Below, piece after piece: positions 1-64,000 of a stretch of DNA of 64,000 bases. The position numbers and the translations under genes were made by a program. Source of the stretch: Spirochaetota bacterium (GTDB lineage Bacteria; Spirochaetota; UBA4802; UBA5550); NCBI GenBank assembly GCA_050298055.1, contig JBNKTL010000022.1, positions 1-64,000 of the forward strand, in the 5' to 3' direction. Below the pieces are notes generated by a model that did no database searches, was not told where the DNA came from, and was given only the letters and a program-made list of their open reading frames with translations. Position 1 is the first letter of the stretch. Each line of letters opens with the position of its first letter.

Positions 1-246
1 GCTTTTAATATTCTTTTTGTAGCAACAGAGAACATCACAGTTATCTATAAAGGCTTTCTGCTGGGAATCGTAACACTTCCCCTCCTTCATAACGCCAACC
101 GCTATGAGGATGTTCTTTTTCATATCAGTCTCAAAATTGAACTGCTGTTTATCTTTCAGACTCTGGGAAGCGAATGAGAGAATCAATGCAGCCAGAGCAG
201 ATATTATCGTAATAAAGATATAGGTATAGAGATTAGTTTGACGCAC
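1..246 (-). CDS. nqrC: Na+-translocating NADH:quinone reductase subunit C, 5' part (runs off window)
   Basis: Manual translation from GTG at 246: MRQTNLYTYIFITIISALAALILSFASQSLKDKQQFNFETDMKKNILIAVGV, matching the NqrC N-terminal helix and L..KQ..N...D..KNIL pattern; overlaps the nqrB stop. Confidence 0.85.
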   Translation of the reverse strand, partial: MRQTNLYTYIFITIISALAALILSFASQSLKDKQQFNFETDMKKNILIAVGVMKEGKCYDSQQKAFIDNCDVLCCYKKNIKS

Positions 247-1378
247 GGCTCAGCCTCCTCTTTATGTTTCGGGATACCAGAATATTATCAATTAGAGGCG
301 CAAAAGCATTCATGAATAATATTGCCAGCATCATGCCCTCCGGGTAAGCAGGGTTAAGCCCCCTGACCATGACTGCGAGGAATCCTATAAAGAATCCATA
401 TATATACTTGCCTGCATTTGTCTGGGAGGCGGATACCGGGTCAGTTGCCATAAAAACGGCGCCGAACGCAAACCCGCCCATGACCAGGTGATAATAAGGG
501 GGAAGCGCAAGGAAGCTCGCTGGGTCCGGTGCGAGGGTGTTGAGGATGATCCCCATGACCAGCCCGCCGGCTATAACAGATAAGATTATTCTCCAGCTGG
601 CAACACCTGTTATAAGGAGGAAAATGCCCCCGGCAAAAATCAGGAGGGCCGACGTCTCACCGGTACATCCCGGAACTGTTCCCACGAACATGTTCCAGAA
701 CGTATAGCCTTTTGATGCAAGGTAATCAACGACACTGCCCCCGGTGGCTCCCATTGCCGCTGCAAGAGGCGTTGCCTTCGTATAAGAATCCACAACCTTG
801 TCCCCGAATACGGCCCATACCTTGTTACCGGAGATTGCTGCGGGATACGCGAAAAAGAGAAAGGCCCGTGTAACCAGTGCGGGATTGAAGATATTCATTC
901 CCGTGCCGCCGAAAAGCTCCTTTCCAACCACAACACCGAATGTAACGGCAACTGCGACCTGCCAGAGTGGGATTGTTGGAGGTACGATCATCGGGACAAG
1001 CCATCCCGTTACAAGGAGGCCTTCATTGACCTCTTCCTGACGAACAACCGCAAAGAGAACTTCCCAGAATCCACCCACTGCATACGAAACAATCAGGATA
1101 GGAACCATATAGGTAGCACCTTTCAAGATATATTCCATGGTAGACCCGGTCATTCCCTGGGAAATATAGTGCTGATAACCTGCATTGTACATTCCAAAAA
1201 CAAACGCGGGGAATGCGGCAATGATAACAAACATCATCAGCCTTTTAATGTCAAAATTATCTCTGATATGGGCGCCTTTCTTTGTTCTGGCCGATGTAAC
1301 GAACAACAGGGTCTCCATCATTTCGTAAACCGGATAAAACCTTTCGAACTTGCCGCCCTTTTCAAACAGTTTTTTCAT
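233..1378 (-). CDS. nqrB: Na+-NQR subunit B
   Basis: HIRD..D.KR.M, VNEG..VT, KE.FGGTG.N.FNPAL, FMN-carrying T.ATPL, FMATDPVSA, AYPEGMMLAIL motifs; follows nqrA. Confidence 0.95.
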   Translation of the reverse strand: MKKLFEKGGKFERFYPVYEMMETLLFVTSARTKKGAHIRDNFDIKRLMMFVIIAAFPAFVFGMYNAGYQHYISQGMTGSTMEYILKGATYMVPILIVSYAVGGFWEVLFAVVRQEEVNEGLLVTGWLVPMIVPPTIPLWQVAVAVTFGVVVGKELFGGTGMNIFNPALVTRAFLFFAYPAAISGNKVWAVFGDKVVDSYTKATPLAAAMGATGGSVVDYLASKGYTFWNMFVGTVPGCTGETSALLIFAGGIFLLITGVASWRIILSVIAGGLVMGIILNTLAPDPASFLALPPYYHLVMGGFAFGAVFMATDPVSASQTNAGKYIYGFFIGFLAVMVRGLNPAYPEGMMLAILFMNAFAPLIDNILVSRNIKRRLSRASN

Positions 1379-1462
1379 AATTTAAATACCACCTGAATTA
1401 TCTGCTAAATCTGAAAGTCTCTCAATATATATTCACTTTAGAATTTATATTGACTCTATCTC

Positions 1463-2845
1463 TTAACCTTCGGTCTCAATCAGACGAAGACCCTGTCTCA
1501 ATATCTCCTGGATATTGTTCTTTGATGGATCAATATATTCACAGAGAGCGAAATCCTCTTCCGCGACCTCGTATATTCCCAGACCCTCCATCTCCTCTAT
1601 ATCTCCTACAATTATGCTCTTGAGAAGATACACTGGCAATATGTCCATGGGAAGAACATCTTCGTATATCCCGGAAGCAATAAAGGGTCTGTGTCCGCCG
1701 TTAAGAGCAGTGGTCTGCACAAATTTTCCCGATCCGAAAAGCGATGAAAGAAAAGTCCTGGATGCGCTTGCCTTGTCCGCTCCCGGTCTTATCCATCCAA
1801 GAAACTCATAGTGCTGTCTCTCGGGAATAATTGTAAGCAGATTATCATAATATCCGATAAATCCATCGTGATCAATATGCTTACCGGTAAGAACATCACC
1901 GGATATATGTCTGACAGCCTTGTCAAACTCTGCCATTTCTTCATAATGATCCGGATAATCGCTTCCGTGATAGCAGTTTGAAGCAGTCGAACCGAGAAGC
2001 GTTCTGTAATACTTTCTGCTGCTTGCCATTGAGCCGGCAACTCCTACTGTAACGGTAAAATCCAGTTTCCCGGTGGAGAACAACCTTCCGATAAGGATGA
2101 CTCCCTGCGGCGAACATGTCCAGACAATATCATCCCTGTTCTTTATGGGAGAAATATGGTGTATCTGGACACCGACGTTTCCTGCGGGATGAGGTCCTGA
2201 AAACTTATGGAGTTCAACACCTTTGGCATTGAGGAATGTTTTTGAAACATCGTCCCTGTTTCCGTCAATTGTAAGGTGAACATTTCCCTTGGTAAGTTTT
2301 TTCAGGATGTTTAATCCGGACTGGAAATCCTTTTCATATCCATCTACTATTACATTGGGATCCGCGGCCAGAGGCGCCGTGTTCATGGTGGATATAAAGA
2401 TGTCCCTGGGTGTGTCATCGGGATTTGCTATCCTGGCAAAAGGCCTCTGAATAAAAAAAGGGAAAAGACCGTATGTGAGGAGTGCCTCAATTATCTTTTC
2501 CCTTTTTTGAGCAGATCCCGTGGGGATCGTAATTCTCTCCGATGTCATCCTGCCATCAGTCTCAATGATTACTTCCCGGATGGCTCTTCGGGCACCCCGT
2601 GTTATCTCTTTGACTTTGCCGCTTGCAGGCGCAGTAAACCTGATCCTTTCATCCCGCTTCGCGTAAAAGAGAGGGGTCCCCACTTTGACCTTATCACCCT
2701 CTTTCACCAGCAGCTTTGCTTTAAGATCAACAAAATCCGAGGGCTTAAGGGCAACCATTTTCGGATGAGGGGAATCAAGAATTTCTCTGTCGATCTCCCC
2801 TACTAACTTAATGTCATAACCGCGTTTTAAATTAATCTCTGCCAT
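1463..2845 (-). CDS. nqrA: Na+-NQR subunit A
   Basis: LK+G.DI.L.G N-terminus, FTAPASG, RPF, GPHPAGNVG, EEDFALCEY.DPSK motifs. Confidence 0.95.
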   Translation of the reverse strand: MAEINLKRGYDIKLVGEIDREILDSPHPKMVALKPSDFVDLKAKLLVKEGDKVKVGTPLFYAKRDERIRFTAPASGKVKEITRGARRAIREVIIETDGRMTSERITIPTGSAQKREKIIEALLTYGLFPFFIQRPFARIANPDDTPRDIFISTMNTAPLAADPNVIVDGYEKDFQSGLNILKKLTKGNVHLTIDGNRDDVSKTFLNAKGVELHKFSGPHPAGNVGVQIHHISPIKNRDDIVWTCSPQGVILIGRLFSTGKLDFTVTVGVAGSMASSRKYYRTLLGSTASNCYHGSDYPDHYEEMAEFDKAVRHISGDVLTGKHIDHDGFIGYYDNLLTIIPERQHYEFLGWIRPGADKASASRTFLSSLFGSGKFVQTTALNGGHRPFIASGIYEDVLPMDILPVYLLKSIIVGDIEEMEGLGIYEVAEEDFALCEYIDPSKNNIQEILRQGLRLIETEG

Positions 2846-2919
2846 AAGATCTCACACTATAAAATAATTTTTTATGAGTACCATCCTGTATTCTCATGGT
2901 ACCAGGGGAGAAAGCAGCA

Positions 2920-3126
2920 TTACGAAACCGCAGTCTCCGATTTTTTCAACGAGCTTATATTCCCTGATCTCTGCTCACAAAGTGAGCATCCAGAAGGGTC
3001 ACAACCTTTATCCCCGGAGCAACCGGCTCCATTAATATTCTCCTCACCCCTGACCAGCATTTTCAGGACAAGTGCGACCGAAAAAAAGATGAAAATGAAA
3101 AGGGAGAGAATAAATATTTTCAGCAT
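2920..3126 (-). CDS. Small membrane protein with four-Cys tail, NqrM-like candidate
   Basis: 68 aa, one TM helix then GAGCSGDKGCDPSGCSLC; directly upstream of nqrA on the same strand. Confidence 0.55.
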   Translation of the reverse strand: MLKIFILSLFIFIFFSVALVLKMLVRGEENINGAGCSGDKGCDPSGCSLCEQRSGNISSLKKSETAVS

Positions 3127-3284
3127 ATCAGTGTGTATTGTGTTTATTGTGGCTATTTTTTATTTATTAAATTATCCAAATCTGAGTCAATCCTATTAAC
3201 GGGCAATATTATGTCAAATATATATTCAGGTTTTTAATAATTGTCAAAATATTTCTTATAATGAAGAAGATAATGACTTATCCG

Positions 3285-5114
3285 TCAGAGTGTCTCTCTG
3301 ATTGTGTTAATGAGAGTGTGGCGTTCAACCGGTTTTACCAGGTAACCGCCGGGATTTGTTCCCTTTGCCCTCTCCTTTATGCTTTCATCAGAGTACGCAG
3401 TCAGATAGATAAAGGGAATATTATATTTCGACCTGATCTGTTTCATTGTATCAATCCCGTCAATATTCCCCTGGAGGATGATATCCATAACCATGAGATC
3501 AGGTTTTTCATTCATCACAGACTCTATGGCATCTTCACCCCTGGCAAAGATCCCGGTTACCGAAAATCCCTCCTGTTCCAGGATCTTCATAATAAAGGAA
3601 GCAGTAATCAGTTCATCTTCTACAATGATTATTTTCCTGCCCGTATTACTGCTGTTATTGACGGTTTTATTCTTCTTTAGATTCTCTTTACTGCTTTTTT
3701 TTTGCTGATGTCCGAAAATGATGTTCGCGGTAACACCATTATCAGAATTCATACTGAGAGAACCACCGAGCTGTTTTACAAGGTCTTCTATCAGATGGAG
3801 CCCGAAACTCCTGGTACTTGACATATTGATATCTACAGGGAACCCCCTGCCGTTATCAGAGACTTTTAGCTGAAAGATATCCCCGGCATTATGGATGAAG
3901 TCGATTCTAATCGTATTATCATTTCTTCCGGGAAAAGCATGCTTTATTGAATTTGAGACAAGCTCGTAGATTATGATCCCGCAGGGTATTGCCATATCTA
4001 TGGCAACAGGTACGCTGTCGATATTCAGGAAAAACCTGATGTCTCCCGGGTTGAGGTTATATATCTCTTTCAGTTCGTTGATAAAGTTGCTCACATACTC
4101 TTTAAAATTTATATGGGAAAGATCATAGGTCTTATAGAGTTTATCGTGTACCATAGACATGGCAAGAAGCCTGTTGCTGTTGTCCATGAATACCTGCCTG
4201 TCTTTGTCATTGAGAATATATTCAGCCTGGAGATTCAGAAGGCTTGAAATGACCTGCATATTGTTCTTCACCCTGTGGTGGATCTCGCGGAGCATAACTT
4301 CTTTTTCAGCACGTGAACTCCTGATGGTTTTTTCCGCTTTATCCAGTTCAATTGAAGATAAGACAAAATACCTCATGACTGTAGACATGAAAAAAACAAG
4401 CATGATAGTAAGATTGAGTGAAAAACGCGAATAATATTCATCGGGAAAAAAATCATAATTCCTGCCGGTATAGATAAACAGTATATCAACAATTCCGCCA
4501 AACATCATAAGCAGGATACCCAGCGCGGGGAAAAAAAGCTGTTTCAACCGTGAATTGATAATAATATCGCTTATGATAGAGACAAGGCTGAATATAATAA
4601 GGAGACCTATTAAAACGTCCCTCACGGAATAGAGGATTCCCTCCTTCCCCCTTGTGAAATCAGCTTCGTATATAACCGATGTCTCCTTCGGTGTTGTAAT
4701 GGAAATGAAACTGTCAGGATAGATATATGCGGCTATGGTCATCAGGACCGCAATCACCAGGCCGGTATATGTTATCATTTCAGCTGTTTTCTTCCACCTG
4801 TCATTAAGTTGGAGAATATGGATAAGCATAAAAGGGAGAGCAAAGAGAAAATAAACACCGATGAGCTGTTCGATCCTGTGAAACTGCAGTCCCAGCGGCT
4901 GGTTCCTGAATACACTGCTGGATATGAGTATCATTGTTTCCGCAAAGGTAAAAATGAGAGCCAGCAGAGTAATAATCATAATGGACAAATAGACCTTCAG
5001 CCTGTATGAGTACCACATATAGAAGTAGAGAGAGAAACCGCCAAGCAGTATACCGAAGGAAACAGAGGGGATCAGAAACTGTATTGCAGTAATGTCCTGT
5101 TGAAATTCAATCAA
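3285..5114 (-). CDS. Membrane hybrid histidine kinase (HisKA_2 type) with C-terminal receiver domain
   Basis: About 7 TM helices, REIHHRVKNNMQ H-box, ELVSNSIKHAF, DNGRG, C-terminal IIIVEDE...MDI...KP. Confidence 0.9.
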   Translation of the reverse strand: MIEFQQDITAIQFLIPSVSFGILLGGFSLYFYMWYSYRLKVYLSIMIITLLALIFTFAETMILISSSVFRNQPLGLQFHRIEQLIGVYFLFALPFMLIHILQLNDRWKKTAEMITYTGLVIAVLMTIAAYIYPDSFISITTPKETSVIYEADFTRGKEGILYSVRDVLIGLLIIFSLVSIISDIIINSRLKQLFFPALGILLMMFGGIVDILFIYTGRNYDFFPDEYYSRFSLNLTIMLVFFMSTVMRYFVLSSIELDKAEKTIRSSRAEKEVMLREIHHRVKNNMQVISSLLNLQAEYILNDKDRQVFMDNSNRLLAMSMVHDKLYKTYDLSHINFKEYVSNFINELKEIYNLNPGDIRFFLNIDSVPVAIDMAIPCGIIIYELVSNSIKHAFPGRNDNTIRIDFIHNAGDIFQLKVSDNGRGFPVDINMSSTRSFGLHLIEDLVKQLGGSLSMNSDNGVTANIIFGHQQKKSSKENLKKNKTVNNSSNTGRKIIIVEDELITASFIMKILEQEGFSVTGIFARGEDAIESVMNEKPDLMVMDIILQGNIDGIDTMKQIRSKYNIPFIYLTAYSDESIKERAKGTNPGGYLVKPVERHTLINTIRETL

Positions 5115-5237
5115 TTGTTTATATAATATAATTTAATTTATGAGTAAATGTATTAAATTAAGTATACCCTGTTATTTAAATATTGTCAATAATTATAGTC
5201 TATGCTCCAATAAAAGATCAATTGTCATGAATCAATA

Positions 5238-5269
5238 CAATAGGCACGGGTTTAAACCCGTGCCTATTG
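5238..5269. repeat. Perfect 32-bp palindrome with GTTTAAAC core (REP-like or terminator)
   Basis: CAATAGGCACGGGTTT/AAACCCGTGCCTATTG, just downstream of the TPR gene; related to 55003-55030. Confidence 0.7.
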
Positions 5270-5285
5270 ATTCGTTGCGATTAAT

Positions 5286-5873
5286 TTATTGGATCCACCC
5301 GTCCCCTTTCTTCATATGAGAGGGGATACCATTGGTTATTGGCCCTGTCCTTACATCATTAATAAACTTTCTCAGGTTTGCAGCTTCGGGATGGCGCGGA
5401 TTGATCTTCAGCATCTCCTCCCATGCGTCTGCGGCTTTTATCATGTTTTTTTTGTCGTGATAGTAGACAATACCAAGGTTGTACCTTGACTGAACATGCC
5501 GGGGATTGCTCCTGGCAGCCGTCCGAAAAGCCTCTATAGCTTCATCGAACTTTCCCATCCTCCTGTACATGACGCCCATATCTGTCCTGACATTTGAGTC
5601 ATGGGGACTCAGCTTCAGGGCCCGTTGATACATCTCTACGGCCTTGCCGGGCCGGTTCGTATCAAAGTAGTGATTACCCAGATTAATGAGTGCGGCCAGG
5701 TTCTTCGGGTCCTGCTCCAGCAGACTGAGGTACCGGCTCTCTTCACCGGACGTTCCGCTTCCCAGGAGGCTCTCCTGTTCCTTTATTACATTATATACCT
5801 GTTTTTTCTCTTCCTTCTGGCAACCGGCGGCAAAAAGAACCGCCGATACCAGTAAATTTATACATAGTCTCAT
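5286..5873 (-). CDS. TPR-repeat lipoprotein
   Basis: Lipobox LFAAGC, 3-4 TPR units (LGNHYFD, MGVMYRR, LGIVYYH); 16 bp downstream of fdhA. Confidence 0.85.
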   Translation of the reverse strand: MRLCINLLVSAVLFAAGCQKEEKKQVYNVIKEQESLLGSGTSGEESRYLSLLEQDPKNLAALINLGNHYFDTNRPGKAVEMYQRALKLSPHDSNVRTDMGVMYRRMGKFDEAIEAFRTAARSNPRHVQSRYNLGIVYYHDKKNMIKAADAWEEMLKINPRHPEAANLRKFINDVRTGPITNGIPSHMKKGDGWIQ

Positions 5874-5889
5874 ATAACCGAATTCTCTC

Positions 5890-8556
5890 TCAGAGCTTAT
5901 CTATTCTCACTGCCGCAACCTTTGTCTCCGGTATTTTTGCCACCGGGTCAAGGGCCGGATTTGTTATATCATTGGTGGGGATCTCATGGAAGTGAAAAGT
6001 CATGGATACCACTCCCGGGGGACAGATATCTGTTGTTTTAACCTTAACATCCAGTTTGCCCCTTCTCGAGGATATCTTGACAATCTCTTCGTCCGAAATA
6101 CCCAGTTTTCCCGCATCTTCCGGGTTGATCTTCAGGACCTCCTCACTGTTCATCTCCTCCAGTCCCCTGACCTGCCGGGTCATGGTACTTGTGTGGAAAT
6201 GAAAGATACTCCTGTCAGTGGTCAGGATAAAAGGATACTCCTTGTCCGGGACCTCGGCACTCTCCCTGTACTCCAGGGCTACAAAATTCCCGAGCCCCCG
6301 GGGGAACTTCTCCGTATGAAGTATGGGTGTTCCGGGATGGTCCCCTGACGGACAGGGCCACTGGAGACCCTGCTCCTTAATCCTCTCGTAGCTTATCCCC
6401 GCATAACTGGGAGTGAGCGATCTTATCTCTTCGAATATCTCCTCCGGGCTTTCATAGTCAAAGCCCTTACCTCCCGTTCTCTTTGCTATCTCGGAGCTGA
6501 TCCACCAGTCCTGTTTTGCTTCACCGGGAGGATCCAGGGCCTTGTACATCCTCTGGACACGGCGCTCGGTATTTGTCACGGTTCCGTCTTTCTCCGCAAA
6601 TGCGGCCCCCGGGAGGACAACATCGGCAAGCTGCGCCGTTTCGGTGAGGAAGATATCCTGCACAACCATAAAGTCCATCTTTTTAATGGCTTCACGGGCG
6701 TGATGGGCATTGGCCTCGCTGAGGATGGGGTTCTCTCCCACAACGTAGAGTCCTTTGATATTCCCCTTGTGGGCCTCGTCAAAGATAACGGTGTGTGTGA
6801 GCCCCACCCTGCCGTCCAGCTTTACACCCCACGCTTCCTCAAATTTTTTCTGCGCGTCGGGATTGTCCACCCTCTGGTACCCGGGATAGACATCGGGAAG
6901 ACCGCCAACGTCACATGCCCCCTGCACATTGTTCTGTCCCCTCAGGGGATTGACCCCCGCCCCCGGTTTCCCGATATTTCCGGTGAGCATGGCCAGGTTC
7001 GCGGTTGCCATAACATTGTCCGTGCCGTGGGAGTGCTGGGTAATACCCATGGCGTATATGATGGCCGCGGGACTGTTCTCCGCGTACATCCTTGCCGCTG
7101 CCGCGATCTTTTCTCCCGGCACGCCGGTTATCTTTTCAACCTTGTCCAGGGTGAAGTCTTTCAGTGATTTCTTCAGTTTGTCAAAGTTTTCGGTTCTCTC
7201 TTTAATAAATGTTTCATCCTGGAGGTTCTCATCCAGAATGACCTTCATCATCCCCATAAGAAGGGCAACATCGGTACCGGGCTTATGCTGGATAAAAATA
7301 TCAGCATGCTCAGTAAGCCGGATATTTTTGGGGTTCGCCACAATCAGCTTCGCGCCGTTTTTTACCGCTGCTTTTACGTTGACGGCAAAGACAGGATGAG
7401 CCGCGGTTGTATTGGAACCGATTGAGAATATACAGGAAGATTCCCTTATATCATTTACATTGTTTGTCATGGCACCGCTGCCGAAGGAAGTGACCAGACC
7501 GGCCACAGTAGGAGCGTGTCATAAGCGCGCGCAGTGATCAACACTGTTGGTGCCCATCACCGCCCGGGTAAACTTCTGTATAAGATAGTTTTCTTCATTG
7601 GTACACTTTGCCGACGCAAATGTGGCAAACTCTCCCTTCTTATAGCTCCTGAACTTTTCGGCCACCAGGTCAAGGGCCTCGTCCCAGTCAGACTCAACCA
7701 GCTCACCGTTCTTTCTAATCAGGGGCCTGGTAAGCCTCTCCCCGCTGTTAACATATTCATAGCCGTAACGTCCCTTAACACAGAGGGAACCTTTGTTGAC
7801 CGGACTCTTTCTGTCGCCCCTCACGCTGACAATACTGTCCCCCCGGACACCGAGATAGATTCCGCACCCCACACCGCAGTAGGAGCAGATTGATTTGACC
7901 TCCCGGGCGGGTTCCTTCACATTCTTCGGCAGGAGGGCCCCCACCGGGCACCTGACCACGCACTCACCGCACGACTCACAGCGGGATTCCTTGATGGGCC
8001 TGTGCCCGAAGGTGCTGATCCTGGTATCGTATCCCCTGTTGGCATAGTCGATGGCAAAAATGTTCTGGATCTCGTCACATGTCCTGACACATATGCCGCA
8101 GTAGATGCACTTATTGGGGTCCCTGTCAAAAAAGGGATTGGACGTGTCCATCTCCTCATCCATTTCCGCGAAGCGGATTTCTCCCAGGTCTTCCGGCTTG
8201 AGATCGAGGTAGGAAGCCACTCTCTGGAGCTGGCAATCGTTCCCTTTTCCACAGGTCACACAGTCCGTTTTGTGGTTCGCGAAGATCAGCTCAACGGGGA
8301 CTTTTCTAATCCTGTTCAGCTCCTTGCCGTCGGTCTTGATCTTCATCCCCTCTTCTACCTGGGTCCTGCACGAGATCGTGGCACCCCGGCCCTCGATATC
8401 CACCATGCAGACCCTGCAGACCCCTGCGGGTTCAAGGTCCTGGTGATGGCAGAGATGGGGTATATAGATACCGTTTTCAAGGGCTGTTTCAAGAATAGTC
8501 CTCCCCTTGTCCGCGGTTACGGTCATTCCGTCAATTGTAAGTGTAACTTTTTCCAT
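5890..8556 (-). CDS. fdhA: Selenocysteine-containing cytoplasmic formate dehydrogenase alpha subunit with NuoG-like N-terminal Fe-S domains (888 aa, Sec346)
   Basis: ORFs 7519..8619 and 5890..7506 are one frame joined through TGA at 7519-7521: [27 protein letters not shown]. ATG at 8556 has a GGAGGAG RBS. 2Fe-2S, 2x4Fe-4S, CSYCGVGC and PLRGQNNVQG motifs present. Confidence 0.95.
7490..7506 (-). promoter_or_regulatory. Bacterial SECIS-like hairpin for the fdhA UGA
   Basis: On the minus strand, 12 nt after UGA: GTGGCC-GGTCT-GGTCAC, a 6-bp stem with a G-starting apical loop. Confidence 0.7.
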
Positions 8557-8561
8557 TATGA

Positions 8562-10445
8562 TTATACTCCTCCGATTTGTCCCGGAATCATGTTGATTGC
8601 ATTGAATTTTGGCGGGCATTTTTCAAAACATGCTCCGCAGAGTATGCATTTGCCCTGGTCGATCACATGTATCTGCTTTTTCGCACCGGTGACGGCATCT
8701 GCCGGGCAGACAGAGGCACAGATCCTGCATCCGGCACACTTCAGGGGATCGATATAGTAGGATATGAGCTCCCTGCAGACCTTTGAGGGACACTTCTTCT
8801 CGGTAATGTGCGCCTCATACTCCTTCCTGAAGTATCTCAGTGTGGAGAGTACCGGGTTGGGGGCAGTCTGCCCCAGTCCGCAGAGAGAAGTCCTCTTTAT
8901 GGAGTGTCCCAGCTCCTCAAGGAGGTCCAGGTCTTCCATCTTCCCCCTTCCCTGGGTAATATCGTTGAGAATGTCGAGCATCTGCTTTGTTCCCAGCCTG
9001 CAGGGAACGCATTTACCGCATGATTCCTTCTGGGTAAATTCCAGGAAGTACCTTGCAACATCAACCATGCAGTTGCCCTCATCCATAACAACCATACCGC
9101 CGGAGCCCATTATCGTTCCCGCGGCATTGAGGGAATCGTAATCAACAGGGATATCGAGCTTCTCGGCGGGAAGACATCCCCCCGAGGGCCCGCCGGTCTG
9201 TACGGCCTTGAACTCCTTGTCATCGAGGATACCGCCCCCGATATCGTATATCATCTCCCTCAGGGTAATCCCCATGGGGACCTCAACAAGCCCCGTGTTC
9301 TTTACCTTACCCACAAGCGCAAAGGTCTTTGTCCCTTTACTGGCCTCGGAACCTACCTCCCGGAACCAGTCCGAACCGTTCTGAAGGATGAGGGCAACCG
9401 AAGCCAGGGACTCCACGTTGTTTATGATGGTGGGCTTGCCCCAGAGCCCGGAAACAGCGGGAAAGGGAGGCCGGGGTCTCGGCATCCCCCTGTCCCCTTC
9501 AACGGAGGCGATCAGGGCCGTCTCTTCGCCGCATACGAAAGCGCCGGCCCCTTCCTTGATCTTCAGTTCGAAGTCAAATCCGGCCCCCATGATGTCCCCG
9601 CCGAGAAAACCCAGTTCTCTCGCCTGCCTCAGGGCAAGATCAAGCCTCTCAAGGGCCAGGGGATATTCAGCGCGGCAGTAGATATAACCTTTTGTTGCGC
9701 CAATTGCCCTTCCGGCTATTACCATACCCTCCACCAGGGCATGGGGATCGCCTTCAAGAAGCGAACGGTTCATGAAGGCGCCGGGATCTCCTTCATCGGC
9801 ATTACAGATGAGATACTTCTGGTCTCCCGGGGCATCGGAACAGAACTGCCACTTTCTCCATGTGGGGAAACCGGCACCGCCCCGTCCCCTGAGGCCCGAT
9901 TCTTTTATTTCATCAATAATTTCCCGGGGTGTCATACTCACGGCTTTTTTCAGGCCGCTGTATCCCCCGGTTGCTATGTAGTGGTTCACATTGCTGGGAT
10001 TGATATCGCCGCACCTCCTGGTTACCCTTCTAACCTGGGGTTTGTAGACATTGCTTTCATCAAGCCGGGGGATACCCTCCAGTGTTCCTTCACCTATGGT
10101 GCCAACAATGTACTCCTTTACCGGCTCGTTACCGGAGATATGCTTTTCGATGATCTCCTTTGTTTTTGCCACGTCGATATTGCTGTAGACAACAGTGGGC
10201 TGTGAAGGCTTTGATACGGTCACCAGGGGCTCAAGAAAACAGAGACCATTGCAGCCAACCTGTACCACTTCACTCTCTACATCCAGATAGGTCAGCTCGT
10301 TCTGAAATTCCCGGAGGGTCTCCATTGAGCCGGCGGAACGCCCGCAGGTTGCTGTTCCCACACTGATCACGGGCTTATCAACCGACTTGAGCTCTTTCCA
10401 CTCTTCTACCGCTTTTCCCATTATATCTTTAAATTTTTTGCTCAT
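8562..10445 (-). CDS. NuoF/HydB-like NAD(H)/FMN-binding subunit with C-terminal 2x[4Fe-4S]
   Basis: GLRGRGGAGFP, NADEGDPG, GAFVCGEETALI, ESCGKCVPCRLG; C-terminal CAGCRIC and CILCGAC; N-terminal thioredoxin-like Fe-S domain. Confidence 0.92.
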   Translation of the reverse strand: MSKKFKDIMGKAVEEWKELKSVDKPVISVGTATCGRSAGSMETLREFQNELTYLDVESEVVQVGCNGLCFLEPLVTVSKPSQPTVVYSNIDVAKTKEIIEKHISGNEPVKEYIVGTIGEGTLEGIPRLDESNVYKPQVRRVTRRCGDINPSNVNHYIATGGYSGLKKAVSMTPREIIDEIKESGLRGRGGAGFPTWRKWQFCSDAPGDQKYLICNADEGDPGAFMNRSLLEGDPHALVEGMVIAGRAIGATKGYIYCRAEYPLALERLDLALRQARELGFLGGDIMGAGFDFELKIKEGAGAFVCGEETALIASVEGDRGMPRPRPPFPAVSGLWGKPTIINNVESLASVALILQNGSDWFREVGSEASKGTKTFALVGKVKNTGLVEVPMGITLREMIYDIGGGILDDKEFKAVQTGGPSGGCLPAEKLDIPVDYDSLNAAGTIMGSGGMVVMDEGNCMVDVARYFLEFTQKESCGKCVPCRLGTKQMLDILNDITQGRGKMEDLDLLEELGHSIKRTSLCGLGQTAPNPVLSTLRYFRKEYEAHITEKKCPSKVCRELISYYIDPLKCAGCRICASVCPADAVTGAKKQIHVIDQGKCILCGACFEKCPPKFNAINMIPGQIGGV

Positions 10446-10897
10446 TTCTTGCTTCCCTTGCCAAAAAGATCGGCGACCTTTTTCGGCGTAAGCTTTGCCT
10501 CAACCTTCTTGTTCACCATAACACAGGGCGCGAGACTGCAGGCACCGATACAGGCAACTGACTCTAATGTATATTCAAGGTCGGGAGTGGTCCCTCCCTC
10601 CCTGACATTCAGTTGTGTTTCAAGCTCCTCCAGGATCCGGGGCGCGCCCCTCACGTGACATGCCGTCCCCCTGCAAACCATGACCAGGTTCTTCCCCATG
10701 GGGGTAAACCTGAACTGCGCGTAGAAGGTGGCCACAGCATAGACCTTGCTCTCCGATACACCTGTAAAACCGGCTATCAGTTCCATGGCTTCATCGGGAA
10801 GATAGCCCAGTTCGCCCTGAACTTCCTGTAATATAGGAATCAACTCCTCTTTGGTCCCTTTGTAGGACGAAAAGATCTCGTTAAGTCTGACCTTCAT
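10442..10897 (-). CDS. NuoE/HydC-like [2Fe-2S] subunit
   Basis: CRGTAC...CIGAC; ATGA overlap with the NuoF-like gene. Confidence 0.92.
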   Translation of the reverse strand: MKVRLNEIFSSYKGTKEELIPILQEVQGELGYLPDEAMELIAGFTGVSESKVYAVATFYAQFRFTPMGKNLVMVCRGTACHVRGAPRILEELETQLNVREGGTTPDLEYTLESVACIGACSLAPCVMVNKKVEAKLTPKKVADLFGKGSKK

Positions 10898-11179
10898 ATC
10901 TAATCTCCTCTTGTTTGGTCCCGGTTAATGCCGGAAAAAGCAAACATTTTACATACTATTCAAACACCTCGAAAGAATACAAATTAAAAAAAACAAAAAA
11001 ACCATTCGAGTCAAGTAATTATTGATTTAATAGACATTGAAACAATATAAATATTATTAGCGAGTCCGGAACAGTTTTATTTTAAAATTTATTAAATATT
11101 TTTATATTTTACTACCGGATATCAGAATCCGTGACATATAAGAAATTAAGTCAAACTAATTGCAAGAAAAAAAAACTGA

Positions 11180-12028
11180 TTAATCTTCTTTAAACCTTCT
11201 CATGGCATCATACCCCGCCTCTATCCCCAGCATATAGTCCGGTTCAAGGACCCTGATATTGGTTGTGAGCCTCCCTGTCCTGAAGCCCTTGGGGGGAGAG
11301 ATTTCCATTATCTCGGTCCCGGGTGGGGGATTTTTGATAAATTCAACTGACTTCATGTAGTTTTCGGCCCTCCGAAGCAGTGCTTTCCGGAATTCAGGAT
11401 ATTTTCTGAAAAGCCATGAATGGAGCCTGTGCATTTTCCCGGTCTTCTTCACATAATTGCTTTTCCGTGTTCGGACAACAAGTATCCTCCGTGCTCCCCT
11501 CCTGTGGGCCTCAATAACAGGTATTGAGTCGGCAATTCCCCCGTCTGAAGCCGGTTCACTGCCGACTTTCAGTATATTCCGGTAAACAACAGGGAGGGAA
11601 CTGGAGACCTTGAGGTAGTGCTCCAGGGTTGTCTCGTCAGGTTTAAGGTAGATTGGCTTCCCGGTAACCATAGAGGTTACTACAACGATATACTCCTTAT
11701 CCTTACGGGAAAATATTCTCTCCAGGTCAAGCCTGTATTCCTTTATGGTAATGTCCCAGAGCCAGTCCAGGTCCACAAGGTGCCCCCCGGCAAGAAACTT
11801 CTTCATGCTGATACAGTTTGGGGTGGCCGTATACCTTTCAATGATATCAAAGTTCCTTCTGTTCTGTCCCGCGAGGTGTGATGCCAGGTTGCAGGCCCCC
11901 GCTGATACGCCCAGATAGAGCTGAAAGGGATCAAAGTCCTCCCTGCCGAAGGCATGGAGGACCCCCGCGGAAAAGACCCCCCGCATGGCCCCCCCTTCCA
12001 GGACAAGTGCTGTTTTTTTCTCTTTCAT
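11180..12028 (-). CDS. Patatin-like phospholipase (YjjU-like)
   Basis: LEGGAMRG, GVSAG, DGG motifs. Confidence 0.9.
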   Translation of the reverse strand: MKEKKTALVLEGGAMRGVFSAGVLHAFGREDFDPFQLYLGVSAGACNLASHLAGQNRRNFDIIERYTATPNCISMKKFLAGGHLVDLDWLWDITIKEYRLDLERIFSRKDKEYIVVVTSMVTGKPIYLKPDETTLEHYLKVSSSLPVVYRNILKVGSEPASDGGIADSIPVIEAHRRGARRILVVRTRKSNYVKKTGKMHRLHSWLFRKYPEFRKALLRRAENYMKSVEFIKNPPPGTEIMEISPPKGFRTGRLTTNIRVLEPDYMLGIEAGYDAMRRFKED

Positions 12029-12184
12029 GGGGGCAAAAGTAAAAAACGGGGGCCTTTTCGTCCCGTATTTTTTTCAAAAAATCTCTCTTTCTGTCTCAGA
12101 ACTGACCCTGATCAATTAAATTCAAACTCAGCAGATCAATGAATCTCCTGGTATACTCCAGTAAATTTCAAACAATGACCCTCA

Positions 12185-12643
12185 TCACTTCATATTTCTT
12201 ATTATACTCGAAGAGGTGCTGCTGTGTCTTTTCAGGATATTGCTCAGAACCCTGTATGCTCGCTGAAATGTGTTCATTGCTTCCTGGAGCTCAAACTGGA
12301 GTTTCTGTGTGTTATCACTGATACTATTTATATCCCTTTTTAAAATACTTTCGTTTTTTCCCAGGGAATTTTTCTTACGCTCAAGAAACCGGGTATACCT
12401 CTTCAGTTTTGCCGCCAGAGACCGGGCGGCCCTTAAATCCGGGCCCTTTATCCGTTTATCCTTCCCGGATTCCAGTTTCCTGATCTCACGGTCAAGGTCC
12501 GTCGATGCCTTCCGGCTTGAGGCGATCAGTTTATTAATTCTGTTCAGTGTGGCTCTGCGGCGGCTGGTAAAGGATGCAGAGTATGAAAAGTCTGTTAAGA
12601 TGAGAGCGGTAAGTGCTGTTAAGACCAGGACCCTCTTACGCAT
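12185..12643 (-). CDS. Secreted helical/coiled-coil hypothetical protein with T3SS-needle-like C-terminus
   Basis: GGAGG RBS, signal peptide, basic coiled coil, ends LQFELQEAMNTFQRAYRVLSNILKRHSSTSSSIIRNMK. Confidence 0.7.
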   Translation of the reverse strand: MRKRVLVLTALTALILTDFSYSASFTSRRRATLNRINKLIASSRKASTDLDREIRKLESGKDKRIKGPDLRAARSLAAKLKRYTRFLERKKNSLGKNESILKRDINSISDNTQKLQFELQEAMNTFQRAYRVLSNILKRHSSTSSSIIRNMK

Positions 12644-12729
12644 GTTAAGCCTCCGTTATTTAATTATTTTTACATCAAACAGATTGACACCTGTTTTTTA
12701 TTAGTCAATCAATATTTATTGACAGCCGT

Positions 12730-13218
12730 TTAATCCATCCTCTCTGCGCGCCCCCTTTGGTAAAGGGGGCTTTCTGGGGATGAATTGTTCCGTCTCACAG
12801 GCTCCCCTTTAGCAAAGGCCGGCTTTTTCGCACCCTCCTGGCGCTGTGCCCACAGGGTTACCTCCTGTAAACTCGGGAGCTGCCAGAGGCTGAGGGGATT
12901 TGAATTTTCGGTACCCCGGTGAGACTTAACACAATAGCCTACGGAAATGATAACATCAAGATTATCAATACTTCGTGATATTTCTCTTTTTCCTTCAAGC
13001 TGAACTGTTGCAAAATTTGCAACAGTTGAATCTTTAGCAAGCTCTGCTTCATCATAAATATTTTTTATATGCCGCGATATTACTGATTTATCCCGCTGAA
13101 ACAATTCAGCCATTTGATTTATAGACAGCCATACAGTTTCATCCTCAAGACGAACATCGATCCTGGTATCACCATCATCGGTTTGATAAATATGAATATC
13201 TGATTTTTTTTCAGTCAT
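12730..13218 (-). pseudogene. Truncated RhuM-family (Virulence_RhuM) gene
   Basis: IYQTDDG..IDVRLEDETVWLS.NQMAELFQRDKSVISRHIKNI...NLDVIISVGY.VKSHRGT; similarity then stops abruptly and the tail reads through CCCCTTT..AAAGGGG repeat-like DNA. Confidence 0.75.
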
Positions 13219-13532
13219 AATTTTTTTCAACCACGAACCACATGAAATACACACTAAAGCAAATTCAAGGAATAATCACCTGTGCTCTTTGGATGAACAC
13301 CTCTGTGAAAACACTTATATCAATCACCAGGGGTATAATCCACCCCTTATTAATCAAAGCTGAAAGGGAGATTTGTCAACAATAAATGATCAAATAACAC
13401 ACATTGTAATTACTTCAGATTATTTATGAAACAATATATTACATTCTCAATTAATATTTATTGACAAAATCATTTGTTAATGCACTGACTCGAATCCCCG
13501 GTAATTTAAATACTTTTCCGCAGGAGCATATC

Positions 13533-14327
13533 ATGAAGAGCGGTGAGATCAACGAAATATACTACGATGCAGGAACATGGCCCCCTGACCCGGACAGGCC
13601 CACCATTCTCTTCATACATGGAGCCACAAACTCCCGAAAGCTCTGGAGCAAACAACTCACGGCACTCTCCCAATACATGAACACACTGGCAATAGACCTT
13701 CCCGGTCACGGGAAAAGCGGGGGACCGGGGATGGATACTATCTCCGGTTATGCGGATTCCGTCATGAAATTTATAAACCGGGCGCGAATAGAAAGACCTG
13801 TTCTCTGCGGATTGAGCATGGGGGGAGCAATCGTCCTTGAGCTTCTAACCAGAAATAATATGCCGATTCAGGGAGGAATACTGATAAATACAGGAGCCCG
13901 GCTCAGGGTTAATCCCGGTTTTTTCAGCGCCATTGAAAATGACTACGGGGCTTTTCTCGGGACCTTTGAAAAATTTGCCCTCTCGGAAAGTTCGGACCCG
14001 GACTGTCTCGGGGAACTCATGGAGGATGCTTCCGCCATGGAGATAGCAACCGCCCTCAGTGATTTTCGCGCCTGTGATTCATTCGACCTCATGGACAGGC
14101 TTCAGGGGATTGAAGTTCCCGTCCTTGTTCTCACCTCAGAAGAAGACCGGATAACACCTCCCAAATACGGGATCTTCCTCGAAGAGAATATCAGGAATGC
14201 CCGCAGGGTCCATATTGATAAAGCGGCACACTTCTCCCCCCTGGAGCAGCCGGAAGCGGTAAACAGGGCTATCCTGGATTTTATCAAACAGCTGGAAGGA
14301 CAAAAAAAAGATTTTAGACACGGATAA
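13533..14327 (+). CDS. Alpha/beta fold hydrolase
   Basis: FIHGA, DLPGHG, GLSMGG nucleophile elbow, Asp and His of triad; AGGAG RBS before ATG 13533. Confidence 0.9.
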   Translation: MKSGEINEIYYDAGTWPPDPDRPTILFIHGATNSRKLWSKQLTALSQYMNTLAIDLPGHGKSGGPGMDTISGYADSVMKFINRARIERPVLCGLSMGGAIVLELLTRNNMPIQGGILINTGARLRVNPGFFSAIENDYGAFLGTFEKFALSESSDPDCLGELMEDASAMEIATALSDFRACDSFDLMDRLQGIEVPVLVLTSEEDRITPPKYGIFLEENIRNARRVHIDKAAHFSPLEQPEAVNRAILDFIKQLEGQKKDFRHG

Positions 14328-14343
14328 ACACGGGGTAGTATAG

Positions 14344-14427
14344 GTTCCTAGTTACGAGTTCCGGGTTCCGAGTTTTTATTCATATACAAAGTCTTCAACT
14401 CGGAACTCGAAACCCGTAACCCGGAAC
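14344..14427. repeat. Inverted pair of heptamer tandem arrays
   Basis: GTTCCTA GTTACGA GTTCCGG GTTCCGA GTT, a 22-nt spacer, then AAC TCGGAAC TCGAAAC CCGTAAC CCGGAAC; lies between convergent genes. Confidence 0.75.
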
Positions 14428-14437
14428 TAAAGATCTT

Positions 14438-15613
14438 TTAGTGCACGTCTTTAAGAAACGATTCCGAGAACTGGTCCCAGAGCGCGTCATCCATAACGGG
14501 TTCCAGTATGAGATCATCAGCCTGGACATCCTTATCCTCACTCTCAACCTCAACCTCTTTTTTGAGTTCCGAGATCATCCGGACATACTTATCGATCTCC
14601 GTCTGGTACCATGATACGGCATCCGAGCCGATCTTCAGGGACTGGAGTTCGCCGCCCAGATTAGAGGCTTCAATATAACAGACCCATCCGTGCTCATAGG
14701 GCTTTATCTTGAGGAGTTCCACGTTGTCATGGAGTTTTTCGTTAACATACTTGATTATGCCGGAAACAGGTGAAAGAAAATCAGCAACCCTCTTTCCCTG
14801 CTTTACGGAAAAAAGGACATTGCCCCGAGTGACTTCATCCCCCCTGGCGGGAAGGACCACCTCGTCTATGGGGCCCATTATCTTCTGGACAAAATCATCC
14901 AAGCCTACTTTCACAAGCCCGTTCTGTTCAATACTTCCCCAGGTATGACTGGATGATATAAAGACACCGGATGGCACGTTGAATTCATGGATTGAGTCTG
15001 ACTCCTTTGATGAGGGCGTAACAAGGTTCACGGTTGGTTTGACTTTCCGTTCGATCCTGTCCTGTCTCTTTATCAGGGACTTGTTTACAAAGCTGATAAG
15101 TTCATCCTCTGTGAAGGGCTTCTGCACATAGTCCATTGCACCGTATTTCATGGTCTCTACGGCAGTTTCTATTGTGGCATAACCCGTTATAACGATGATA
15201 TCAATATCGGGACGCAGGTGTTTGACGGCCTTGGTGACCTCAACACCATCCATTCCCGGCATCTTCAGATCGGTAAAGACAAAGTCGTAGTCTTTTCGTT
15301 TTACCAGCATCAGCGCTTCGGGACCCGATTCGACGGTATCTATAGAGTAACCGTCCAGTACAAGTATCTTTCTAAAGCTGTCCAGGACAATCTCCTCATC
15401 ATCGATAGCAAGAATACTGGCCTTTGGTTTTTCTACCCTGACGCGCTTTAGTGTCTTGGCCTCATCGGCAACAATAATTTTAAGACCGCTGTCAAGGGCC
15501 TTCTGCCTCTCCTTGTGAGTTTTTGCATCATTGAACTTTTTAATGACTATTCTCAGCAAAAGATCAACAAGTATAAAAGACAGAATTGTAACAATAACTA
15601 TCCCAATAACCAT
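14438..15613 (-). CDS. Membrane-anchored response regulator fused to a glycine cleavage H-like domain
   Basis: N-terminal TM; REC (IDDE, TDLKMPGMDG, ITGYA, KP); H-protein-like HTW...VKVGLDDF...SPVSG...PYEHGW; AGGAGG RBS. Confidence 0.85.
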   Translation of the reverse strand: MVIGIVIVTILSFILVDLLLRIVIKKFNDAKTHKERQKALDSGLKIIVADEAKTLKRVRVEKPKASILAIDDEEIVLDSFRKILVLDGYSIDTVESGPEALMLVKRKDYDFVFTDLKMPGMDGVEVTKAVKHLRPDIDIIVITGYATIETAVETMKYGAMDYVQKPFTEDELISFVNKSLIKRQDRIERKVKPTVNLVTPSSKESDSIHEFNVPSGVFISSSHTWGSIEQNGLVKVGLDDFVQKIMGPIDEVVLPARGDEVTRGNVLFSVKQGKRVADFLSPVSGIIKYVNEKLHDNVELLKIKPYEHGWVCYIEASNLGGELQSLKIGSDAVSWYQTEIDKYVRMISELKKEVEVESEDKDVQADDLILEPVMDDALWDQFSESFLKDVH

Positions 15614-15648
15614 TTTAAACCTCCTTAATGGAAAACAATAAACCCAAA

Positions 15649-16512
15649 TTAGATGAGACTTTTATCTGTTTTTAATTGAAGATATACCACTTCTCTTTCT
15701 CTGTCCTGTGGTATAATTCGAGTTAACCAGCCATTAAAAAAAGGATCACGATTTATCAGATCATGATCTTTCAGAAGTTCACTGTTATTCTCTATTATTC
15801 TCCCGCTCAGGGGTGAGAGAATCCTGTGTGTAATACTGTTTCCCGATACAATATTTACAAACTCATTACCCTGTGCTATCTCCTGGTTGTTATCAGGCAT
15901 CTGGAGATCTTTAATCTCACCCATTGAATGGGAAAAGGTAATACCCACGCCTAACTTTGCGGAACCGTCATCATTGAACTTGACCCAGGAGTGGTCCCCG
16001 AGAAAATAGTAGTCCTCAAGATTATCATCATGTGTAAAGCTTTTCAGGTATTCCTCGCGGCTGTTGAATTCCAGGGAACAGGCAGCATAATTGAGTCCCC
16101 TGCTTACTACCGAGAGGAGTTCATCGAAGCTGAAAGGCTTCGGAATAAAGTCAAATGCTCCACCGTTAAAGGTATCCATGATGTTGGTCAGCGTGGCATA
16201 TCCGGTAATGATGATGATCGGCATCCGGGGAAATTTTGCGTTTACCTTTTCCAGGAGCTGAAATCCCGATTTTCCCGGCATCATCAGGTCTGTGATCATC
16301 ATTCGATAGCTCTTTTCATCCAGGAGTTCAATTGCTTCTTCAGCACTATTCACCGCGTCAAGTGAATATCCTTCACTTTTTAATATTTTCAGAGATGAAT
16401 CAAGAACCACATCCTCATCATCAACCAGAATGATATCCTTTTTATCAATTTTATCCATATTATCCGTCAATTCCGCACCCTGAATATAATATACATTATA
16501 CTCTTTTACCAA
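15649..16512 (-). CDS. Response regulator fused to a glycine cleavage H-like domain (start may be 16458)
   Basis: REC (VDDED, TDLMMPGKSG, ITGYA, KP) then HSWV...KLGV...SPLSG...DPFFNGWL. Confidence 0.85.
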   Translation of the reverse strand: MVKEYNVYYIQGAELTDNMDKIDKKDIILVDDEDVVLDSSLKILKSEGYSLDAVNSAEEAIELLDEKSYRMMITDLMMPGKSGFQLLEKVNAKFPRMPIIIITGYATLTNIMDTFNGGAFDFIPKPFSFDELLSVVSRGLNYAACSLEFNSREEYLKSFTHDDNLEDYYFLGDHSWVKFNDDGSAKLGVGITFSHSMGEIKDLQMPDNNQEIAQGNEFVNIVSGNSITHRILSPLSGRIIENNSELLKDHDLINRDPFFNGWLTRIIPQDREREVVYLQLKTDKSLI

Positions 16513-16518
16513 TCAAAT

Positions 16519-18009
16519 TCACAGGGGTAATTTTATGGTAAAAGTGGTCCCTTTCTCCACTTCGCTCTCAACATCTATCTTTCCATTGTGTTCGTCGATA
16601 ATTCCCAGTACAACCGAGAGCCCGAGACCGGTACCCTCCTGGCCTTTCGTGCTGAAAAAGGGATCAAAAATACTATTGATCTTGTCCCGGGGAATGCCGT
16701 GCCCGGTATCGGAAATTTTAACTTCAATAAACTTTGAGCTGTTGACATCTTTCAAATGTGTCAATATGACGATCCCGCCTCCCTTCTCCCCGATTGCATG
16801 GGCCGCGTTGGTTATAAGATTTATAAATACCTGCTGAAGCTGTACAAAGTCGGCTTCAATATCGGGAATGTCATCCAGGAAAAACTTGTCAACACTTATG
16901 TTCTTCATGACAAGCTCATTTTCAAGGATTGCAAGTGCCTGTTCAATAACGACATTAATATTATTTTTCGTCTTCTTCGGCGGGACCTGCCGCGCAAAAT
17001 CGAGAAGCCCTTTGATGATCTCCCTGCATCTCTTGGTCTCCCTTACGATCACATTAAGGCTCTCTTTAAGCTCCTTTTTGTCCAGCTTGTCACCCTCAAT
17101 CCTTTTCAGGTGATAGCTGCTGTAGGTCAGGACACCGGTGAGGGGGTTGTTTATCTCATGGGCGATCCCCGCAGCGATCTGACCCAGTGAAGCGAGCTTC
17201 GCGTTGTGATAGAGCTGGTTCTGGGTCTCGGAGATCTTGTCGATCATTGCATTGAAAGACAGTGCAAGTTTTCTCATTTCATGCTTTTCGCCTATATTGA
17301 CCTTATACTTATAATCTCCCGCGGAAACCGCATCGGTTGCCGCCAGAAGCTCCTTTGTCGGTTTACCAAACAGTTTATAAACAAGGAACCAGAGGACAAA
17401 GCCGTTTGCCGCAATGGCAATAAAAGCAAGAATCATCAGCTCAGCCGTAAAGGTATTGATCTGGGTATCAACGGTCTCAAGGGACATGATAACATCCATG
17501 ACACCCAGGACTTTGCTATCGGGACCGTGGACATGGCAGCTGCTCTCCCAGCACGCCCTTTCATTGTAGACCGGGCTTATTATACCGAGATACTTATGCC
17601 CGTCCACCGTTTTAAAGAACCTGGTCCTCTGGGAAATTGTCAGCTTATCAAGAACAAGTCCCTGCCCATGGCATCCATAACACATCTCTCCCTTCATATC
17701 AACAATGCTGTTCACCTCTCCTTCAAGTGAAGAATAGATAATTGTCCCCACCTTGTTGATCACACGGACCCTTTCGATCCCGCCCTGTTGTCCGATGGTG
17801 TCAATTATCCTCCGTATCCTGGGCCTGTTGTTCTGGAGCATATCGTACCTGGTGCTCCGCTTAACGGTCTCACTCAGCTGGTTTGCATGATTTTCAATTC
17901 CTGTTATTATCTGTTTTCGGTACGATTTCGCACTTAAATATGAGAATATGCTTATACTGATCATTCCCACAATTCCGATAGCAAATATTAATTTATAACT
18001 TGTAAGCAT
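16519..18009 (-). CDS. NtrB-like sensor histidine kinase with HAMP and extracytoplasmic heme-motif domain
   Basis: 2 TM; extracytoplasmic CYGCH and CWESSCHVH; HAMP; AHEINNPL; DTGHG, FFSTK, GTGLGL. Confidence 0.92.
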   Translation of the reverse strand: MLTSYKLIFAIGIVGMISISIFSYLSAKSYRKQIITGIENHANQLSETVKRSTRYDMLQNNRPRIRRIIDTIGQQGGIERVRVINKVGTIIYSSLEGEVNSIVDMKGEMCYGCHGQGLVLDKLTISQRTRFFKTVDGHKYLGIISPVYNERACWESSCHVHGPDSKVLGVMDVIMSLETVDTQINTFTAELMILAFIAIAANGFVLWFLVYKLFGKPTKELLAATDAVSAGDYKYKVNIGEKHEMRKLALSFNAMIDKISETQNQLYHNAKLASLGQIAAGIAHEINNPLTGVLTYSSYHLKRIEGDKLDKKELKESLNVIVRETKRCREIIKGLLDFARQVPPKKTKNNINVVIEQALAILENELVMKNISVDKFFLDDIPDIEADFVQLQQVFINLITNAAHAIGEKGGGIVILTHLKDVNSSKFIEVKISDTGHGIPRDKINSIFDPFFSTKGQEGTGLGLSVVLGIIDEHNGKIDVESEVEKGTTFTIKLPL

Positions 18010-18607
18010 GGAAAAACTCTTTTTACTGTTGACTCTTAAATTATCTTATTGAAAAAATCAGTACAAGTAATTTATTTAATTGTAATGACTCCGCTGTATA
18101 AAATAATTTAAAGCTATTTACAAAAATGCTCCCAACCTGTTTCCGCAACACAAAGCGGCGGAAACATTTCAATTATATTTTTATAGTGAATATGATTATT
18201 TTTTCACATTGCTGAGTATCTACATTTAATTTCCCGGTAATATACAATAATTTTGATAGAAAAAACAGTCAATGCTTTTAATTTTTTTTATTATTTAATT
18301 GACAATATATATATTATATAATAACGATTGAAAAAAATAAATCGAGAAGTAACAATGGAGGAATAGTGAAAGCTTATGGGGACTTCTAAAGATTAAATTT
18401 ACCATATTTCACCTGTAGATAATTTTCTTCTTAATTTAATCTTATTTACTATGTATCGTTATGCGGGCAGTGTATTTTGCTTCTTTAAAAAAGCAAATAG
18501 GCCTTAAGAATTCCCCGGCAATCTCCATCACAAAAACACATTCAAACAATTGAACTAAAACGGGCTGAGAGATAATTTAACAATCCGGAGTAATTAAAGA
18601 GGTAATT

Positions 18608-19075
18608 ATGAAGATAATCTACGTTCTTTTTATACCTGTTCTTCTCCTCTTAGTGTTAACCGTTGGATACGGGCAGAAGGGGAGCGGAGCATTAAAGATA
18701 CCCGATAAAATTAAAACCCCCTCTCACGTAGGTGAAGTAAATTTTCCTCACAGGGCACATTTTGACGATTTCAATGTTGAATGCCAAAACTGCCATCACA
18801 GGATCAGAGCATCTTCATTAAAAATACCCCACAGGTTTTCTACCAGGGACAACTGGAAAGACTGTACCTACTGTCACAATCCTGATCGTAAGAGGCATAA
18901 TCTCTACAGCTGCAGGAACTGTCACAATAAACTTGAAAAGAACTACATGAAACAGGTCCTCAGCTATAAAGTGGTCATTCACAAATCATGTGTTGAATGC
19001 CATGAAATGGGAAAAGGGGTAGAAGCAAGTAAATCGTGTAAATTCTGCCATTCCGGGAAAAAGCAGGAATATTAA
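18608..19075 (+). CDS. Multiheme class III-like cytochrome c (5 CxxCH)
   Basis: Signal peptide; FPHRAH; CQNCH, CTYCH, CRNCH, CVECH, CKFCH. Confidence 0.9.
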   Translation: MKIIYVLFIPVLLLLVLTVGYGQKGSGALKIPDKIKTPSHVGEVNFPHRAHFDDFNVECQNCHHRIRASSLKIPHRFSTRDNWKDCTYCHNPDRKRHNLYSCRNCHNKLEKNYMKQVLSYKVVIHKSCVECHEMGKGVEASKSCKFCHSGKKQEY

Positions 19076-19162
19076 TATCCAGAGTAACGACTCAGCTATG
19101 ATCATGAATAATCAGAGAATCCCTGCTATTCAATTTGAATGACATATTAAAAAAAAGGATGT

Positions 19163-20047
19163 TTGACAATGGATAGAAGAAAGTTTATTAAAACACTCGC
19201 ATCAGCATGCGGCATATTGTCCGGAAAAAATCTTTTTGCTCAAAACCGTGAAAAACCGTCTCCAAAGGAATTTATAGGAATACTCACCGATATAAGCAGA
19301 TGCATTGGGTGCCGTTCCTGTGAAGTGGCCTGCGGAAAGGCTAATAATATGCATGTCCCCCAAGTGGAAAAGGACGGCGCCCTCAATAAGATACGAAAAA
19401 CCAGTGAAAAACAGCTGACAGTGGTAAACAGGTTCAAGACAAGCAAGGGAGAGTTTTATGTAAAAAAACAGTGCATGCACTGCTGGCAGCCGGCATGTGC
19501 ATCGGCATGCCTGACCAATGCCATGTACAAGACAAAAGAAGGACCCATTATCTGGAGGGAGGAGATGTGCATGGGCTGCAGGTACTGTATGGTGGCATGC
19601 CCCTTCGAGATACCAAAGTACGAGTACAACTCCCGGAACCCAAAGGTCCAAAAATGTACAATGTGCTTCCGGCGGCTGGAGAAAGGACAGCTGCCCGCGT
19701 GCGTGGAGACCTGCCCCAGAGGCGCCCTTACCTTCGGCTTAAAGAGAGACCTTATGGAGATAGCGCGAACCAGGATCTATAGAAATCCGGACAGGTATGA
19801 ACATCACATCTATGGCGAGCATGAGGCGGGAGGTACCGGCTGGCTTTATATATCCCCCGTCCCATTTAATGAACTGGGATTCAAAACAGACCTGGGCTCG
19901 GAACCGTACCCGGGATATACCAGGGAATTCCTCTATGCAGTACCGGGAGTATTGCTGGTTGTCCCTCCCCTGCTCTACGGGCTCAGCCAGTTAACAAAAA
20001 GAGATGAAGATGTTATACCTGCAAGAGGGAGGGAAAACCATGACTAA
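19163..20047 (+). CDS. Tat-signal 4x[4Fe-4S] subunit (HybA/HmcB-like)
   Basis: DRRKFIK twin-arginine; CIGCRSC, CMHC..PAC, CMGCRYC, CTMC..PAC; IYGEHEAGGT; C-terminal TM (start may be ATG 19169). Confidence 0.9.
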   Translation: MTMDRRKFIKTLASACGILSGKNLFAQNREKPSPKEFIGILTDISRCIGCRSCEVACGKANNMHVPQVEKDGALNKIRKTSEKQLTVVNRFKTSKGEFYVKKQCMHCWQPACASACLTNAMYKTKEGPIIWREEMCMGCRYCMVACPFEIPKYEYNSRNPKVQKCTMCFRRLEKGQLPACVETCPRGALTFGLKRDLMEIARTRIYRNPDRYEHHIYGEHEAGGTGWLYISPVPFNELGFKTDLGSEPYPGYTREFLYAVPGVLLVVPPLLYGLSQLTKRDEDVIPARGRENHD

Positions 20048-21266
20048 GACAACAGTGGAAAGAGAAGAAATCACCGATGAACCTGATCTCATAAAAAAAA
20101 AGAGCACCTTGCGATTTGTTCTCCGGGAGATGAAACCGAAGGGGAATATCTTCACTCCGTTTAATTTTATTTCAATACCCATCATCATCACAGGACTGGT
20201 TATTCTCTTCTTCAGGTTCTATTACGGGCTTGGTTCCGTGACAAACCTGTCACAGGAGTTTCCCTGGGGCTTCTGGGTGGGTTTTGATGTTGTAACGGGG
20301 GTCGCTTTCGCAGCAGGAGCGTATATCATAACCTTTACCGTATATATCATGAGGGCCGAGAAGTATCACCCCATTGTCAAGGTCACGGTCCTGAACGGGT
20401 TTCTGGCTTATGTCTTCTACGCCGGGGCGCTGGCCCTTGACCTCGGACGTCCCTGGAAGATCATTAACCCGCTCATAGGGAACTCTTTCGGTTATAACTC
20501 GGTCCTCTTCCTTGTGGCCTGGCATTTTATGCTCTATATGATAGCGCAGTTTATCGAGTTTTCACCGGTTGTAGCGGAATGGCTGGGATATGAAAAAGCC
20601 AGACGGTTTCTCCGGAAGCTCACACTGGGGGCAGTGATATTCGGAATAACCCTTTCCCTCCTGCACCAGTCGGGGCTGGGGGCGCTCTTTCTCCTGGCGA
20701 AGTCGAAGATCCATCCCCTCTGGTATACGGAGTTCATCCCCCTCCTCTTTGTGGCGTCGAGCATACCCGCGGGCCTCTCCATGATACTCTTTGAGAGCAG
20801 TATAAGCCACAGGGTGTTCAGCCATAAGATCGACCCGGAAAGCCATCACAGGTTTGAGGATATCCGGTTCGGCCTGGCGAAGGGGGCCGCCATATCCCTT
20901 TTTGTCTATTACTTCTTCAAGGCGATCATTTTTATCCACGGCCACCACTGGTCGCTCATGGGGGACATCTGGGGTGTATGGTACTTTGTGGAAGTCATCG
21001 GCTTTGTGCTTGTACCCTGCGTTATGTACGCCCACGCATACAGGAACAGGAACAGGGGCCTCATCAGTATAGCATCGGTCATAACACTTATCGGTATCGT
21101 GATCAACAGGCTCAATATATCGATTATTACATTCAACTGGAAGTCGGAGGTCAGGTACTACCCTTCGTGGCAGGAGATCGTTGTGACCCTGATGATCATC
21201 TCAATTGAGATATGGGCCTTCCGCTGGGTAGTCAACAGGATGCGGGTCTTTGAAGAAGACCATTAA
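20040..21266 (+). CDS. NrfD-family integral membrane subunit (HybB/HmcC-like)
   Basis: GLGSVTNL..FPWG.W..FDV..GVA, DLGRPW, LSLLHQSGLG; about 10 TM; GGGAGG RBS before ATG 20040. Confidence 0.9.
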   Translation: MTKTTVEREEITDEPDLIKKKSTLRFVLREMKPKGNIFTPFNFISIPIIITGLVILFFRFYYGLGSVTNLSQEFPWGFWVGFDVVTGVAFAAGAYIITFTVYIMRAEKYHPIVKVTVLNGFLAYVFYAGALALDLGRPWKIINPLIGNSFGYNSVLFLVAWHFMLYMIAQFIEFSPVVAEWLGYEKARRFLRKLTLGAVIFGITLSLLHQSGLGALFLLAKSKIHPLWYTEFIPLLFVASSIPAGLSMILFESSISHRVFSHKIDPESHHRFEDIRFGLAKGAAISLFVYYFFKAIIFIHGHHWSLMGDIWGVWYFVEVIGFVLVPCVMYAHAYRNRNRGLISIASVITLIGIVINRLNISIITFNWKSEVRYYPSWQEIVVTLMIISIEIWAFRWVVNRMRVFEEDH

Positions 21267-21281
21267 AAGGAGGTAAAAAAA

Positions 21282-21422
21282 ATGCCGGGACATCTGGAAA
21301 CATACACATACGTGAATATCTTCGAAACAAAGGGCCTGGAGTACCTGCTGCTCATCAGCTTCCTGGTGCTCTTTATTCTCTTTATCAGGTATTTTCTCTC
21401 GGACAGACCCGCTGGGAAATAG
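21282..21422 (+). CDS. 46-aa single-TM protein (HmcD-like candidate), absent from ORF track
   Basis: AAGGAGGT RBS; MPGHLETYTYVNIFETKGLEYLLLISFLVLFILFIRYFLSDRPAGK; 15 bp after the NrfD gene. Confidence 0.75.
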   Translation: MPGHLETYTYVNIFETKGLEYLLLISFLVLFILFIRYFLSDRPAGK

Positions 21423-21512
21423 TCAATGGAAGTGACACAGAGGGGAAGATGCTCCCCTCTCTGACATTTAATTTTTCATCTGAGAATTTTCTCAGGGTAC
21501 AATGGTCTATGT

Positions 21513-21920
21513 TTAATCACAATTGACTGTAGCGTTAACCTTAATTAGATCAGAGTCCCCATAATTAGTATGATAAGTTACCGCATCAATACCTGTTTCT
21601 TCAACTGTCCCGCTCACAACATGATCACCCTCATAGACGGTCAGTGTTGTCCCGTCATACCTGTAGATTATGGGATCATCGGTATCAACACAGTAATCCG
21701 AATTTTCGTATGAAAGGTCATAGCCGCCCCCTTTCCCGTCAAAGCGGGAACCGTCACCAACACCCGTACCAAATACACTATCACTCCACCAGTCTCCCAC
21801 AATCTGGTCCTCCGCTCCCCCCATGGGAATGCTGTCGCTTTCGTCTCCCCCAAAGCATGAGAGGAACAGGCCCATGCATATCAGTAAAAAAACCGCCAGT
21901 ATGCTGTTCATTTTTTCCAT
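21513..21920 (-). CDS. Acidic hypothetical lipoprotein
   Basis: Lipobox LFLSC; AAGGAG RBS; IVG.W motif suggests a lipocalin-like barrel. Confidence 0.7.
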   Translation of the reverse strand: MEKMNSILAVFLLICMGLFLSCFGGDESDSIPMGGAEDQIVGDWWSDSVFGTGVGDGSRFDGKGGGYDLSYENSDYCVDTDDPIIYRYDGTTLTVYEGDHVVSGTVEETGIDAVTYHTNYGDSDLIKVNATVNCD

Positions 21921-22062
21921 AATTTTCTCCTTAATTGCGAAATGCTATCCGCTATTACCCGGATGTCAAAAACTTTTTTTATTATTCGGCACAAAAGTGA
22001 ATGTGCTTGCAATATACACCCTTATTTTTACTCTATCAAAAATTACAGGCGAGGAGAATGTT

Positions 22063-22644
22063 ATGCTTTTTATTGAACCTCCAAAAATAAAAAATCCGCT
22101 TTTAAAATTCCTTATCTGGATCGGTGATAAAGGTGCGGGGAAAAAGATGATGCCCTCCCGGATCCTGGCATGGTATCCCCGGGCGCTCATCAATTCGGGG
22201 ATCTTCGAGAGCCTGGTGACCCACAGCGACCGGTCGGTAAGCAAAAGGATCCTCAAGCTGGTGAGAATGACCGTCTCCTTTACCGTGTCCTGCCCCTTCT
22301 GTATCGATATGAACTCCTGGGAATTCGAAAAGATGAACATAAGTGAAGAGGAGATAGAGGCACTTCAGGAGGTAATAGTCCTCGATAAAGTAACAACTCT
22401 CAATGAAAGGGAAAAAACGGCCATACGGTATGCCCGGGCAATCTGCAGCACCCCCATTGCATTTGATGAGACATTAATAGCTGATTTAAAAAATTTATTC
22501 GATGAAAGAGAAATCGTCATTCTCGCCTCCACAGCGTCGCAGGTCAATTACTGGACCCGGCTCATTCAGAGCTTCGGGATAACCCCGGCGGGTTTTCATG
22601 ACAACTGCCCCATATTAAAACTTGATAAATATGCGGGGGACTAA
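22063..22644 (+). CDS. Carboxymuconolactone decarboxylase/AhpD-family protein
   Basis: VS..VSCPFCIDMN motif; GAGGAG RBS before ATG 22063. Confidence 0.8.
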   Translation: MLFIEPPKIKNPLLKFLIWIGDKGAGKKMMPSRILAWYPRALINSGIFESLVTHSDRSVSKRILKLVRMTVSFTVSCPFCIDMNSWEFEKMNISEEEIEALQEVIVLDKVTTLNEREKTAIRYARAICSTPIAFDETLIADLKNLFDEREIVILASTASQVNYWTRLIQSFGITPAGFHDNCPILKLDKYAGD

Positions 22645-22647
22645 AAA

Positions 22648-22809
22648 TCACAACAAGAGCTTTTTATATATATACCCGATCTGGGACGAATCAACATCAT
22701 ATTTCAGTGCGATATCCAGCCATGTTGAGCCTTCAAGAAGCATTTTAACAATTCCCTGTATAGTATCAACTGATAAATCTTTTACATATTTATCATCCAT
22801 TGTGTCCAT
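22648..22809 (-). CDS. 53-aa stand-alone helix-turn-helix-like protein, absent from ORF track
   Basis: MDTMDDKYVKDLSVDTIQGIVKMLLEGSTWLDIALKYDVDSSQIGYIYKKLLL. Confidence 0.55.
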   Translation of the reverse strand: MDTMDDKYVKDLSVDTIQGIVKMLLEGSTWLDIALKYDVDSSQIGYIYKKLLL

Positions 22810-23071
22810 GAGACTTCCCCATTGAAAATTTCTTCCGGTCTGTCTGCACTATTTTTACCGGATGATTCTCATTATAAATATCTCTTTTCAATGAGACTTT
22901 TCATGTTGACTTTCATCCGGAGAAAACAAATAACCTGCGTTATATACTGATTATAGACACTCAGGATAATATAACAATCGTTAAAACGATGATATTTTTG
23001 TGGTCATTTCGTTTACGGCAAACAGGAAAGAAGAAAGCCGGGCCGGGAGTAATTTATTTTTACGAAAAAGA

Positions 23072-25249
23072 CTATTTCGAAATAAACCTGTAGTACTCAT
23101 ACATTTTCGCGAAGGCCTTCACGGCGCGTTCGGGAGATTCATAGAAAAGTCCTTTGTAGGGGCTCCCCTCCACCTGGTAGACTGTCAGGTCTTTTTCATC
23201 GGAGAGAAGATTGACTCCATAAACGGGTTTTTCATACTTTTCCATGATCCGGGCGATAAACTCCCGGTATTCGCTTTCAAATTGTAACATGAGCTCATTT
23301 ATCGAGTTCAGGGTCTCAACAGGATACGAGGGGTCCGCCCTCTGCATTTTCTCTATCTGCATTTTTACGAATATCCTCCTCCCGTGAATCCCGAGGTTTA
23401 TCACGCCGTCACACCCCTCCCACTGAAGAAGCGCCTCCATGACCGCCAGGGGGATTTTCGGGTCATACTCGCCCACAAGGTCCAGGGGATTTGCCCTGCT
23501 CCAGTAATCGGGAAGTATTTTGTCCACGGATTTTATGATCCCGGGAGAGAGTTCCGGGACCTCAAGCCCGTAGTAGGTGCACAGATCAGCCGTTATGACT
23601 CCCCAGCCTCCCCCAAAGGTCATAATACCCACACGCTTTCCTCTGGGGAGAGGAAGCGACGAAAAAGCGGCTGCCAGGTCAAGCAGGTCCAGAGACTGCT
23701 TCACCGTTACAATACCGCTCTGCCGGCAGGCAACGTCAAAGATCTTCGAGTCGGATGTCATGGCGCCCGTATGACTGGACGCGGCTTTGTTGCCCGCTTC
23801 GCTCTGTCCTCCCTTGAGGAGAATGATGGGCTTTTTCTTTCCCACTCTTTTTGCGCTTTCAAAAAAGCGGCGCCCGTTTTTCACGCTTTCCATATAAATG
23901 ATCACAGTCTCCGTAAGTTCATCCACTTCAAAACCGTCAAGGAAATCTTCGATGCTGATCATCGCCTCATTCCCGGAACCGCAGAAGCCCCGGATACCGA
24001 TCCCCTGCTGCTCCGCAAAGGCCATAAGCTGTACACCCATATTTCCCGACTGGGAGACCATGGCAGTACTTCCCGGGAGCGGTGAAACCGGGGCGCCAAC
24101 TGTGTGGAGGGAGATATGGGGATTTGAAATACCCATTGTGTTCGGGCCCAGGACCAGGACCCCGGCCTTCCGGGCGCTTTCCACCAGTTCCCTTTCAAGC
24201 TCTTTCCCCTTTTCACCTGTTTCACTGAAACCGGATGAAATGAGCAGCATGTTCTTTACACCCTTCTCTTTAAACTGCGGGAGCAGGTCCCTGACCAGCG
24301 AGGCCGGAATGGTTACGATACCGAGGTCCACATCACCGGGAATATCCGGAAGGGATTTATATACGGTTCTGCCGGCAATCTCCCCTCCCCGGGGATTCAC
24401 GAGATAAATTTCACCTTCGTAACCGCCGCTTATGGTGTTGACGACCAGGGTATTCCCCCACTTTCCTATCTGCCCCGATGCGCCGATAAACGCAATAGAC
24501 CTGGGATAGAAAAGGTCTCTTATCCGGGAAGGATCAACCGCAGGGGGATAAATCGTCTCCTCCGTTTGTTTTGAGAGTACCACAAGGGCGTCAACGGCTG
24601 TGACTTCTCCCCCGGGACTAACGAGAAGCGGGTTAATATCTATTTCTGATATTTCAGGATGTTCGGTCCCTATTTGAGAAAGGCCCGTAAGTGTCCTGAT
24701 CAGCATCTCCCTGTGGGCCTCTTCCTCTCCCCTGAACCCGCCGAGGAGTTTTTTCGCATTGATCTCCTCCAGCATTTCACCTGCATCATCCGCTGTGACA
24801 GGGGCAACACGGAATGTAACGTCAGAGAGAGCCTCTGTAAAGACACCTCCCAGGCCGAACATGACCACGGGCCCAAACTGCTCATCACGGAAAAGACCGG
24901 CAACAAATTCCCTTTTTCCCCGGAGATAAGGCTGCACCAGGAACCCTTCAAGGGCATCTCCCCCGCTCTTCCTCATTTCAATAAGGGATTTTCTTATTTC
25001 ATCTTCACTTTTAATGTCCAGATGGACAAGGCCCATCTCGGTCTTGTGAAGGATCCCGGCGCCCATGCCTTTGATCACCAGGGGAAAGCCGATTTTTTCC
25101 GCAGCCTTAAAAGCTTCCTTTTTACCGGCAACCTCAATCTCCCTGACCACCGGTATTCCAAAGCTGCCGAGAAAATCTTTTGCGTCCTTCTCTGAAAGTG
25201 TATTTCTGCCCGACTGCAGTTCCCTGTTAATTATTGTCTTTATGTTCAC
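23072..25249 (-). CDS. ADP-forming acyl(acetate)-CoA ligase, fused form with N-terminal ATP-grasp
   Basis: HKTEMG, FGPVVMFGLGG, DINPL (beta part), then IGAS, GPNTMG, SQSG, AASSHTGA (alpha part). Confidence 0.9.
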   Translation of the reverse strand: MNIKTIINRELQSGRNTLSEKDAKDFLGSFGIPVVREIEVAGKKEAFKAAEKIGFPLVIKGMGAGILHKTEMGLVHLDIKSEDEIRKSLIEMRKSGGDALEGFLVQPYLRGKREFVAGLFRDEQFGPVVMFGLGGVFTEALSDVTFRVAPVTADDAGEMLEEINAKKLLGGFRGEEEAHREMLIRTLTGLSQIGTEHPEISEIDINPLLVSPGGEVTAVDALVVLSKQTEETIYPPAVDPSRIRDLFYPRSIAFIGASGQIGKWGNTLVVNTISGGYEGEIYLVNPRGGEIAGRTVYKSLPDIPGDVDLGIVTIPASLVRDLLPQFKEKGVKNMLLISSGFSETGEKGKELERELVESARKAGVLVLGPNTMGISNPHISLHTVGAPVSPLPGSTAMVSQSGNMGVQLMAFAEQQGIGIRGFCGSGNEAMISIEDFLDGFEVDELTETVIIYMESVKNGRRFFESAKRVGKKKPIILLKGGQSEAGNKAASSHTGAMTSDSKIFDVACRQSGIVTVKQSLDLLDLAAAFSSLPLPRGKRVGIMTFGGGWGVITADLCTYYGLEVPELSPGIIKSVDKILPDYWSRANPLDLVGEYDPKIPLAVMEALLQWEGCDGVINLGIHGRRIFVKMQIEKMQRADPSYPVETLNSINELMLQFESEYREFIARIMEKYEKPVYGVNLLSDEKDLTVYQVEGSPYKGLFYESPERAVKAFAKMYEYYRFISK

Positions 25250-25329
25250 CCATGGACCTCTTCATTCACACTCTCGTGCTCTTTTTCATTCTCTCTTTTA
25301 AGCCGGGACCCGCAACGGGAAACCGGTAA

Positions 25330-25707
25330 CTATTTTTTCTTAAACTGTTCTATGAACTTTACCATATTCTCTTCGGGAATATCGCCGCTTATCCTGTCCA
25401 GTTCCTTTTCACCGGGCCCCATGAGGATAAATGTCGGTGTTGCAGTAATCCCGAACACAATCAGCTTGTCCCTTCCCTCTTCTGTTTTTATGTTTATGAT
25501 TCTAAACTCATTGAGCAGCGGTTCATACTGTTTCCTTAGCCTCTCAACGACAGGCTCCATCTTATGGCAGATCGGTCAGGTTGGATCATAAAACTGGACA
25601 AAGGTAATATCTTTAAGTGTATAGGTCTTCTTCCCGGAACAGCCTGGTCCGGAAACCAGTGCAAAAAGAACAAGTACTGTAAAGAACGGATTAAATATCT
25701 TTACCAT
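25330..25707 (-). CDS. Selenocysteine thioredoxin-like lipoprotein (UxxC; Sec44)
   Basis: ATG 25707: MVKIFNPFFTVLVLFALVSGPGC...FVQFYDPT-U(TGA 25576-25578)-PICHKMEPVV...GITATPTF; CCAT-AAG-ATGG hairpin follows the UGA. Confidence 0.85.
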
Positions 25708-26253
25708 CTATTTACCTCCTTCGAGTTCTTCGACTTTTTTCAGCATGCTCTTGAGGTCCCGGGGATCATTGAGCCCGGAACTCTGCCTGTACCACACAAT
25801 ACCCTTTTTATCAATAAGAAAACTGTACCTGTTGGCGACCCTTTCCCTTTCATTATAAATACCGTACAGCCTTGAGACCTTCCTGTCCCAGTCAGAGAGA
25901 AGGTCAAAGGGAAGATTCAGCTCTTTCCTGAAGGCCGCGTGAGACGCGTAACTGTCAAGACTGATACCGAAAACTTCGGTATTCAACTCCCCTAACCGTC
26001 TCATGTTCTTACGGTAATCAGAGAGTTCTCCCGCTCAGGTTGATGTAAAATCCAGGGGATAAAAGACCAGGATCACATTTCTCTTTCCCCTGAAATTGCT
26101 CAGTGTAACATTCATCTGCACCTGGTTTTTGAGAGTGAAATCGGGTGCGGTGTCTCCCGTACCGGGTATTTTTCCCTTTCTCCCGCACCCGGCTGAAAAG
26201 TTCAGGAGCAGAAGAACGGCCAGTAATTGAACGGTTAACTTCTTTAACTGCAC
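25708..26253 (-). CDS. Selenocysteine peroxiredoxin (AhpC/TSA) lipoprotein (TxxU)
   Basis: ORFs 26035..26253 and 25708..26004 join through TGA 26035-26037: FYPLDFTST-U-AGELSDY...GISLDS...LLSD...R.SFLIDK; AGGAGG RBS; lipobox FSAGC. Confidence 0.88.
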
Positions 26254-26715
26254 TTAGATTACCTCCTGTAGTGGAATGACCAGTTTATAAAGGCTATTTT
26301 ATATTCATTCTCATGTCAAGCCTGATATTTCTCATTCCTTAAGCGAATAGAGGAGTGTGAATTAAATTCCGGAAAATTATGGTATAAATGTACTTTTTGT
26401 AAAAAGTTTTAATTAATCCCGGTCATCAATCGTATTAATATTTGGGAAGAATATTGCTATTCTCACTTTATACAATGAGAGGATGGGATAATATGAGAAC
26501 GATCACAACCGAATAGAGTATTTTATTACTGATGTCACAATGAATAAAATGTTCTTTGTAACTGGTAAATTCATTATAATACTGGAATGCCCGAAGAAAA
26601 ACTAAAATAATTTTCATAAAAATATCTGAATGTCAAAAATCTTACAAAATATTACACAAACCTTCATCCAAGCATTTTATTCACATCTCTACGGGATAAT
26701 AACAAATAAAAAATA

Positions 26716-26745
26716 TTGACATTCTTCATTCCTCCTTTTTATATT
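26716..26745 (+). promoter_or_regulatory. Candidate sigma70 promoter for the periplasmic fdh operon
   Basis: TTGACA-18 nt-TATATT, about 125 bp upstream of ATG 26872. Confidence 0.45.
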
Positions 26746-26871
26746 TATTCCAGTTTATATTGGGATTCACTCCTAAACAGTGTAGAGATCCATATAAATA
26801 TTGAAAGGATTTCTGCTTTCTTACCGTTTATTAAAAACTTAGTTTTTTTACAACTATTGGAGAGCTAAATT

Positions 26872-29800
26872 ATGGAGAAAATCAGTCGAAGGTCTTTTTT
26901 CGGAAAAGGGGCTGCTTCGGTAGGGACAGCTGTGTCCGTTTTCTCGCTTTCTACCAATTCTGCCCGGGCCGACACCGGGGTCTTTAAAACATACAGAACT
27001 AAAGAGACAACCACTATTTGTCCCTTCTGTGCTGTGGGCTGCGGGCTGATCGTCAGCCAGCGGGACGGCAGAATTGTTAATACTGAAGGCGACCCGGATC
27101 ATCCTATTAATGAAGGTTCTTTATGCTCTAAAGGAGCAGGGCTGATTCAGACCTCGGTAAACAAGAGAAGATTAAATCATGTTCTCTATCGCGCGCCGGG
27201 ATCAAATCAGTGGGAAAAAAAGGACTGGAAGTGGGCAATTGAAAAAATTGCAAAGAACATCAAGGCGACAAGGGACAAAACCCTTGTGAGAAAAAAAGGC
27301 GGCTTTCTTGTCAACAGGACAGACGGGATTGCCCAGATCGGAGGGGCCGCCCTTGACAACGAAGAATGCTACCTGATTGTCAAAATGGCCCGGGCGCTGG
27401 GTCTTACCTGGATCGAACACCAGGCCCGTATCTGACACTCCTCAACTGTCGCCAGTCTGGCGAACTCTTTTGGCCGCGGGGCCATGACCAATCACTGGAT
27501 AGATATCCAGCACTCAGACGTTATTATCATCATTGGCAGCAATGCCGCGGAAAATCACACCGTTGGAATGAAATATGTGAACAAGGCGCTTGAGAAGGGA
27601 GCCAAACTTATCAGCATTGACCCAAGGTTTACCCGGTCATCATCCCTCTCTGACATCTATGCTCCCCTTCGTTCGGGCACGGATATCGCCTTTATGGGGG
27701 GTATCATTAACTATGCCCTGCAGAACAACAGGGTGCATAAGGACTATATCGTTAACGCCACAAACGGTTCCTTCCTCATCAACCCGGGGTTCGGGTTCAG
27801 GGACGGACTGTTTACCGGCTACAGCGAAGCCAAAAGGTCCTATAACAACTCCACCTGGGGATACCAGCTGGACGGAGGGGGTAATCCCCGACAGGACAAG
27901 TCCCTCAGCAGCCCTAACTGTGTATACCAGATCATGAAAAAACATTACTCACGGTATACACCCGATGTGGTTTCCGGCATAACCGGGTGCCCCAAGGATG
28001 TTTTCCTCAAGGTCGCGGAGCTCTATACATCCACCTCTGCTCCTGACAGGGTGGGTACCATAATGTATGCCATGGGAACCACCCAGCATACTGTGGGGAC
28101 CCAGAACATTCGGACATACGCCATGCTGCAGCTCCTTATGGGTAATGTTGGAAAAGCCGGCGGCGGAATCAATGCCCTCAGGGGTGAATCGAATGTCCAG
28201 GGTTCTACCGATATGTGTCTTCTCTTTCATATCCTGCCCGGCTATCTCAAAACACCCCAGCCAAAGGACAGGGACCTGGCAACCTATATCAAGAAGTATA
28301 CACCGGTTTCAAATGACAAGAAGTCCGCTAACTGGTGGTCAAACACAAACAAGTATATTGTCAGCCTCCTGAAGGCCTGGTGGAATGACCATGCCACTGC
28401 CGATAAGGAGGGAGGGTTCTGCTACAACTACCTGCCCAAGCGTGAGGGATGGATGGACCACATCACCCTCTTCGAGCAGATGTACGTGGGCCAGTTTGAA
28501 GGCCTCATCCTCTGGGGACAGAACCCGGTTGTGGGCGGTCCCAACGTCCAGAAGGAGCAAAAAGCCCTGGAAAAACTGAAGTGGATGGTCGCCGTGGATC
28601 TCTGGGAAACGGAAACTTCCGCATTCTGGAAAGCACCGGGGGCTGATTCTTCAAAGATCAACACAGAGGTTTTCCTCCTTCCCGCGGCCTCTTCAATGGA
28701 GAAGGAGGGTTCCGTAACAAACTCGGGACGCTGGGCACAGTGGAGATACGCTGCCATTCAGCCGGGTGATCCGGGCTGGCACGGTGACGCGCGTCCGGAC
28801 CTCTGGATCGTTGATGCCCTGTTTAAGGAAGTGAGGAACCAGTATAAAAAAGATAAAGGCACGTTTCCCGACCCTATCCTCAACCTCTTCTGGGACTACG
28901 GGACAGGTGAGACCACCGACCCCCACAGGGAGCCGGATGTCCACCAGGTTGCCCGTGAGATTAATGGTTACTTCACCCGGGACACAAAGGTAAAGGGAAA
29001 ACTCTTCAAAAAGGGGACCCAGGCCCCCAGCTTCGGTTTCCTCCAGGCAGACGGTTCAACAATGAGCGGCAACTGGCTCATGAGCGGAAGCTATGTTGGA
29101 TGGAGCTCCAGTGAGGGGAAAAAGACTGATACGCACTATGTTAACAATAACGCCGGGCAGTTCTCAAACAGGCTGGCAAGAAGAATAGCCGAAAAGAACG
29201 AACCGAAGGCGCAGAAGCTCATTGCCCGGGGACGGGCCGAAGGCCTCAACCTCAACTGGTCATGGACATGGCCTGTTAACAGGAGGATCATCTATAACCG
29301 CGCGTCTGTAGACAACAGCGGCGTTCCCTATGATAAGGACAAATGGGTTATCAACTGGAATCCTTCCCTCAAGGGGGGAAAGGGGGCCTTTGAAGGAGAT
29401 GTTCCCGACGGTGGATGGGCCCCGGGGACAAAATATCCCTTTATTATGCTTCCGGAAGGTCATGCGCGGCTCTTTGCCAAGGGCCTCAGAGACGGACCCA
29501 TGCCGGAGCACTATGAGCCGGTGGAATCTCCCTTCGGAAAGGAAAATCCCATGCCGGGAAACAGCATCGCTTTCAACCCCGTAATTCTCCAGTACTTCAA
29601 GGGCACGAAGCTTCAATGCGAGATGAACAAGATCGGTGAATGCGATGTCTTTCCCATCGTCTGTACAACATACAGGCTCAGCGAACACTGGCAGGCAGGG
29701 GCCATGACAAGGAACCAGCCGTGGCTCTCAGAGCTTATGCCCGACTTCTTTGTGGAGATGAGCAAGGAGCTGGCCGCAAAGATCAAGGTCAAAAACGGTG

Positions 29801-30054
29801 AAAAGGTAAAGCTTAACTCTGCCCGGGGAAGTGTGGAGGCATACGCCCTGGTTACCGCGCGTTTTAAACCGTTTAAACTTAAAGACAGCAAGGGTAAGGA
29901 TATGTTAGTCCACCAGGTGGGCATCCCGTGGCATTTCGGATACCAGGGTATCTCACAGGGTGATAGTGCAAACTTCCTTACGCCTCATGTGGGGGATGCT
30001 AACACCAATATTCCGGAATTTAAAGCATTCCTCTGCAATGTTGTGAAGGCATAA
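26872..30054 (+). CDS. fdnG: Tat-exported selenocysteine formate dehydrogenase alpha subunit (FdnG-type; Sec188)
   Basis: SRRSFF signal, CPFCAVGC, IEHQARI-U(TGA 27433-27435)-HSSTVASLANSFGRGAMTNHW, ALRGESNVQGSTD, PEFKAFLCN. Confidence 0.95.
27449..27463 (+). promoter_or_regulatory. Bacterial SECIS-like hairpin for the fdnG UGA
   Basis: TCGCCA-GTC-TGGCGA, starting 13 nt after the UGA. Confidence 0.7.
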
Positions 30055-30065
30055 GGAGCATCACT

Positions 30066-30893
30066 ATGAAAAGTACAATAAAACAGAAAGGTTTTTTAAT
30101 CGACGGAACCAAGTGTATAGGATGCAGGGCTTGCCAGGTGGCATGCAAGCAGTGGAATGAGCTCCCGGCGGAAAAGACAGAGTTTTTCGGAGGTCCGGGA
30201 TATCAGAACCCCGCTAATCTTTCCAGCAAAACCTATACTCTGATCAAGTACAGGGAAATTGAAAAGAAGGGACAGCTTATTGACTGGACTTTCCACAAAT
30301 CCCAGTGCCAGCACTGCCTTGAGCCCGCCTGCGAAGCCGCCTGTATTGTGGGCGCTTTCACGAAGACAGCAGAAGGCCCGGTGGAATGGGATGAGAAAAA
30401 GTGTATCGGGTGCAGGTACTGCATGCTTGCGTGCCCCTATCAAATCCCGACTTTTGAATGGTCCAGTATCAATCCAAAAATCAGGAAGTGTACCCTCTGC
30501 AGTGACAGGATCAAGAACGGGCTGCAGCCGGCATGTTCCAAGGCCTGTTCAACAGGGGCAATACTCTTTGGTAACCGGGACGAGCTGTTGAAAATAGCAA
30601 AACAGCGCCTGAAGGCGGAACCGAAAAAATACTACCAGCATATCTATGGTGAAAACGAGGTGGGAGGGACCTGTGTCCTGAACATTTCCAGCGTAGCTCT
30701 GGATAAGGAGTTCGGATATCCGAAGAACCTTCCCAATAAAGCCATGATAAGCTTTACGGAACCCGCGATGAAATCAATTCCTGGAGTAGTAATGGGTCTC
30801 GGGGCCCTTCTGGGAATATCAGCTTATATTGTCAATAAGCACAACAGGAACGCTGCAGCTGAATCTGATTCAGAGGGAGGGAGCCATGAATAA
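30066..30893 (+). CDS. Formate dehydrogenase 4x[4Fe-4S] beta subunit (FdnH/HybA-like)
   Basis: CIGCRACQVACKQWN, CQHC.EPAC, CIGCRYC, CTLC..PAC; IYGENEVGGT; C-terminal TM. Confidence 0.92.
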   Translation: MKSTIKQKGFLIDGTKCIGCRACQVACKQWNELPAEKTEFFGGPGYQNPANLSSKTYTLIKYREIEKKGQLIDWTFHKSQCQHCLEPACEAACIVGAFTKTAEGPVEWDEKKCIGCRYCMLACPYQIPTFEWSSINPKIRKCTLCSDRIKNGLQPACSKACSTGAILFGNRDELLKIAKQRLKAEPKKYYQHIYGENEVGGTCVLNISSVALDKEFGYPKNLPNKAMISFTEPAMKSIPGVVMGLGALLGISAYIVNKHNRNAAAESDSEGGSHE

Positions 30894-32136
30894 ATTTGGT
30901 GTGACTTTCGGGAAAGGTTCAAGAACTCTGTTCATTCTCATGTCAATTGGCGCGGTTCTGATTCTCATCAGGTTCGTCATGGGGCTCGGTTCGGTAACAA
31001 ACCTCACCGACGCTTATCCCTGGGGGTTCTGGATCGGCATTGATGTTCTCACCGGTGTTGCCCTTGCCGCAGGGGGGTTTACCGTGGCGGCATTGACGCA
31101 CATCTTCGGAAAGGAAAAATACAAGGCTGTAATCAGGCCGGCCATTCTTACCGCCTTCCTCGGCTATATCTTCGTGGCCCTGGGCCTCGTTGTAGACCTG
31201 GGAAGGGGCTGGAACATCTGGCACGTTATCTTTTTCTGGAACCATAATTCCGCCATGTTTGAAGTGGGCTGGTGCGTACTTCTCTACCTCACGGTTCTTG
31301 CCCTGGAGTTTGCACCGGTAGTTTTTGAAGAGTACAAGATGACAAAGGCACAGGAGAATTGGGACATCTTCGCACCCTGGGTCAGTATAGTGCTTGTTTC
31401 CTGGTTTGTATTCGTAATGACCGGGTTTCCCTGGTACGCGGGCATCACCTTTATCATTCTCTCCTTCTTCTATGTTCTCTTCAGGAACAGGCTCCCAAAG
31501 GGGAGTACAGTGCTTCTCCTTATCATGGCAGGGGTTATTTTCTCAGTGGAGCACCAGTCATCTCTGGGTTCACTCTTTCTCATTGTGCCCACCAAGCTGT
31601 CATCGCTCTGGTACACTCCCTACCTGCCGCTCAACTTCCTGGCAAGCGCGATAATGGTGGGATTTGCCATGGTCATTTTCGAATCGTCCCTTTCATCCCG
31701 GGTATTCGGATTTGGACTTGAGAAAGACGTGATTAAAGGTCTTGTGAGGATACTCCCCGTCTTTGTAGCGGCAACTGCAATCCTGAGATTCTGGAGTCTG
31801 TTTAACCAGACAGGGTTTTCATTTGCAGGGGCCAGCGGGGCACAGCTCTTCTTCTTCGGGCTTGAAGTGGGAGTGGGATTGCTCATACCCTTTGTACTCC
31901 TTATTATACCGGGTACAGCAAATTCACCCAATGCAAGCTTTCTGGCCGCCACACTGATTGTCCTGGGTGTTCTCATCAACAGGGTCAATGTTTCAATAGT
32001 CGGGATATCAGTACCCGAAAGGGGTGTGTATATCCCGGCAATAGGGGAAGTCTTGATATCGGTGGGAATAATCTCAACGGGGATTATGCTTTACTATATT
32101 ATGTGCAGTAAACTGCCGGTTTTTGAGAAGAGATAA
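30886..32136 (+). CDS. NrfD-family membrane subunit (HybB-like) of the formate dehydrogenase
   Basis: GLGSVTNLTDAYPWGFW, DLGR.W, HQSSLGSLF; GGGAGG RBS before ATG 30886. Confidence 0.9.
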   Translation: MNKFGVTFGKGSRTLFILMSIGAVLILIRFVMGLGSVTNLTDAYPWGFWIGIDVLTGVALAAGGFTVAALTHIFGKEKYKAVIRPAILTAFLGYIFVALGLVVDLGRGWNIWHVIFFWNHNSAMFEVGWCVLLYLTVLALEFAPVVFEEYKMTKAQENWDIFAPWVSIVLVSWFVFVMTGFPWYAGITFIILSFFYVLFRNRLPKGSTVLLLIMAGVIFSVEHQSSLGSLFLIVPTKLSSLWYTPYLPLNFLASAIMVGFAMVIFESSLSSRVFGFGLEKDVIKGLVRILPVFVAATAILRFWSLFNQTGFSFAGASGAQLFFFGLEVGVGLLIPFVLLIIPGTANSPNASFLAATLIVLGVLINRVNVSIVGISVPERGVYIPAIGEVLISVGIISTGIMLYYIMCSKLPVFEKR

Positions 32137-32160
32137 ACAACAATTATTAAATTTACTGTT

Positions 32161-32192
32161 AACAGCGATGGATTTTATCCATCGCTGTTTTT
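32161..32192 (+). terminator. Intrinsic terminator-like hairpin after the fdh structural genes
   Basis: AACAGCGATGGAT-TTT-ATCCATCGCTGTT followed by a T run. Confidence 0.65.
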
Positions 32193-32243
32193 ATAATCGG
32201 AACTACTTTACTATTTGAAAAAATATTACAAATCTCCTAAAAT

Positions 32244-32294
32244 TATCAACAATATGTCCCCGTTGCCTAAGGCGGTGGGGACATATCAGTTATC
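32244..32294. repeat. REP-like palindromic repeat family A, copy 1
   Basis: ATATGTCCCCGTTGCC-TAA-GGCGGTGGGGACATATCAGTTAT. Confidence 0.8.
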
Positions 32295-32446
32295 TTTTTT
32301 TCTTAAATATTGTTATTCATCATAACAGTAAACTTGATGAAAAACCGATAATTTATCATTCTTTCAAAAATAAATGGACTTTTTATTGATCAGGATATTT
32401 TACTGGCATGAGACAAATGTAAATACCGGAAACAGAAGGAGAAAAA

Positions 32447-33331
32447 ATGGAAAGCGAAAACAGGGCAATTGAAACATTTATCTATGATCTCATGAACCTC
32501 TACCTGGAGCATGAAAAATACTTTTCCGCATCGCTTAACGGGAAGACCAGGGAAAAGGGGAGAGAACTTATTAAGGACTTCAGGTACGCGTTAAACGGGA
32601 AAATGTGGAAGATAAAAAAAGAGGACAATCACAGTTTTCTTGTGTCCCTTCTCCAGATCTTTCTCAACCACATCCCCGATTATGCCCGGGACATTGAAAC
32701 AGTGGACAGCTTTCTTGAAAAAGGATCACCCGGTTCCCTGGACATCATAAAGACCATTCTTGCCAATGACCAGAAATCTCTTCTGGAGATCACACGGGAA
32801 AATGACCTCTCCATGGAGTTTATGACCTTCTTTTCAATTTTTTCCGCTTACGGATACAGGAACAGCCTGAGCAGATCCATTGAATCGGAATATAATCTTA
32901 ACGAACATGTATCCGGGATCTGTCCAGTCTGCGGCCACTGGCCCGGTATGGCATACCTTGTGGGCAAAAAGGGAACAAGACGAATGAGCTGTATCTGCTG
33001 CGGGACAAACTGGACCTTCAAACGCATGGTCTGTTCATTCTGCCTGACAACGGACAAAGAGAAGCTCGGTTATCTCAATATTGAAGGAGAAGATGAAGTC
33101 TCTGCATATGTCTGCGAAAACTGCAGGCGCTACCTGAAAACCGTCAGGGTGGACCTTGAATATGTTGACCTTACAAACGGGAAACCGCTGATTGATTACC
33201 TCAACGCAAGTTTTATTGATATAGCGGCGCTTCAAAAGAGCTATATTCAGGAATCTCTCCTGGGCACGAGGTTTGACGGTCCCGGGAGCAAAGAGTACAC
33301 TGAGTACCGAAAATTGATGATCAGCGAATAG
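32447..33331 (+). CDS. fdhE: Formate dehydrogenase accessory protein FdhE
   Basis: CPVCG, CICC.T.W, CSFC, CENC..YLKT; downstream of the fdh genes. Confidence 0.88.
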   Translation: MESENRAIETFIYDLMNLYLEHEKYFSASLNGKTREKGRELIKDFRYALNGKMWKIKKEDNHSFLVSLLQIFLNHIPDYARDIETVDSFLEKGSPGSLDIIKTILANDQKSLLEITRENDLSMEFMTFFSIFSAYGYRNSLSRSIESEYNLNEHVSGICPVCGHWPGMAYLVGKKGTRRMSCICCGTNWTFKRMVCSFCLTTDKEKLGYLNIEGEDEVSAYVCENCRRYLKTVRVDLEYVDLTNGKPLIDYLNASFIDIAALQKSYIQESLLGTRFDGPGSKEYTEYRKLMISE

Positions 33332-33332
33332 G

Positions 33333-35174
33333 TCATATGGGAATATGACGCCTTCTCTCTCCCAGGAGGACAATATCCCTCAGGACCTCGCTGTTCTTTG
33401 CGGACATCCATTTTTTTTCAAAGTCGGGGTCCTGGATTATCTGGGCTATGGCAGAGAGGGCCCGGAGGTGGAAATTCCTCTCATCCTTTGTCCCGATAAG
33501 AAAGAAGACCGCCGTAACACCGGGCGCGTCATCTGAAAACCTGACGCCTTTTCTGCTCCTGGCTATGAGGATATCAAACTTCTTCTCCCCCTGGATGACT
33601 ATATGGGGTATGGCAAATCCCGGGCCCAGGGCGGTACTGCTCTCATTTTCCCTCTCCACAAGAAGGTCGAACAGGATATTTTCATCAACATCCACTCTTT
33701 CTGTCAAAGGCTTTACGGCAGCCCTGAAAAACTCACCGAGGGAGAGCTCTTCATCCAGGTCAAGCACAACAGAGTGTTCAATCATCTGGTCAAACCTGTC
33801 CCCCACAATATCATCCCTCTCTCTTATCACCTCTTTCAGTTCCGTTTCAAGGGAATGACCGGTCAACTCCTTTGCGGTGATCCTTTCAATCAGGTGAAGA
33901 AGCGCGAACTCTCTCCGGGCCTTTATCCTGCCAAAAATCCAGTATATGAGGAAACCAAAAACAATCAGCGCCACGCTGATGAGGAGAGCGTCCTTTCCAA
34001 TCTCAATAAGCAGGAAGATAAATCCGCAGATGCCGAATACCTGCACCCAGGGATAAAGGGGGGCCTTAAACTGCGGCTTATAGTTCTGGAGCCTGCTCTC
34101 CCTCATAATAATATTTGCCAGGCAGGAAAAAATGTATGTAAGGATAAGAACACTTGATGCTGCTTTAATGATAATATCCAGTTTCATGAAAAGTGAAACG
34201 GCTATCATGAAGCCGGTAAGAATTATGGCATTATGGGGCGACTTGAACCTGTTGTTGATCTTTCCCAGGAACTTTGGAAGAAGGTTGTCTCTGCTCAGGG
34301 CAAGGGGGTACCGGGACGCTCCCAGAATGCCCGCGTTGGCCGCGGATGAAAAACCGAGAATGGCAACAATGGTAACCGCAATAACTTCCCATTTCCCGGC
34401 GAACACGGACGCTCCATCGGTAACAGGCCTCAGAGATTTTGACAGGACGTCGCCCTGCAGGGTCCCCGTGGTGACAAAGATGACCCCCATATAGAGGAAG
34501 ATGATTGTTATCAGCGACATTATCATCCCCAGGGGAAGGACCCTGCCCGGGTCCTTTACCTCTTCGGCGATACTTGCCACCTTTAAAAGACCGCCATATG
34601 AAACAAAAACAAAACCGGCAGTGGAAAAAACACTCAACAGCCCGTTTGGTGTGAAGGGAACAAAATTATGTACATCAACATGCGGCAGTCCCATTATGGA
34701 ATAGAGGAGAAGGACCGGGATGATGAGAAACACAAGCACTGCCTGTATCCTTCCCGCGCCCTTGGCCCCGAGAATATTTATGAGGATAAAAATAACACAG
34801 AGCAGAAGACCGATTATCCTGATATCCAGCTGAATAAGAAATGATGTAAATGCCGCCATGCTTATCAGTTCAAAAGCGCTCTTTAATGCGAGGGAGAGCA
34901 TTGTAATAAGACCGTAAACAGTACCGATTGCCGCCCCCATGCTCCTTGTGACAAAGTAATAGGTCCCCCCGGATTTAGGCATGGCTGACGTAAGTTCCGC
35001 CTGGCTGAGCATACCTGCTGCCGCGAGAACCCCCGCCACAAAATATGAGAGAAAAACCGATGGACCCACCTTTGCAAAAGCAAGAGCGGGTAGAAGGAAA
35101 ATACCGGAACTCAGCATGGCACCAGTTGTAATGCAGAATATATCGAAAAGGTTCAGGTCTTTTTTCAGTTCCAT
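33333..35174 (-). CDS. APC-family amino acid permease fused to a PTS EIIA-2 domain
   Basis: GAMLSSGIF, AEEVKDP, about 12 TM; C-terminal RE..SST..G..FAIPH, HLRALS. Confidence 0.9.
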   Translation of the reverse strand: MELKKDLNLFDIFCITTGAMLSSGIFLLPALAFAKVGPSVFLSYFVAGVLAAAGMLSQAELTSAMPKSGGTYYFVTRSMGAAIGTVYGLITMLSLALKSAFELISMAAFTSFLIQLDIRIIGLLLCVIFILINILGAKGAGRIQAVLVFLIIPVLLLYSIMGLPHVDVHNFVPFTPNGLLSVFSTAGFVFVSYGGLLKVASIAEEVKDPGRVLPLGMIMSLITIIFLYMGVIFVTTGTLQGDVLSKSLRPVTDGASVFAGKWEVIAVTIVAILGFSSAANAGILGASRYPLALSRDNLLPKFLGKINNRFKSPHNAIILTGFMIAVSLFMKLDIIIKAASSVLILTYIFSCLANIIMRESRLQNYKPQFKAPLYPWVQVFGICGFIFLLIEIGKDALLISVALIVFGFLIYWIFGRIKARREFALLHLIERITAKELTGHSLETELKEVIRERDDIVGDRFDQMIEHSVVLDLDEELSLGEFFRAAVKPLTERVDVDENILFDLLVERENESSTALGPGFAIPHIVIQGEKKFDILIARSRKGVRFSDDAPGVTAVFFLIGTKDERNFHLRALSAIAQIIQDPDFEKKWMSAKNSEVLRDIVLLGERRRHIPI

Positions 35175-35272
35175 AGAGCAATTTACCCGGGACAGCGGAC
35201 CCGGTCAATATTTAAATCACATTATAAATAAAGACAAAAAAATACAATAAAAAATTATTTGCATGGGCTCCC

Positions 35273-36421
35273 CTACTTATTTGCGCTCCGCTCCTTTAAA
35301 TATGCAATGACCCGCTTACATCCGGTTCTCTTTGCATACCCGTAGGCGCTGACATTGTACTTATCTTTTATATTGACCAGCGCGCCTTTTAATACCAGGT
35401 ATTTGACAACCTCCAGTTGACTGTTCCCTGCGGCAAACATTAATGCGGTCTGTCCATACCTGTCACGGGCATTAATACCCGCACCTTTTGCCAGTAACAG
35501 CTTTACAATTTCCACTGTTTTCCTGCCATAACCTTTTTTAATGGCCCACATGAGAACAGTTCTCTTTAAATTATCTCTTAAATGAACATTCGCTCCTTTT
35601 AAGAGTAAATATTTTACGGCATTCACCTTCCCTTTATACGCTGCCACACTGAGAACTGTTCTTCCGGCATGGTCCCGGTGATTGACATTCGCTCCATTTA
35701 TCACTAAATGCCTGATGACATGCATATTTCCTTTTGTTATTGCCGTCATTAAAACACTCGTCCCGATATTGTTCTGCGCATTAACATCAGCACCTTTTGA
35801 TATTAACTGTTTGACAATATTTGTTTTGCCGTTTGATGCGGCAAACATTAACGCGGTATAACCGCGTCTGCTTTTTACATTTACATCTTTACTCCAGGGA
35901 AGTAAAAAAAGCGCTATTTCCCAGTTGCGTTTTAAGAGCGCGGAAAACAACGCAGTAGCACCCGATTTTGTTTTCTTATTAACATCGGCCCTGTACTGCT
36001 TTAAGAGTTTAACGATTTTCAAATGTCCATTCAATGAAGCCAGGATAAGCGCCGTATCCCCTGCCCTGTTTTGAGTATCCACATCTGCTTTCCGGGAAAG
36101 CAGATACTTTACTACTGTGTAATACCCCTTGCGTGAAGCAGCCATTAAAGGGGTTGCGCCTTTATTGTTTTTTAAATTTACATCGGCACCTTTTGATACT
36201 AAATACTTTATTACAGGGAGATGACCTTTCAATGAAGCATTGAACAGCGCGCTGTTCCCTTTTCTGTTTTTATTGTTTATACGGGCTCCCCGGGCAAGGG
36301 CTTTTTTTACCCCGGATATACTGCCCCCTGCTGCCGCTGTAAATAACTCATTTTTTACATCTGCAGAGAGGTGTGTGCTAAAAAGTGTCAGCATACAGAG
36401 ACTGAGGAGTACGTTTTTCAT
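35273..36421 (-). CDS. Secreted ankyrin-repeat protein (about 11 repeats)
   Basis: Signal peptide; repeated G.TALM.AA..G....VK.L...GA.VN units; strongly Lys/Arg-rich. Confidence 0.92.
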   Translation of the reverse strand: MKNVLLSLCMLTLFSTHLSADVKNELFTAAAGGSISGVKKALARGARINNKNRKGNSALFNASLKGHLPVIKYLVSKGADVNLKNNKGATPLMAASRKGYYTVVKYLLSRKADVDTQNRAGDTALILASLNGHLKIVKLLKQYRADVNKKTKSGATALFSALLKRNWEIALFLLPWSKDVNVKSRRGYTALMFAASNGKTNIVKQLISKGADVNAQNNIGTSVLMTAITKGNMHVIRHLVINGANVNHRDHAGRTVLSVAAYKGKVNAVKYLLLKGANVHLRDNLKRTVLMWAIKKGYGRKTVEIVKLLLAKGAGINARDRYGQTALMFAAGNSQLEVVKYLVLKGALVNIKDKYNVSAYGYAKRTGCKRVIAYLKERSANK

Positions 36422-36658
36422 TACAGATTCCTTTTTTTATAAATTATTCAGTTTTATTTGAATTTTTGTCATTACTCAGCTATGGGAGACACGCTAATAT
36501 TTATCAGGTTTTTTATCAATAAAATTCTTGCGCCCGCCAATGAGGAAGAATAAAAAAATCGGCTTGACACAGGATAAATATCATAGAGTCATTTGACTAT
36601 CGGCTGAAATTATCTCTGGCTGACAGTGAAAGTAATAAAAGTGAGAAGGAGTTGTTCC

Positions 36659-38500
36659 ATGGCACATAAACTGAGAAGTTCCGCTTCAACCCAGGGGAGA
36701 AAGATGGCCGGGGCAAGAAGCCTCTGGCGGGCAAACGGCATTAAAGAGAATCAGTTCGGGAAACCGATCATTGCCGTGGTCAATTCATTCACACAGTTTG
36801 TCCCCGGTCATGTTCATCTTCACCATATCGGGCAAACCGTAAAAAGTGAAATCGAGAAACTGGGCTGTTTTGCAGCGGAGTTCAATACCATTGCCATTGA
36901 TGACGGCATCGCAATGGGGCATAACGGGATGCTCTACTCCCTCCCTTCACGGGACCTCATTGCCGACAGCGTCGAGTATATGTGCAACGCCCACACGGCC
37001 GATGCCATGATCTGTATTTCAAACTGCGATAAGATAACACCGGGAATGCTCATGGCCGCCATGAGGCTCAACATTCCCGCTGTCTTTGTATCGGGGGGCC
37101 CCATGGAAGCGGGAATCGTCAAAGAAAAGAAATACGATCTCATTGATGCCATGATCATGGGTGCCGATGAAACCGTTCCCGATGAAGAAGTTGATGAAGT
37201 CGAGAGGTCCGCCTGCCCCACATGCGGTTCATGCTCCGGAATGTTTACGGCAAATTCCATGAACTGTCTCAACGAGGCAATCGGTCTTGCCCTCCCCGGA
37301 AACGGCACAGTAGTGGCAACTCATAAAAACAGGCTGAAACTCTTTGAAAGAGCAGCACAGCTGATTGTGGAAAACAGCCGAAAATATTACACAGAGGGTG
37401 ATGATTCGGTCCTTCCCCGGTCAATAGTCACAAAGGAATCATTCATAAATGCAATGGCCCTGGATATAGCAATGGGAGGGTCAACAAACACTATCCTTCA
37501 CCTCCTGGCTGTTGCCCATGAGGCCGGGGTGAATTTTACCCTGGATGATATTGACGGCCTTTCAAAAAAGGTCCCCTGTATCTGCAAGGTGGCGCCCAGC
37601 TCCCACTACCATGTTGAGGACGTGAACCGCGCCGGGGGTATCCTCTCCATAATGGGGGAGCTTGACCGGAACGGACTTCTCCACAGATCGGTAAAACGGG
37701 TGGACGGATACACCCTGGGTGAAGCCCTTGAGAAATACGACCTGATGCGGGAGACTGTTTCCCCTGAAGCACTTGCTTTATGGGAAAGCGCTCCCGCGCA
37801 CTCGGGAAGAAACCTTGTGATGGGCTCACAGGAGAAGAGCTACGACGAACTGGACAGAGACCGTGAAAATGGCTGTGTCAGGGACATGGACCACGCGTAT
37901 ACCGTGGAGGGAGGGCTCGCGGTCCTCACCGGTAATATTGCCGCTAAGGGATGCATTGTTAAGACCGCAGGTGTGGATGAGAGTATCTTCACCTTCTCCG
38001 GCCCCGCGAAGGTCTTCGACTCTCAGGAAGCGGCATGCGACGGGATTCTGGGTGGAGACGTTAAAGCGGGGGACGTGGTAGTCATCAGGTATGAAGGCCC
38101 CCGGGGCGGTCCCGGCATGCAGGAGATGCTCTACCCCACTTCATACATCAAGTCCATGCGTTTGGGGAAAGAGTGCGCCCTGATTACCGACGGCAGGTTC
38201 TCCGGGGGGACATCGGGCCTTTCAATAGGGCATATTTCACCGGAAGCCGCAGCAGGGGGTAATATCGCCCTGATAAAAGACGGAGACATTATCGATATCG
38301 ATATTCCCGGAAGGAGTATCAGCCTCAGGATAAGCGATTCCGAGCTGGCAAAGAGGCGCAAAAAAGAGGAGAGTAAGGGACCGAATGGTTATAAACCGGC
38401 AGAGAGAAACCGGCCGATTTCAAAAGCGCTGAAAGTCTATGCCCTGCACGCCGCATCCGCAGACAGGGGTGCCGTCAGGCTGCTGCCCGATGAAGAGTAG
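36659..38500 (+). CDS. ilvD: Dihydroxy-acid dehydratase
   Basis: [69 protein letters not shown]. Confidence 0.97.
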
Positions 38501-38512
38501 CTTTTATATCGA

Positions 38513-39247
38513 TTAATTATCTGCTTTACCCACCTCCAGTCGAAGAGGTTCTTCCTCAAGCTGTGCAATTTTAAAATAGCTCACCTGTTCCGAAAGGCTT
38601 TGCGAGTGGGCGTTAAGCATTTCAGACGTATTGGAGAGTTCTTCTGCTGAGGAGGCATTTGTCTGGACCACTTCATTAATCTGGCCGATGCCATTGGTTA
38701 TCTGGTTCATGCCATGGTTCTGTTCTTCAACAGCCCGGGTAATTTCCTGTACAAGTTCTGTAGTCCTTTCGATATCGGGCAGTATCTCATCAATGAGCTT
38801 TCCCGCTTTTTCGGAGATCTCAAGACTGTTTCCGGTAATTTCAGTAATCTCTCCCGCGGCGATCCGGCTCTTTTCCGCCAGTTTGCGCACTTCAGCGGCC
38901 ACAACGGCAAATCCTTTCCCCTGTTCGCCGGCACGGGCCGCTTCGACAGCAGCATTTAAGGCCAGCAGGTTTGTCTGATAGGCAATATCTTCAACAACAG
39001 AAATACGTTCTGATATTCTTCTCATGGCTTCCACGGTATTGATTACTGCCTTTCTGCTTTCATCAGCACGGGATGATGTCAGTACAGCAACCGATTCTGT
39101 CTCTTTCGCGTTTTCAGCACTGTTTTTTATTGATGAACCGATCTGTTCCAGGGTTGAGACAATTTCTTCCATGGTAGCCGCAGTCTCACTGGCGCCCTGG
39201 GCCACATTTTGTGATGTACTGGAGACTTCTCCGCTGGAATGTGACAC
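38513..39247 (-). CDS. Methyl-accepting chemotaxis signalling domain only (soluble or 5'-truncated)
   Basis: [37 protein letters not shown]; no TM, HAMP or sensor; in-frame stop 15 codons upstream of the GTG. Confidence 0.8.
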
Positions 39248-39337
39248 GTTCTCTGAATTCGGGAATGTAAGAGAACTGACCAGGGTGAATTACTCCTTTT
39301 GGAGCGGTTAATTAATACTTTTATTCATTAAAAAATG

Positions 39338-39385
39338 AACCGATATGTTCCCGCCGCCTTTGACGGAGGGAACATATTGTTGATA
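39338..39385. repeat. REP-like family A, copy 2
   Basis: GATATGTTCCCGCCGCC-TTT-GACGGAGGGAACATATTGTTGAT. Confidence 0.7.
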
Positions 39386-39518
39386 TTTCAGCAAATAGTT
39401 TGATTATAGTCATATTGCTGACTCGTTACGTTTTTTTTCTTGAATTGGGATCAAACTTACGGTACAATCAATAATAGTAAATACGAATTATGGAAAAGAC
39501 TGTGAAGGGAGAATATAA

Positions 39519-39713
39519 ATGCCAATAGGAGAAATTCTCATAAAAGAGGGACTTCTTACCAGGCCCCAGCTGGACGAGGCCCTTGAGATACAGGAAAAAA
39601 ATCCCGGGAAAAAGATCGGCGAGATATTGATAGAACTTGATTATATCGATATCGAGAGTTTTACAAAATACCTGGCACAGCAGTTAAAAGACCAGGGACT
39701 GAGCAGGGAATAA
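39519..39713 (+). CDS. 64-aa stand-alone MshEN-like protein
   Basis: Tandem IGEILIKEGLL....LDEAL..Q and KIGEILIELDYI.......LAQQ motifs; GGGAG RBS. Confidence 0.75.
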   Translation: MPIGEILIKEGLLTRPQLDEALEIQEKNPGKKIGEILIELDYIDIESFTKYLAQQLKDQGLSRE

Positions 39714-39786
39714 GAAAGAATGTTCCTGTTGGCCGTGCCGTTCAAAGCTGTCATCTCAATACCGGTTTTTCCCTTACGAAGTGTCA

Positions 39787-40593
39787 TCAGGGCCAGGGAT
39801 CCCAGTCACCCCAGTTATCGTAATACTCTTTTAACGCAGGTATTCTTTCCTGCTCATTCTTTATAAAATCTTTGGTCTTCCCCACAATCTCCTGCTCACG
39901 GTCAATGGAAAGTTCACCAAGCATGACCCGGGTCCTGAGAAACACAAAGTAGGTATCCAGAACATCATGGATACAATAATCATTTATCTCCCGTACCTTC
40001 CCTTCCCGGAACATGTCGTATACGAGATCACCCTTTGTACTCAACTTGCCCGGTTTGCCGATCACTTTTGCCAGAAGGTTAAGTCCTCCTGCCATCTTGA
40101 TTGCGTTGAAGTTGGAGAGCCAGTCCTGCAGGTCTATATGCTTTGTACCGAACCTGTATCTTCCCGCAAACTTGTCTTTAAAATGCCTTTTGGCCTTGTA
40201 ACCGTACCTGTATGCCATAAGTTCCATAAGCGGGATATCGAAGCCCCTGCCGTTAAACGTAACAATTGATGTATGCCCATACAGGTCTTCCACACCGTGC
40301 CAGAACAGCCTGACCATTTCATCCGCTCTAAACGAGGGATCATCAAGGCATACAATGTCATTAATGCTAAAGTCACCGAGGACCTTCGCAACAGTAACTG
40401 ATACCGGGTACTGGAATGTTACCGGGATGAATTCCGATTTTCCGTTTGTTATCTCAAGGATCTCATCCTGAAATTTTTTTACAGCAGTGAGCTCATCAAT
40501 ATCCTCACCGGGATATTTCACCATTTTAATAAGCCGGGCATCAGGAACCGACTCAATATCGAGGATAAGATATTTTATTTCTTCATAGTTCAT
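39787..40593 (-). CDS. DEDD 3'-5' exonuclease (PolB-exonuclease-related)
   Basis: LDIESVP, TFNGRGFDIP, H.DL, YCIHDVLDT. Confidence 0.85.
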   Translation of the reverse strand: MNYEEIKYLILDIESVPDARLIKMVKYPGEDIDELTAVKKFQDEILEITNGKSEFIPVTFQYPVSVTVAKVLGDFSINDIVCLDDPSFRADEMVRLFWHGVEDLYGHTSIVTFNGRGFDIPLMELMAYRYGYKAKRHFKDKFAGRYRFGTKHIDLQDWLSNFNAIKMAGGLNLLAKVIGKPGKLSTKGDLVYDMFREGKVREINDYCIHDVLDTYFVFLRTRVMLGELSIDREQEIVGKTKDFIKNEQERIPALKEYYDNWGDWDPWP

Positions 40594-40784
40594 AACAAAT
40601 TGGTCCCGTATAAATTCCAGTGCTGAGCCCGCATGATTTTGCACTAATCTGTTTTTGTAGCCCCTGGTTCATTCAGTGGCTATATTTTTGTAATAAGAAA
40701 AAATCATGCAGTCGAAGTACTGGTTAAAAAAAAACATGTTGCCGGAGCAACATGCTGGTTCAATAAAATATAAAATAAAAAAAG

Positions 40785-41237
40785 TTATTTCCCTTTAATT
40801 TTCTCTTCCATCTTTTTGAGAAAGTCCAGAATAAAGGGATCACTCTCCTTGGCCTTTGCTTCTTTAAGTGCATCGATAGATTTTTTTGAACCTATCCTTG
40901 ATATTGACAGTACCGCCGCATACCTGACATTGGGACTTTCATCGTTGAGAAGGATACCGTTTAGAGATTCCGCAGACTCCTCCTGCCCGATATAGCCGAG
41001 GGCAATAACAGCATGAAGCCTGACATTGACTCTCTGGTCTTTTAAAAGGCCCTGTAATTTTTTTACAGCGTCCTTCTCTTTCTCTTTCCCCAGAAAATCG
41101 GCAGCTTCTACAATGACCTTCTCATCCTTTGAAGGATCAAGGTCCTTGATATAATCTTCAGCAGATTTCTTCTTATCAGCTGAAAAAGCTGAAGTCGCCA
41201 TGAATACCGCAATAAGAACAAGTGTTAACTTTTTCAT
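40785..41237 (-). CDS. Exported HEAT-repeat protein
   Basis: Signal peptide; VR..AV.ALG.IG repeats. Confidence 0.85.
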   Translation of the reverse strand: MKKLTLVLIAVFMATSAFSADKKKSAEDYIKDLDPSKDEKVIVEAADFLGKEKEKDAVKKLQGLLKDQRVNVRLHAVIALGYIGQEESAESLNGILLNDESPNVRYAAVLSISRIGSKKSIDALKEAKAKESDPFILDFLKKMEEKIKGK

Positions 41238-41448
41238 AAATAACTCCATTTGATAAAGTCAGCTGCTCCGGAATAAAAAAACAAGCTGTTTATTAATATT
41301 TCCTTGAATAAGATATAAATTCGGTATACTGTAATATTTAATTCAATGATAAGTAATATGTCAATTATTTTATTTTTTAATTGTTATTAATTCCAAAACA
41401 TAATTACCTATAGTAAAACTGAAAGCAAAAAAAATATAAGATTTGAAA

Positions 41449-41512
41449 CCGCAGATAAACGCAAATTTTTCTTAAATATCTTTTTCTGTTAATTATCTGC
41501 GTCCATCTGCGG
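41449..41512. repeat. Short inverted element built of CGCAGAT-type repeats
   Basis: CCGCAGATAAACGCAAAT ... ATCTGCGTCCATCTGCGG. Confidence 0.6.
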
Positions 41513-41648
41513 CTAAACTTCTTAATCAGTTTATAAAGTTGCAGATCATTTGTTTAGGGAATTAATACCGAAAGCAAAATATATTTGCAAATTTTCAAAT
41601 CTATTATATTTTGACATAAAAGGTTAATACCCGGTAATGGATAAAAAA

Positions 41649-41692
41649 GATAACTGATGTGTCCCCGCCGCCTTGGGCGGCAGAGACACATT
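41649..41692. repeat. REP-like family A, copy 3
   Basis: ATAACTGATGTGTCCCCGCCGCC-TTG-GGCGGCAGAGACACAT. Confidence 0.8.
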
Positions 41693-41791
41693 TCCGGCAT
41701 TTCATTAAATATGTAAATTACAGACATACAGCCGGGTAGTTACTTTACTTTATAGAATAATTTTCAGATTTAAGGAAAGAAAAAATATATT

Positions 41792-43246
41792 ATGATGACT
41801 GACAGTATAATCAATAATGATTCGGGAGAAGATTTTGAGAGTCTCCTGGAGGATTCCCTTTCAGGAGCAGACAGTTTCAGTACAGGGGACAAAGTGACCG
41901 GCAAGGTCGTGTTTATAGACAGGGAAAATGTCTTTGTTGATATAACAGGAAAGAGCGATGCGATTATCGACATTTCCGAATTCAGGGACAGCAATGATGA
42001 CCTTACAGTTAAGGAGGGAGATACTGTCCAGGCATACGTGGTCTCCATAACCGGCGGGGAGATACTCCTTACACGAGAGATCGGAAGGGGAGATGTCAAC
42101 TCTGATCTTCTTAAATTTGCCCATGCTAACACAATCCCGGTACATGGCAGAATCTCCGGTGAGGTAAAGGGAGGATATACCGTAGCACTATCCGGCTTTA
42201 ACGCATTCTGCCCCTCCTCCCAGGTTGATATTAAACCACCTGTTCGTCCCGGTGAACTCATTAATAGATCTTTTGCATTCAGGATAACCCAGCTTGAGAA
42301 GAATGGCAGAAATATCATACTCTCAAGAAGGGCCCTCCTTGAAGAATCCAGGGCGGAAAAGGCCGCCGAACTGAAAAACAGCCTGAAGGTGAATGACAGG
42401 ATAAAGGGCATGGTTTCATCCATACAGAATTTTGGAATTTTTGTGGATATCGGCGGAATTGATGCCCTGGTACCCCGGTCTGAGATATCCCGAAGCAGAA
42501 ACGCTTCTCCGGACTTTTTCAAACCGGGTGATGAGGTCACCGCCTCTGTACTCTCAATAGACTGGGAGAACAAAAGGATTTCACTGAGCATCAAACAGCT
42601 CATGCCCGACCCCTGGGAGACCATAGAGAAATACCAGCCCGGAGAGAAGGTCAGCGGAACAGTGACAAATATTATTAAACAGGGCGCATTTGTTGAGCTG
42701 GAACCGGGACTTGAAGGGTTCATTCACATTTCCCGGATGAGCAGGACAAAGAGGATAAAGGATCCCGAAAATGTTCTCTCCATAAACGATAAAGTCAATG
42801 TAAGGATCAATGAAATAAAGACAGACGAAAAAAAACTGTCACTGGAACTCCTTACCGGTGAAGCGGACCCATGGGAAACAGCAGGTGACGAAATTATTGG
42901 AAACATTGAAAGCTGTACAATAGAAGCATCGGGGCCAAAAGGACTTCACGTGAGACTTGGTAACGGTATGGCAGGTTTCATCCCGAAAGAAAAGCTCAGG
43001 GAAGCAAAAAAAGGGGATATACAGAAAATCTACAGCGTGGGATCGGCAATTAAAGCTGCTGTAACAGAATTTAATGCCGAAAACCGGAAATTAATTCTCA
43101 GTGAAACTGAAGCTGAAAAAGTTGAAATAAACAGAGAATTCAGCAATTACAGGGAAAAAAGCGGCTCAGAGGAGGGATCAACCCTCGGCGCGCAGTTCAG
43201 CGACCAGTTCTCAATTCTCAGGGAGAAGTTAAAAAAAACAGACTGA
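41792..43246 (+). CDS. Ribosomal protein S1-like multi-S1-domain protein
   Basis: About five S1 domains (FGIFVDIGG, GAFVELEPGLEGFIHIS, KRISLSIKQ..PDPW); may be an rpsA paralogue. Confidence 0.85.
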   Translation: MMTDSIINNDSGEDFESLLEDSLSGADSFSTGDKVTGKVVFIDRENVFVDITGKSDAIIDISEFRDSNDDLTVKEGDTVQAYVVSITGGEILLTREIGRGDVNSDLLKFAHANTIPVHGRISGEVKGGYTVALSGFNAFCPSSQVDIKPPVRPGELINRSFAFRITQLEKNGRNIILSRRALLEESRAEKAAELKNSLKVNDRIKGMVSSIQNFGIFVDIGGIDALVPRSEISRSRNASPDFFKPGDEVTASVLSIDWENKRISLSIKQLMPDPWETIEKYQPGEKVSGTVTNIIKQGAFVELEPGLEGFIHISRMSRTKRIKDPENVLSINDKVNVRINEIKTDEKKLSLELLTGEADPWETAGDEIIGNIESCTIEASGPKGLHVRLGNGMAGFIPKEKLREAKKGDIQKIYSVGSAIKAAVTEFNAENRKLILSETEAEKVEINREFSNYREKSGSEEGSTLGAQFSDQFSILREKLKKTD

Positions 43247-43608
43247 TGATCAAACTGAAAAGCGGCAAACATGTTGAATATAATGAGAATTTTGATATTT
43301 TTTTCATGAATCTTCTTGAAAACATTATTGCCGAAGCCAAAGAGAACCTGGATTCAGAAGAGAACTTTGAGCAGACAGGAGATTCAAAAAACGAGAGACT
43401 TGTCAGGGAGATAATGGACAACTGCATCTATGTTACCCACCAGCTTTTTGAAATTTCCCGGGAAGATGAAAACCTCTCCAAGTTCATAGTAACCGGCTTT
43501 TTATTTAATAGCATCATGCTGACCCTCACACATTCAAACCTCACGGGAAATATAATGGACGACCTTGAGGAAGAAGATTCCGGAAGTGATGACGGGACCG
43601 TACACTGA
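43246..43608 (+). CDS. Acidic hypothetical protein
   Basis: 120 aa ORF coupled to the S1 gene (TGATG). Confidence 0.7.
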   Translation: MIKLKSGKHVEYNENFDIFFMNLLENIIAEAKENLDSEENFEQTGDSKNERLVREIMDNCIYVTHQLFEISREDENLSKFIVTGFLFNSIMLTLTHSNLTGNIMDDLEEEDSGSDDGTVH

Positions 43609-43661
43609 CCTCTCCCCTGATGATACTAAAACGACCCGGAAATTATTCCTGTTATTAATTT

Positions 43662-45230
43662 TCAAGTCTTGAATTCATAGGCGTCAATCAGCCGGTAGAG
43701 TTTCTGCGTCATTGCGGTTGCCTCCTCGGTGCTTGCCGCAATTTCCTCCGCAGCAGATGAATTAGTCTGGGCCATCTGTCCGATCTCCTGTATTGCCTCA
43801 GAAATACTCCCTGTTGTTTCTAAATTAACACTGAGCAGAGACTGCATCTTTTCCGATATCTCCTTCACGTTACCCGATTCCCTGAGAACCTCCTCGTTAT
43901 AGTTCATCTGGTCTTTCATGTAGAGAGAAATTCTATTGATAAGATTACCAACAGCTGATGTGTCCCTTATAATCGAGCCGAATATATCTCTCATATATGT
44001 CAGCCGTCCCATACCATCCTCAATCTGGTTGCTGTTTGTCCGGATAAGCTGGTCAATATCCTTTATACTCTGGGCGGTCCTGTCAGCAAGCTTCGATATT
44101 TCATCGGCAACCACGGCAAATCCTCTGCCTGATTCTCCCGCCCTTGCGGACTCTATGGCTGCATTCAGTGAGAGGAGGTTTATCTGGTCCGATATGTCGT
44201 TTATCAGTCCCATTATCTTGACCATCTCCCCCGAACTGTTCTCAATGGCCGTCATGATCTCACTGGTTGATTCCAGGGCTTTTTCTCCATCCCCGATCCG
44301 CTCCGCTATTGAACCGGTAATGTTTATAGCTTCCTCTGTCTCCCTGTTAAGGGCATTGATGGACCCCGAAAGGTCGCTTACCCTTTCGGAGAGGGACCTG
44401 AACGTTGATGCCTGGGTTCCGGCATTTTCCGCGAGGATATTGATACTGGAAACATTATTACGGCTGGTTTTAAGGATTTCATCTTCCATTGATGTCTGCA
44501 CACTTATGTTGTCGGAGAGGGATGTTGTTGTTACGGACACCTCTTCCATACCTGTGGCAAGCTGGGAAGCAATGTCCCTGACATTATCAAGAAGTTCCGT
44601 TGTGGACTCAAGGTTTTTACCGGCAGTCTGCTTGCCATGCTCAATGGTTTCAATGTTTCTCCTGGTGAAGTGGGCCATGAGATACATAAAATAGGTATTT
44701 CCGGCCATAAAGAGCACTTTAGCAAGCTCCGTGGCAAACCGCAATGCCCCCGGTGTAAAGATAAGCTTTGGATCTTTAACAAAGGTAAGTCCCCCGAGTT
44801 TAACCCCCAGGGCAACAAGAGCAATATAACATGATATTGTCAGGGAACCAACAGTGAGATTGAGCCGTTTGTTAAAACGAAGGCCATGTATTATAATATA
44901 GAGAAACAAGACAGTAAATGTTGCCGGCTCCTTCACAGTCAGTCCCCAGCTGTTATGCGGATCAAAGTGAAACCCGAATTTAACAAAGCTCACGTTCAGG
45001 ACTTCAAGTATCGCGGAGCTATAGATCAGGTACACATTGATCTTTTTCATCCTGATAAAAATCTCATTCACGATAGCTATAGAATACACAACTCCGCTGC
45101 CGATAAATATTGAGATGTAGACCGATTCCGCAGAACCGGACCGTAAAGCGGAAATTGCCGAAACGAGGAAAAAGGTGGCAAAAATATATCTGATACGGTT
45201 TATGATCTTTTCTGAGACAAGTGCGTTCAT
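43662..45230 (-). CDS. Methyl-accepting chemotaxis protein with multi-TM N-terminus
   Basis: [37 protein letters not shown]; about 6 TM. Confidence 0.92.
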
Positions 45231-45335
45231 TCCTGGATTCCCCTGTAAAAATATCGTTGTACTTTATTACACCAGCCGGTTATGGGCAAGTAAAAAACGG
45301 GGAAAGACCTATTTGATTTAATTATCTTATTGCCG

Positions 45336-46283
45336 CTAAAACAAATCCAGGAACTCCCTGAACCTGCTGCTTTTCAGAAGACTTTCAAGTTTTCCGGAAA
45401 TCTCATCAACATCAGCACCTTTTCTCAGAGTAACCGCCAGCCTGAGTGCACTTCCTTCAAAGTATTCGGGATACTCAATCTCAATTAATTCGCTCTGCAG
45501 ATTTAATCTGAGTTTCTCCGCCTTTTCCTTTAAGCGGGAATATTCGGGGTATCGTAAACCATAGACCCTGTCATAGATGAACTTTTCATACTGCCTCTGG
45601 TCATTTATCTCATGTGGAGCGGGTTCCCGGAGTCCGGCATAAGCCCCCCCTTCCCTCTGAAGGTCTAAAAGCATCTCAACAAGGTCCCGGAATATATTGA
45701 CCCTTATGTTATAAGCGCTTACCCACTCCGCGAGGAGTCCCGCTGATTCCCCCGAGAGTCTGAGAAGAGACCTGATGATCTTGAAGCTGATATCCCTTTT
45801 CTCGATATACTCTTTCAACCGGGGAGGTATCTTTTCAATTTCCATGATCAATTCATTGTCCCTCAGGAAGTCATCGGGAAGCTGATATCCCTCCCTTCCG
45901 ATCTCAGAGGCCTTTGATTCATCTACACCGAAATAGTCTTTCAGAATAGCAAGGGCCCTGAGCTTTCCCAGAGGCCCGAGCTCACCCCTGGCAGCCATCA
46001 GTATAGTTTCCTTTATATAAACTTCGGAATCACTTTCATCGATTACCATTGACCTGATATTTTTTTCCTCAGGGGATGCCGCTGCTTCAATACTGTCGTG
46101 TCCGGTAAGGAGGATGAACCCTTTCCTTCCTTTTATCATGAGGGGGATAGCCAGATGGCCGAACCTCTCCAGGACCCTGGAGATTTTCTCTTCCATGAAA
46201 GGCCTTGATATCCTGAATGATGTGTCAGAGAGGTCAATATCGCCGATTTTTACCCGGATAATTTTATATTCTCTGGAACTCAT
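45336..46283 (-). CDS. Divergent ParB/Srx-like protein
   Basis: V.IGDID...FRIS...G.L..P.....ILLTGH N-terminal pattern; ATGA overlap with the upstream TPR gene. Confidence 0.55.
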   Translation of the reverse strand: MSSREYKIIRVKIGDIDLSDTSFRISRPFMEEKISRVLERFGHLAIPLMIKGRKGFILLTGHDSIEAAASPEEKNIRSMVIDESDSEVYIKETILMAARGELGPLGKLRALAILKDYFGVDESKASEIGREGYQLPDDFLRDNELIMEIEKIPPRLKEYIEKRDISFKIIRSLLRLSGESAGLLAEWVSAYNIRVNIFRDLVEMLLDLQREGGAYAGLREPAPHEINDQRQYEKFIYDRVYGLRYPEYSRLKEKAEKLRLNLQSELIEIEYPEYFEGSALRLAVTLRKGADVDEISGKLESLLKSSRFREFLDLF

Positions 46284-47860
46284 ATGATACCCGCGAGTAA
46301 ACCGCTCAACCGCTCCGGAGTAATAACTGTTACCTTGGAAAGCCTTTTAAGGGACGTTTCCGCGGGCCCGTTAAGGCCGGTGGTAGTAATAAAAAGGCCT
46401 TCTGCCGCCTTAAGATCGTTTATTGCCTGAGCGAAGTTACGAAGGGGTATTTCTCCGACCATGGTCCCTTTCCACCTTCTTACCCAGATGAGACACTTTG
46501 AGTTAGCGGTAACGGAATGGGACATGAAATCAACACCATCCGATTCCTTGTATGTATTGAGAATTTCATCCACACTGTATCCAAGCTTGAGCGCCACCCT
46601 GTTTGCGGCTATCCTGAAATTTTCCAGGTCCATGCTCATAAATCTTTCAAGTGATCCTTCAGGAGCAGCACTTTTCCCGGTAACTTCACTCCCCGCGGAT
46701 ACCGCACCTTTATCCGCACTCACCCGGGTCGTAACCCTGACATTCCTCAGGTCGATTTCATCATCACTTTTTAACCCGCATATTCTCCAGATGAAATTTT
46801 CAGGAAAAGATTCCTTCACCCAGGGTTCCACATAATCCTCCGGTGTTTCCCTGTCGGGGTCCAGTTTTTTTGTGGTTGATGTATCCATCTCCTTTCTGAG
46901 CATGGTAATGAGTTTCTTGACATCCCTGTATCCCCTGTCATGCTGATAGGCCTGGTTCCAGTATTCGTAAGCCTGCTCTGTTTTCTCTGCCTTCAATGCC
47001 GCAAAACCGAGATCATAGTAGAGTGTTGCCTGTTCATCGATCATCCGGTTCTTGCCTGCAAAATCCATGAGATCCTGGAAAGTATAGAGTGCTTCGGAAT
47101 AGAGTCCCCATTGCACCTGAATGATGCCCAAAAGCCTTCGAGCGATAAATTCCGCATTCACATCTTCAGAGTTACTGATGACCAGTTTGAGATAGTTCAC
47201 GGCTGTCTTGAAGTCCCTCTTTCTCTGAAGGGTAAAAGCCAGGGCAAGGTTCCCGATATCTGAATGAGGATCAAGCACAATGGCTTCCTTGAAATATTCG
47301 GCCGCATCATTGTTTTTCTGTTCCTGGTAGCTTGCCATGCCTGCGCCAAAGTAGATTTCAAAACTCTTTTTGGAGACTTTCACAAGCCTGTCAAAGTGTT
47401 TCCTGGCCAAATCGAAGAGTTCATGCCCCAGTGATATAAAAGAAACATGAAACAACGCTTCCCTGTCATTAGGATACAGTCCCACTATGTCCAGGTAATA
47501 CTGAAATGCCTTCTCTATCTCATCCCTTAAGAGATATGATTCGGCAAGCTTCCTCATGACTTTTACTTTTTCGACCTCAACGGTGAACTTGTTTATCCGC
47601 ATCACTTCTTCATAATGAATGACACCCTGGTCAATTTCATCATTATTGAAATACAATGTACCGAGCTTATAGTGAACCAGGAAATTGCCGGGATCTGTAT
47701 CCAGTATTTTCCTGTATTCAACAATAGCTTCGTCGGTCATATTCTGGCTCAGAAAGCTTTCTGCTTTATTCAGAGGATTTATCCTGGGAGAGAGATAATA
47801 GATGTAATAGACAATTGCTCCGAGTATGATTATTATAGGTATGAGGTAATATATAGACAT
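46280..47860 (-). CDS. Membrane-anchored TPR protein with C-terminal Mrr-like restriction endonuclease fold
   Basis: N-terminal TM, many TPRs, then FRIAANRVALKLGY...DGVDF...VGEIPLRNF...GLFITT. Confidence 0.8.
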   Translation of the reverse strand: MSIYYLIPIIIILGAIVYYIYYLSPRINPLNKAESFLSQNMTDEAIVEYRKILDTDPGNFLVHYKLGTLYFNNDEIDQGVIHYEEVMRINKFTVEVEKVKVMRKLAESYLLRDEIEKAFQYYLDIVGLYPNDREALFHVSFISLGHELFDLARKHFDRLVKVSKKSFEIYFGAGMASYQEQKNNDAAEYFKEAIVLDPHSDIGNLALAFTLQRKRDFKTAVNYLKLVISNSEDVNAEFIARRLLGIIQVQWGLYSEALYTFQDLMDFAGKNRMIDEQATLYYDLGFAALKAEKTEQAYEYWNQAYQHDRGYRDVKKLITMLRKEMDTSTTKKLDPDRETPEDYVEPWVKESFPENFIWRICGLKSDDEIDLRNVRVTTRVSADKGAVSAGSEVTGKSAAPEGSLERFMSMDLENFRIAANRVALKLGYSVDEILNTYKESDGVDFMSHSVTANSKCLIWVRRWKGTMVGEIPLRNFAQAINDLKAAEGLFITTTGLNGPAETSLKRLSKVTVITPERLSGLLAGII

Positions 47861-48048
47861 CTTACAGATTTAAACCATCAATTGATGTATCTAAGATACA
47901 TAATTTGCCGGACAAGAAGAAAAAAAACTGTATTAACCCCGATTTTTCTCCTGTTCCATTACTTAATAGATCGACATTTTTCAGAAAAGATAATAATAAT
48001 ATAAAGGGGACCGCCCGGCTATATGGCATAAAAAATGCATTTGCCAAA

Positions 48049-48098
48049 ATATCAATGATATGCCCCCGCCGCCTTGGGCGGCGGGGCATATCAGTTAT
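48049..48098. repeat. REP-like family A, copy 4
   Basis: GATATGCCCCCGCCGCC-TTG-GGCGGCGGGGCATATCAGTTAT. Confidence 0.8.
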
Positions 48099-48149
48099 GT
48101 TTTTCAGTAAATATTATTCTTTAACATAGCAGAATAGCTACGAAAATTT

Positions 48150-50354
48150 TTACCTTTTTTTCCTGATAAAGCGCACAAGGGAAGGCCAGCCATTTATGAT
48201 AAAGGAGTTGTTATACGATTTTTTTAAGATAAAGTCTTCGCCATCAACAAGTTTTACCGGAACAGGGAGTGTTATCATTATATCCGGAGGAATATACTTC
48301 GGAAGATCATCAAAAGCAAACTGGATCTCGTTGGATGTGGATTTTACCCTGAAATTGATGTTCCCAAATCTCGAGGGAGCATTATTTATGACAATCTCCC
48401 TGCCGGATTTAAACCACTCCTCATTGGGAACAGGGAAAATATCAAGACGATTAAGAGAATCAATAAACATCATGTTCCTGATAAGAGAAAACATCATTGA
48501 GGATGATGTCAGTGAAAAACCCTCACCGTAACAGCCGGTATATTTTCCCGGGTCCGCGAAATCGGGCATCATGTAACACTCCCCTCCGATTTTTTTCATG
48601 ATATCCAGTATTTCAAAAACTCTTGCATCCTTCTGAATGAGCATATTATTTGCCAGTATCAGGCTGGCCCGGGTATCAATCCCGTAGGACCTGTTAACCA
48701 GTTTTGTTCCGTTAAAATGCTCAGTCACAGTTTCTATCATCTCTTCAGTTCTTTCACTGTTTAACATGTCCATGGGAAAGGGAAATCCCGCAGCCAGGTC
48801 ATATGTGAAGTTATCACCCCAAAAAGTCTTTTCCCCGTAGTTTTCGATGTGAGAGGTAAATATCTTCTGGAACCTTTCATACTCTTTAACATATTTTTTC
48901 TCATCACTGAAAATCCCCAGACAGCGTGCGAGATATGCAAAACTGCCCAATGTGTGTGAGATAAGGACCAGATCATAGAGTTCCGGATTCCTTATAATTG
49001 AATTTTTCAGGGAATTGGTCCTGAGGCTTTCAAGATTTTTTACCCTGCCGGTGAAACTGAGAAGTCTTTCACCCAGCTCCTTCAGTTTTTTATTATAGTT
49101 CAACTGCAGGTAATCCAGATCCCTGGTATGAAGGAAATAATCAACAAAACCGCTGATCACATAGCAGATATTTATCAATTCAATGAAGCTTATCTCTTTG
49201 CTTTGAATACTGAGACAGTCAATAGCTTTATTCACCAGATGCATGGATTCATCAGAATATCCCATCCTGTTATATCCGTAGATCAGATAAAAAAGCTTTT
49301 CGGGATCAATAATCCCCCTGTTGTTGAAGAGAGAAGAATCACTGCTGTTTAAAAGGGCTATTTTTGATATGTTAAACCACTTCTCAGCCTGCTTATCATG
49401 TATTTTTATATCAATTCCCTGTGTTATCCGAATTCGGACAAATTCGGCAAAATCTTCCCTGATGCTCTTGAAATCGTAGTCACCCTGCTTAAGATTATCA
49501 GATTCATTGAGAGCGATACGGATATTAAAACTGTTTCCTCCTTTTTTAAGGCTGAACAGCGCAGCAAGTGAAGCCATCTCCTCCCTGCACGAGGTACTGA
49601 AAGAGTCGGTTTTATCGGTAATATCAATATCTCCCTCATGGGCGTTTCCGGTGAGTACAAAAGAGGGGTCCCTGTTAAGGGCAATACGCCGTCTGCCGTT
49701 TATTGCAACGATCCTGTCATTTTTATTATATTCAATAGTTTTTATCCCACCCAGATTTTCATTATCATACGGTCTTATCGCTATGATTAACCCGGAGTTT
49801 TTGCTTTTATTGATCATTTCACATTTCAGATCAATAACTGCTTCATCAACGCTTGTCCTGGCACCATAAATAACAGCTTCAAAAATGAAATCAGGTGTGC
49901 TCCATTTAAGATTCATAAAGGATGATCTGTGGTCCCGGGCAATTGCCAGGTTTCCATAGCTTCCGTCATACTTAAGGATCTTTCCTTCAATCTCCAGCCA
50001 GAACTCAAGTGACCACCTTCCATAGCTTGTGGTGAGCATCCCGGTTGGATCAATCAAAAGCTCGTCCCTGGAGAGAAGGTTTGTAAAAGGAAACCACTGT
50101 TTAAAAGAACTGTTTAAAAGAACAGGCGGTATAACCTGTTTATTATCATAGGGAAGTTTTTGCAGTCCGGTAACCCACCCGGGCCATATGAACCGGGGAT
50201 TCTTCTGGTGGACATGATAGTTACGAAGGCCTGTGAGAATAAGCTCTCTATAATCGGAAAGTTTGTTATTTTCAATATTACCTATACCAAGTTCTGTAAA
50301 ATCGATGAGACAGGTATCACTACTATTTTTCGCTTGATAAAATTTCAATGTCAA
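48150..50354 (-). CDS. Large hypothetical protein, possibly six-hairpin glycosidase-like
   Basis: 734 aa; C-terminal L.IFP.P..W...G....I.NAPS.FG.I.F pattern is typical of domains following (alpha/alpha)6 barrels; function uncertain. Confidence 0.55.
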   Translation of the reverse strand: MTLKFYQAKNSSDTCLIDFTELGIGNIENNKLSDYRELILTGLRNYHVHQKNPRFIWPGWVTGLQKLPYDNKQVIPPVLLNSSFKQWFPFTNLLSRDELLIDPTGMLTTSYGRWSLEFWLEIEGKILKYDGSYGNLAIARDHRSSFMNLKWSTPDFIFEAVIYGARTSVDEAVIDLKCEMINKSKNSGLIIAIRPYDNENLGGIKTIEYNKNDRIVAINGRRRIALNRDPSFVLTGNAHEGDIDITDKTDSFSTSCREEMASLAALFSLKKGGNSFNIRIALNESDNLKQGDYDFKSIREDFAEFVRIRITQGIDIKIHDKQAEKWFNISKIALLNSSDSSLFNNRGIIDPEKLFYLIYGYNRMGYSDESMHLVNKAIDCLSIQSKEISFIELINICYVISGFVDYFLHTRDLDYLQLNYNKKLKELGERLLSFTGRVKNLESLRTNSLKNSIIRNPELYDLVLISHTLGSFAYLARCLGIFSDEKKYVKEYERFQKIFTSHIENYGEKTFWGDNFTYDLAAGFPFPMDMLNSERTEEMIETVTEHFNGTKLVNRSYGIDTRASLILANNMLIQKDARVFEILDIMKKIGGECYMMPDFADPGKYTGCYGEGFSLTSSSMMFSLIRNMMFIDSLNRLDIFPVPNEEWFKSGREIVINNAPSRFGNINFRVKSTSNEIQFAFDDLPKYIPPDIMITLPVPVKLVDGEDFILKKSYNNSFIINGWPSLVRFIRKKR

Positions 50355-50393
50355 CCGGTTTTACTGCATTGATGGTATTGAAAACAGTTCACG

Positions 50394-50738
50394 TTATTGA
50401 GACTTAAATGATTCAAGAGCTTCTTCTTCTGTTTTGTATATGTCAAACATATCCATCAGCTCAACTACTTCAAATATTTTTTTTACTGAACTGTTCATGT
50501 TGCTGAGCTTGAGAAGCTTATGAGACTCTTTGAGTATCCTCATTGTTGATACAAAAATCCTCAGGCCGGAACTACTCATGTACTCAACATCTTTAAGGTT
50601 CAAAAGCATATGAAAATCGGAATTATTCTTTAACAGGTCATTAATTCCATTTTCAATATCAGATGAATGATGAATATCCAACCTGCCCTCTAAATAGATT
50701 ATGATAACATTGCCTTCTTTTCTTGTTTTAAGCTCCAT
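50394..50738 (-). CDS. STAS-domain anti-sigma factor antagonist
   Basis: GRLD, YMSSSGLR phospho-Ser motif, VKKIFE. Confidence 0.92.
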   Translation of the reverse strand: MELKTRKEGNVIIIYLEGRLDIHHSSDIENGINDLLKNNSDFHMLLNLKDVEYMSSSGLRIFVSTMRILKESHKLLKLSNMNSSVKKIFEVVELMDMFDIYKTEEEALESFKSQ

Positions 50739-50833
50739 ATGAACTCCAATCCTAAATATTCTCGAATTACATTATTAAATAAAACATGCAAATAAATCAA
50801 TAACAATTTGTAACTGCTCAGCTATTTATCCCC

Positions 50834-51352
50834 TTATTCTTTTCCATCATGGGCCTGCTTTTTGGTAATAACAAGGCCTATTGCCGTCAGGAGAAAAATA
50901 AGGGTAAATACTATGCCAAGAAAAACGACAGCTCCATGAATTCCCCTTGTTGCTGCCTCGTTTGAAATAATTTTCCCCGTTTCCTCAACAACCTGCCTGT
51001 GAATTATTATCCGGAAAACCCCGTTATACATATATAACACACCTGCAAGGAGCGGAAATGCCAGTCCGTTGTAATAAATAAGCCCCCTGTATTTCAACGG
51101 ATCGAAAAGGGGCATGACCATGGCAAGGCCGGATGTAAAGACAAGGGCTGAAAATCCCCTGGATATATAATAAAGCGGTGCCACAAGCTCATTGTCCCTG
51201 ACCAGGTCAAGCCAGTTCTCAGAAACATTTTCCGCAAACAATTCCAGCACAACAAGAGGTTTTACATACATAACCAGGCCAATTATTATATAAATAACTC
51301 CTGTAATAAGCACCACAGCCTGCAAATAATTTGTGGATTTCGATCTCATCAA
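50834..51352 (-). CDS. Hypothetical 4-TM membrane protein
   Basis: Four hydrophobic segments; AGGAG RBS. Confidence 0.75.
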   Translation of the reverse strand: MMRSKSTNYLQAVVLITGVIYIIIGLVMYVKPLVVLELFAENVSENWLDLVRDNELVAPLYYISRGFSALVFTSGLAMVMPLFDPLKYRGLIYYNGLAFPLLAGVLYMYNGVFRIIIHRQVVEETGKIISNEAATRGIHGAVVFLGIVFTLIFLLTAIGLVITKKQAHDGKE

Positions 51353-51385
51353 AAACTCTCCTGAATAATATATGATTCTGCTCTC

Positions 51386-53209
51386 TTACTTCAACTCACC
51401 AATCAATTTTGATGAGACACTTTCACTTTCTTCAATAATTTTTTCAATTTTAAGTTCTTTTGCTGAAACATCAATAACTATATTTCCGTCAGCAAGATCA
51501 CTCTTTTTTTTATGAAACTGGTTTCTGTATTCAAGGTCAATGTAATCCCGGAAGAATTTGAGCACCCTTTCACTCCTGAACTCCATCTTTTCCCTGTTGT
51601 TTACGGAAACATAGTATATTTCATCAATATCTGTCCTGAACAGCTCCTCGACCCTGACCCTGTAAAATGGGTACCCGGAGTTGTACGGCTTTGAGTTGAT
51701 TTCCGCAGATTCAAAAACAGGGTAACTTACAATTGATGCCTCCATAATATCTTTGAGATTACCGGTTGTAAACAACCTGCTGTTATCCGTACCCGATTCA
51801 CAGAGCAGGGCGGCAGGTATTGTCCTGTAGTTCTCTATTCTCCTTTCCCTGCATATCTCGTTTGCGTATTTTGCCACTGAATTCTTTTTAAACATAAATT
51901 TGTCCGGGAATACAACATCAAGAAAGCTCTTTATTCTCTCTTCGGAAAAGAAATCACGTATCCGGCTGTTAAACACTTCCCTGTTTTCCGAGAGAATACT
52001 GAGCAGGAGGACAATGTAGCCGAATGACGATGAAAGCATGAGATGGAAGGGAATACCCGAATCATCAAGGGCATTAAAAAAACCGCCGTAACAGGACGAC
52101 TCAAGCAGGCTGGATTCAAAAACCAGGCCCCGCTTTTTATCGGCAATAAGCCCTGAAATTTCTTCAATAACGGGTTTATCCCTGAGGTTTAAAAGGTTTT
52201 CCCGCATACTCTTCCCGTTTTCCAGGTCATATTTTTCAAGAATAAGCCCGCCCTGAAAATTATGCTGGGGACCCGCACTCTGTTCATTTATCATTGTGAA
52301 AAGCCTCTGCCCCTCTCTCAGGTTCTCGTCCAGAACGGGATAGAGATCAGGGAGGTCCTTCATTCTGTTTACAATACAGAAAAGCGTGTCCGAAAGCTCA
52401 AGGGCCGCGTTTCTCAACCCGGTATCGCTGTGGGAAAGATCGAAAATAAAATACCTGTATTCCCTGGAGAGGATAAAGAGTATGGGTGATAAGATTGACG
52501 GATCGACTTTCACCTTGGAACCAAAGGATATATTAATAATGTGGAGGTTTTCATCAACCTCTTCGATCCTTTCATGTATCATCTCCTCTACCGAAGGGCT
52601 GCTAACCTGTTTCTGGGACAGGGGTGATGTTACTTTTATATCAAAGAAGTCAAAAACGGACCTCCCCTCATAGGAGAGGTCAAAAATTATGGTTTTTCCT
52701 TTTGAAGAGAGGGCAGTCCCCAGGAGAGAGGAGAGAAAAGTTTTGCCGCATTCTCTTAAGTGGCTGTATATGGTTATGACCCTGCTCTGGTTATCAAAGT
52801 ATCTCTTACCGATATCAGTAATCTCAAAGCCCAGTTTCTTTACCGACCTGATATATCCTCTGAGACCCTTTCGTGTAGTCAGGAAGAGCCTGTAGAGTCC
52901 CTCCTCGCTTATCATCATTATGGTGGAATCCACAACGGCCCGTATGGATCCATACTGTCCCCTGTTTGAGAAAGGGAGGTCTCCGAAAAATGATCCCGGG
53001 GAGAGGTAGACAATCTCTTTTTTCCCATGGGCTTCGATCTCGAAAACACCGTCTATGATCACATTGAGTGAACTGGACTTTCTGAGGTCAAATGTCTGGT
53101 TCTGCCGTACATTGGATATGCGGCCTATCTTATGGAGATATGCGATCTCTTCATCAGAAAAATGCCTGAAAAACGGGATCTCCTGTAGTATTTTACTGAT
53201 ATAATTCAT
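51386..53209 (-). CDS. cNMP-binding + ParA/MinD-like + degenerate patatin-like fusion
   Basis: IPFF..FS.EE...G.FFGD...RA (cNMP), ECGKT/IIFDL/FIFDL (P-loop), C-terminal patatin-like fold lacking canonical motifs. Confidence 0.65.
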   Translation of the reverse strand: MNYISKILQEIPFFRHFSDEEIAYLHKIGRISNVRQNQTFDLRKSSSLNVIIDGVFEIEAHGKKEIVYLSPGSFFGDLPFSNRGQYGSIRAVVDSTIMMISEEGLYRLFLTTRKGLRGYIRSVKKLGFEITDIGKRYFDNQSRVITIYSHLRECGKTFLSSLLGTALSSKGKTIIFDLSYEGRSVFDFFDIKVTSPLSQKQVSSPSVEEMIHERIEEVDENLHIINISFGSKVKVDPSILSPILFILSREYRYFIFDLSHSDTGLRNAALELSDTLFCIVNRMKDLPDLYPVLDENLREGQRLFTMINEQSAGPQHNFQGGLILEKYDLENGKSMRENLLNLRDKPVIEEISGLIADKKRGLVFESSLLESSCYGGFFNALDDSGIPFHLMLSSSFGYIVLLLSILSENREVFNSRIRDFFSEERIKSFLDVVFPDKFMFKKNSVAKYANEICRERRIENYRTIPAALLCESGTDNSRLFTTGNLKDIMEASIVSYPVFESAEINSKPYNSGYPFYRVRVEELFRTDIDEIYYVSVNNREKMEFRSERVLKFFRDYIDLEYRNQFHKKKSDLADGNIVIDVSAKELKIEKIIEESESVSSKLIGELK

Positions 53210-53233
53210 TAAACTGGATTGCGGACTTGGTCT

Positions 53234-54583
53234 CTATATCTTTTTTAGTATGTCAATCAGGTCATTTTTATTCAATGTATCTATGGGCCGGGTATTGGCA
53301 AATTCAACAGCCTTGGGTGTATAGTCTCCCGTGGTTATGACCATGATCCTGGTTGCATTCTTCAGTTTCATGGACTCGTGCAGTCTTCTCAGCAGGGACT
53401 CCTGAACACTCTCTGTTGTTCTTATGATCCTGATAATACGGTTTGTCTGCCGCGTGTTTCTCCACTTGCCCTCTGTTTCGGTGGCGATGATCTCAATTTC
53501 CGTATCATTGATGATCTCTATGTCCGTTATATTAAAACCCATTCCCTGACAGATCTTTCTGCACATGAGCTCAAACTGCGAGAGCCCCGCGATCATAAAA
53601 TCCTTTATCCTGTCATCCTGCCTGAACTCGGCAAAATTCCTGAGCTTCTCCTGGACATCCCTGAACTTCGGATTGATCTCGGCTATTCTTTCCCAGTTTT
53701 TGATTGCAGATGTAATATCCCTCATCTTCTCCTGGCATTCTGCCATAAAATACCTGAGATTAAGCTCTGTGTCACTGCCGCCCCTGGCATACTTGATCCC
53801 CCTGTCAAACTCCTGTATAGCCTTTGGATAGTGTCCCCTCTCCATATGGCACGATCCTTTGGCCAGGAAGCTCTTCACCTTGAGTTCATCGTTCTTCTGC
53901 GCGGTTTCGAACTCCTTAATTGCCCATTCGTAATCATTGAGTTGTCTCAGAACAAGACCGAGGAAATAATGGGCCTTATAATTTTTGGGGTTCAGCTTTA
54001 TTGCATTAATGAACATCTGCTTGGAATCTGAGTGAAGATTGTTCCTGTAGTGGATCTGTCCCAGGTAGTAGTACGCCATCTCACAATTGGGATTTATGGT
54101 AACGCACTTTTTCAGAAAACCGGAGGCCTTGTCCATGGAACCGATATTATAAAAGATGACCCCCAGTTCATAATAGTTTTCAAAGTTGTCAGGGTCGATT
54201 TTTGTCAGTATGAGATACTCCTTTTTGGCTTCCTCCAGGGATTTTCTCTCCCTGTAGAGCCTGGCCAGGTCTCTTCTTACTTCCACTTCCCTTATCATCT
54301 CATTAAACCTGCCCAGTTTAAGGACCTGCCTGTATTCAATGATTGCATACTGGGAGTTGTTCTCAGCGGAATAGGCCCGGGCAAGTAAAAAATGGGCATT
54401 AGCATTCCGATCATCCTTTTCTATTATATCATTAAGTTTCTTGATGGCCGCCTTTATCTGTCCGTTTTCAATCATTCTGGCTATTTCATCGATCTTCTTG
54501 GGTAAAACAAGTGTGTTCACAAGATAGAACACAATTATCCCCAGAATAATAAAGAAAACAAATATCATTATATAGGTTAACAT
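53234..54583 (-). CDS. Membrane-anchored TPR protein with C-terminal Mrr-like domain
   Basis: N-terminal TM, about 8 TPRs, FELMCRKICQGMGF...VITTGDYT..A.EFA..RPI. Confidence 0.82.
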   Translation of the reverse strand: MLTYIMIFVFFIILGIIVFYLVNTLVLPKKIDEIARMIENGQIKAAIKKLNDIIEKDDRNANAHFLLARAYSAENNSQYAIIEYRQVLKLGRFNEMIREVEVRRDLARLYRERKSLEEAKKEYLILTKIDPDNFENYYELGVIFYNIGSMDKASGFLKKCVTINPNCEMAYYYLGQIHYRNNLHSDSKQMFINAIKLNPKNYKAHYFLGLVLRQLNDYEWAIKEFETAQKNDELKVKSFLAKGSCHMERGHYPKAIQEFDRGIKYARGGSDTELNLRYFMAECQEKMRDITSAIKNWERIAEINPKFRDVQEKLRNFAEFRQDDRIKDFMIAGLSQFELMCRKICQGMGFNITDIEIINDTEIEIIATETEGKWRNTRQTNRIIRIIRTTESVQESLLRRLHESMKLKNATRIMVITTGDYTPKAVEFANTRPIDTLNKNDLIDILKKI

Positions 54584-54879
54584 AGAATACCGGTTTCCTG
54601 TCTTTCATTAATTATGTGGAATAATGTATATTCAAATTATAATTTTTTATTACTCATTAAAATTGTCAAACCTTCGTCACCCAGGGTTCTGTTCATTATC
54701 ATATTTATTCTTATGTGCATAGCTGAGCAGATATCAATTTTTAATAAAATCATATAACATGATATTTGTCAAGATTGTTATATGTAATCCTTTTGTACAG
54801 TTTATTTATGGGTACAGCTAAAAATTACACTAAAATTAATATTGACAAATACTCCCATTACAAAAACATGTTTTTCACC

Positions 54880-54952
<73 letters not shown>

Positions 54953-55002
54953 GATTTCCCTCTTTTCCCTTTATTTATTAAATATTCGATGTCCGGAACT
55001 CC

Positions 55003-55030
55003 GTAGCCACAGGTTTAAACCTGTGGCTAC
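55003..55030. repeat. Perfect 28-bp GTAG...CTAC palindrome with GTTTAAAC core
   Basis: GTAGCCACAGGTTT/AAACCTGTGGCTAC; followed by TTTT, so it may also terminate the tRNA transcript. Confidence 0.7.
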
Positions 55031-55130
55031 TTTTAATAAGAATTGATTTTTCTTTATTGGAGGTCACAAATTGTGATCTCCAAATAATTTAATTTTATGC
55101 AAAATAAAAAATGTGGTTATTTATAACATT

Positions 55131-55322
55131 CTACCCGTCTATCTCTATGGCTTCGGCCCCGCATTCTTTTGCCGCCTGCCTGCACAATTCCTCATACTCT
55201 TTCGGAATTTCATCAAACTTCACAATGGAGAGGAGCTGATCGTCATCAAACTCAAAGACCTCCGGACAGAGTTTGTTACAGTTTTTATCTCCCATACACT
55301 CTTTTGTAATTCTGACTTTCAT
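55131..55322 (-). CDS. Monocluster ferredoxin (CxxDxxC)
   Basis: MKVRITKECMGDKNCNKLCPEVF...AAKECGAEAI; AAGGAGG RBS. Confidence 0.9.
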   Translation of the reverse strand: MKVRITKECMGDKNCNKLCPEVFEFDDDQLLSIVKFDEIPKEYEELCRQAAKECGAEAIEIDG

Positions 55323-55467
55323 ATGGTCCTCCTTGAATAATGAATTAAGGACGCAAAATAAACACCGATATTCGAACAACTGACCGAGCAATAATTATTT
55401 ACCAAGTCAGATATTACGAAAGGATTACGGAATCTGCAAGAACTTTTTTGCTATGAATGGAATAACT

Positions 55468-55968
55468 CTACTCAGCGTACTCCTCGGCAAACTCATCCCC
55501 ATGGATCGTAACAAGTTTCTCGATGAAGTACTTTTTTGCCCCCACCGGCATATTCACTTCAAACTCTTCCCCTGCACTTTTATCTCTCAGGGCATTGCCG
55601 ATGGGTGATGAGAGGGATATTTTCCCCTCGGAGGGATTCACCTCGTCTGAAGAGACAATAGTGAATATAAGCCTGTTTTCATCTGTAATATTATAAATAG
55701 TGACCTCAGAACCGAAGCCGACCTTCCCTTCCGGGATATCGGACATATTCATATCGCTCAGCTGGCTCAGATGTGCAGTTAACTGGGATATTCTGGCTTT
55801 CACAAAGGACTGCCTCTCCCTGGCCGCATGGTATTCCGCGTTCTCCTTCAGGTCACCATACGCCCTCGCCTCCGCGATGACCTTTGGAAGCTCGATTTTG
55901 TATTCATGCTTGAGCTTGTTCAGCTCCTCTTTAATTTCATTTTTTTTATCATCAAGACTGTTACTCAT
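55468..55968 (-). CDS. greA: Transcription elongation factor GreA
   Basis: AR..GDLKENAEYHAARE, ISLSSPIG.AL. Confidence 0.92.
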   Translation of the reverse strand: MSNSLDDKKNEIKEELNKLKHEYKIELPKVIAEARAYGDLKENAEYHAARERQSFVKARISQLTAHLSQLSDMNMSDIPEGKVGFGSEVTIYNITDENRLIFTIVSSDEVNPSEGKISLSSPIGNALRDKSAGEEFEVNMPVGAKKYFIEKLVTIHGDEFAEEYAE

Positions 55969-56001
55969 TTCATCCACCTCTGAAACCTCGTTTGCGATTT
56001 C

Positions 56002-56130
56002 CTAATCCTCTTCGTTTATCTTAATAAGCAGTTTAATATTTTTACCCTTGTCCCTTTTTACCGTAAACCCGTTCTCTTTCAATGACTTTTCAATTTTGTA
56101 GGATATTAAATCAACAACTTTTTCAACCAT
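56002..56130 (-). CDS. 42-aa small ORF upstream of greA, absent from ORF track
   Basis: GGAG RBS; MVEKVVDLISYKIEKSLKENGFTVKRDKGKNIKLLIKINEED. Confidence 0.55.
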   Translation of the reverse strand: MVEKVVDLISYKIEKSLKENGFTVKRDKGKNIKLLIKINEED

Positions 56131-56197
56131 GCAGTCACTCCATAAAGTAAGTTATTACTACCCGGCTATATTGATAAAAAATATTTACTTACTAAAA

Positions 56198-56229
56198 TAT
56201 TAACAATATGTCCCCGCCGCCTCTGGCGG
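56198..56229. repeat. REP-like family A, copy 5 (right arm truncated)
   Basis: AACAATATGTCCCCGCCGCC-TCT-GGCGG. Confidence 0.7.
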
Positions 56230-56325
56230 TTATGTTTCTCTAAAAATAAAAATATTTATCTATAGCTGAATAATTACAATCTCCCTTTATTATTCGGTTA
56301 TCCTCACACAATTATTAAGTACACA

Positions 56326-56757
56326 CTAATCACATTTATCGATCAGAACAGGTTCGAAAGATCTTTTTTTCCTGAGAACAGGGCTCACAAGCCTGATAAT
56401 AACAAATGCCAGGGCAATCCCTGCAATCCCCGCAAAAATGGAAGCTGTTTCTTCTTTCATTCCCATAAAATCGCTGTAAAAGCCCCCGATCATCATCCCC
56501 GCAATCAGCATAACAACCGGGAAAAGATAGAGCAAAAACGAAGCCATCACCACGCCCTTCTCCTCTATCCCAAAATTCACCCTCTCCCCCGGATGAACAT
56601 CCAGGTTTTTTTTTATCCAGAGTTTCCTGCTCCTGCCATTGCTTCCCATCATGCATGAGCCCTTGGCGTGACATGAGCCGCACCCGGAGCCTGCTTCCAC
56701 CTCCACAAGCACCCTCTCCTCTTCAACGATCTTTACTGTTCCTGTTTCAATTGCCAT
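56326..56757 (-). CDS. RseC/MucC family protein
   Basis: E.G.V, CGSC....SC, LLYLFP, two TM. Confidence 0.88.
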   Translation of the reverse strand: MAIETGTVKIVEEERVLVEVEAGSGCGSCHAKGSCMMGSNGRSRKLWIKKNLDVHPGERVNFGIEEKGVVMASFLLYLFPVVMLIAGMMIGGFYSDFMGMKEETASIFAGIAGIALAFVIIRLVSPVLRKKRSFEPVLIDKCD

Positions 56758-56864
56758 TTATCTCTGCAACCCATTGTTATTTCTTTAAACATAATTTATG
56801 ATGAAACTCTCTCAAGATTTGCCGCAGTTATATATTAATACTAAAGAGAAAATTAAGTATTTTG

Positions 56865-57080
56865 AACCGCCAAGACGCAAAGGGCGCAAAGTCTAAAAAA
56901 TGATAAATAGTGAATTTTAAAATATTAAGTTATCTGATCATAAACAATTTCTTTTATTTAACATTTATGACTCGGCATTATAAAACTCTTTCTCCGTGAG
57001 AAACTACTTCTTTTCTTTCTTTCTTTCTTTGCGCTCTTTGCGCTCTTTGCGCTCTTTGCGCTCTTTGCGTCTTTGCGGTT
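56865..57080. repeat. 216-bp element bounded by inverted CGCAAAG/CTTTGCG nonamer arrays (MITE-like)
   Basis: Left end AACCGCCAAGACGCAAAGGGCGCAAAG; right end (CTTTGCGCT)x4 CTTTGCGT CTTTGCGGTT; 27-bp inverted match with 2 mismatches. Confidence 0.75.
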
Positions 57081-57109
57081 TTAAAACTTTCTTCTGAATC
57101 TTAAACTTC

Positions 57110-58528
57110 TTATTCTAAATCCTTTTGATCAATCACGACAACGGTGCCGAACCGGGCAAGCTTTTTCTTAAGGGTTTCCGGACCCACAACAAGTTTGACA
57201 AGGCCGTTGCTGAAAAGCTTTTTCCCCTCGTCCAGTATATCACCGTCCCTGACTTTACTGATATGTCCCAGGTACCTGCTGTAGTAATCCGCGGGGAGAT
57301 CATTGTATGCGAGACTCAGGTAGTTGCTCACAATATCCGCAGGCGTATCAAACCTGAATATATAGGAGTTATAATAGGCATTCTTTGCCCACTCCAGTTC
57401 ACTCTTCTCCACAGGGAGGGTAAAGATTCTTTCAATATTGTCCCTCATGATGGGGATGACTTTATCAACATTTATATTCTTCGTCTGTGTATAAGCCAGA
57501 AATATCCCCGAGGCACCCCGGTTTCTTAATACTGAATGGGCTACATAGGCATAACCCTTCTTCACCCTTATCTCCCTGAGAAGCCGGGAGTTGAATGATC
57601 CTCCGCCCAGGATGTAATTAAGAAGCGCGAGCGTATAGTTGCCGCTGTAATGTATGTCCGGAGCCAGTGTCCCGAAAATCACTGTGGATTGCGGGATGTT
57701 CTTTTTTATCAGGTAGATATTTGAGCTTTTTTTCTTTACCGTGATCTTCAGCTTATTATAATCCGTACTGTACCTGGCCCTGCTGCCTTTATTCACACCG
57801 GAGAGATATTTTTTGAGAAGTGCAGCCGTCTCTTTATAACCGGCCGAAGAAGAGACTCCCACAACCATGTTTTCTCCTGTCATGTACCTCTTCCAGTAAC
57901 TTTTCAGGTCAGTGAGTTTAAAGGATTTCATGAGAGCGGTTTTTGCAACAGATCCGTATCCCTCACCGTCAAATATCAATTCTCTCACTTTGATAAAACC
58001 GAGATCAGCAGGGTTGTCATTTCTTCTCTTTATTTTTTCAATGAGGATTGACCTGGCAGTTTCCACAGATCTCTTTTCAAAGTTTGGATTCATGATAACA
58101 TCTGAAAGGATATCCAGGGCCCTCCCGCTGTACCGGGAGAGGACCTTAAGAGAGACCGTTATATTCTCCCATGACGAACTTATATGGAACTGGCCGCCCA
58201 TTGACTCAATCTCCTGGTAAAGCCTGTTGCCGGGATACTTTTGGGACCCTCCCAGAGAAAGGGAACGGGTAATAAGGTCCGATATTCCCGCGTCCTTTCT
58301 CCCCTCGTAGAGAGTACCGAAACCGGCAGAAACCGAGATTGTCAGCGTGGGCAGATCATTTTTTATATAATAGATCCTCATCCCGTTAGCAAAACGCGTT
58401 GATTGCACAGGGGGCATTCTGAAATTATCAGAGCCGGTGATGCCCCGTAATTCAGCCGATGTTGATACCGGGAAAAAGGAGAATATAAGTAATACCAGGT
58501 AGAGACGTAATATTTTTTTTCTTTGCAT
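57110..58528 (-). CDS. M16B peptidase, non-catalytic subunit
   Basis: M16 fold without HxxEH (GISDLIT); LGGGSFNSRL.REIR.KKG.AY. Confidence 0.88.
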   Translation of the reverse strand: MQRKKILRLYLVLLIFSFFPVSTSAELRGITGSDNFRMPPVQSTRFANGMRIYYIKNDLPTLTISVSAGFGTLYEGRKDAGISDLITRSLSLGGSQKYPGNRLYQEIESMGGQFHISSSWENITVSLKVLSRYSGRALDILSDVIMNPNFEKRSVETARSILIEKIKRRNDNPADLGFIKVRELIFDGEGYGSVAKTALMKSFKLTDLKSYWKRYMTGENMVVGVSSSAGYKETAALLKKYLSGVNKGSRARYSTDYNKLKITVKKKSSNIYLIKKNIPQSTVIFGTLAPDIHYSGNYTLALLNYILGGGSFNSRLLREIRVKKGYAYVAHSVLRNRGASGIFLAYTQTKNINVDKVIPIMRDNIERIFTLPVEKSELEWAKNAYYNSYIFRFDTPADIVSNYLSLAYNDLPADYYSRYLGHISKVRDGDILDEGKKLFSNGLVKLVVGPETLKKKLARFGTVVVIDQKDLE

Positions 58529-58529
58529 G

Positions 58530-60053
58530 CTATTTCTTCTTCCTGCTGTCATGGAGTATCCCCACAGTTCTGTTTTTTTTCGTGAAGTACTTTGCCATTG
58601 CCTCTTTTATTTCATCCAGTTTTATGCTCCTGAGAACATCAGTATAATTTAAGAGATACTCCCAGTCCCCGAATATGGTCTGGTAGTAGCTGAGGACCCT
58701 TGCAATCCCCTTATTGGTTTCAAGGCCGAAGACCATCTCCGATTCCATTGCCACAATGACTTTTTCAATGTCCTTTTTGTTTATGCTTTCTGTGAGTTTT
58801 GCCATCTCTTCGTAGACTGCCTTCTCAACCTCTTCCGGTGTATGTGGACTCCTCGGTATTGCATAAACAATAAAGAGATTATTAAACCGCGCGCCGGGTG
58901 ATCCGTTCCATGTTTTGATTGAAGTGACAATCTTTCTTTCAAGAACAAGGGCCCTGTAAAGCCTGGATGACTTGCCGCCGGAAAGGACCTCGGAAACAAC
59001 GTCAAAGATATAATCGTACCGGGAGGGAAATGAGGGCTTGTGCCAGCCTATAACGAGATAGGGATTTGACTCAAACCTGTATATGAACCGCTTCTCACCC
59101 GACTCCCCGGGCTCTCTGATGGCCACACCGGCAGGATCGGGCCTGCTCTTAATTCCGCTGAAATACTTATCAATTATTGCCAGGGTTTTATCCGTATCCT
59201 GTTTACCCACAATAGTAATAGTCATCCGTGAGGGGATATAGTATTTATTATAGAAGTTTTTCACATCCCTCAGGGAGAGGTGGGGAATATTTGATCCCCA
59301 CCCGATAATCGGGTGCCTGTAAGGATGCGCCGTAAACGCAGTGGCAAGGAACTTTTCAAATAAAGCCCCGTCACCGCTTGTGGAATACCTCATAAGTCTC
59401 TCTTCAATGACATTGTTTCTTTCCAGGTAAAATTCACGCATCACGGGGTTCCGGAGCCTTTCCGATTCAAGCTTTGCCCAGAGTTCTAGCTTCGACGAGG
59501 GGAGCTGTACATAGTAGCCGGTCTTGTCCCGGGAGGTTGACGCGTTAAATCCCACACCACCGTTTTCCGTGTAGATCCTGTCATAAGGGGCATTGACAAC
59601 AAGTTTTCCCTGCTTTTCCTGAAGTTCTTTCAGTTCTTTTTCAAGCTCCGGGATCATCCGGTTCCCGGGATTGTTCAGCTTCAGCCTGTCGATGGTCTCA
59701 CCGACCGCTTCTATCCTGCCAAGGAGCTTTTTCTCCTTTTTGAAATTCCTGGTCCCGATTTTGTCTGTTCCCTTAAAGAGCATGTGTTCAAGAAGGTGGG
59801 CCGCACCGATAGTCTTATATGTCTCATCAACGGAACCGACCCTGAAACTTACCTCAAATGCAAGTGTGGGCGCATAGCCCCTGTTAAGCATGATAACGGT
59901 TATCCCGTTTTTGAGTTTTCTCTTTACAACGTTCTTTTCCAGGTAATCCGGGGCATCGCTGACACCGGCCATAAGGTTGCCGGAAATGAATGTAAACAGT
60001 GTAATAATGACCGGGATTATTTTCCTCATGCCAACGGATCTTTTTCTTACCAT
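58530..60053 (-). CDS. M16B zinc peptidase, catalytic subunit
   Basis: GAAHLLEHMLFKGT, NASTS.D.T.Y, EER, HPYRHPIIGW; signal peptide. Confidence 0.92.
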   Translation of the reverse strand: MVRKRSVGMRKIIPVIITLFTFISGNLMAGVSDAPDYLEKNVVKRKLKNGITVIMLNRGYAPTLAFEVSFRVGSVDETYKTIGAAHLLEHMLFKGTDKIGTRNFKKEKKLLGRIEAVGETIDRLKLNNPGNRMIPELEKELKELQEKQGKLVVNAPYDRIYTENGGVGFNASTSRDKTGYYVQLPSSKLELWAKLESERLRNPVMREFYLERNNVIEERLMRYSTSGDGALFEKFLATAFTAHPYRHPIIGWGSNIPHLSLRDVKNFYNKYYIPSRMTITIVGKQDTDKTLAIIDKYFSGIKSRPDPAGVAIREPGESGEKRFIYRFESNPYLVIGWHKPSFPSRYDYIFDVVSEVLSGGKSSRLYRALVLERKIVTSIKTWNGSPGARFNNLFIVYAIPRSPHTPEEVEKAVYEEMAKLTESINKKDIEKVIVAMESEMVFGLETNKGIARVLSYYQTIFGDWEYLLNYTDVLRSIKLDEIKEAMAKYFTKKNRTVGILHDSRKKK

Positions 60054-60054
60054 G

Positions 60055-60414
60055 CTATTTCTGCTCATCTCCTTCACTGCCCTTTTTTCTCAATATTTCT
60101 TCTGCGTATATCTTCAGTTTTGGCGACACTTTGAGGGGAGGGAGCTCAACTTTCTGTTTTTTCCCAAGCATTTTCCCCAGGGCAAACATCATTCTTTCAT
60201 AGATTTCGTTTACTTTGTCCTGCCTGTTTGCCGCCTTATAAAATTTCAAAGCATAAAGGGGCTGCCTTTTCTCATAGAAGTAATAATCGGCAACCCTGAT
60301 TATTCCATCAATGTACTTAACAAGAAGGAATATTTTTGTTGCCTCTTCTATCTTTCCGTTATTAAAAAGTTCATTACCCTTACGTATAAGCTGCACTCTC
60401 TCCTTACTTTCCAT
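60055..60414 (-). CDS. Hypothetical helical protein
   Basis: 119 aa; LIRKGNELFN.G TPR-like helix; coupled to the M16 genes. Confidence 0.75.
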   Translation of the reverse strand: MESKERVQLIRKGNELFNNGKIEEATKIFLLVKYIDGIIRVADYYFYEKRQPLYALKFYKAANRQDKVNEIYERMMFALGKMLGKKQKVELPPLKVSPKLKIYAEEILRKKGSEGDEQK

Positions 60415-60698
60415 ACCCTGCTCAGTTTTTCATCTCATTAAAAACTCTGAAAAAACTGTTCCCCCTTTGTTACAAAGTGTCCGATACGATCTTTCTGAGC
60501 TTCACTCTTTTTTTAACCTGCACTCTGATATTGACAAGAAAAAAATAAGATGGATATTCAAATAATCTTGACAGGAGCAGGAGCTTATATCACCTGAATT
60601 AAAAGGTGTATGTAAAATAACAGGTAATGACTCAGCTTTATGACCATTTATATTAAAGTCGAGTTATTGCAATCACAGATATATGCAAGGAGCACTAA

Positions 60699-61451
60699 AT
60701 GTATCCAATTCTCTTCAACTATAAATTTATCACAATAGGCGGTTACGGGCTGATGCTCGGCATAGGTTTTTACGGTGCCTTTCTCCTCATGGAGAGGGAA
60801 CTGGGACTTATGGGCAAAAATCCCGAGCTGGCGTATAAAATCCTTCTCGGCGCAATACCCAGCGGAATTATCGGTTCAAAGTTGTTCCATATCCTGGAAC
60901 ATATTGACCAGTTCCTGAGTAATCCCCGGGACATGATCTTCTCGGGAGCGGGACTCTCAGCTTACGGCGGCTTTGTGATGGCATTTATTGTTTCCTTTTT
61001 CATTATCAAACTGAGCAAAGAAAATATAATGGAAATATACGATGCGGCGGCGATACCTATGGCATTCGGATATTCCCTGGGCAGGTTTGGCTGCCATGTA
61101 GCGGGAGATGGCGATTACGGCCTGGTTACAACGACCTTTTTCAAAACGGCCTATCCCAACGGGATTGTACCCACAACTGTAGAAGTCTTCCCTACCCCGC
61201 TCTTCGAGGTTTTCTTTTCTTTCCTTGTCCTCGCCTTTTTACTGAACCTGAGGAAACGCCATCTTGCATCAGGCCAGCTCTTCTTCACATACCTGATACT
61301 TAACGGAATACCCCGCTTCCTTGTTGAATTTATAAGGCTTAATCCCGAAGCTGCATTTAACCTTACCCAGGCCCAGATTGTCTCTATCTTCTTTGTGATT
61401 ACAGGGATAATCGGAATCATCATTGCCGGGAGAAGAAAACCTGCTCTTTAG
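60699..61451 (+). CDS. lgt: Prolipoprotein diacylglyceryl transferase
   Basis: MYPIL, YGLM, GLSAYGG, GRFGC...GD.YG, PT.L.E, RF.VEF.R. Confidence 0.9.
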   Translation: MYPILFNYKFITIGGYGLMLGIGFYGAFLLMERELGLMGKNPELAYKILLGAIPSGIIGSKLFHILEHIDQFLSNPRDMIFSGAGLSAYGGFVMAFIVSFFIIKLSKENIMEIYDAAAIPMAFGYSLGRFGCHVAGDGDYGLVTTTFFKTAYPNGIVPTTVEVFPTPLFEVFFSFLVLAFLLNLRKRHLASGQLFFTYLILNGIPRFLVEFIRLNPEAAFNLTQAQIVSIFFVITGIIGIIIAGRRKPAL

Positions 61452-61505
61452 TAACTTGAACAGTTACTACTTCGGCTTTATGGCTGGAATAAACTTATTT
61501 AATAA

Positions 61506-61547
61506 AATATCCCCGCCACCTGAGGCGGCGGGGACATATCAGTTATC
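61506..61547. repeat. REP-like family A, copy 6
   Basis: ATATCCCCGCCACC-TGA-GGCGGCGGGGACATATCAGTTATC. Confidence 0.8.
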
Positions 61548-61686
61548 TTATTTAATGAATATAATTATTTTTATATTAATCCTGAGTTGTGACACTTAAA
61601 TAATCAATATACTCATGTAACAGAACAAAAGGCCGGTTTACATATTGTATATATACCATAAATGTTCAGGTATGGAGGTGGATGAT

Positions 61687-61812
61687 ATGTCAGTACATCA
61701 TCATCATATGCCATGGACAGTGAAGTTAGCGGCCGGATTATTTCTATTATTCGCAGCAGAGTTGTATATCTATCTGCTTATAGCGAAATATATCCAGTCA
61801 TTGCTGAATTAA
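61687..61812 (+). CDS. 41-aa single-TM small protein with N-terminal His4, absent from ORF track
   Basis: GGAGGTG RBS; MSVHHHHMPWTVKLAAGLFLLFAAELYIYLLIAKYIQSLLN. Confidence 0.55.
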   Translation: MSVHHHHMPWTVKLAAGLFLLFAAELYIYLLIAKYIQSLLN

Positions 61813-61948
61813 ATTATTCGATTAATACAGCCGTTGAACAAAGGAACTCATTAAAAAGCTGATATCTGTATCTGCCGATTATTTGTTACCCCTTCAACTG
61901 ACAAGAGCACATATATCGATAAATTGAACATAAGGAATCCTAATGTTC

Positions 61949-61978
61949 TTGACATATACATTTAGATAATAACATAAT
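61949..61978 (+). promoter_or_regulatory. Candidate sigma70 promoter
   Basis: TTGACA-18 nt-CATAAT, 33 bp upstream of ATG 62012. Confidence 0.5.
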
Positions 61979-62011
61979 GTTACCGATGTTTTTCAACCAG
62001 GTATTTTTCAG

Positions 62012-63517
62012 ATGCAGATAGCCTCGATCCTTCCACTCCTGATGATGTCAATTGCATTGTATGTGGGTCTTTACAGCCTTCTCTTTTATTTAAGAGTCAG
62101 GACCGAAACATCTAATCTCTTTTTTTCCGCATCATGTTTTTCCGTTGCCGCATACGACTTCTTCTGTTCCCGGGTTTACAGTTTGCATTCCGTTACCGGG
62201 AGCGGGCTCCTCATGAAAGGACAATTTATCAGTTTGCTGTTTATTGCTCTCTTCATGCTTCTCTATATAAAAAATATTGTTAACATGAAAGAGAAGTCCG
62301 AACTGAGAGTGATAGAGGTATTCATTTCAGCAGTGTCCGTTTTTTTATTTGTTATAATACTCAACGAACCTTTCTTTAATGAATCAATGCCGCATATCAC
62401 ACATATCCCGTTTCTTAATATTACCTATACTGAAGCTAAAGCTGATCCCGTAGAAATAATGTATTCACTTTACCTTCTTTTCTTTATCATTATGATCTGG
62501 TCAAGTTATGCAATTACACGAAACTACAGGATGGGTCTAAAGTACCTGAAACCAATTCTCATTGCTATGGTAATTTTTTATATTACCGCGATCAATGATA
62601 TACTGGTTGGCATGGGTATAATATCAAATCTCTACCTCCTTGAATACGGATTTACTCTTTTTGTTATCGGGACTGCCGTGTCCCTGCAGGGAAAGTACCT
62701 GGAGATGTATAAAAAAATTGAGAACATGAACAAAACTCTCGATGAGCAGGTAAAATTGCGAACAGGTGAACTTGTTGAGGCCAGGGACTGCCTCGAGGTG
62801 GCAAACAGCGAATACAGGGTGCTGCTGCAGGTGCTGAGCCACGACCTGACTAACAACCTGAGTTCGATTATTTCAAGCATAGAGATGATAGAAGATCATG
62901 ACGCAGCCTTTGACGACCTAAAAGACGTCCTCTCCCTGTCGGCAAAAAACGCCCTTAACCTCATTGAGATTGTGAGGAACATCAGGGCAATTGATGATAA
63001 AAAAATAGAACTTAAAAATGTAAATCTTCTGGAAGCCGTAACGGAGTCTCTTGCAATAATGAATAACAGGATAGCTTCAAAGAATATTGTTCTCAACATA
63101 AACATCGATAATTCACTGAGTGTTATCGTTGAAAAAGTTTCATTTATAAACTCTGTGATGAATAATATTCTCTCCAATGCAATAAAATTCTCACCCCCGG
63201 GGAGCAGAATATTCATATCTGCGGCAAATTGCACAAAGCAAAAAGACAACGGTCGTAATATCAAAGAAATCGAATTATCTTTTCGTGACCAGGGAATCGG
63301 CATCCCGGAAGAGGAGCTGAAGAATATCTTTCAGCTTTCCCGGACAAAAAGCCGTCTGGGCACTGAGGGGGAAACAGGAGTCGGTTACGGAATGCCGCTT
63401 GTAAACAGGTTTATAAGCCTCTATGACGGGAAAATTAAGGTTGATTCAATTGAGAAGACCGGTCATTCAACAGACCATGGAACAACCGTCACGATGATAC
63501 TCAATTCCGGGAAATGA
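62012..63517 (+). CDS. 7TM sensor histidine kinase
   Basis: About 7 TM, LSHDLTN, NILSNAIKFS, DQGIG, G.GYGM. Confidence 0.9.
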   Translation: MQIASILPLLMMSIALYVGLYSLLFYLRVRTETSNLFFSASCFSVAAYDFFCSRVYSLHSVTGSGLLMKGQFISLLFIALFMLLYIKNIVNMKEKSELRVIEVFISAVSVFLFVIILNEPFFNESMPHITHIPFLNITYTEAKADPVEIMYSLYLLFFIIMIWSSYAITRNYRMGLKYLKPILIAMVIFYITAINDILVGMGIISNLYLLEYGFTLFVIGTAVSLQGKYLEMYKKIENMNKTLDEQVKLRTGELVEARDCLEVANSEYRVLLQVLSHDLTNNLSSIISSIEMIEDHDAAFDDLKDVLSLSAKNALNLIEIVRNIRAIDDKKIELKNVNLLEAVTESLAIMNNRIASKNIVLNINIDNSLSVIVEKVSFINSVMNNILSNAIKFSPPGSRIFISAANCTKQKDNGRNIKEIELSFRDQGIGIPEEELKNIFQLSRTKSRLGTEGETGVGYGMPLVNRFISLYDGKIKVDSIEKTGHSTDHGTTVTMILNSGK

Positions 63518-63583
63518 GTTTATAAAAAAGGGGCGCTCAAAACTGATGCCCCTCATGATACGGAATAAAATTATTCCTCTCTA

Positions 63584-63793
63584 TTATTTCTTTTTACCCA
63601 GCCCGTACTTTTTGTTGAATTTCTCTACTCTTCCCGCCGTATCAACGATTTTTTGTTTCTTTGTATAGAAGGGGTGGCAGTTCGAGCAGATCTCAACATG
63701 CATATCCTTTACCGTAGCTCTCGTTTCTATTACGTTGCCGCAGGCACATTTAATCTTGGTTTCCGTATATTCAGGATGTATTCCAGCTTTCAC
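63584..63793 (-). CDS. rpmE: 50S ribosomal protein L31 (Zn-binding type)
   Basis: [31 protein letters not shown]. Confidence 0.97.
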
Positions 63794-63812
63794 TTTTTAT
63801 TCTCCTTTTTAA

Positions 63813-64000
63813 TTATGAATTCATCAGCTTGAAAAAGGCCTTGTTATTTTTTGTAGACCTCATCTTATCAATCATGAGTTCCATGGCCTCAGTTGAGCTC
63901 ATGGACGCCAGTGCTTTCCTTAAGACCCATAATTTATTAAGTTCATCTTCGTCAAGCAGTAATTCCTCTTTTCTTGTACCGGATTTATTAATATCTATCG
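63813..64000 (-). CDS. rho: Transcription termination factor Rho, 3' end
   Basis: Manual translation IDINKSGTRKEELLL...WVLRK...AME.....TKNN..F...MNS*; directly upstream of rpmE. Confidence 0.92.
   Translation of the reverse strand, partial: IDINKSGTRKEELLLDEDELNKLWVLRKALASMSSTEAMELMIDKMRSTKNNKAFFKLMNS

Follow-up and report, generated by a model that had tools for sequence, protein, structure and literature searches.

Paired response regulators carrying an H-protein-like fold beside a haem-motif kinase and an Hmc/Nhc-like membrane module

Most response regulators are taken to be transcription factors. In CheY, RssB, CpdR and PhyR the receiver controls a contact between proteins, and the output is protein binding and not DNA binding; to our knowledge, neither an H-protein output fold nor a membrane tether occurs in any of these four. 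GcvH-like proteins are also found outside glycine cleavage. In sulfur-oxidising Hdr-like systems, LbpA proteins, which need a lipoyl-Lys and dedicated ligases, stand beside membrane or redox enzymes of sulfur and anaerobic metabolism. Among membrane modules, a review (PMC8076601) presents Nhc as a TpIc3:quinone oxidoreductase; its text mentions neither glycine cleavage nor GcvH nor response regulators. Beside the hmc operon of Desulfovibrio, a receiver-type protein, Rrf1, affects hmc expression (10.1101/2023.11.02.564894; PMC13344952).

We analysed a window of 64,000 nucleotides from a Spirochaetota bacterium (assembly GCA_050298055.1, contig JBNKTL010000022.1, positions 1 to 64,000). Among the sequencing runs listed as containing it, three are DNA runs of a single study and none is an RNA run. 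A first-pass annotation, made from the sequence alone, had pointed to two tandem response regulators with intact receiver motifs and an H-protein-like domain, had seen no DNA-binding or AAA+ output in them, and knew of no characterised example. Open-access full text and preprints likewise yielded no description of receiver-GCV_H proteins, nor of H-like proteins next to NrfD complexes. The features of the locus are as follows.

14438-15613, minus strand: RR-B, membrane-anchored response regulator of 391 aa (Pfam, AF2, hydropathy, 76 orthologues)
15548-15613, minus strand: TM anchor of RR-B, residues 1-22 (hydropathy; AF2 helix 2-43)
15044-15418, minus strand: receiver of RR-B, residues 66-190, closest to NtrC-family receivers
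14633-14986, minus strand: H-protein-like domain of RR-B, residues 210-327 (codon of K274 at 14792-14794)
14441-14632, minus strand: C-terminal tail of RR-B, residues 328-391 (helix 330-355, disordered stretch, helix 376-387)
15649-16512, minus strand: RR-A, soluble response regulator of 287 aa with receiver and H-protein-like domain, without TM helix and without tail
15685-16017, minus strand: H-protein-like domain of RR-A, residues 166-276, without Lys in the lipoyl register and with a variable hairpin tip
16519-18009, minus strand: sensor histidine kinase with two TM helices around a periplasmic domain of about 155 aa, then HAMP, HisKA and HATPase
18010-18607, no strand: intergenic region from which the kinase operon and the cytochrome operon diverge (scanned for sigma-54 motifs)
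18608-19075, plus strand: small exported c-type cytochrome, c3/c7-like, with five CxxCH motifs
19163-20047, plus strand: HmcB/HybA-like Tat-exported 4Fe-4S protein with C-terminal anchor (NF045715, 333 bits, cut-off 420)
20004-21266, plus strand: HmcC/NhcC-like NrfD-family membrane subunit (NF045714, 394.9 bits, cut-off 550)
21282-21422, plus strand: 46-aa single-TM peptide, HmcD-like by position (weak HmcD match, E 0.034, 14.1 bits, cut-off 34)

Structure of the two regulators

Both reading frames were confirmed, and Pfam assigned a Response_reg and a GCV_H domain to each. In RR-B the receiver match covers residues 67-176 (E 8.5e-31) and the GCV_H match residues 220-327 (E 1.7e-21); in RR-A they cover residues 27-136 (E 6e-26) and 169-276 (E 5.5e-20). 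The scores of the two receivers against PF00072 were 106.9 and 91.2 bits (cut-off 30.2), and those of the two H-like domains against PF01597 were 76.8 and 71.9 bits (cut-off 22.2). Besides the H-fold the Pfam search gave no further output domain in either protein, that is, neither an AAA+ sigma-54 domain nor HTH_8. The neighbours named by the first-pass annotation, namely the CxxCH kinase, the five-CxxCH cytochrome, the HmcB-like and NrfD/HmcC-like proteins and the 46-aa peptide, are also real, and so are the hairpin strings that it cited, in which RR-B has the Lys with the upstream Glu changed to Lys and RR-A has no Lys.

The receivers of RR-A and RR-B resemble those of the NtrC family most. 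In the AF2 models of both, strands and helices alternate as in a (beta-alpha)5 fold. The phosphorylation residues are D31/D32, D75, T103 and K125-P126 in RR-A and D71/D72, D115, T143 and K165-P166 in RR-B, and the acidic pair, the phospho-Asp, the Thr and the Lys are each kept in at least 88% of the 75 orthologues of RR-A and the 76 of RR-B, most of them being invariant.

RR-B begins with a TM helix in which D17 and R21 are conserved; a conserved linker, the receiver and an H-protein fold of the Lys-less type follow, and the protein ends with a long helix and, at the C terminus, a W..F..FL helix. Its AF2 model (pLDDT 84.6) superimposes on E. coli GcvH (3ab9) with a TM score of 0.93 and an rmsd of 1.4 A over 127 columns in Foldseek, and in a protein atlas the C-terminal half matched GCV_H-named clusters only (0.82-0.87). 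The doubt whether the C-terminal domains would match GCV_H at all was thus settled in favour of the match. Conservation is very strong over the whole length, with many positions kept in at least 85% of the 76 orthologues. In the tail W379, F386 and L/F387 are conserved.

The model of RR-A has a pLDDT of 87.7 and a pTM of 0.84. The true start of RR-A is probably M19 (window position 16458), because residues 1-17 have a pLDDT below 50 and the column of M19 holds Met in 70 of 75 orthologues.

Both H-folds retain the core GcvH motifs HxW, G.DdfaQ, PvSG, N, dPY and GW, but they scored only 66.7 (RR-B) and 60.6 (RR-A) against the GcvH equivalog TIGR00527, under its cut-off of 115.85. The hairpin that reads E-S-V-K-A in GcvH is K-Q-G-K-R in RR-B. 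K274 lies eight residues before the Pro of PVSG, which is the register of the lipoyl-Lys; three residues upstream, Lys stands in place of the canonical Glu. In RR-A the hairpin is one residue longer and the register holds Ser; D, G or E stands there across the RR-A family, and His229 is kept in 67 of 75 orthologues. The first-pass annotation had laid stress on one regulator keeping and the other lacking the lipoyl Lys. This contrast lost its functional weight in the alignments: a Lys in the register occurs in 11 of 76 RR-B and 3 of 75 RR-A orthologues, and in none of nine of the closest (clade I) relatives of RR-B that were aligned, and the upstream Glu is Lys or Arg in 70 of the 76 RR-B orthologues.

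The same annotation had noted that gcvP, gcvT and lipoate ligase genes are absent from the window, and this holds for the whole genome, which is 98.3% complete. There, GcvP (PF02347) gave no match, GcvT (PF01571) at best 21.2 bits, under the cut-off, and LipA (TIGR00510) at best 29.3 against a cut-off of 310; for the LplA/LipB catalytic domain PF21948 had no match and the sole PF03099 match was BirA. Judged by sequence, the H-folds of RR-A and RR-B cannot be lipoylated in the source organism. Because the lipoyl Lys is rare among orthologues and the genome lacks LplA/LipB, LipA, GcvP and GcvT, a lipoyl-based redox role is very unlikely. Thus, of the suggestion that the H-fold serves as an interaction or redox module, the part that stands is a purpose other than glycine cleavage, and the lipoyl redox part falls.

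A conserved cassette and its receiver-less relatives

The kinase has the haem motifs CxxCH (position 110) and CxxxxCH (153) in its periplasmic domain, and in related loci the adjacent kinase has both in 61 of 64 cases. The HmcB, HmcC and HmcD models were the best matches of the genes in the cytochrome operon, every score being under the equivalog cut-off. The FxTKGxEY motif of the 46-aa peptide is invariant among its relatives.

We surveyed 80 genome loci from Ignavibacteriota, KSB1, Gemmatimonadota, Acidobacteriota, Elusimicrobiota and others. RR-B came after RR-A in 72 of 74 loci; in 63 of 66 the kinase lay directly before RR-A, and HmcB together with HmcC lay within 6 kb in 44 of 45, which bears out the proposed linkage to the CxxCH kinase and the cytochrome/HybA/NrfD module. 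The gene clusters common to more than 21 of the 80 loci were only the kinase, the two regulators, HmcB, HmcC and the multihaem cytochrome; a DNA-binding protein was not among them. Some loci in Melioribacteraceae contain clusters resembling extracellular electron-transfer gene sets. Rosettibacter primus (locus L033) is a carrier of the cassette that can be cultivated.

The RR-B tree splits (SH-aLRT 100) into rows with the complex downstream (11, the window included) and rows with the complex upstream (63), labels that related rows have in common and that are no proof of co-evolution. Two Ignavibacteriota loci carry an extra clade-I RR-B beside a window-type complex, without a kinase or RR-A of its own.

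An H-fold plus tail also occurs without a receiver, a new observation of this analysis, in three forms. The first consists of membrane-anchored TM-H-tail proteins of about 225 aa, the genes of which lie directly before HmcB/HmcC-like genes. In the second, the H-fold and tail are fused to an HmcD-like small peptide, and in the third they stand behind a periplasmic binding domain and a TM helix (PBP-TM-H-tail). A Cys4-H-tail class exists as well. A profile of the H-fold and tail matched 188 representative clusters (50% identity) at E<=1e-30, in several phyla and mostly in uncultured anaerobes. For this family, the label "glycine cleavage system H protein" given by automatic pipelines is misleading.

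We define the TM-H-tail family by a profile with an anchor bearing an acidic residue, a K/R-Q-G-x-R/K hairpin and a tail ending in W..F..F(F/L). RR-B has all three, with the receiver inserted between anchor and H-fold; RR-A shares only the H-fold. In the alignments the anchor type of RR-B, with an acidic residue near the cytoplasmic end, recurs in the receiver-less TM-H-tail proteins, and its tail is common to all receiver-less H-tail proteins. The H-fold-plus-tail module predates its fusion to receivers.

A scan of metagenomes for TM-H-tail genes, with an 11-row alignment as query, placed such a gene directly before an HmcB-like gene in 36 of 49 loci with at least 900 bp downstream; in the other 13 the HmcB-like gene was absent. 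The order TM-H-tail gene, HmcB, HmcC was found in 25 of 32 metagenome loci, and in 17 genome loci a TM-H-tail gene starts a second HmcB-HmcC operon. Where about 5 kb or more was available on both sides (19 loci), receiver-less cassettes included a kinase in 17, HmcB and HmcC in 16 and a sigma-54 activator in 16, and their plus-strand kinase ORFs had both haem motifs in 15 of 19.

The 13 metagenome loci without the HmcB-like gene include several that depart from this pattern. In L098 and L137 an H-like pair is found with a kinase and an activator, and no HmcB or HmcC lies within 6 kb. In L122/L123 the genes after the two H-like ones encode unrelated transporters. L146 and L158 have unrelated neighbourhoods (SpoIID-domain kinase, amidase), and both, with L153, are weak matches of 34-36% identity.

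As for the fused forms, the family of the window's 46-aa peptide (FxTKGxEY) recurs, in a Rosetta-stone fusion, as the N-terminal anchor of P0182 and of an H-tail protein whose gene immediately follows HmcC in L005; this anchor matches HmcD weakly. The PBP-TM-H-tail proteins matched three Ignavibacteriota genomes through the H part only; their periplasmic part, compared with 251 Ignavibacteriota genomes, found only free-standing binding proteins of 320-350 aa at 22-27% identity.

Possible partners of the H-like domains

RR-A and RR-B are best explained as phosphorylatable versions of a conserved, lipoate-free, H-protein-like accessory pair in an Hmc/Nhc-like cassette. As to what the pair does, our best reading, held tentatively and at somewhat less than an even chance, is that both may be phosphorylation-controlled docking modules at the inner membrane face, with either the quinone module or the signalling pathway as their target and the membrane module as the first-ranked partner. 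The first-pass annotation had suggested that the two may act as a heterodimer on the neighbouring membrane complex. The kinase would read the redox or ligand state of a periplasmic haem and, as the adjacency of the genes suggests, phosphorylate D75 of RR-A and D115 of RR-B. Phosphorylation would then alter the docking of each H-like domain onto a membrane partner at the cytoplasmic face. In RR-B this domain has a basic K/R-Q-G-x-R/K hairpin instead of the lipoyl arm, the TM anchor holds it at the membrane, and a conserved C-terminal helix comes after it. The partner may be the NrfD subunit, at its cytoplasmic face, or else the small HmcD-like peptide. If it is the membrane module, the two-component system could adjust the flow of electrons or protons through the complex at the post-translational level.

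That RR-B is tethered to the membrane and very strongly conserved throughout fits a fixed structural partner, and both the fusion of the HmcD-like anchor to an H-tail protein and the TM-H-tail genes at the head of HmcB-HmcC operons speak for the complex. The predicted complex of the HmcC-like subunit with full-length RR-B scored 0.00 in two runs, which, the controls not having been folded, counts neither way. A more far-reaching proposal, which we consider possible but doubtful, is that NrfD/HybA quinone modules carry a cytoplasmic pair of lipoate-free H-protein subunits, phosphorylated directly here by the haem-sensing kinase and gating the complex post-translationally. Against direct control, the kinase is linked to the receiver-less cassettes as tightly as the membrane module is, and the linkage of the cassette also fits plain transcriptional autoregulation. 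The role of RR-A, which has neither anchor nor tail, is even less defined than that of RR-B.

An effect through signalling or transcription is a serious rival to direct control, because the H-tail module existed before receivers were fused to it and a sigma-54 activator stands in the receiver-less cassettes. Here the target of the H-fold and tail would be the kinase or a transcription factor, such as a sigma-54 activator encoded elsewhere, rather than the respiratory complex. The two regulators would work as partner-switch or feedback proteins under phospho-control, with transcription of the cassette as the final output. We regard this as less likely than not. The receiver-less H-like pairs share cassettes with the same haem-motif kinase family and, in the well-flanked loci counted above, with an NtrC-type activator; L098 and L137 keep pair, kinase and activator without HmcB/C; and the receivers of RR-A and RR-B are themselves NtrC-like. 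The PBP-TM-H-tail forms look like receptors with the H-tail as transmitter, which favours a signalling partner. A sigma-54 AAA+ gene lies within the flanks in 16 of the 80 genome loci, and the effect described for Rrf1 on hmc is one on expression (10.1101/2023.11.02.564894; PMC13344952). However, the receiver-bearing cassette has no conserved activator or DNA-binding gene, and the genome has only two sigma-54 activators, none on the contig of the window and both on other contigs. The region 18010-18607, upstream of the cytochrome operon, contains no -24/-12 element at up to two mismatches, and over the window the motif matched 28 times against 24.5 expected by chance. The fusions and operon positions that point to the complex also stand against a purely signalling partner.

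It is improbable that the H-like proteins are assembly or maturation helpers, escorting the Tat-exported Fe-S subunit or aiding assembly of the membrane module, or that the receivers just drain phosphate from the kinase. The H-like genes do share an operon with a Tat-dependent Fe-S protein, and two receivers on one kinase are a known phosphate-sink layout in branched two-component systems; but a sink needs no such high conservation of the H-fold hairpin and the tail, likeness to known Tat chaperones was absent in Pfam and NCBIfam, and L098 and L137 have no Fe-S client. Finally, K274 stands in the exact lipoyl register of a complete fold, and P0144, in which a Lys-less H domain is fused to an FAD oxidase and CCG (HdrD-like) enzyme, means that H-like folds do meet redox enzymes, but the rarity of the Lys, the basic residue in place of the Glu, the missing lipoylation and glycine cleavage genes and the low equivalog scores make it highly improbable that a lipoylated or otherwise acylated RR-B shuttles reducing equivalents like GcvH or LbpA.

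If the more far-reaching proposal is true, an old metabolic carrier fold has been reused as a switchable plug or docking piece, and a respiratory complex is gated post-translationally and not through transcription. Whichever partner it has, both regulators of a conserved two-component system have no DNA-binding part; what they carry is the fold of a metabolic carrier that has lost its cofactor site. The family adjoins modules that connect the quinone pool with periplasmic cytochromes, L098 and L137 being exceptions within 6 kb. The partner of the H-like domain bears on whether bacteria switch a respiratory complex by phosphorylation and on the role of the unexplained small subunits of the HmcD/NhcD type.

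Comparison with known systems

Like GcvH (PF01597, TIGR00527), RR-A and RR-B have a complete H-protein fold with the core motifs. They differ from it in the hairpin, which is basic in RR-B and longer and variable in RR-A, without a conserved lipoyl-Lys; in the fusion of the H-fold to a receiver, to which RR-B adds the TM anchor and the C-terminal tail; and in a genome without the P, T and lipoylation genes, with scores under the equivalog cut-offs. In contrast to LbpA, the Lys is here not conserved, no ligase is found in the genome and no Hdr-like genes lie in the cassette. With CheY, RssB, CpdR and PhyR the two regulators share the lack of a DNA-binding or enzymatic output.

The likeness to Rrf1 is that a receiver protein, which in that case affects expression of the complex, is encoded beside an Hmc-type complex; the difference lies in the description only: the passages on Rrf1 treat it as a CheY-like receiver and mention no H-protein domain (10.1101/2023.11.02.564894; PMC13344952). 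Compared with NhcABCD and HmcABCDEF, the cytochrome of the window has five haem motifs and not nine or sixteen, HmcE/F are missing, and HmcB and HmcC score under the NCBIfam cut-offs. Nevertheless, the order of the genes here matches those systems: first comes the periplasmic multihaem cytochrome, then the HmcB-like Fe-S protein, the NrfD subunit of the HmcC/NhcC type and finally the small hydrophobic peptide.

The regulators and their output domain

The kinase gene and the two regulator genes are three consecutive genes on the minus strand, and a 598-bp spacer separates them from four genes on the plus strand. These genes are as follows.

14438-15613, minus strand: RR-B, the membrane-anchored response regulator (391 aa)
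15649-16512, minus strand: RR-A, the soluble response regulator (287 aa)
16519-18009, minus strand: sensor kinase; two TM helices with a periplasmic domain between them, then HAMP, HisKA and HATPase
18608-19075, plus strand: small exported cytochrome with five CxxCH motifs
19163-20047, plus strand: HmcB/HybA-like Fe-S protein
20004-21266, plus strand: HmcC/NhcC-like NrfD subunit
21282-21422, plus strand: 46-aa single-TM peptide

The periplasmic domain of the kinase carries CxxCH (residue 110) and CxxxxCH (residue 153), and the 46-aa peptide matches the HmcD model weakly (E 0.034). A motif search found no -24/-12 element in the divergent spacer; the genome has two sigma-54 activators, both on other contigs. 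Upstream, on the minus strand at 7519-10897, we assigned by eye from the translations NuoE-like and NuoF-like genes together with Fe-S/formate-dehydrogenase-N-terminal-like genes; the G+C content is 0.54 there and about 0.45 around the cassette.

The first-pass annotation had read RR-A and RR-B as intact receivers joined to an H-like domain (the fold of the glycine-cleavage H-protein, GcvH) with no other output. Pfam bears this out, finding Response_reg and GCV_H in both proteins and nothing more, and the receiver catalytic residues are kept in at least 88% of 75 RR-A and 76 RR-B orthologues, most of them being invariant. The nearest receivers are those of the NtrC family. The AF2 model of RR-B (pLDDT 84.6) comprises a TM/linker helix (2-43), the receiver (66-190), the H-fold (210-323), a long helix (330-355) and a short C-terminal helix (376-387), and in a structural superposition the C-terminal domain matches the entire E. 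coli H-protein (TM-score 0.93, rmsd 1.4 A). The model of RR-A has a pLDDT of 87.7 and a pTM of 0.84. We regard it as firm that both receivers look functional and that a lipoate-free H-fold is the sole output of each protein.

The longest open reading frame of RR-A begins at TTG, its residues 1-17 are disordered in the model (pLDDT < 50), and Met stands at the column of residue 19 in 70 of 75 orthologues. The true start is likely to be Met19, at window position 16458.

The lipoyl position

It had also been proposed that RR-B keeps the lipoyl lysine and RR-A lacks it. The lysine of RR-B is present, since K274 occupies the lipoyl register, but the functional contrast does not stand because the column is variable. 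That is, among 76 RR-B orthologues it holds Asn in 32, Lys in 11, Ser in 8, Thr in 7, Gly in 6 and Gln in 5 (the other 7 not itemised), and Lys occurs in none of the nine nearest RR-B relatives aligned. Judging from this alignment, we take the contrast to be an accident of a variable position. What is conserved in RR-B, instead of the lysine, is a basic hairpin: K/R at -11, where GcvH has Glu (70/76), Gln at -10 (64/76), Gly at -9 (57/76) and R/K at -7 (69/76). The hairpin of RR-A is one residue longer and variable at its tip, and a His lies five residues ahead of the Pro in 67 of 75 orthologues.

The window's genome (98.3% complete, 0.77% contamination) contains no LplA/LipB catalytic domain, BirA being its sole BPL-family member; it also has no GcvP, no LipA or GcvT over cut-off, and just one biotinyl/lipoyl domain. 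Because these genes are missing and the K274 column is variable, lipoylation of RR-A or RR-B in this organism is very unlikely, and a role as true lipoyl carriers is scarcely credible.

A stand-alone gene for a GcvH-like protein of 132 aa adjoins aroQ in the same genome (contig C7:78255-78599; L001:1483-1881, minus strand). The protein scores 104.6, below the NCBIfam GcvH cut-off of 117, and has Leu at the lipoyl-Lys position. This only free H-protein of the genome looks lipoate-free, which fits with the missing lipoylation genes.

A conserved cassette and its receiver-less relatives

Scanning a single genome for each species gave 80 loci, which are the best 80 of 562 confirmed relatives and thus a non-random sample, from Ignavibacteriota, KSB1, Gemmatimonadota, Acidobacteriota, Elusimicrobiota, Cloacimonadota and others. 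The linkage to CxxCH kinases and to cytochrome/HybA/NrfD genes, on which the first-pass annotation had made its reading depend, held among them: RR-B lies directly 3' of RR-A in 72 of 74 loci with at least 1.4 kb downstream, a kinase directly 5' of RR-A in 63 of 66 with at least 2.2 kb upstream, and genes like HmcB and HmcC no more than 6 kb away in 44 of the 45 flanked by at least 6 kb on each side. The first 230 residues hold one CxxCH and one CxxxxCH in 61 of 64 adjacent kinases. When the open reading frames of the 80 loci were clustered, the kinase was found in 75 loci, the regulators in 74, HmcB in 59, HmcC in 58 and a multihaem cytochrome of about 380 aa in 49, the next cluster reaching only 21; no conserved DNA-binding protein was among the clusters. 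We also regard as firm the membership of RR-A and RR-B in a conserved cassette that includes a haem-sensing kinase and an Hmc/Nhc-like quinone module.

In Rosettibacter primus, the stretch after the cassette, directly 3' of RR-B (L033:12159-18729), encodes a multihaem-cytochrome/cytochrome-b fusion, three more multihaem cytochromes and a 420-aa protein that fits no known family; it looks like a set of extracellular electron transfer genes. Many Ignavibacteriota RR-A proteins have conserved Cys residues, which RR-A of the window does not have.

The H-fold with the C-terminal tail of RR-B is patchy in the window's phylum, occurring in 2 of 301 sampled genomes, namely that of the window and another from the same family. 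The nearest RR-B relatives are in KSB1, Bacteroidota-labelled, Gemmatimonadota and Ignavibacteriota MAGs, a distribution which suggests that the cassette was acquired by transfer. A quick IQ-TREE search separated RR-B into two clades (SH-aLRT 100). In the first, of 11 rows, nine have an HmcC-like gene within 3 kb downstream and two 'none' rows have no HmcC match, the window's row being labelled 'downstream' by our choice, as its complex sits divergently upstream of the kinase operon; in the second, of 63 rows, none has such a gene. Two Ignavibacteriota loci carry, besides the usual kinase-RR-A-RR-B, an extra first-clade RR-B directly 5' of a window-type complex; this extra copy comes without its own kinase or RR-A. 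The pattern fits co-inheritance of RR-B with the complex but does not prove it, as related rows have their labels in common.

When a profile built on the H-fold and tail of RR-B (A6) was searched against 1.84 billion representatives, it gave 188 matches at E<=1e-30; response regulators make up a minority of the top 150. A class of about 225 aa has the RR-B-type N-terminal anchor, with an acidic residue near its cytoplasmic end, the basic hairpin and the tail (...DGG...W..F..FL), and no receiver. Another class, of 545-615 aa, has a signal peptide, a periplasmic PBP-like domain, a TM helix and the H-tail; PBP_like_2 matched weakly in P0239 only (E 3.7e-4, below cut-off). Members with this order, P0207, P0239 and P0230, look like one-piece transmembrane receptors with the H-tail as cytoplasmic end. 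P0182 begins with the FxTKGxEY anchor of the 46-aa peptide in the window, and two H-tail units come after it. The H-fold-plus-tail module predates its receivers. P0144 (1391 aa) combines three tandem Lys-less H domains with a GlcD-like FAD oxidase, 4Fe-4S and two CCG (HdrD/GlpC-like) domains; here too lipoate-free H folds are put to use next to a redox enzyme.

A metagenome scan with the receiver-less proteins gave another 80 loci. Of the 49 that extend at least 900 bp downstream, 36 have the start of an HmcB-like gene in the first 700 bp; where at least 2.6 kb is available, HmcB and HmcC follow in that order in 25 of 32. The contents of the 19 loci flanked by about 5 kb or more on each side are tabulated.

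Gene content of 19 metagenome loci
HmcB, HmcC, kinase and sigma-54 AAA+ regulator: 14
Kinase and sigma-54 AAA+ regulator, without HmcB/C: 2
HmcB/C and kinase: 1
HmcB/C alone: 1
Without HmcB/C, kinase or regulator: 1

Two haem motifs, as in the window kinase, occur in 15 of 19 plus-strand kinase reading frames of these cassettes. The H-like proteins are paired here too, a soluble one lying just 5' of a TM-anchored one, so RR-A and RR-B look like a receiver-bearing version of this pair whose cassette lost the sigma-54 activator. The soluble partner has an N-terminal four-Cys motif (C.WM, 15 residues, C, 6 residues, CE.C; L099:5108-5992, L098:5127-5990, L137:6715-7518, and L010:842-1579 on the minus strand), which may be a metal or cluster site. 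One receiver-less cassette has an NrfD subunit with a fused C-terminal cytochrome c7-like domain (L099:7972-9567).

Possible roles and known systems

We tentatively rank first the reading that the H-like domains would dock, under phosphorylation control, on the cytoplasmic side of the membrane module. It is preferred because of the membrane tether, an HmcD-type fusion and TM-H-tail genes that open HmcB-HmcC operons. Locus L005 has a peptide-type anchor fused to an H-tail directly after HmcC (weak HmcD match, E 7.9e-5, below cut-off), and a TM-H-tail gene of about 223 aa opens a second HmcB-HmcC operon in 17 of the 80 genome loci (best 80 of 562). Second, and only a little less likely, is a signalling adaptor toward the kinase or a sigma-54 activator, which the receiver-less cassettes, the two loci without HmcB/C and the receptor-like PBP-TM-H-tail proteins support. 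An assembly helper or phosphate sink trails as improbable.

Identity with a functional GcvH fails for RR-A and RR-B, which have no conserved Lys, score below the equivalog cut-offs and have no partner genes. Our search of open-access full text and preprints found no literature on this family, and glycine cleavage, GcvH and response regulator are absent from the text of a review of NrfD-type complexes (PMC8076601). Compared with the docking we favor, receivers with protein-binding outputs are alike in working principle. RR-A and RR-B also resemble Rrf1, which is described as a receiver-type protein beside the Desulfovibrio hmc operon (10.1101/2023.11.02.564894, PMC13344952).
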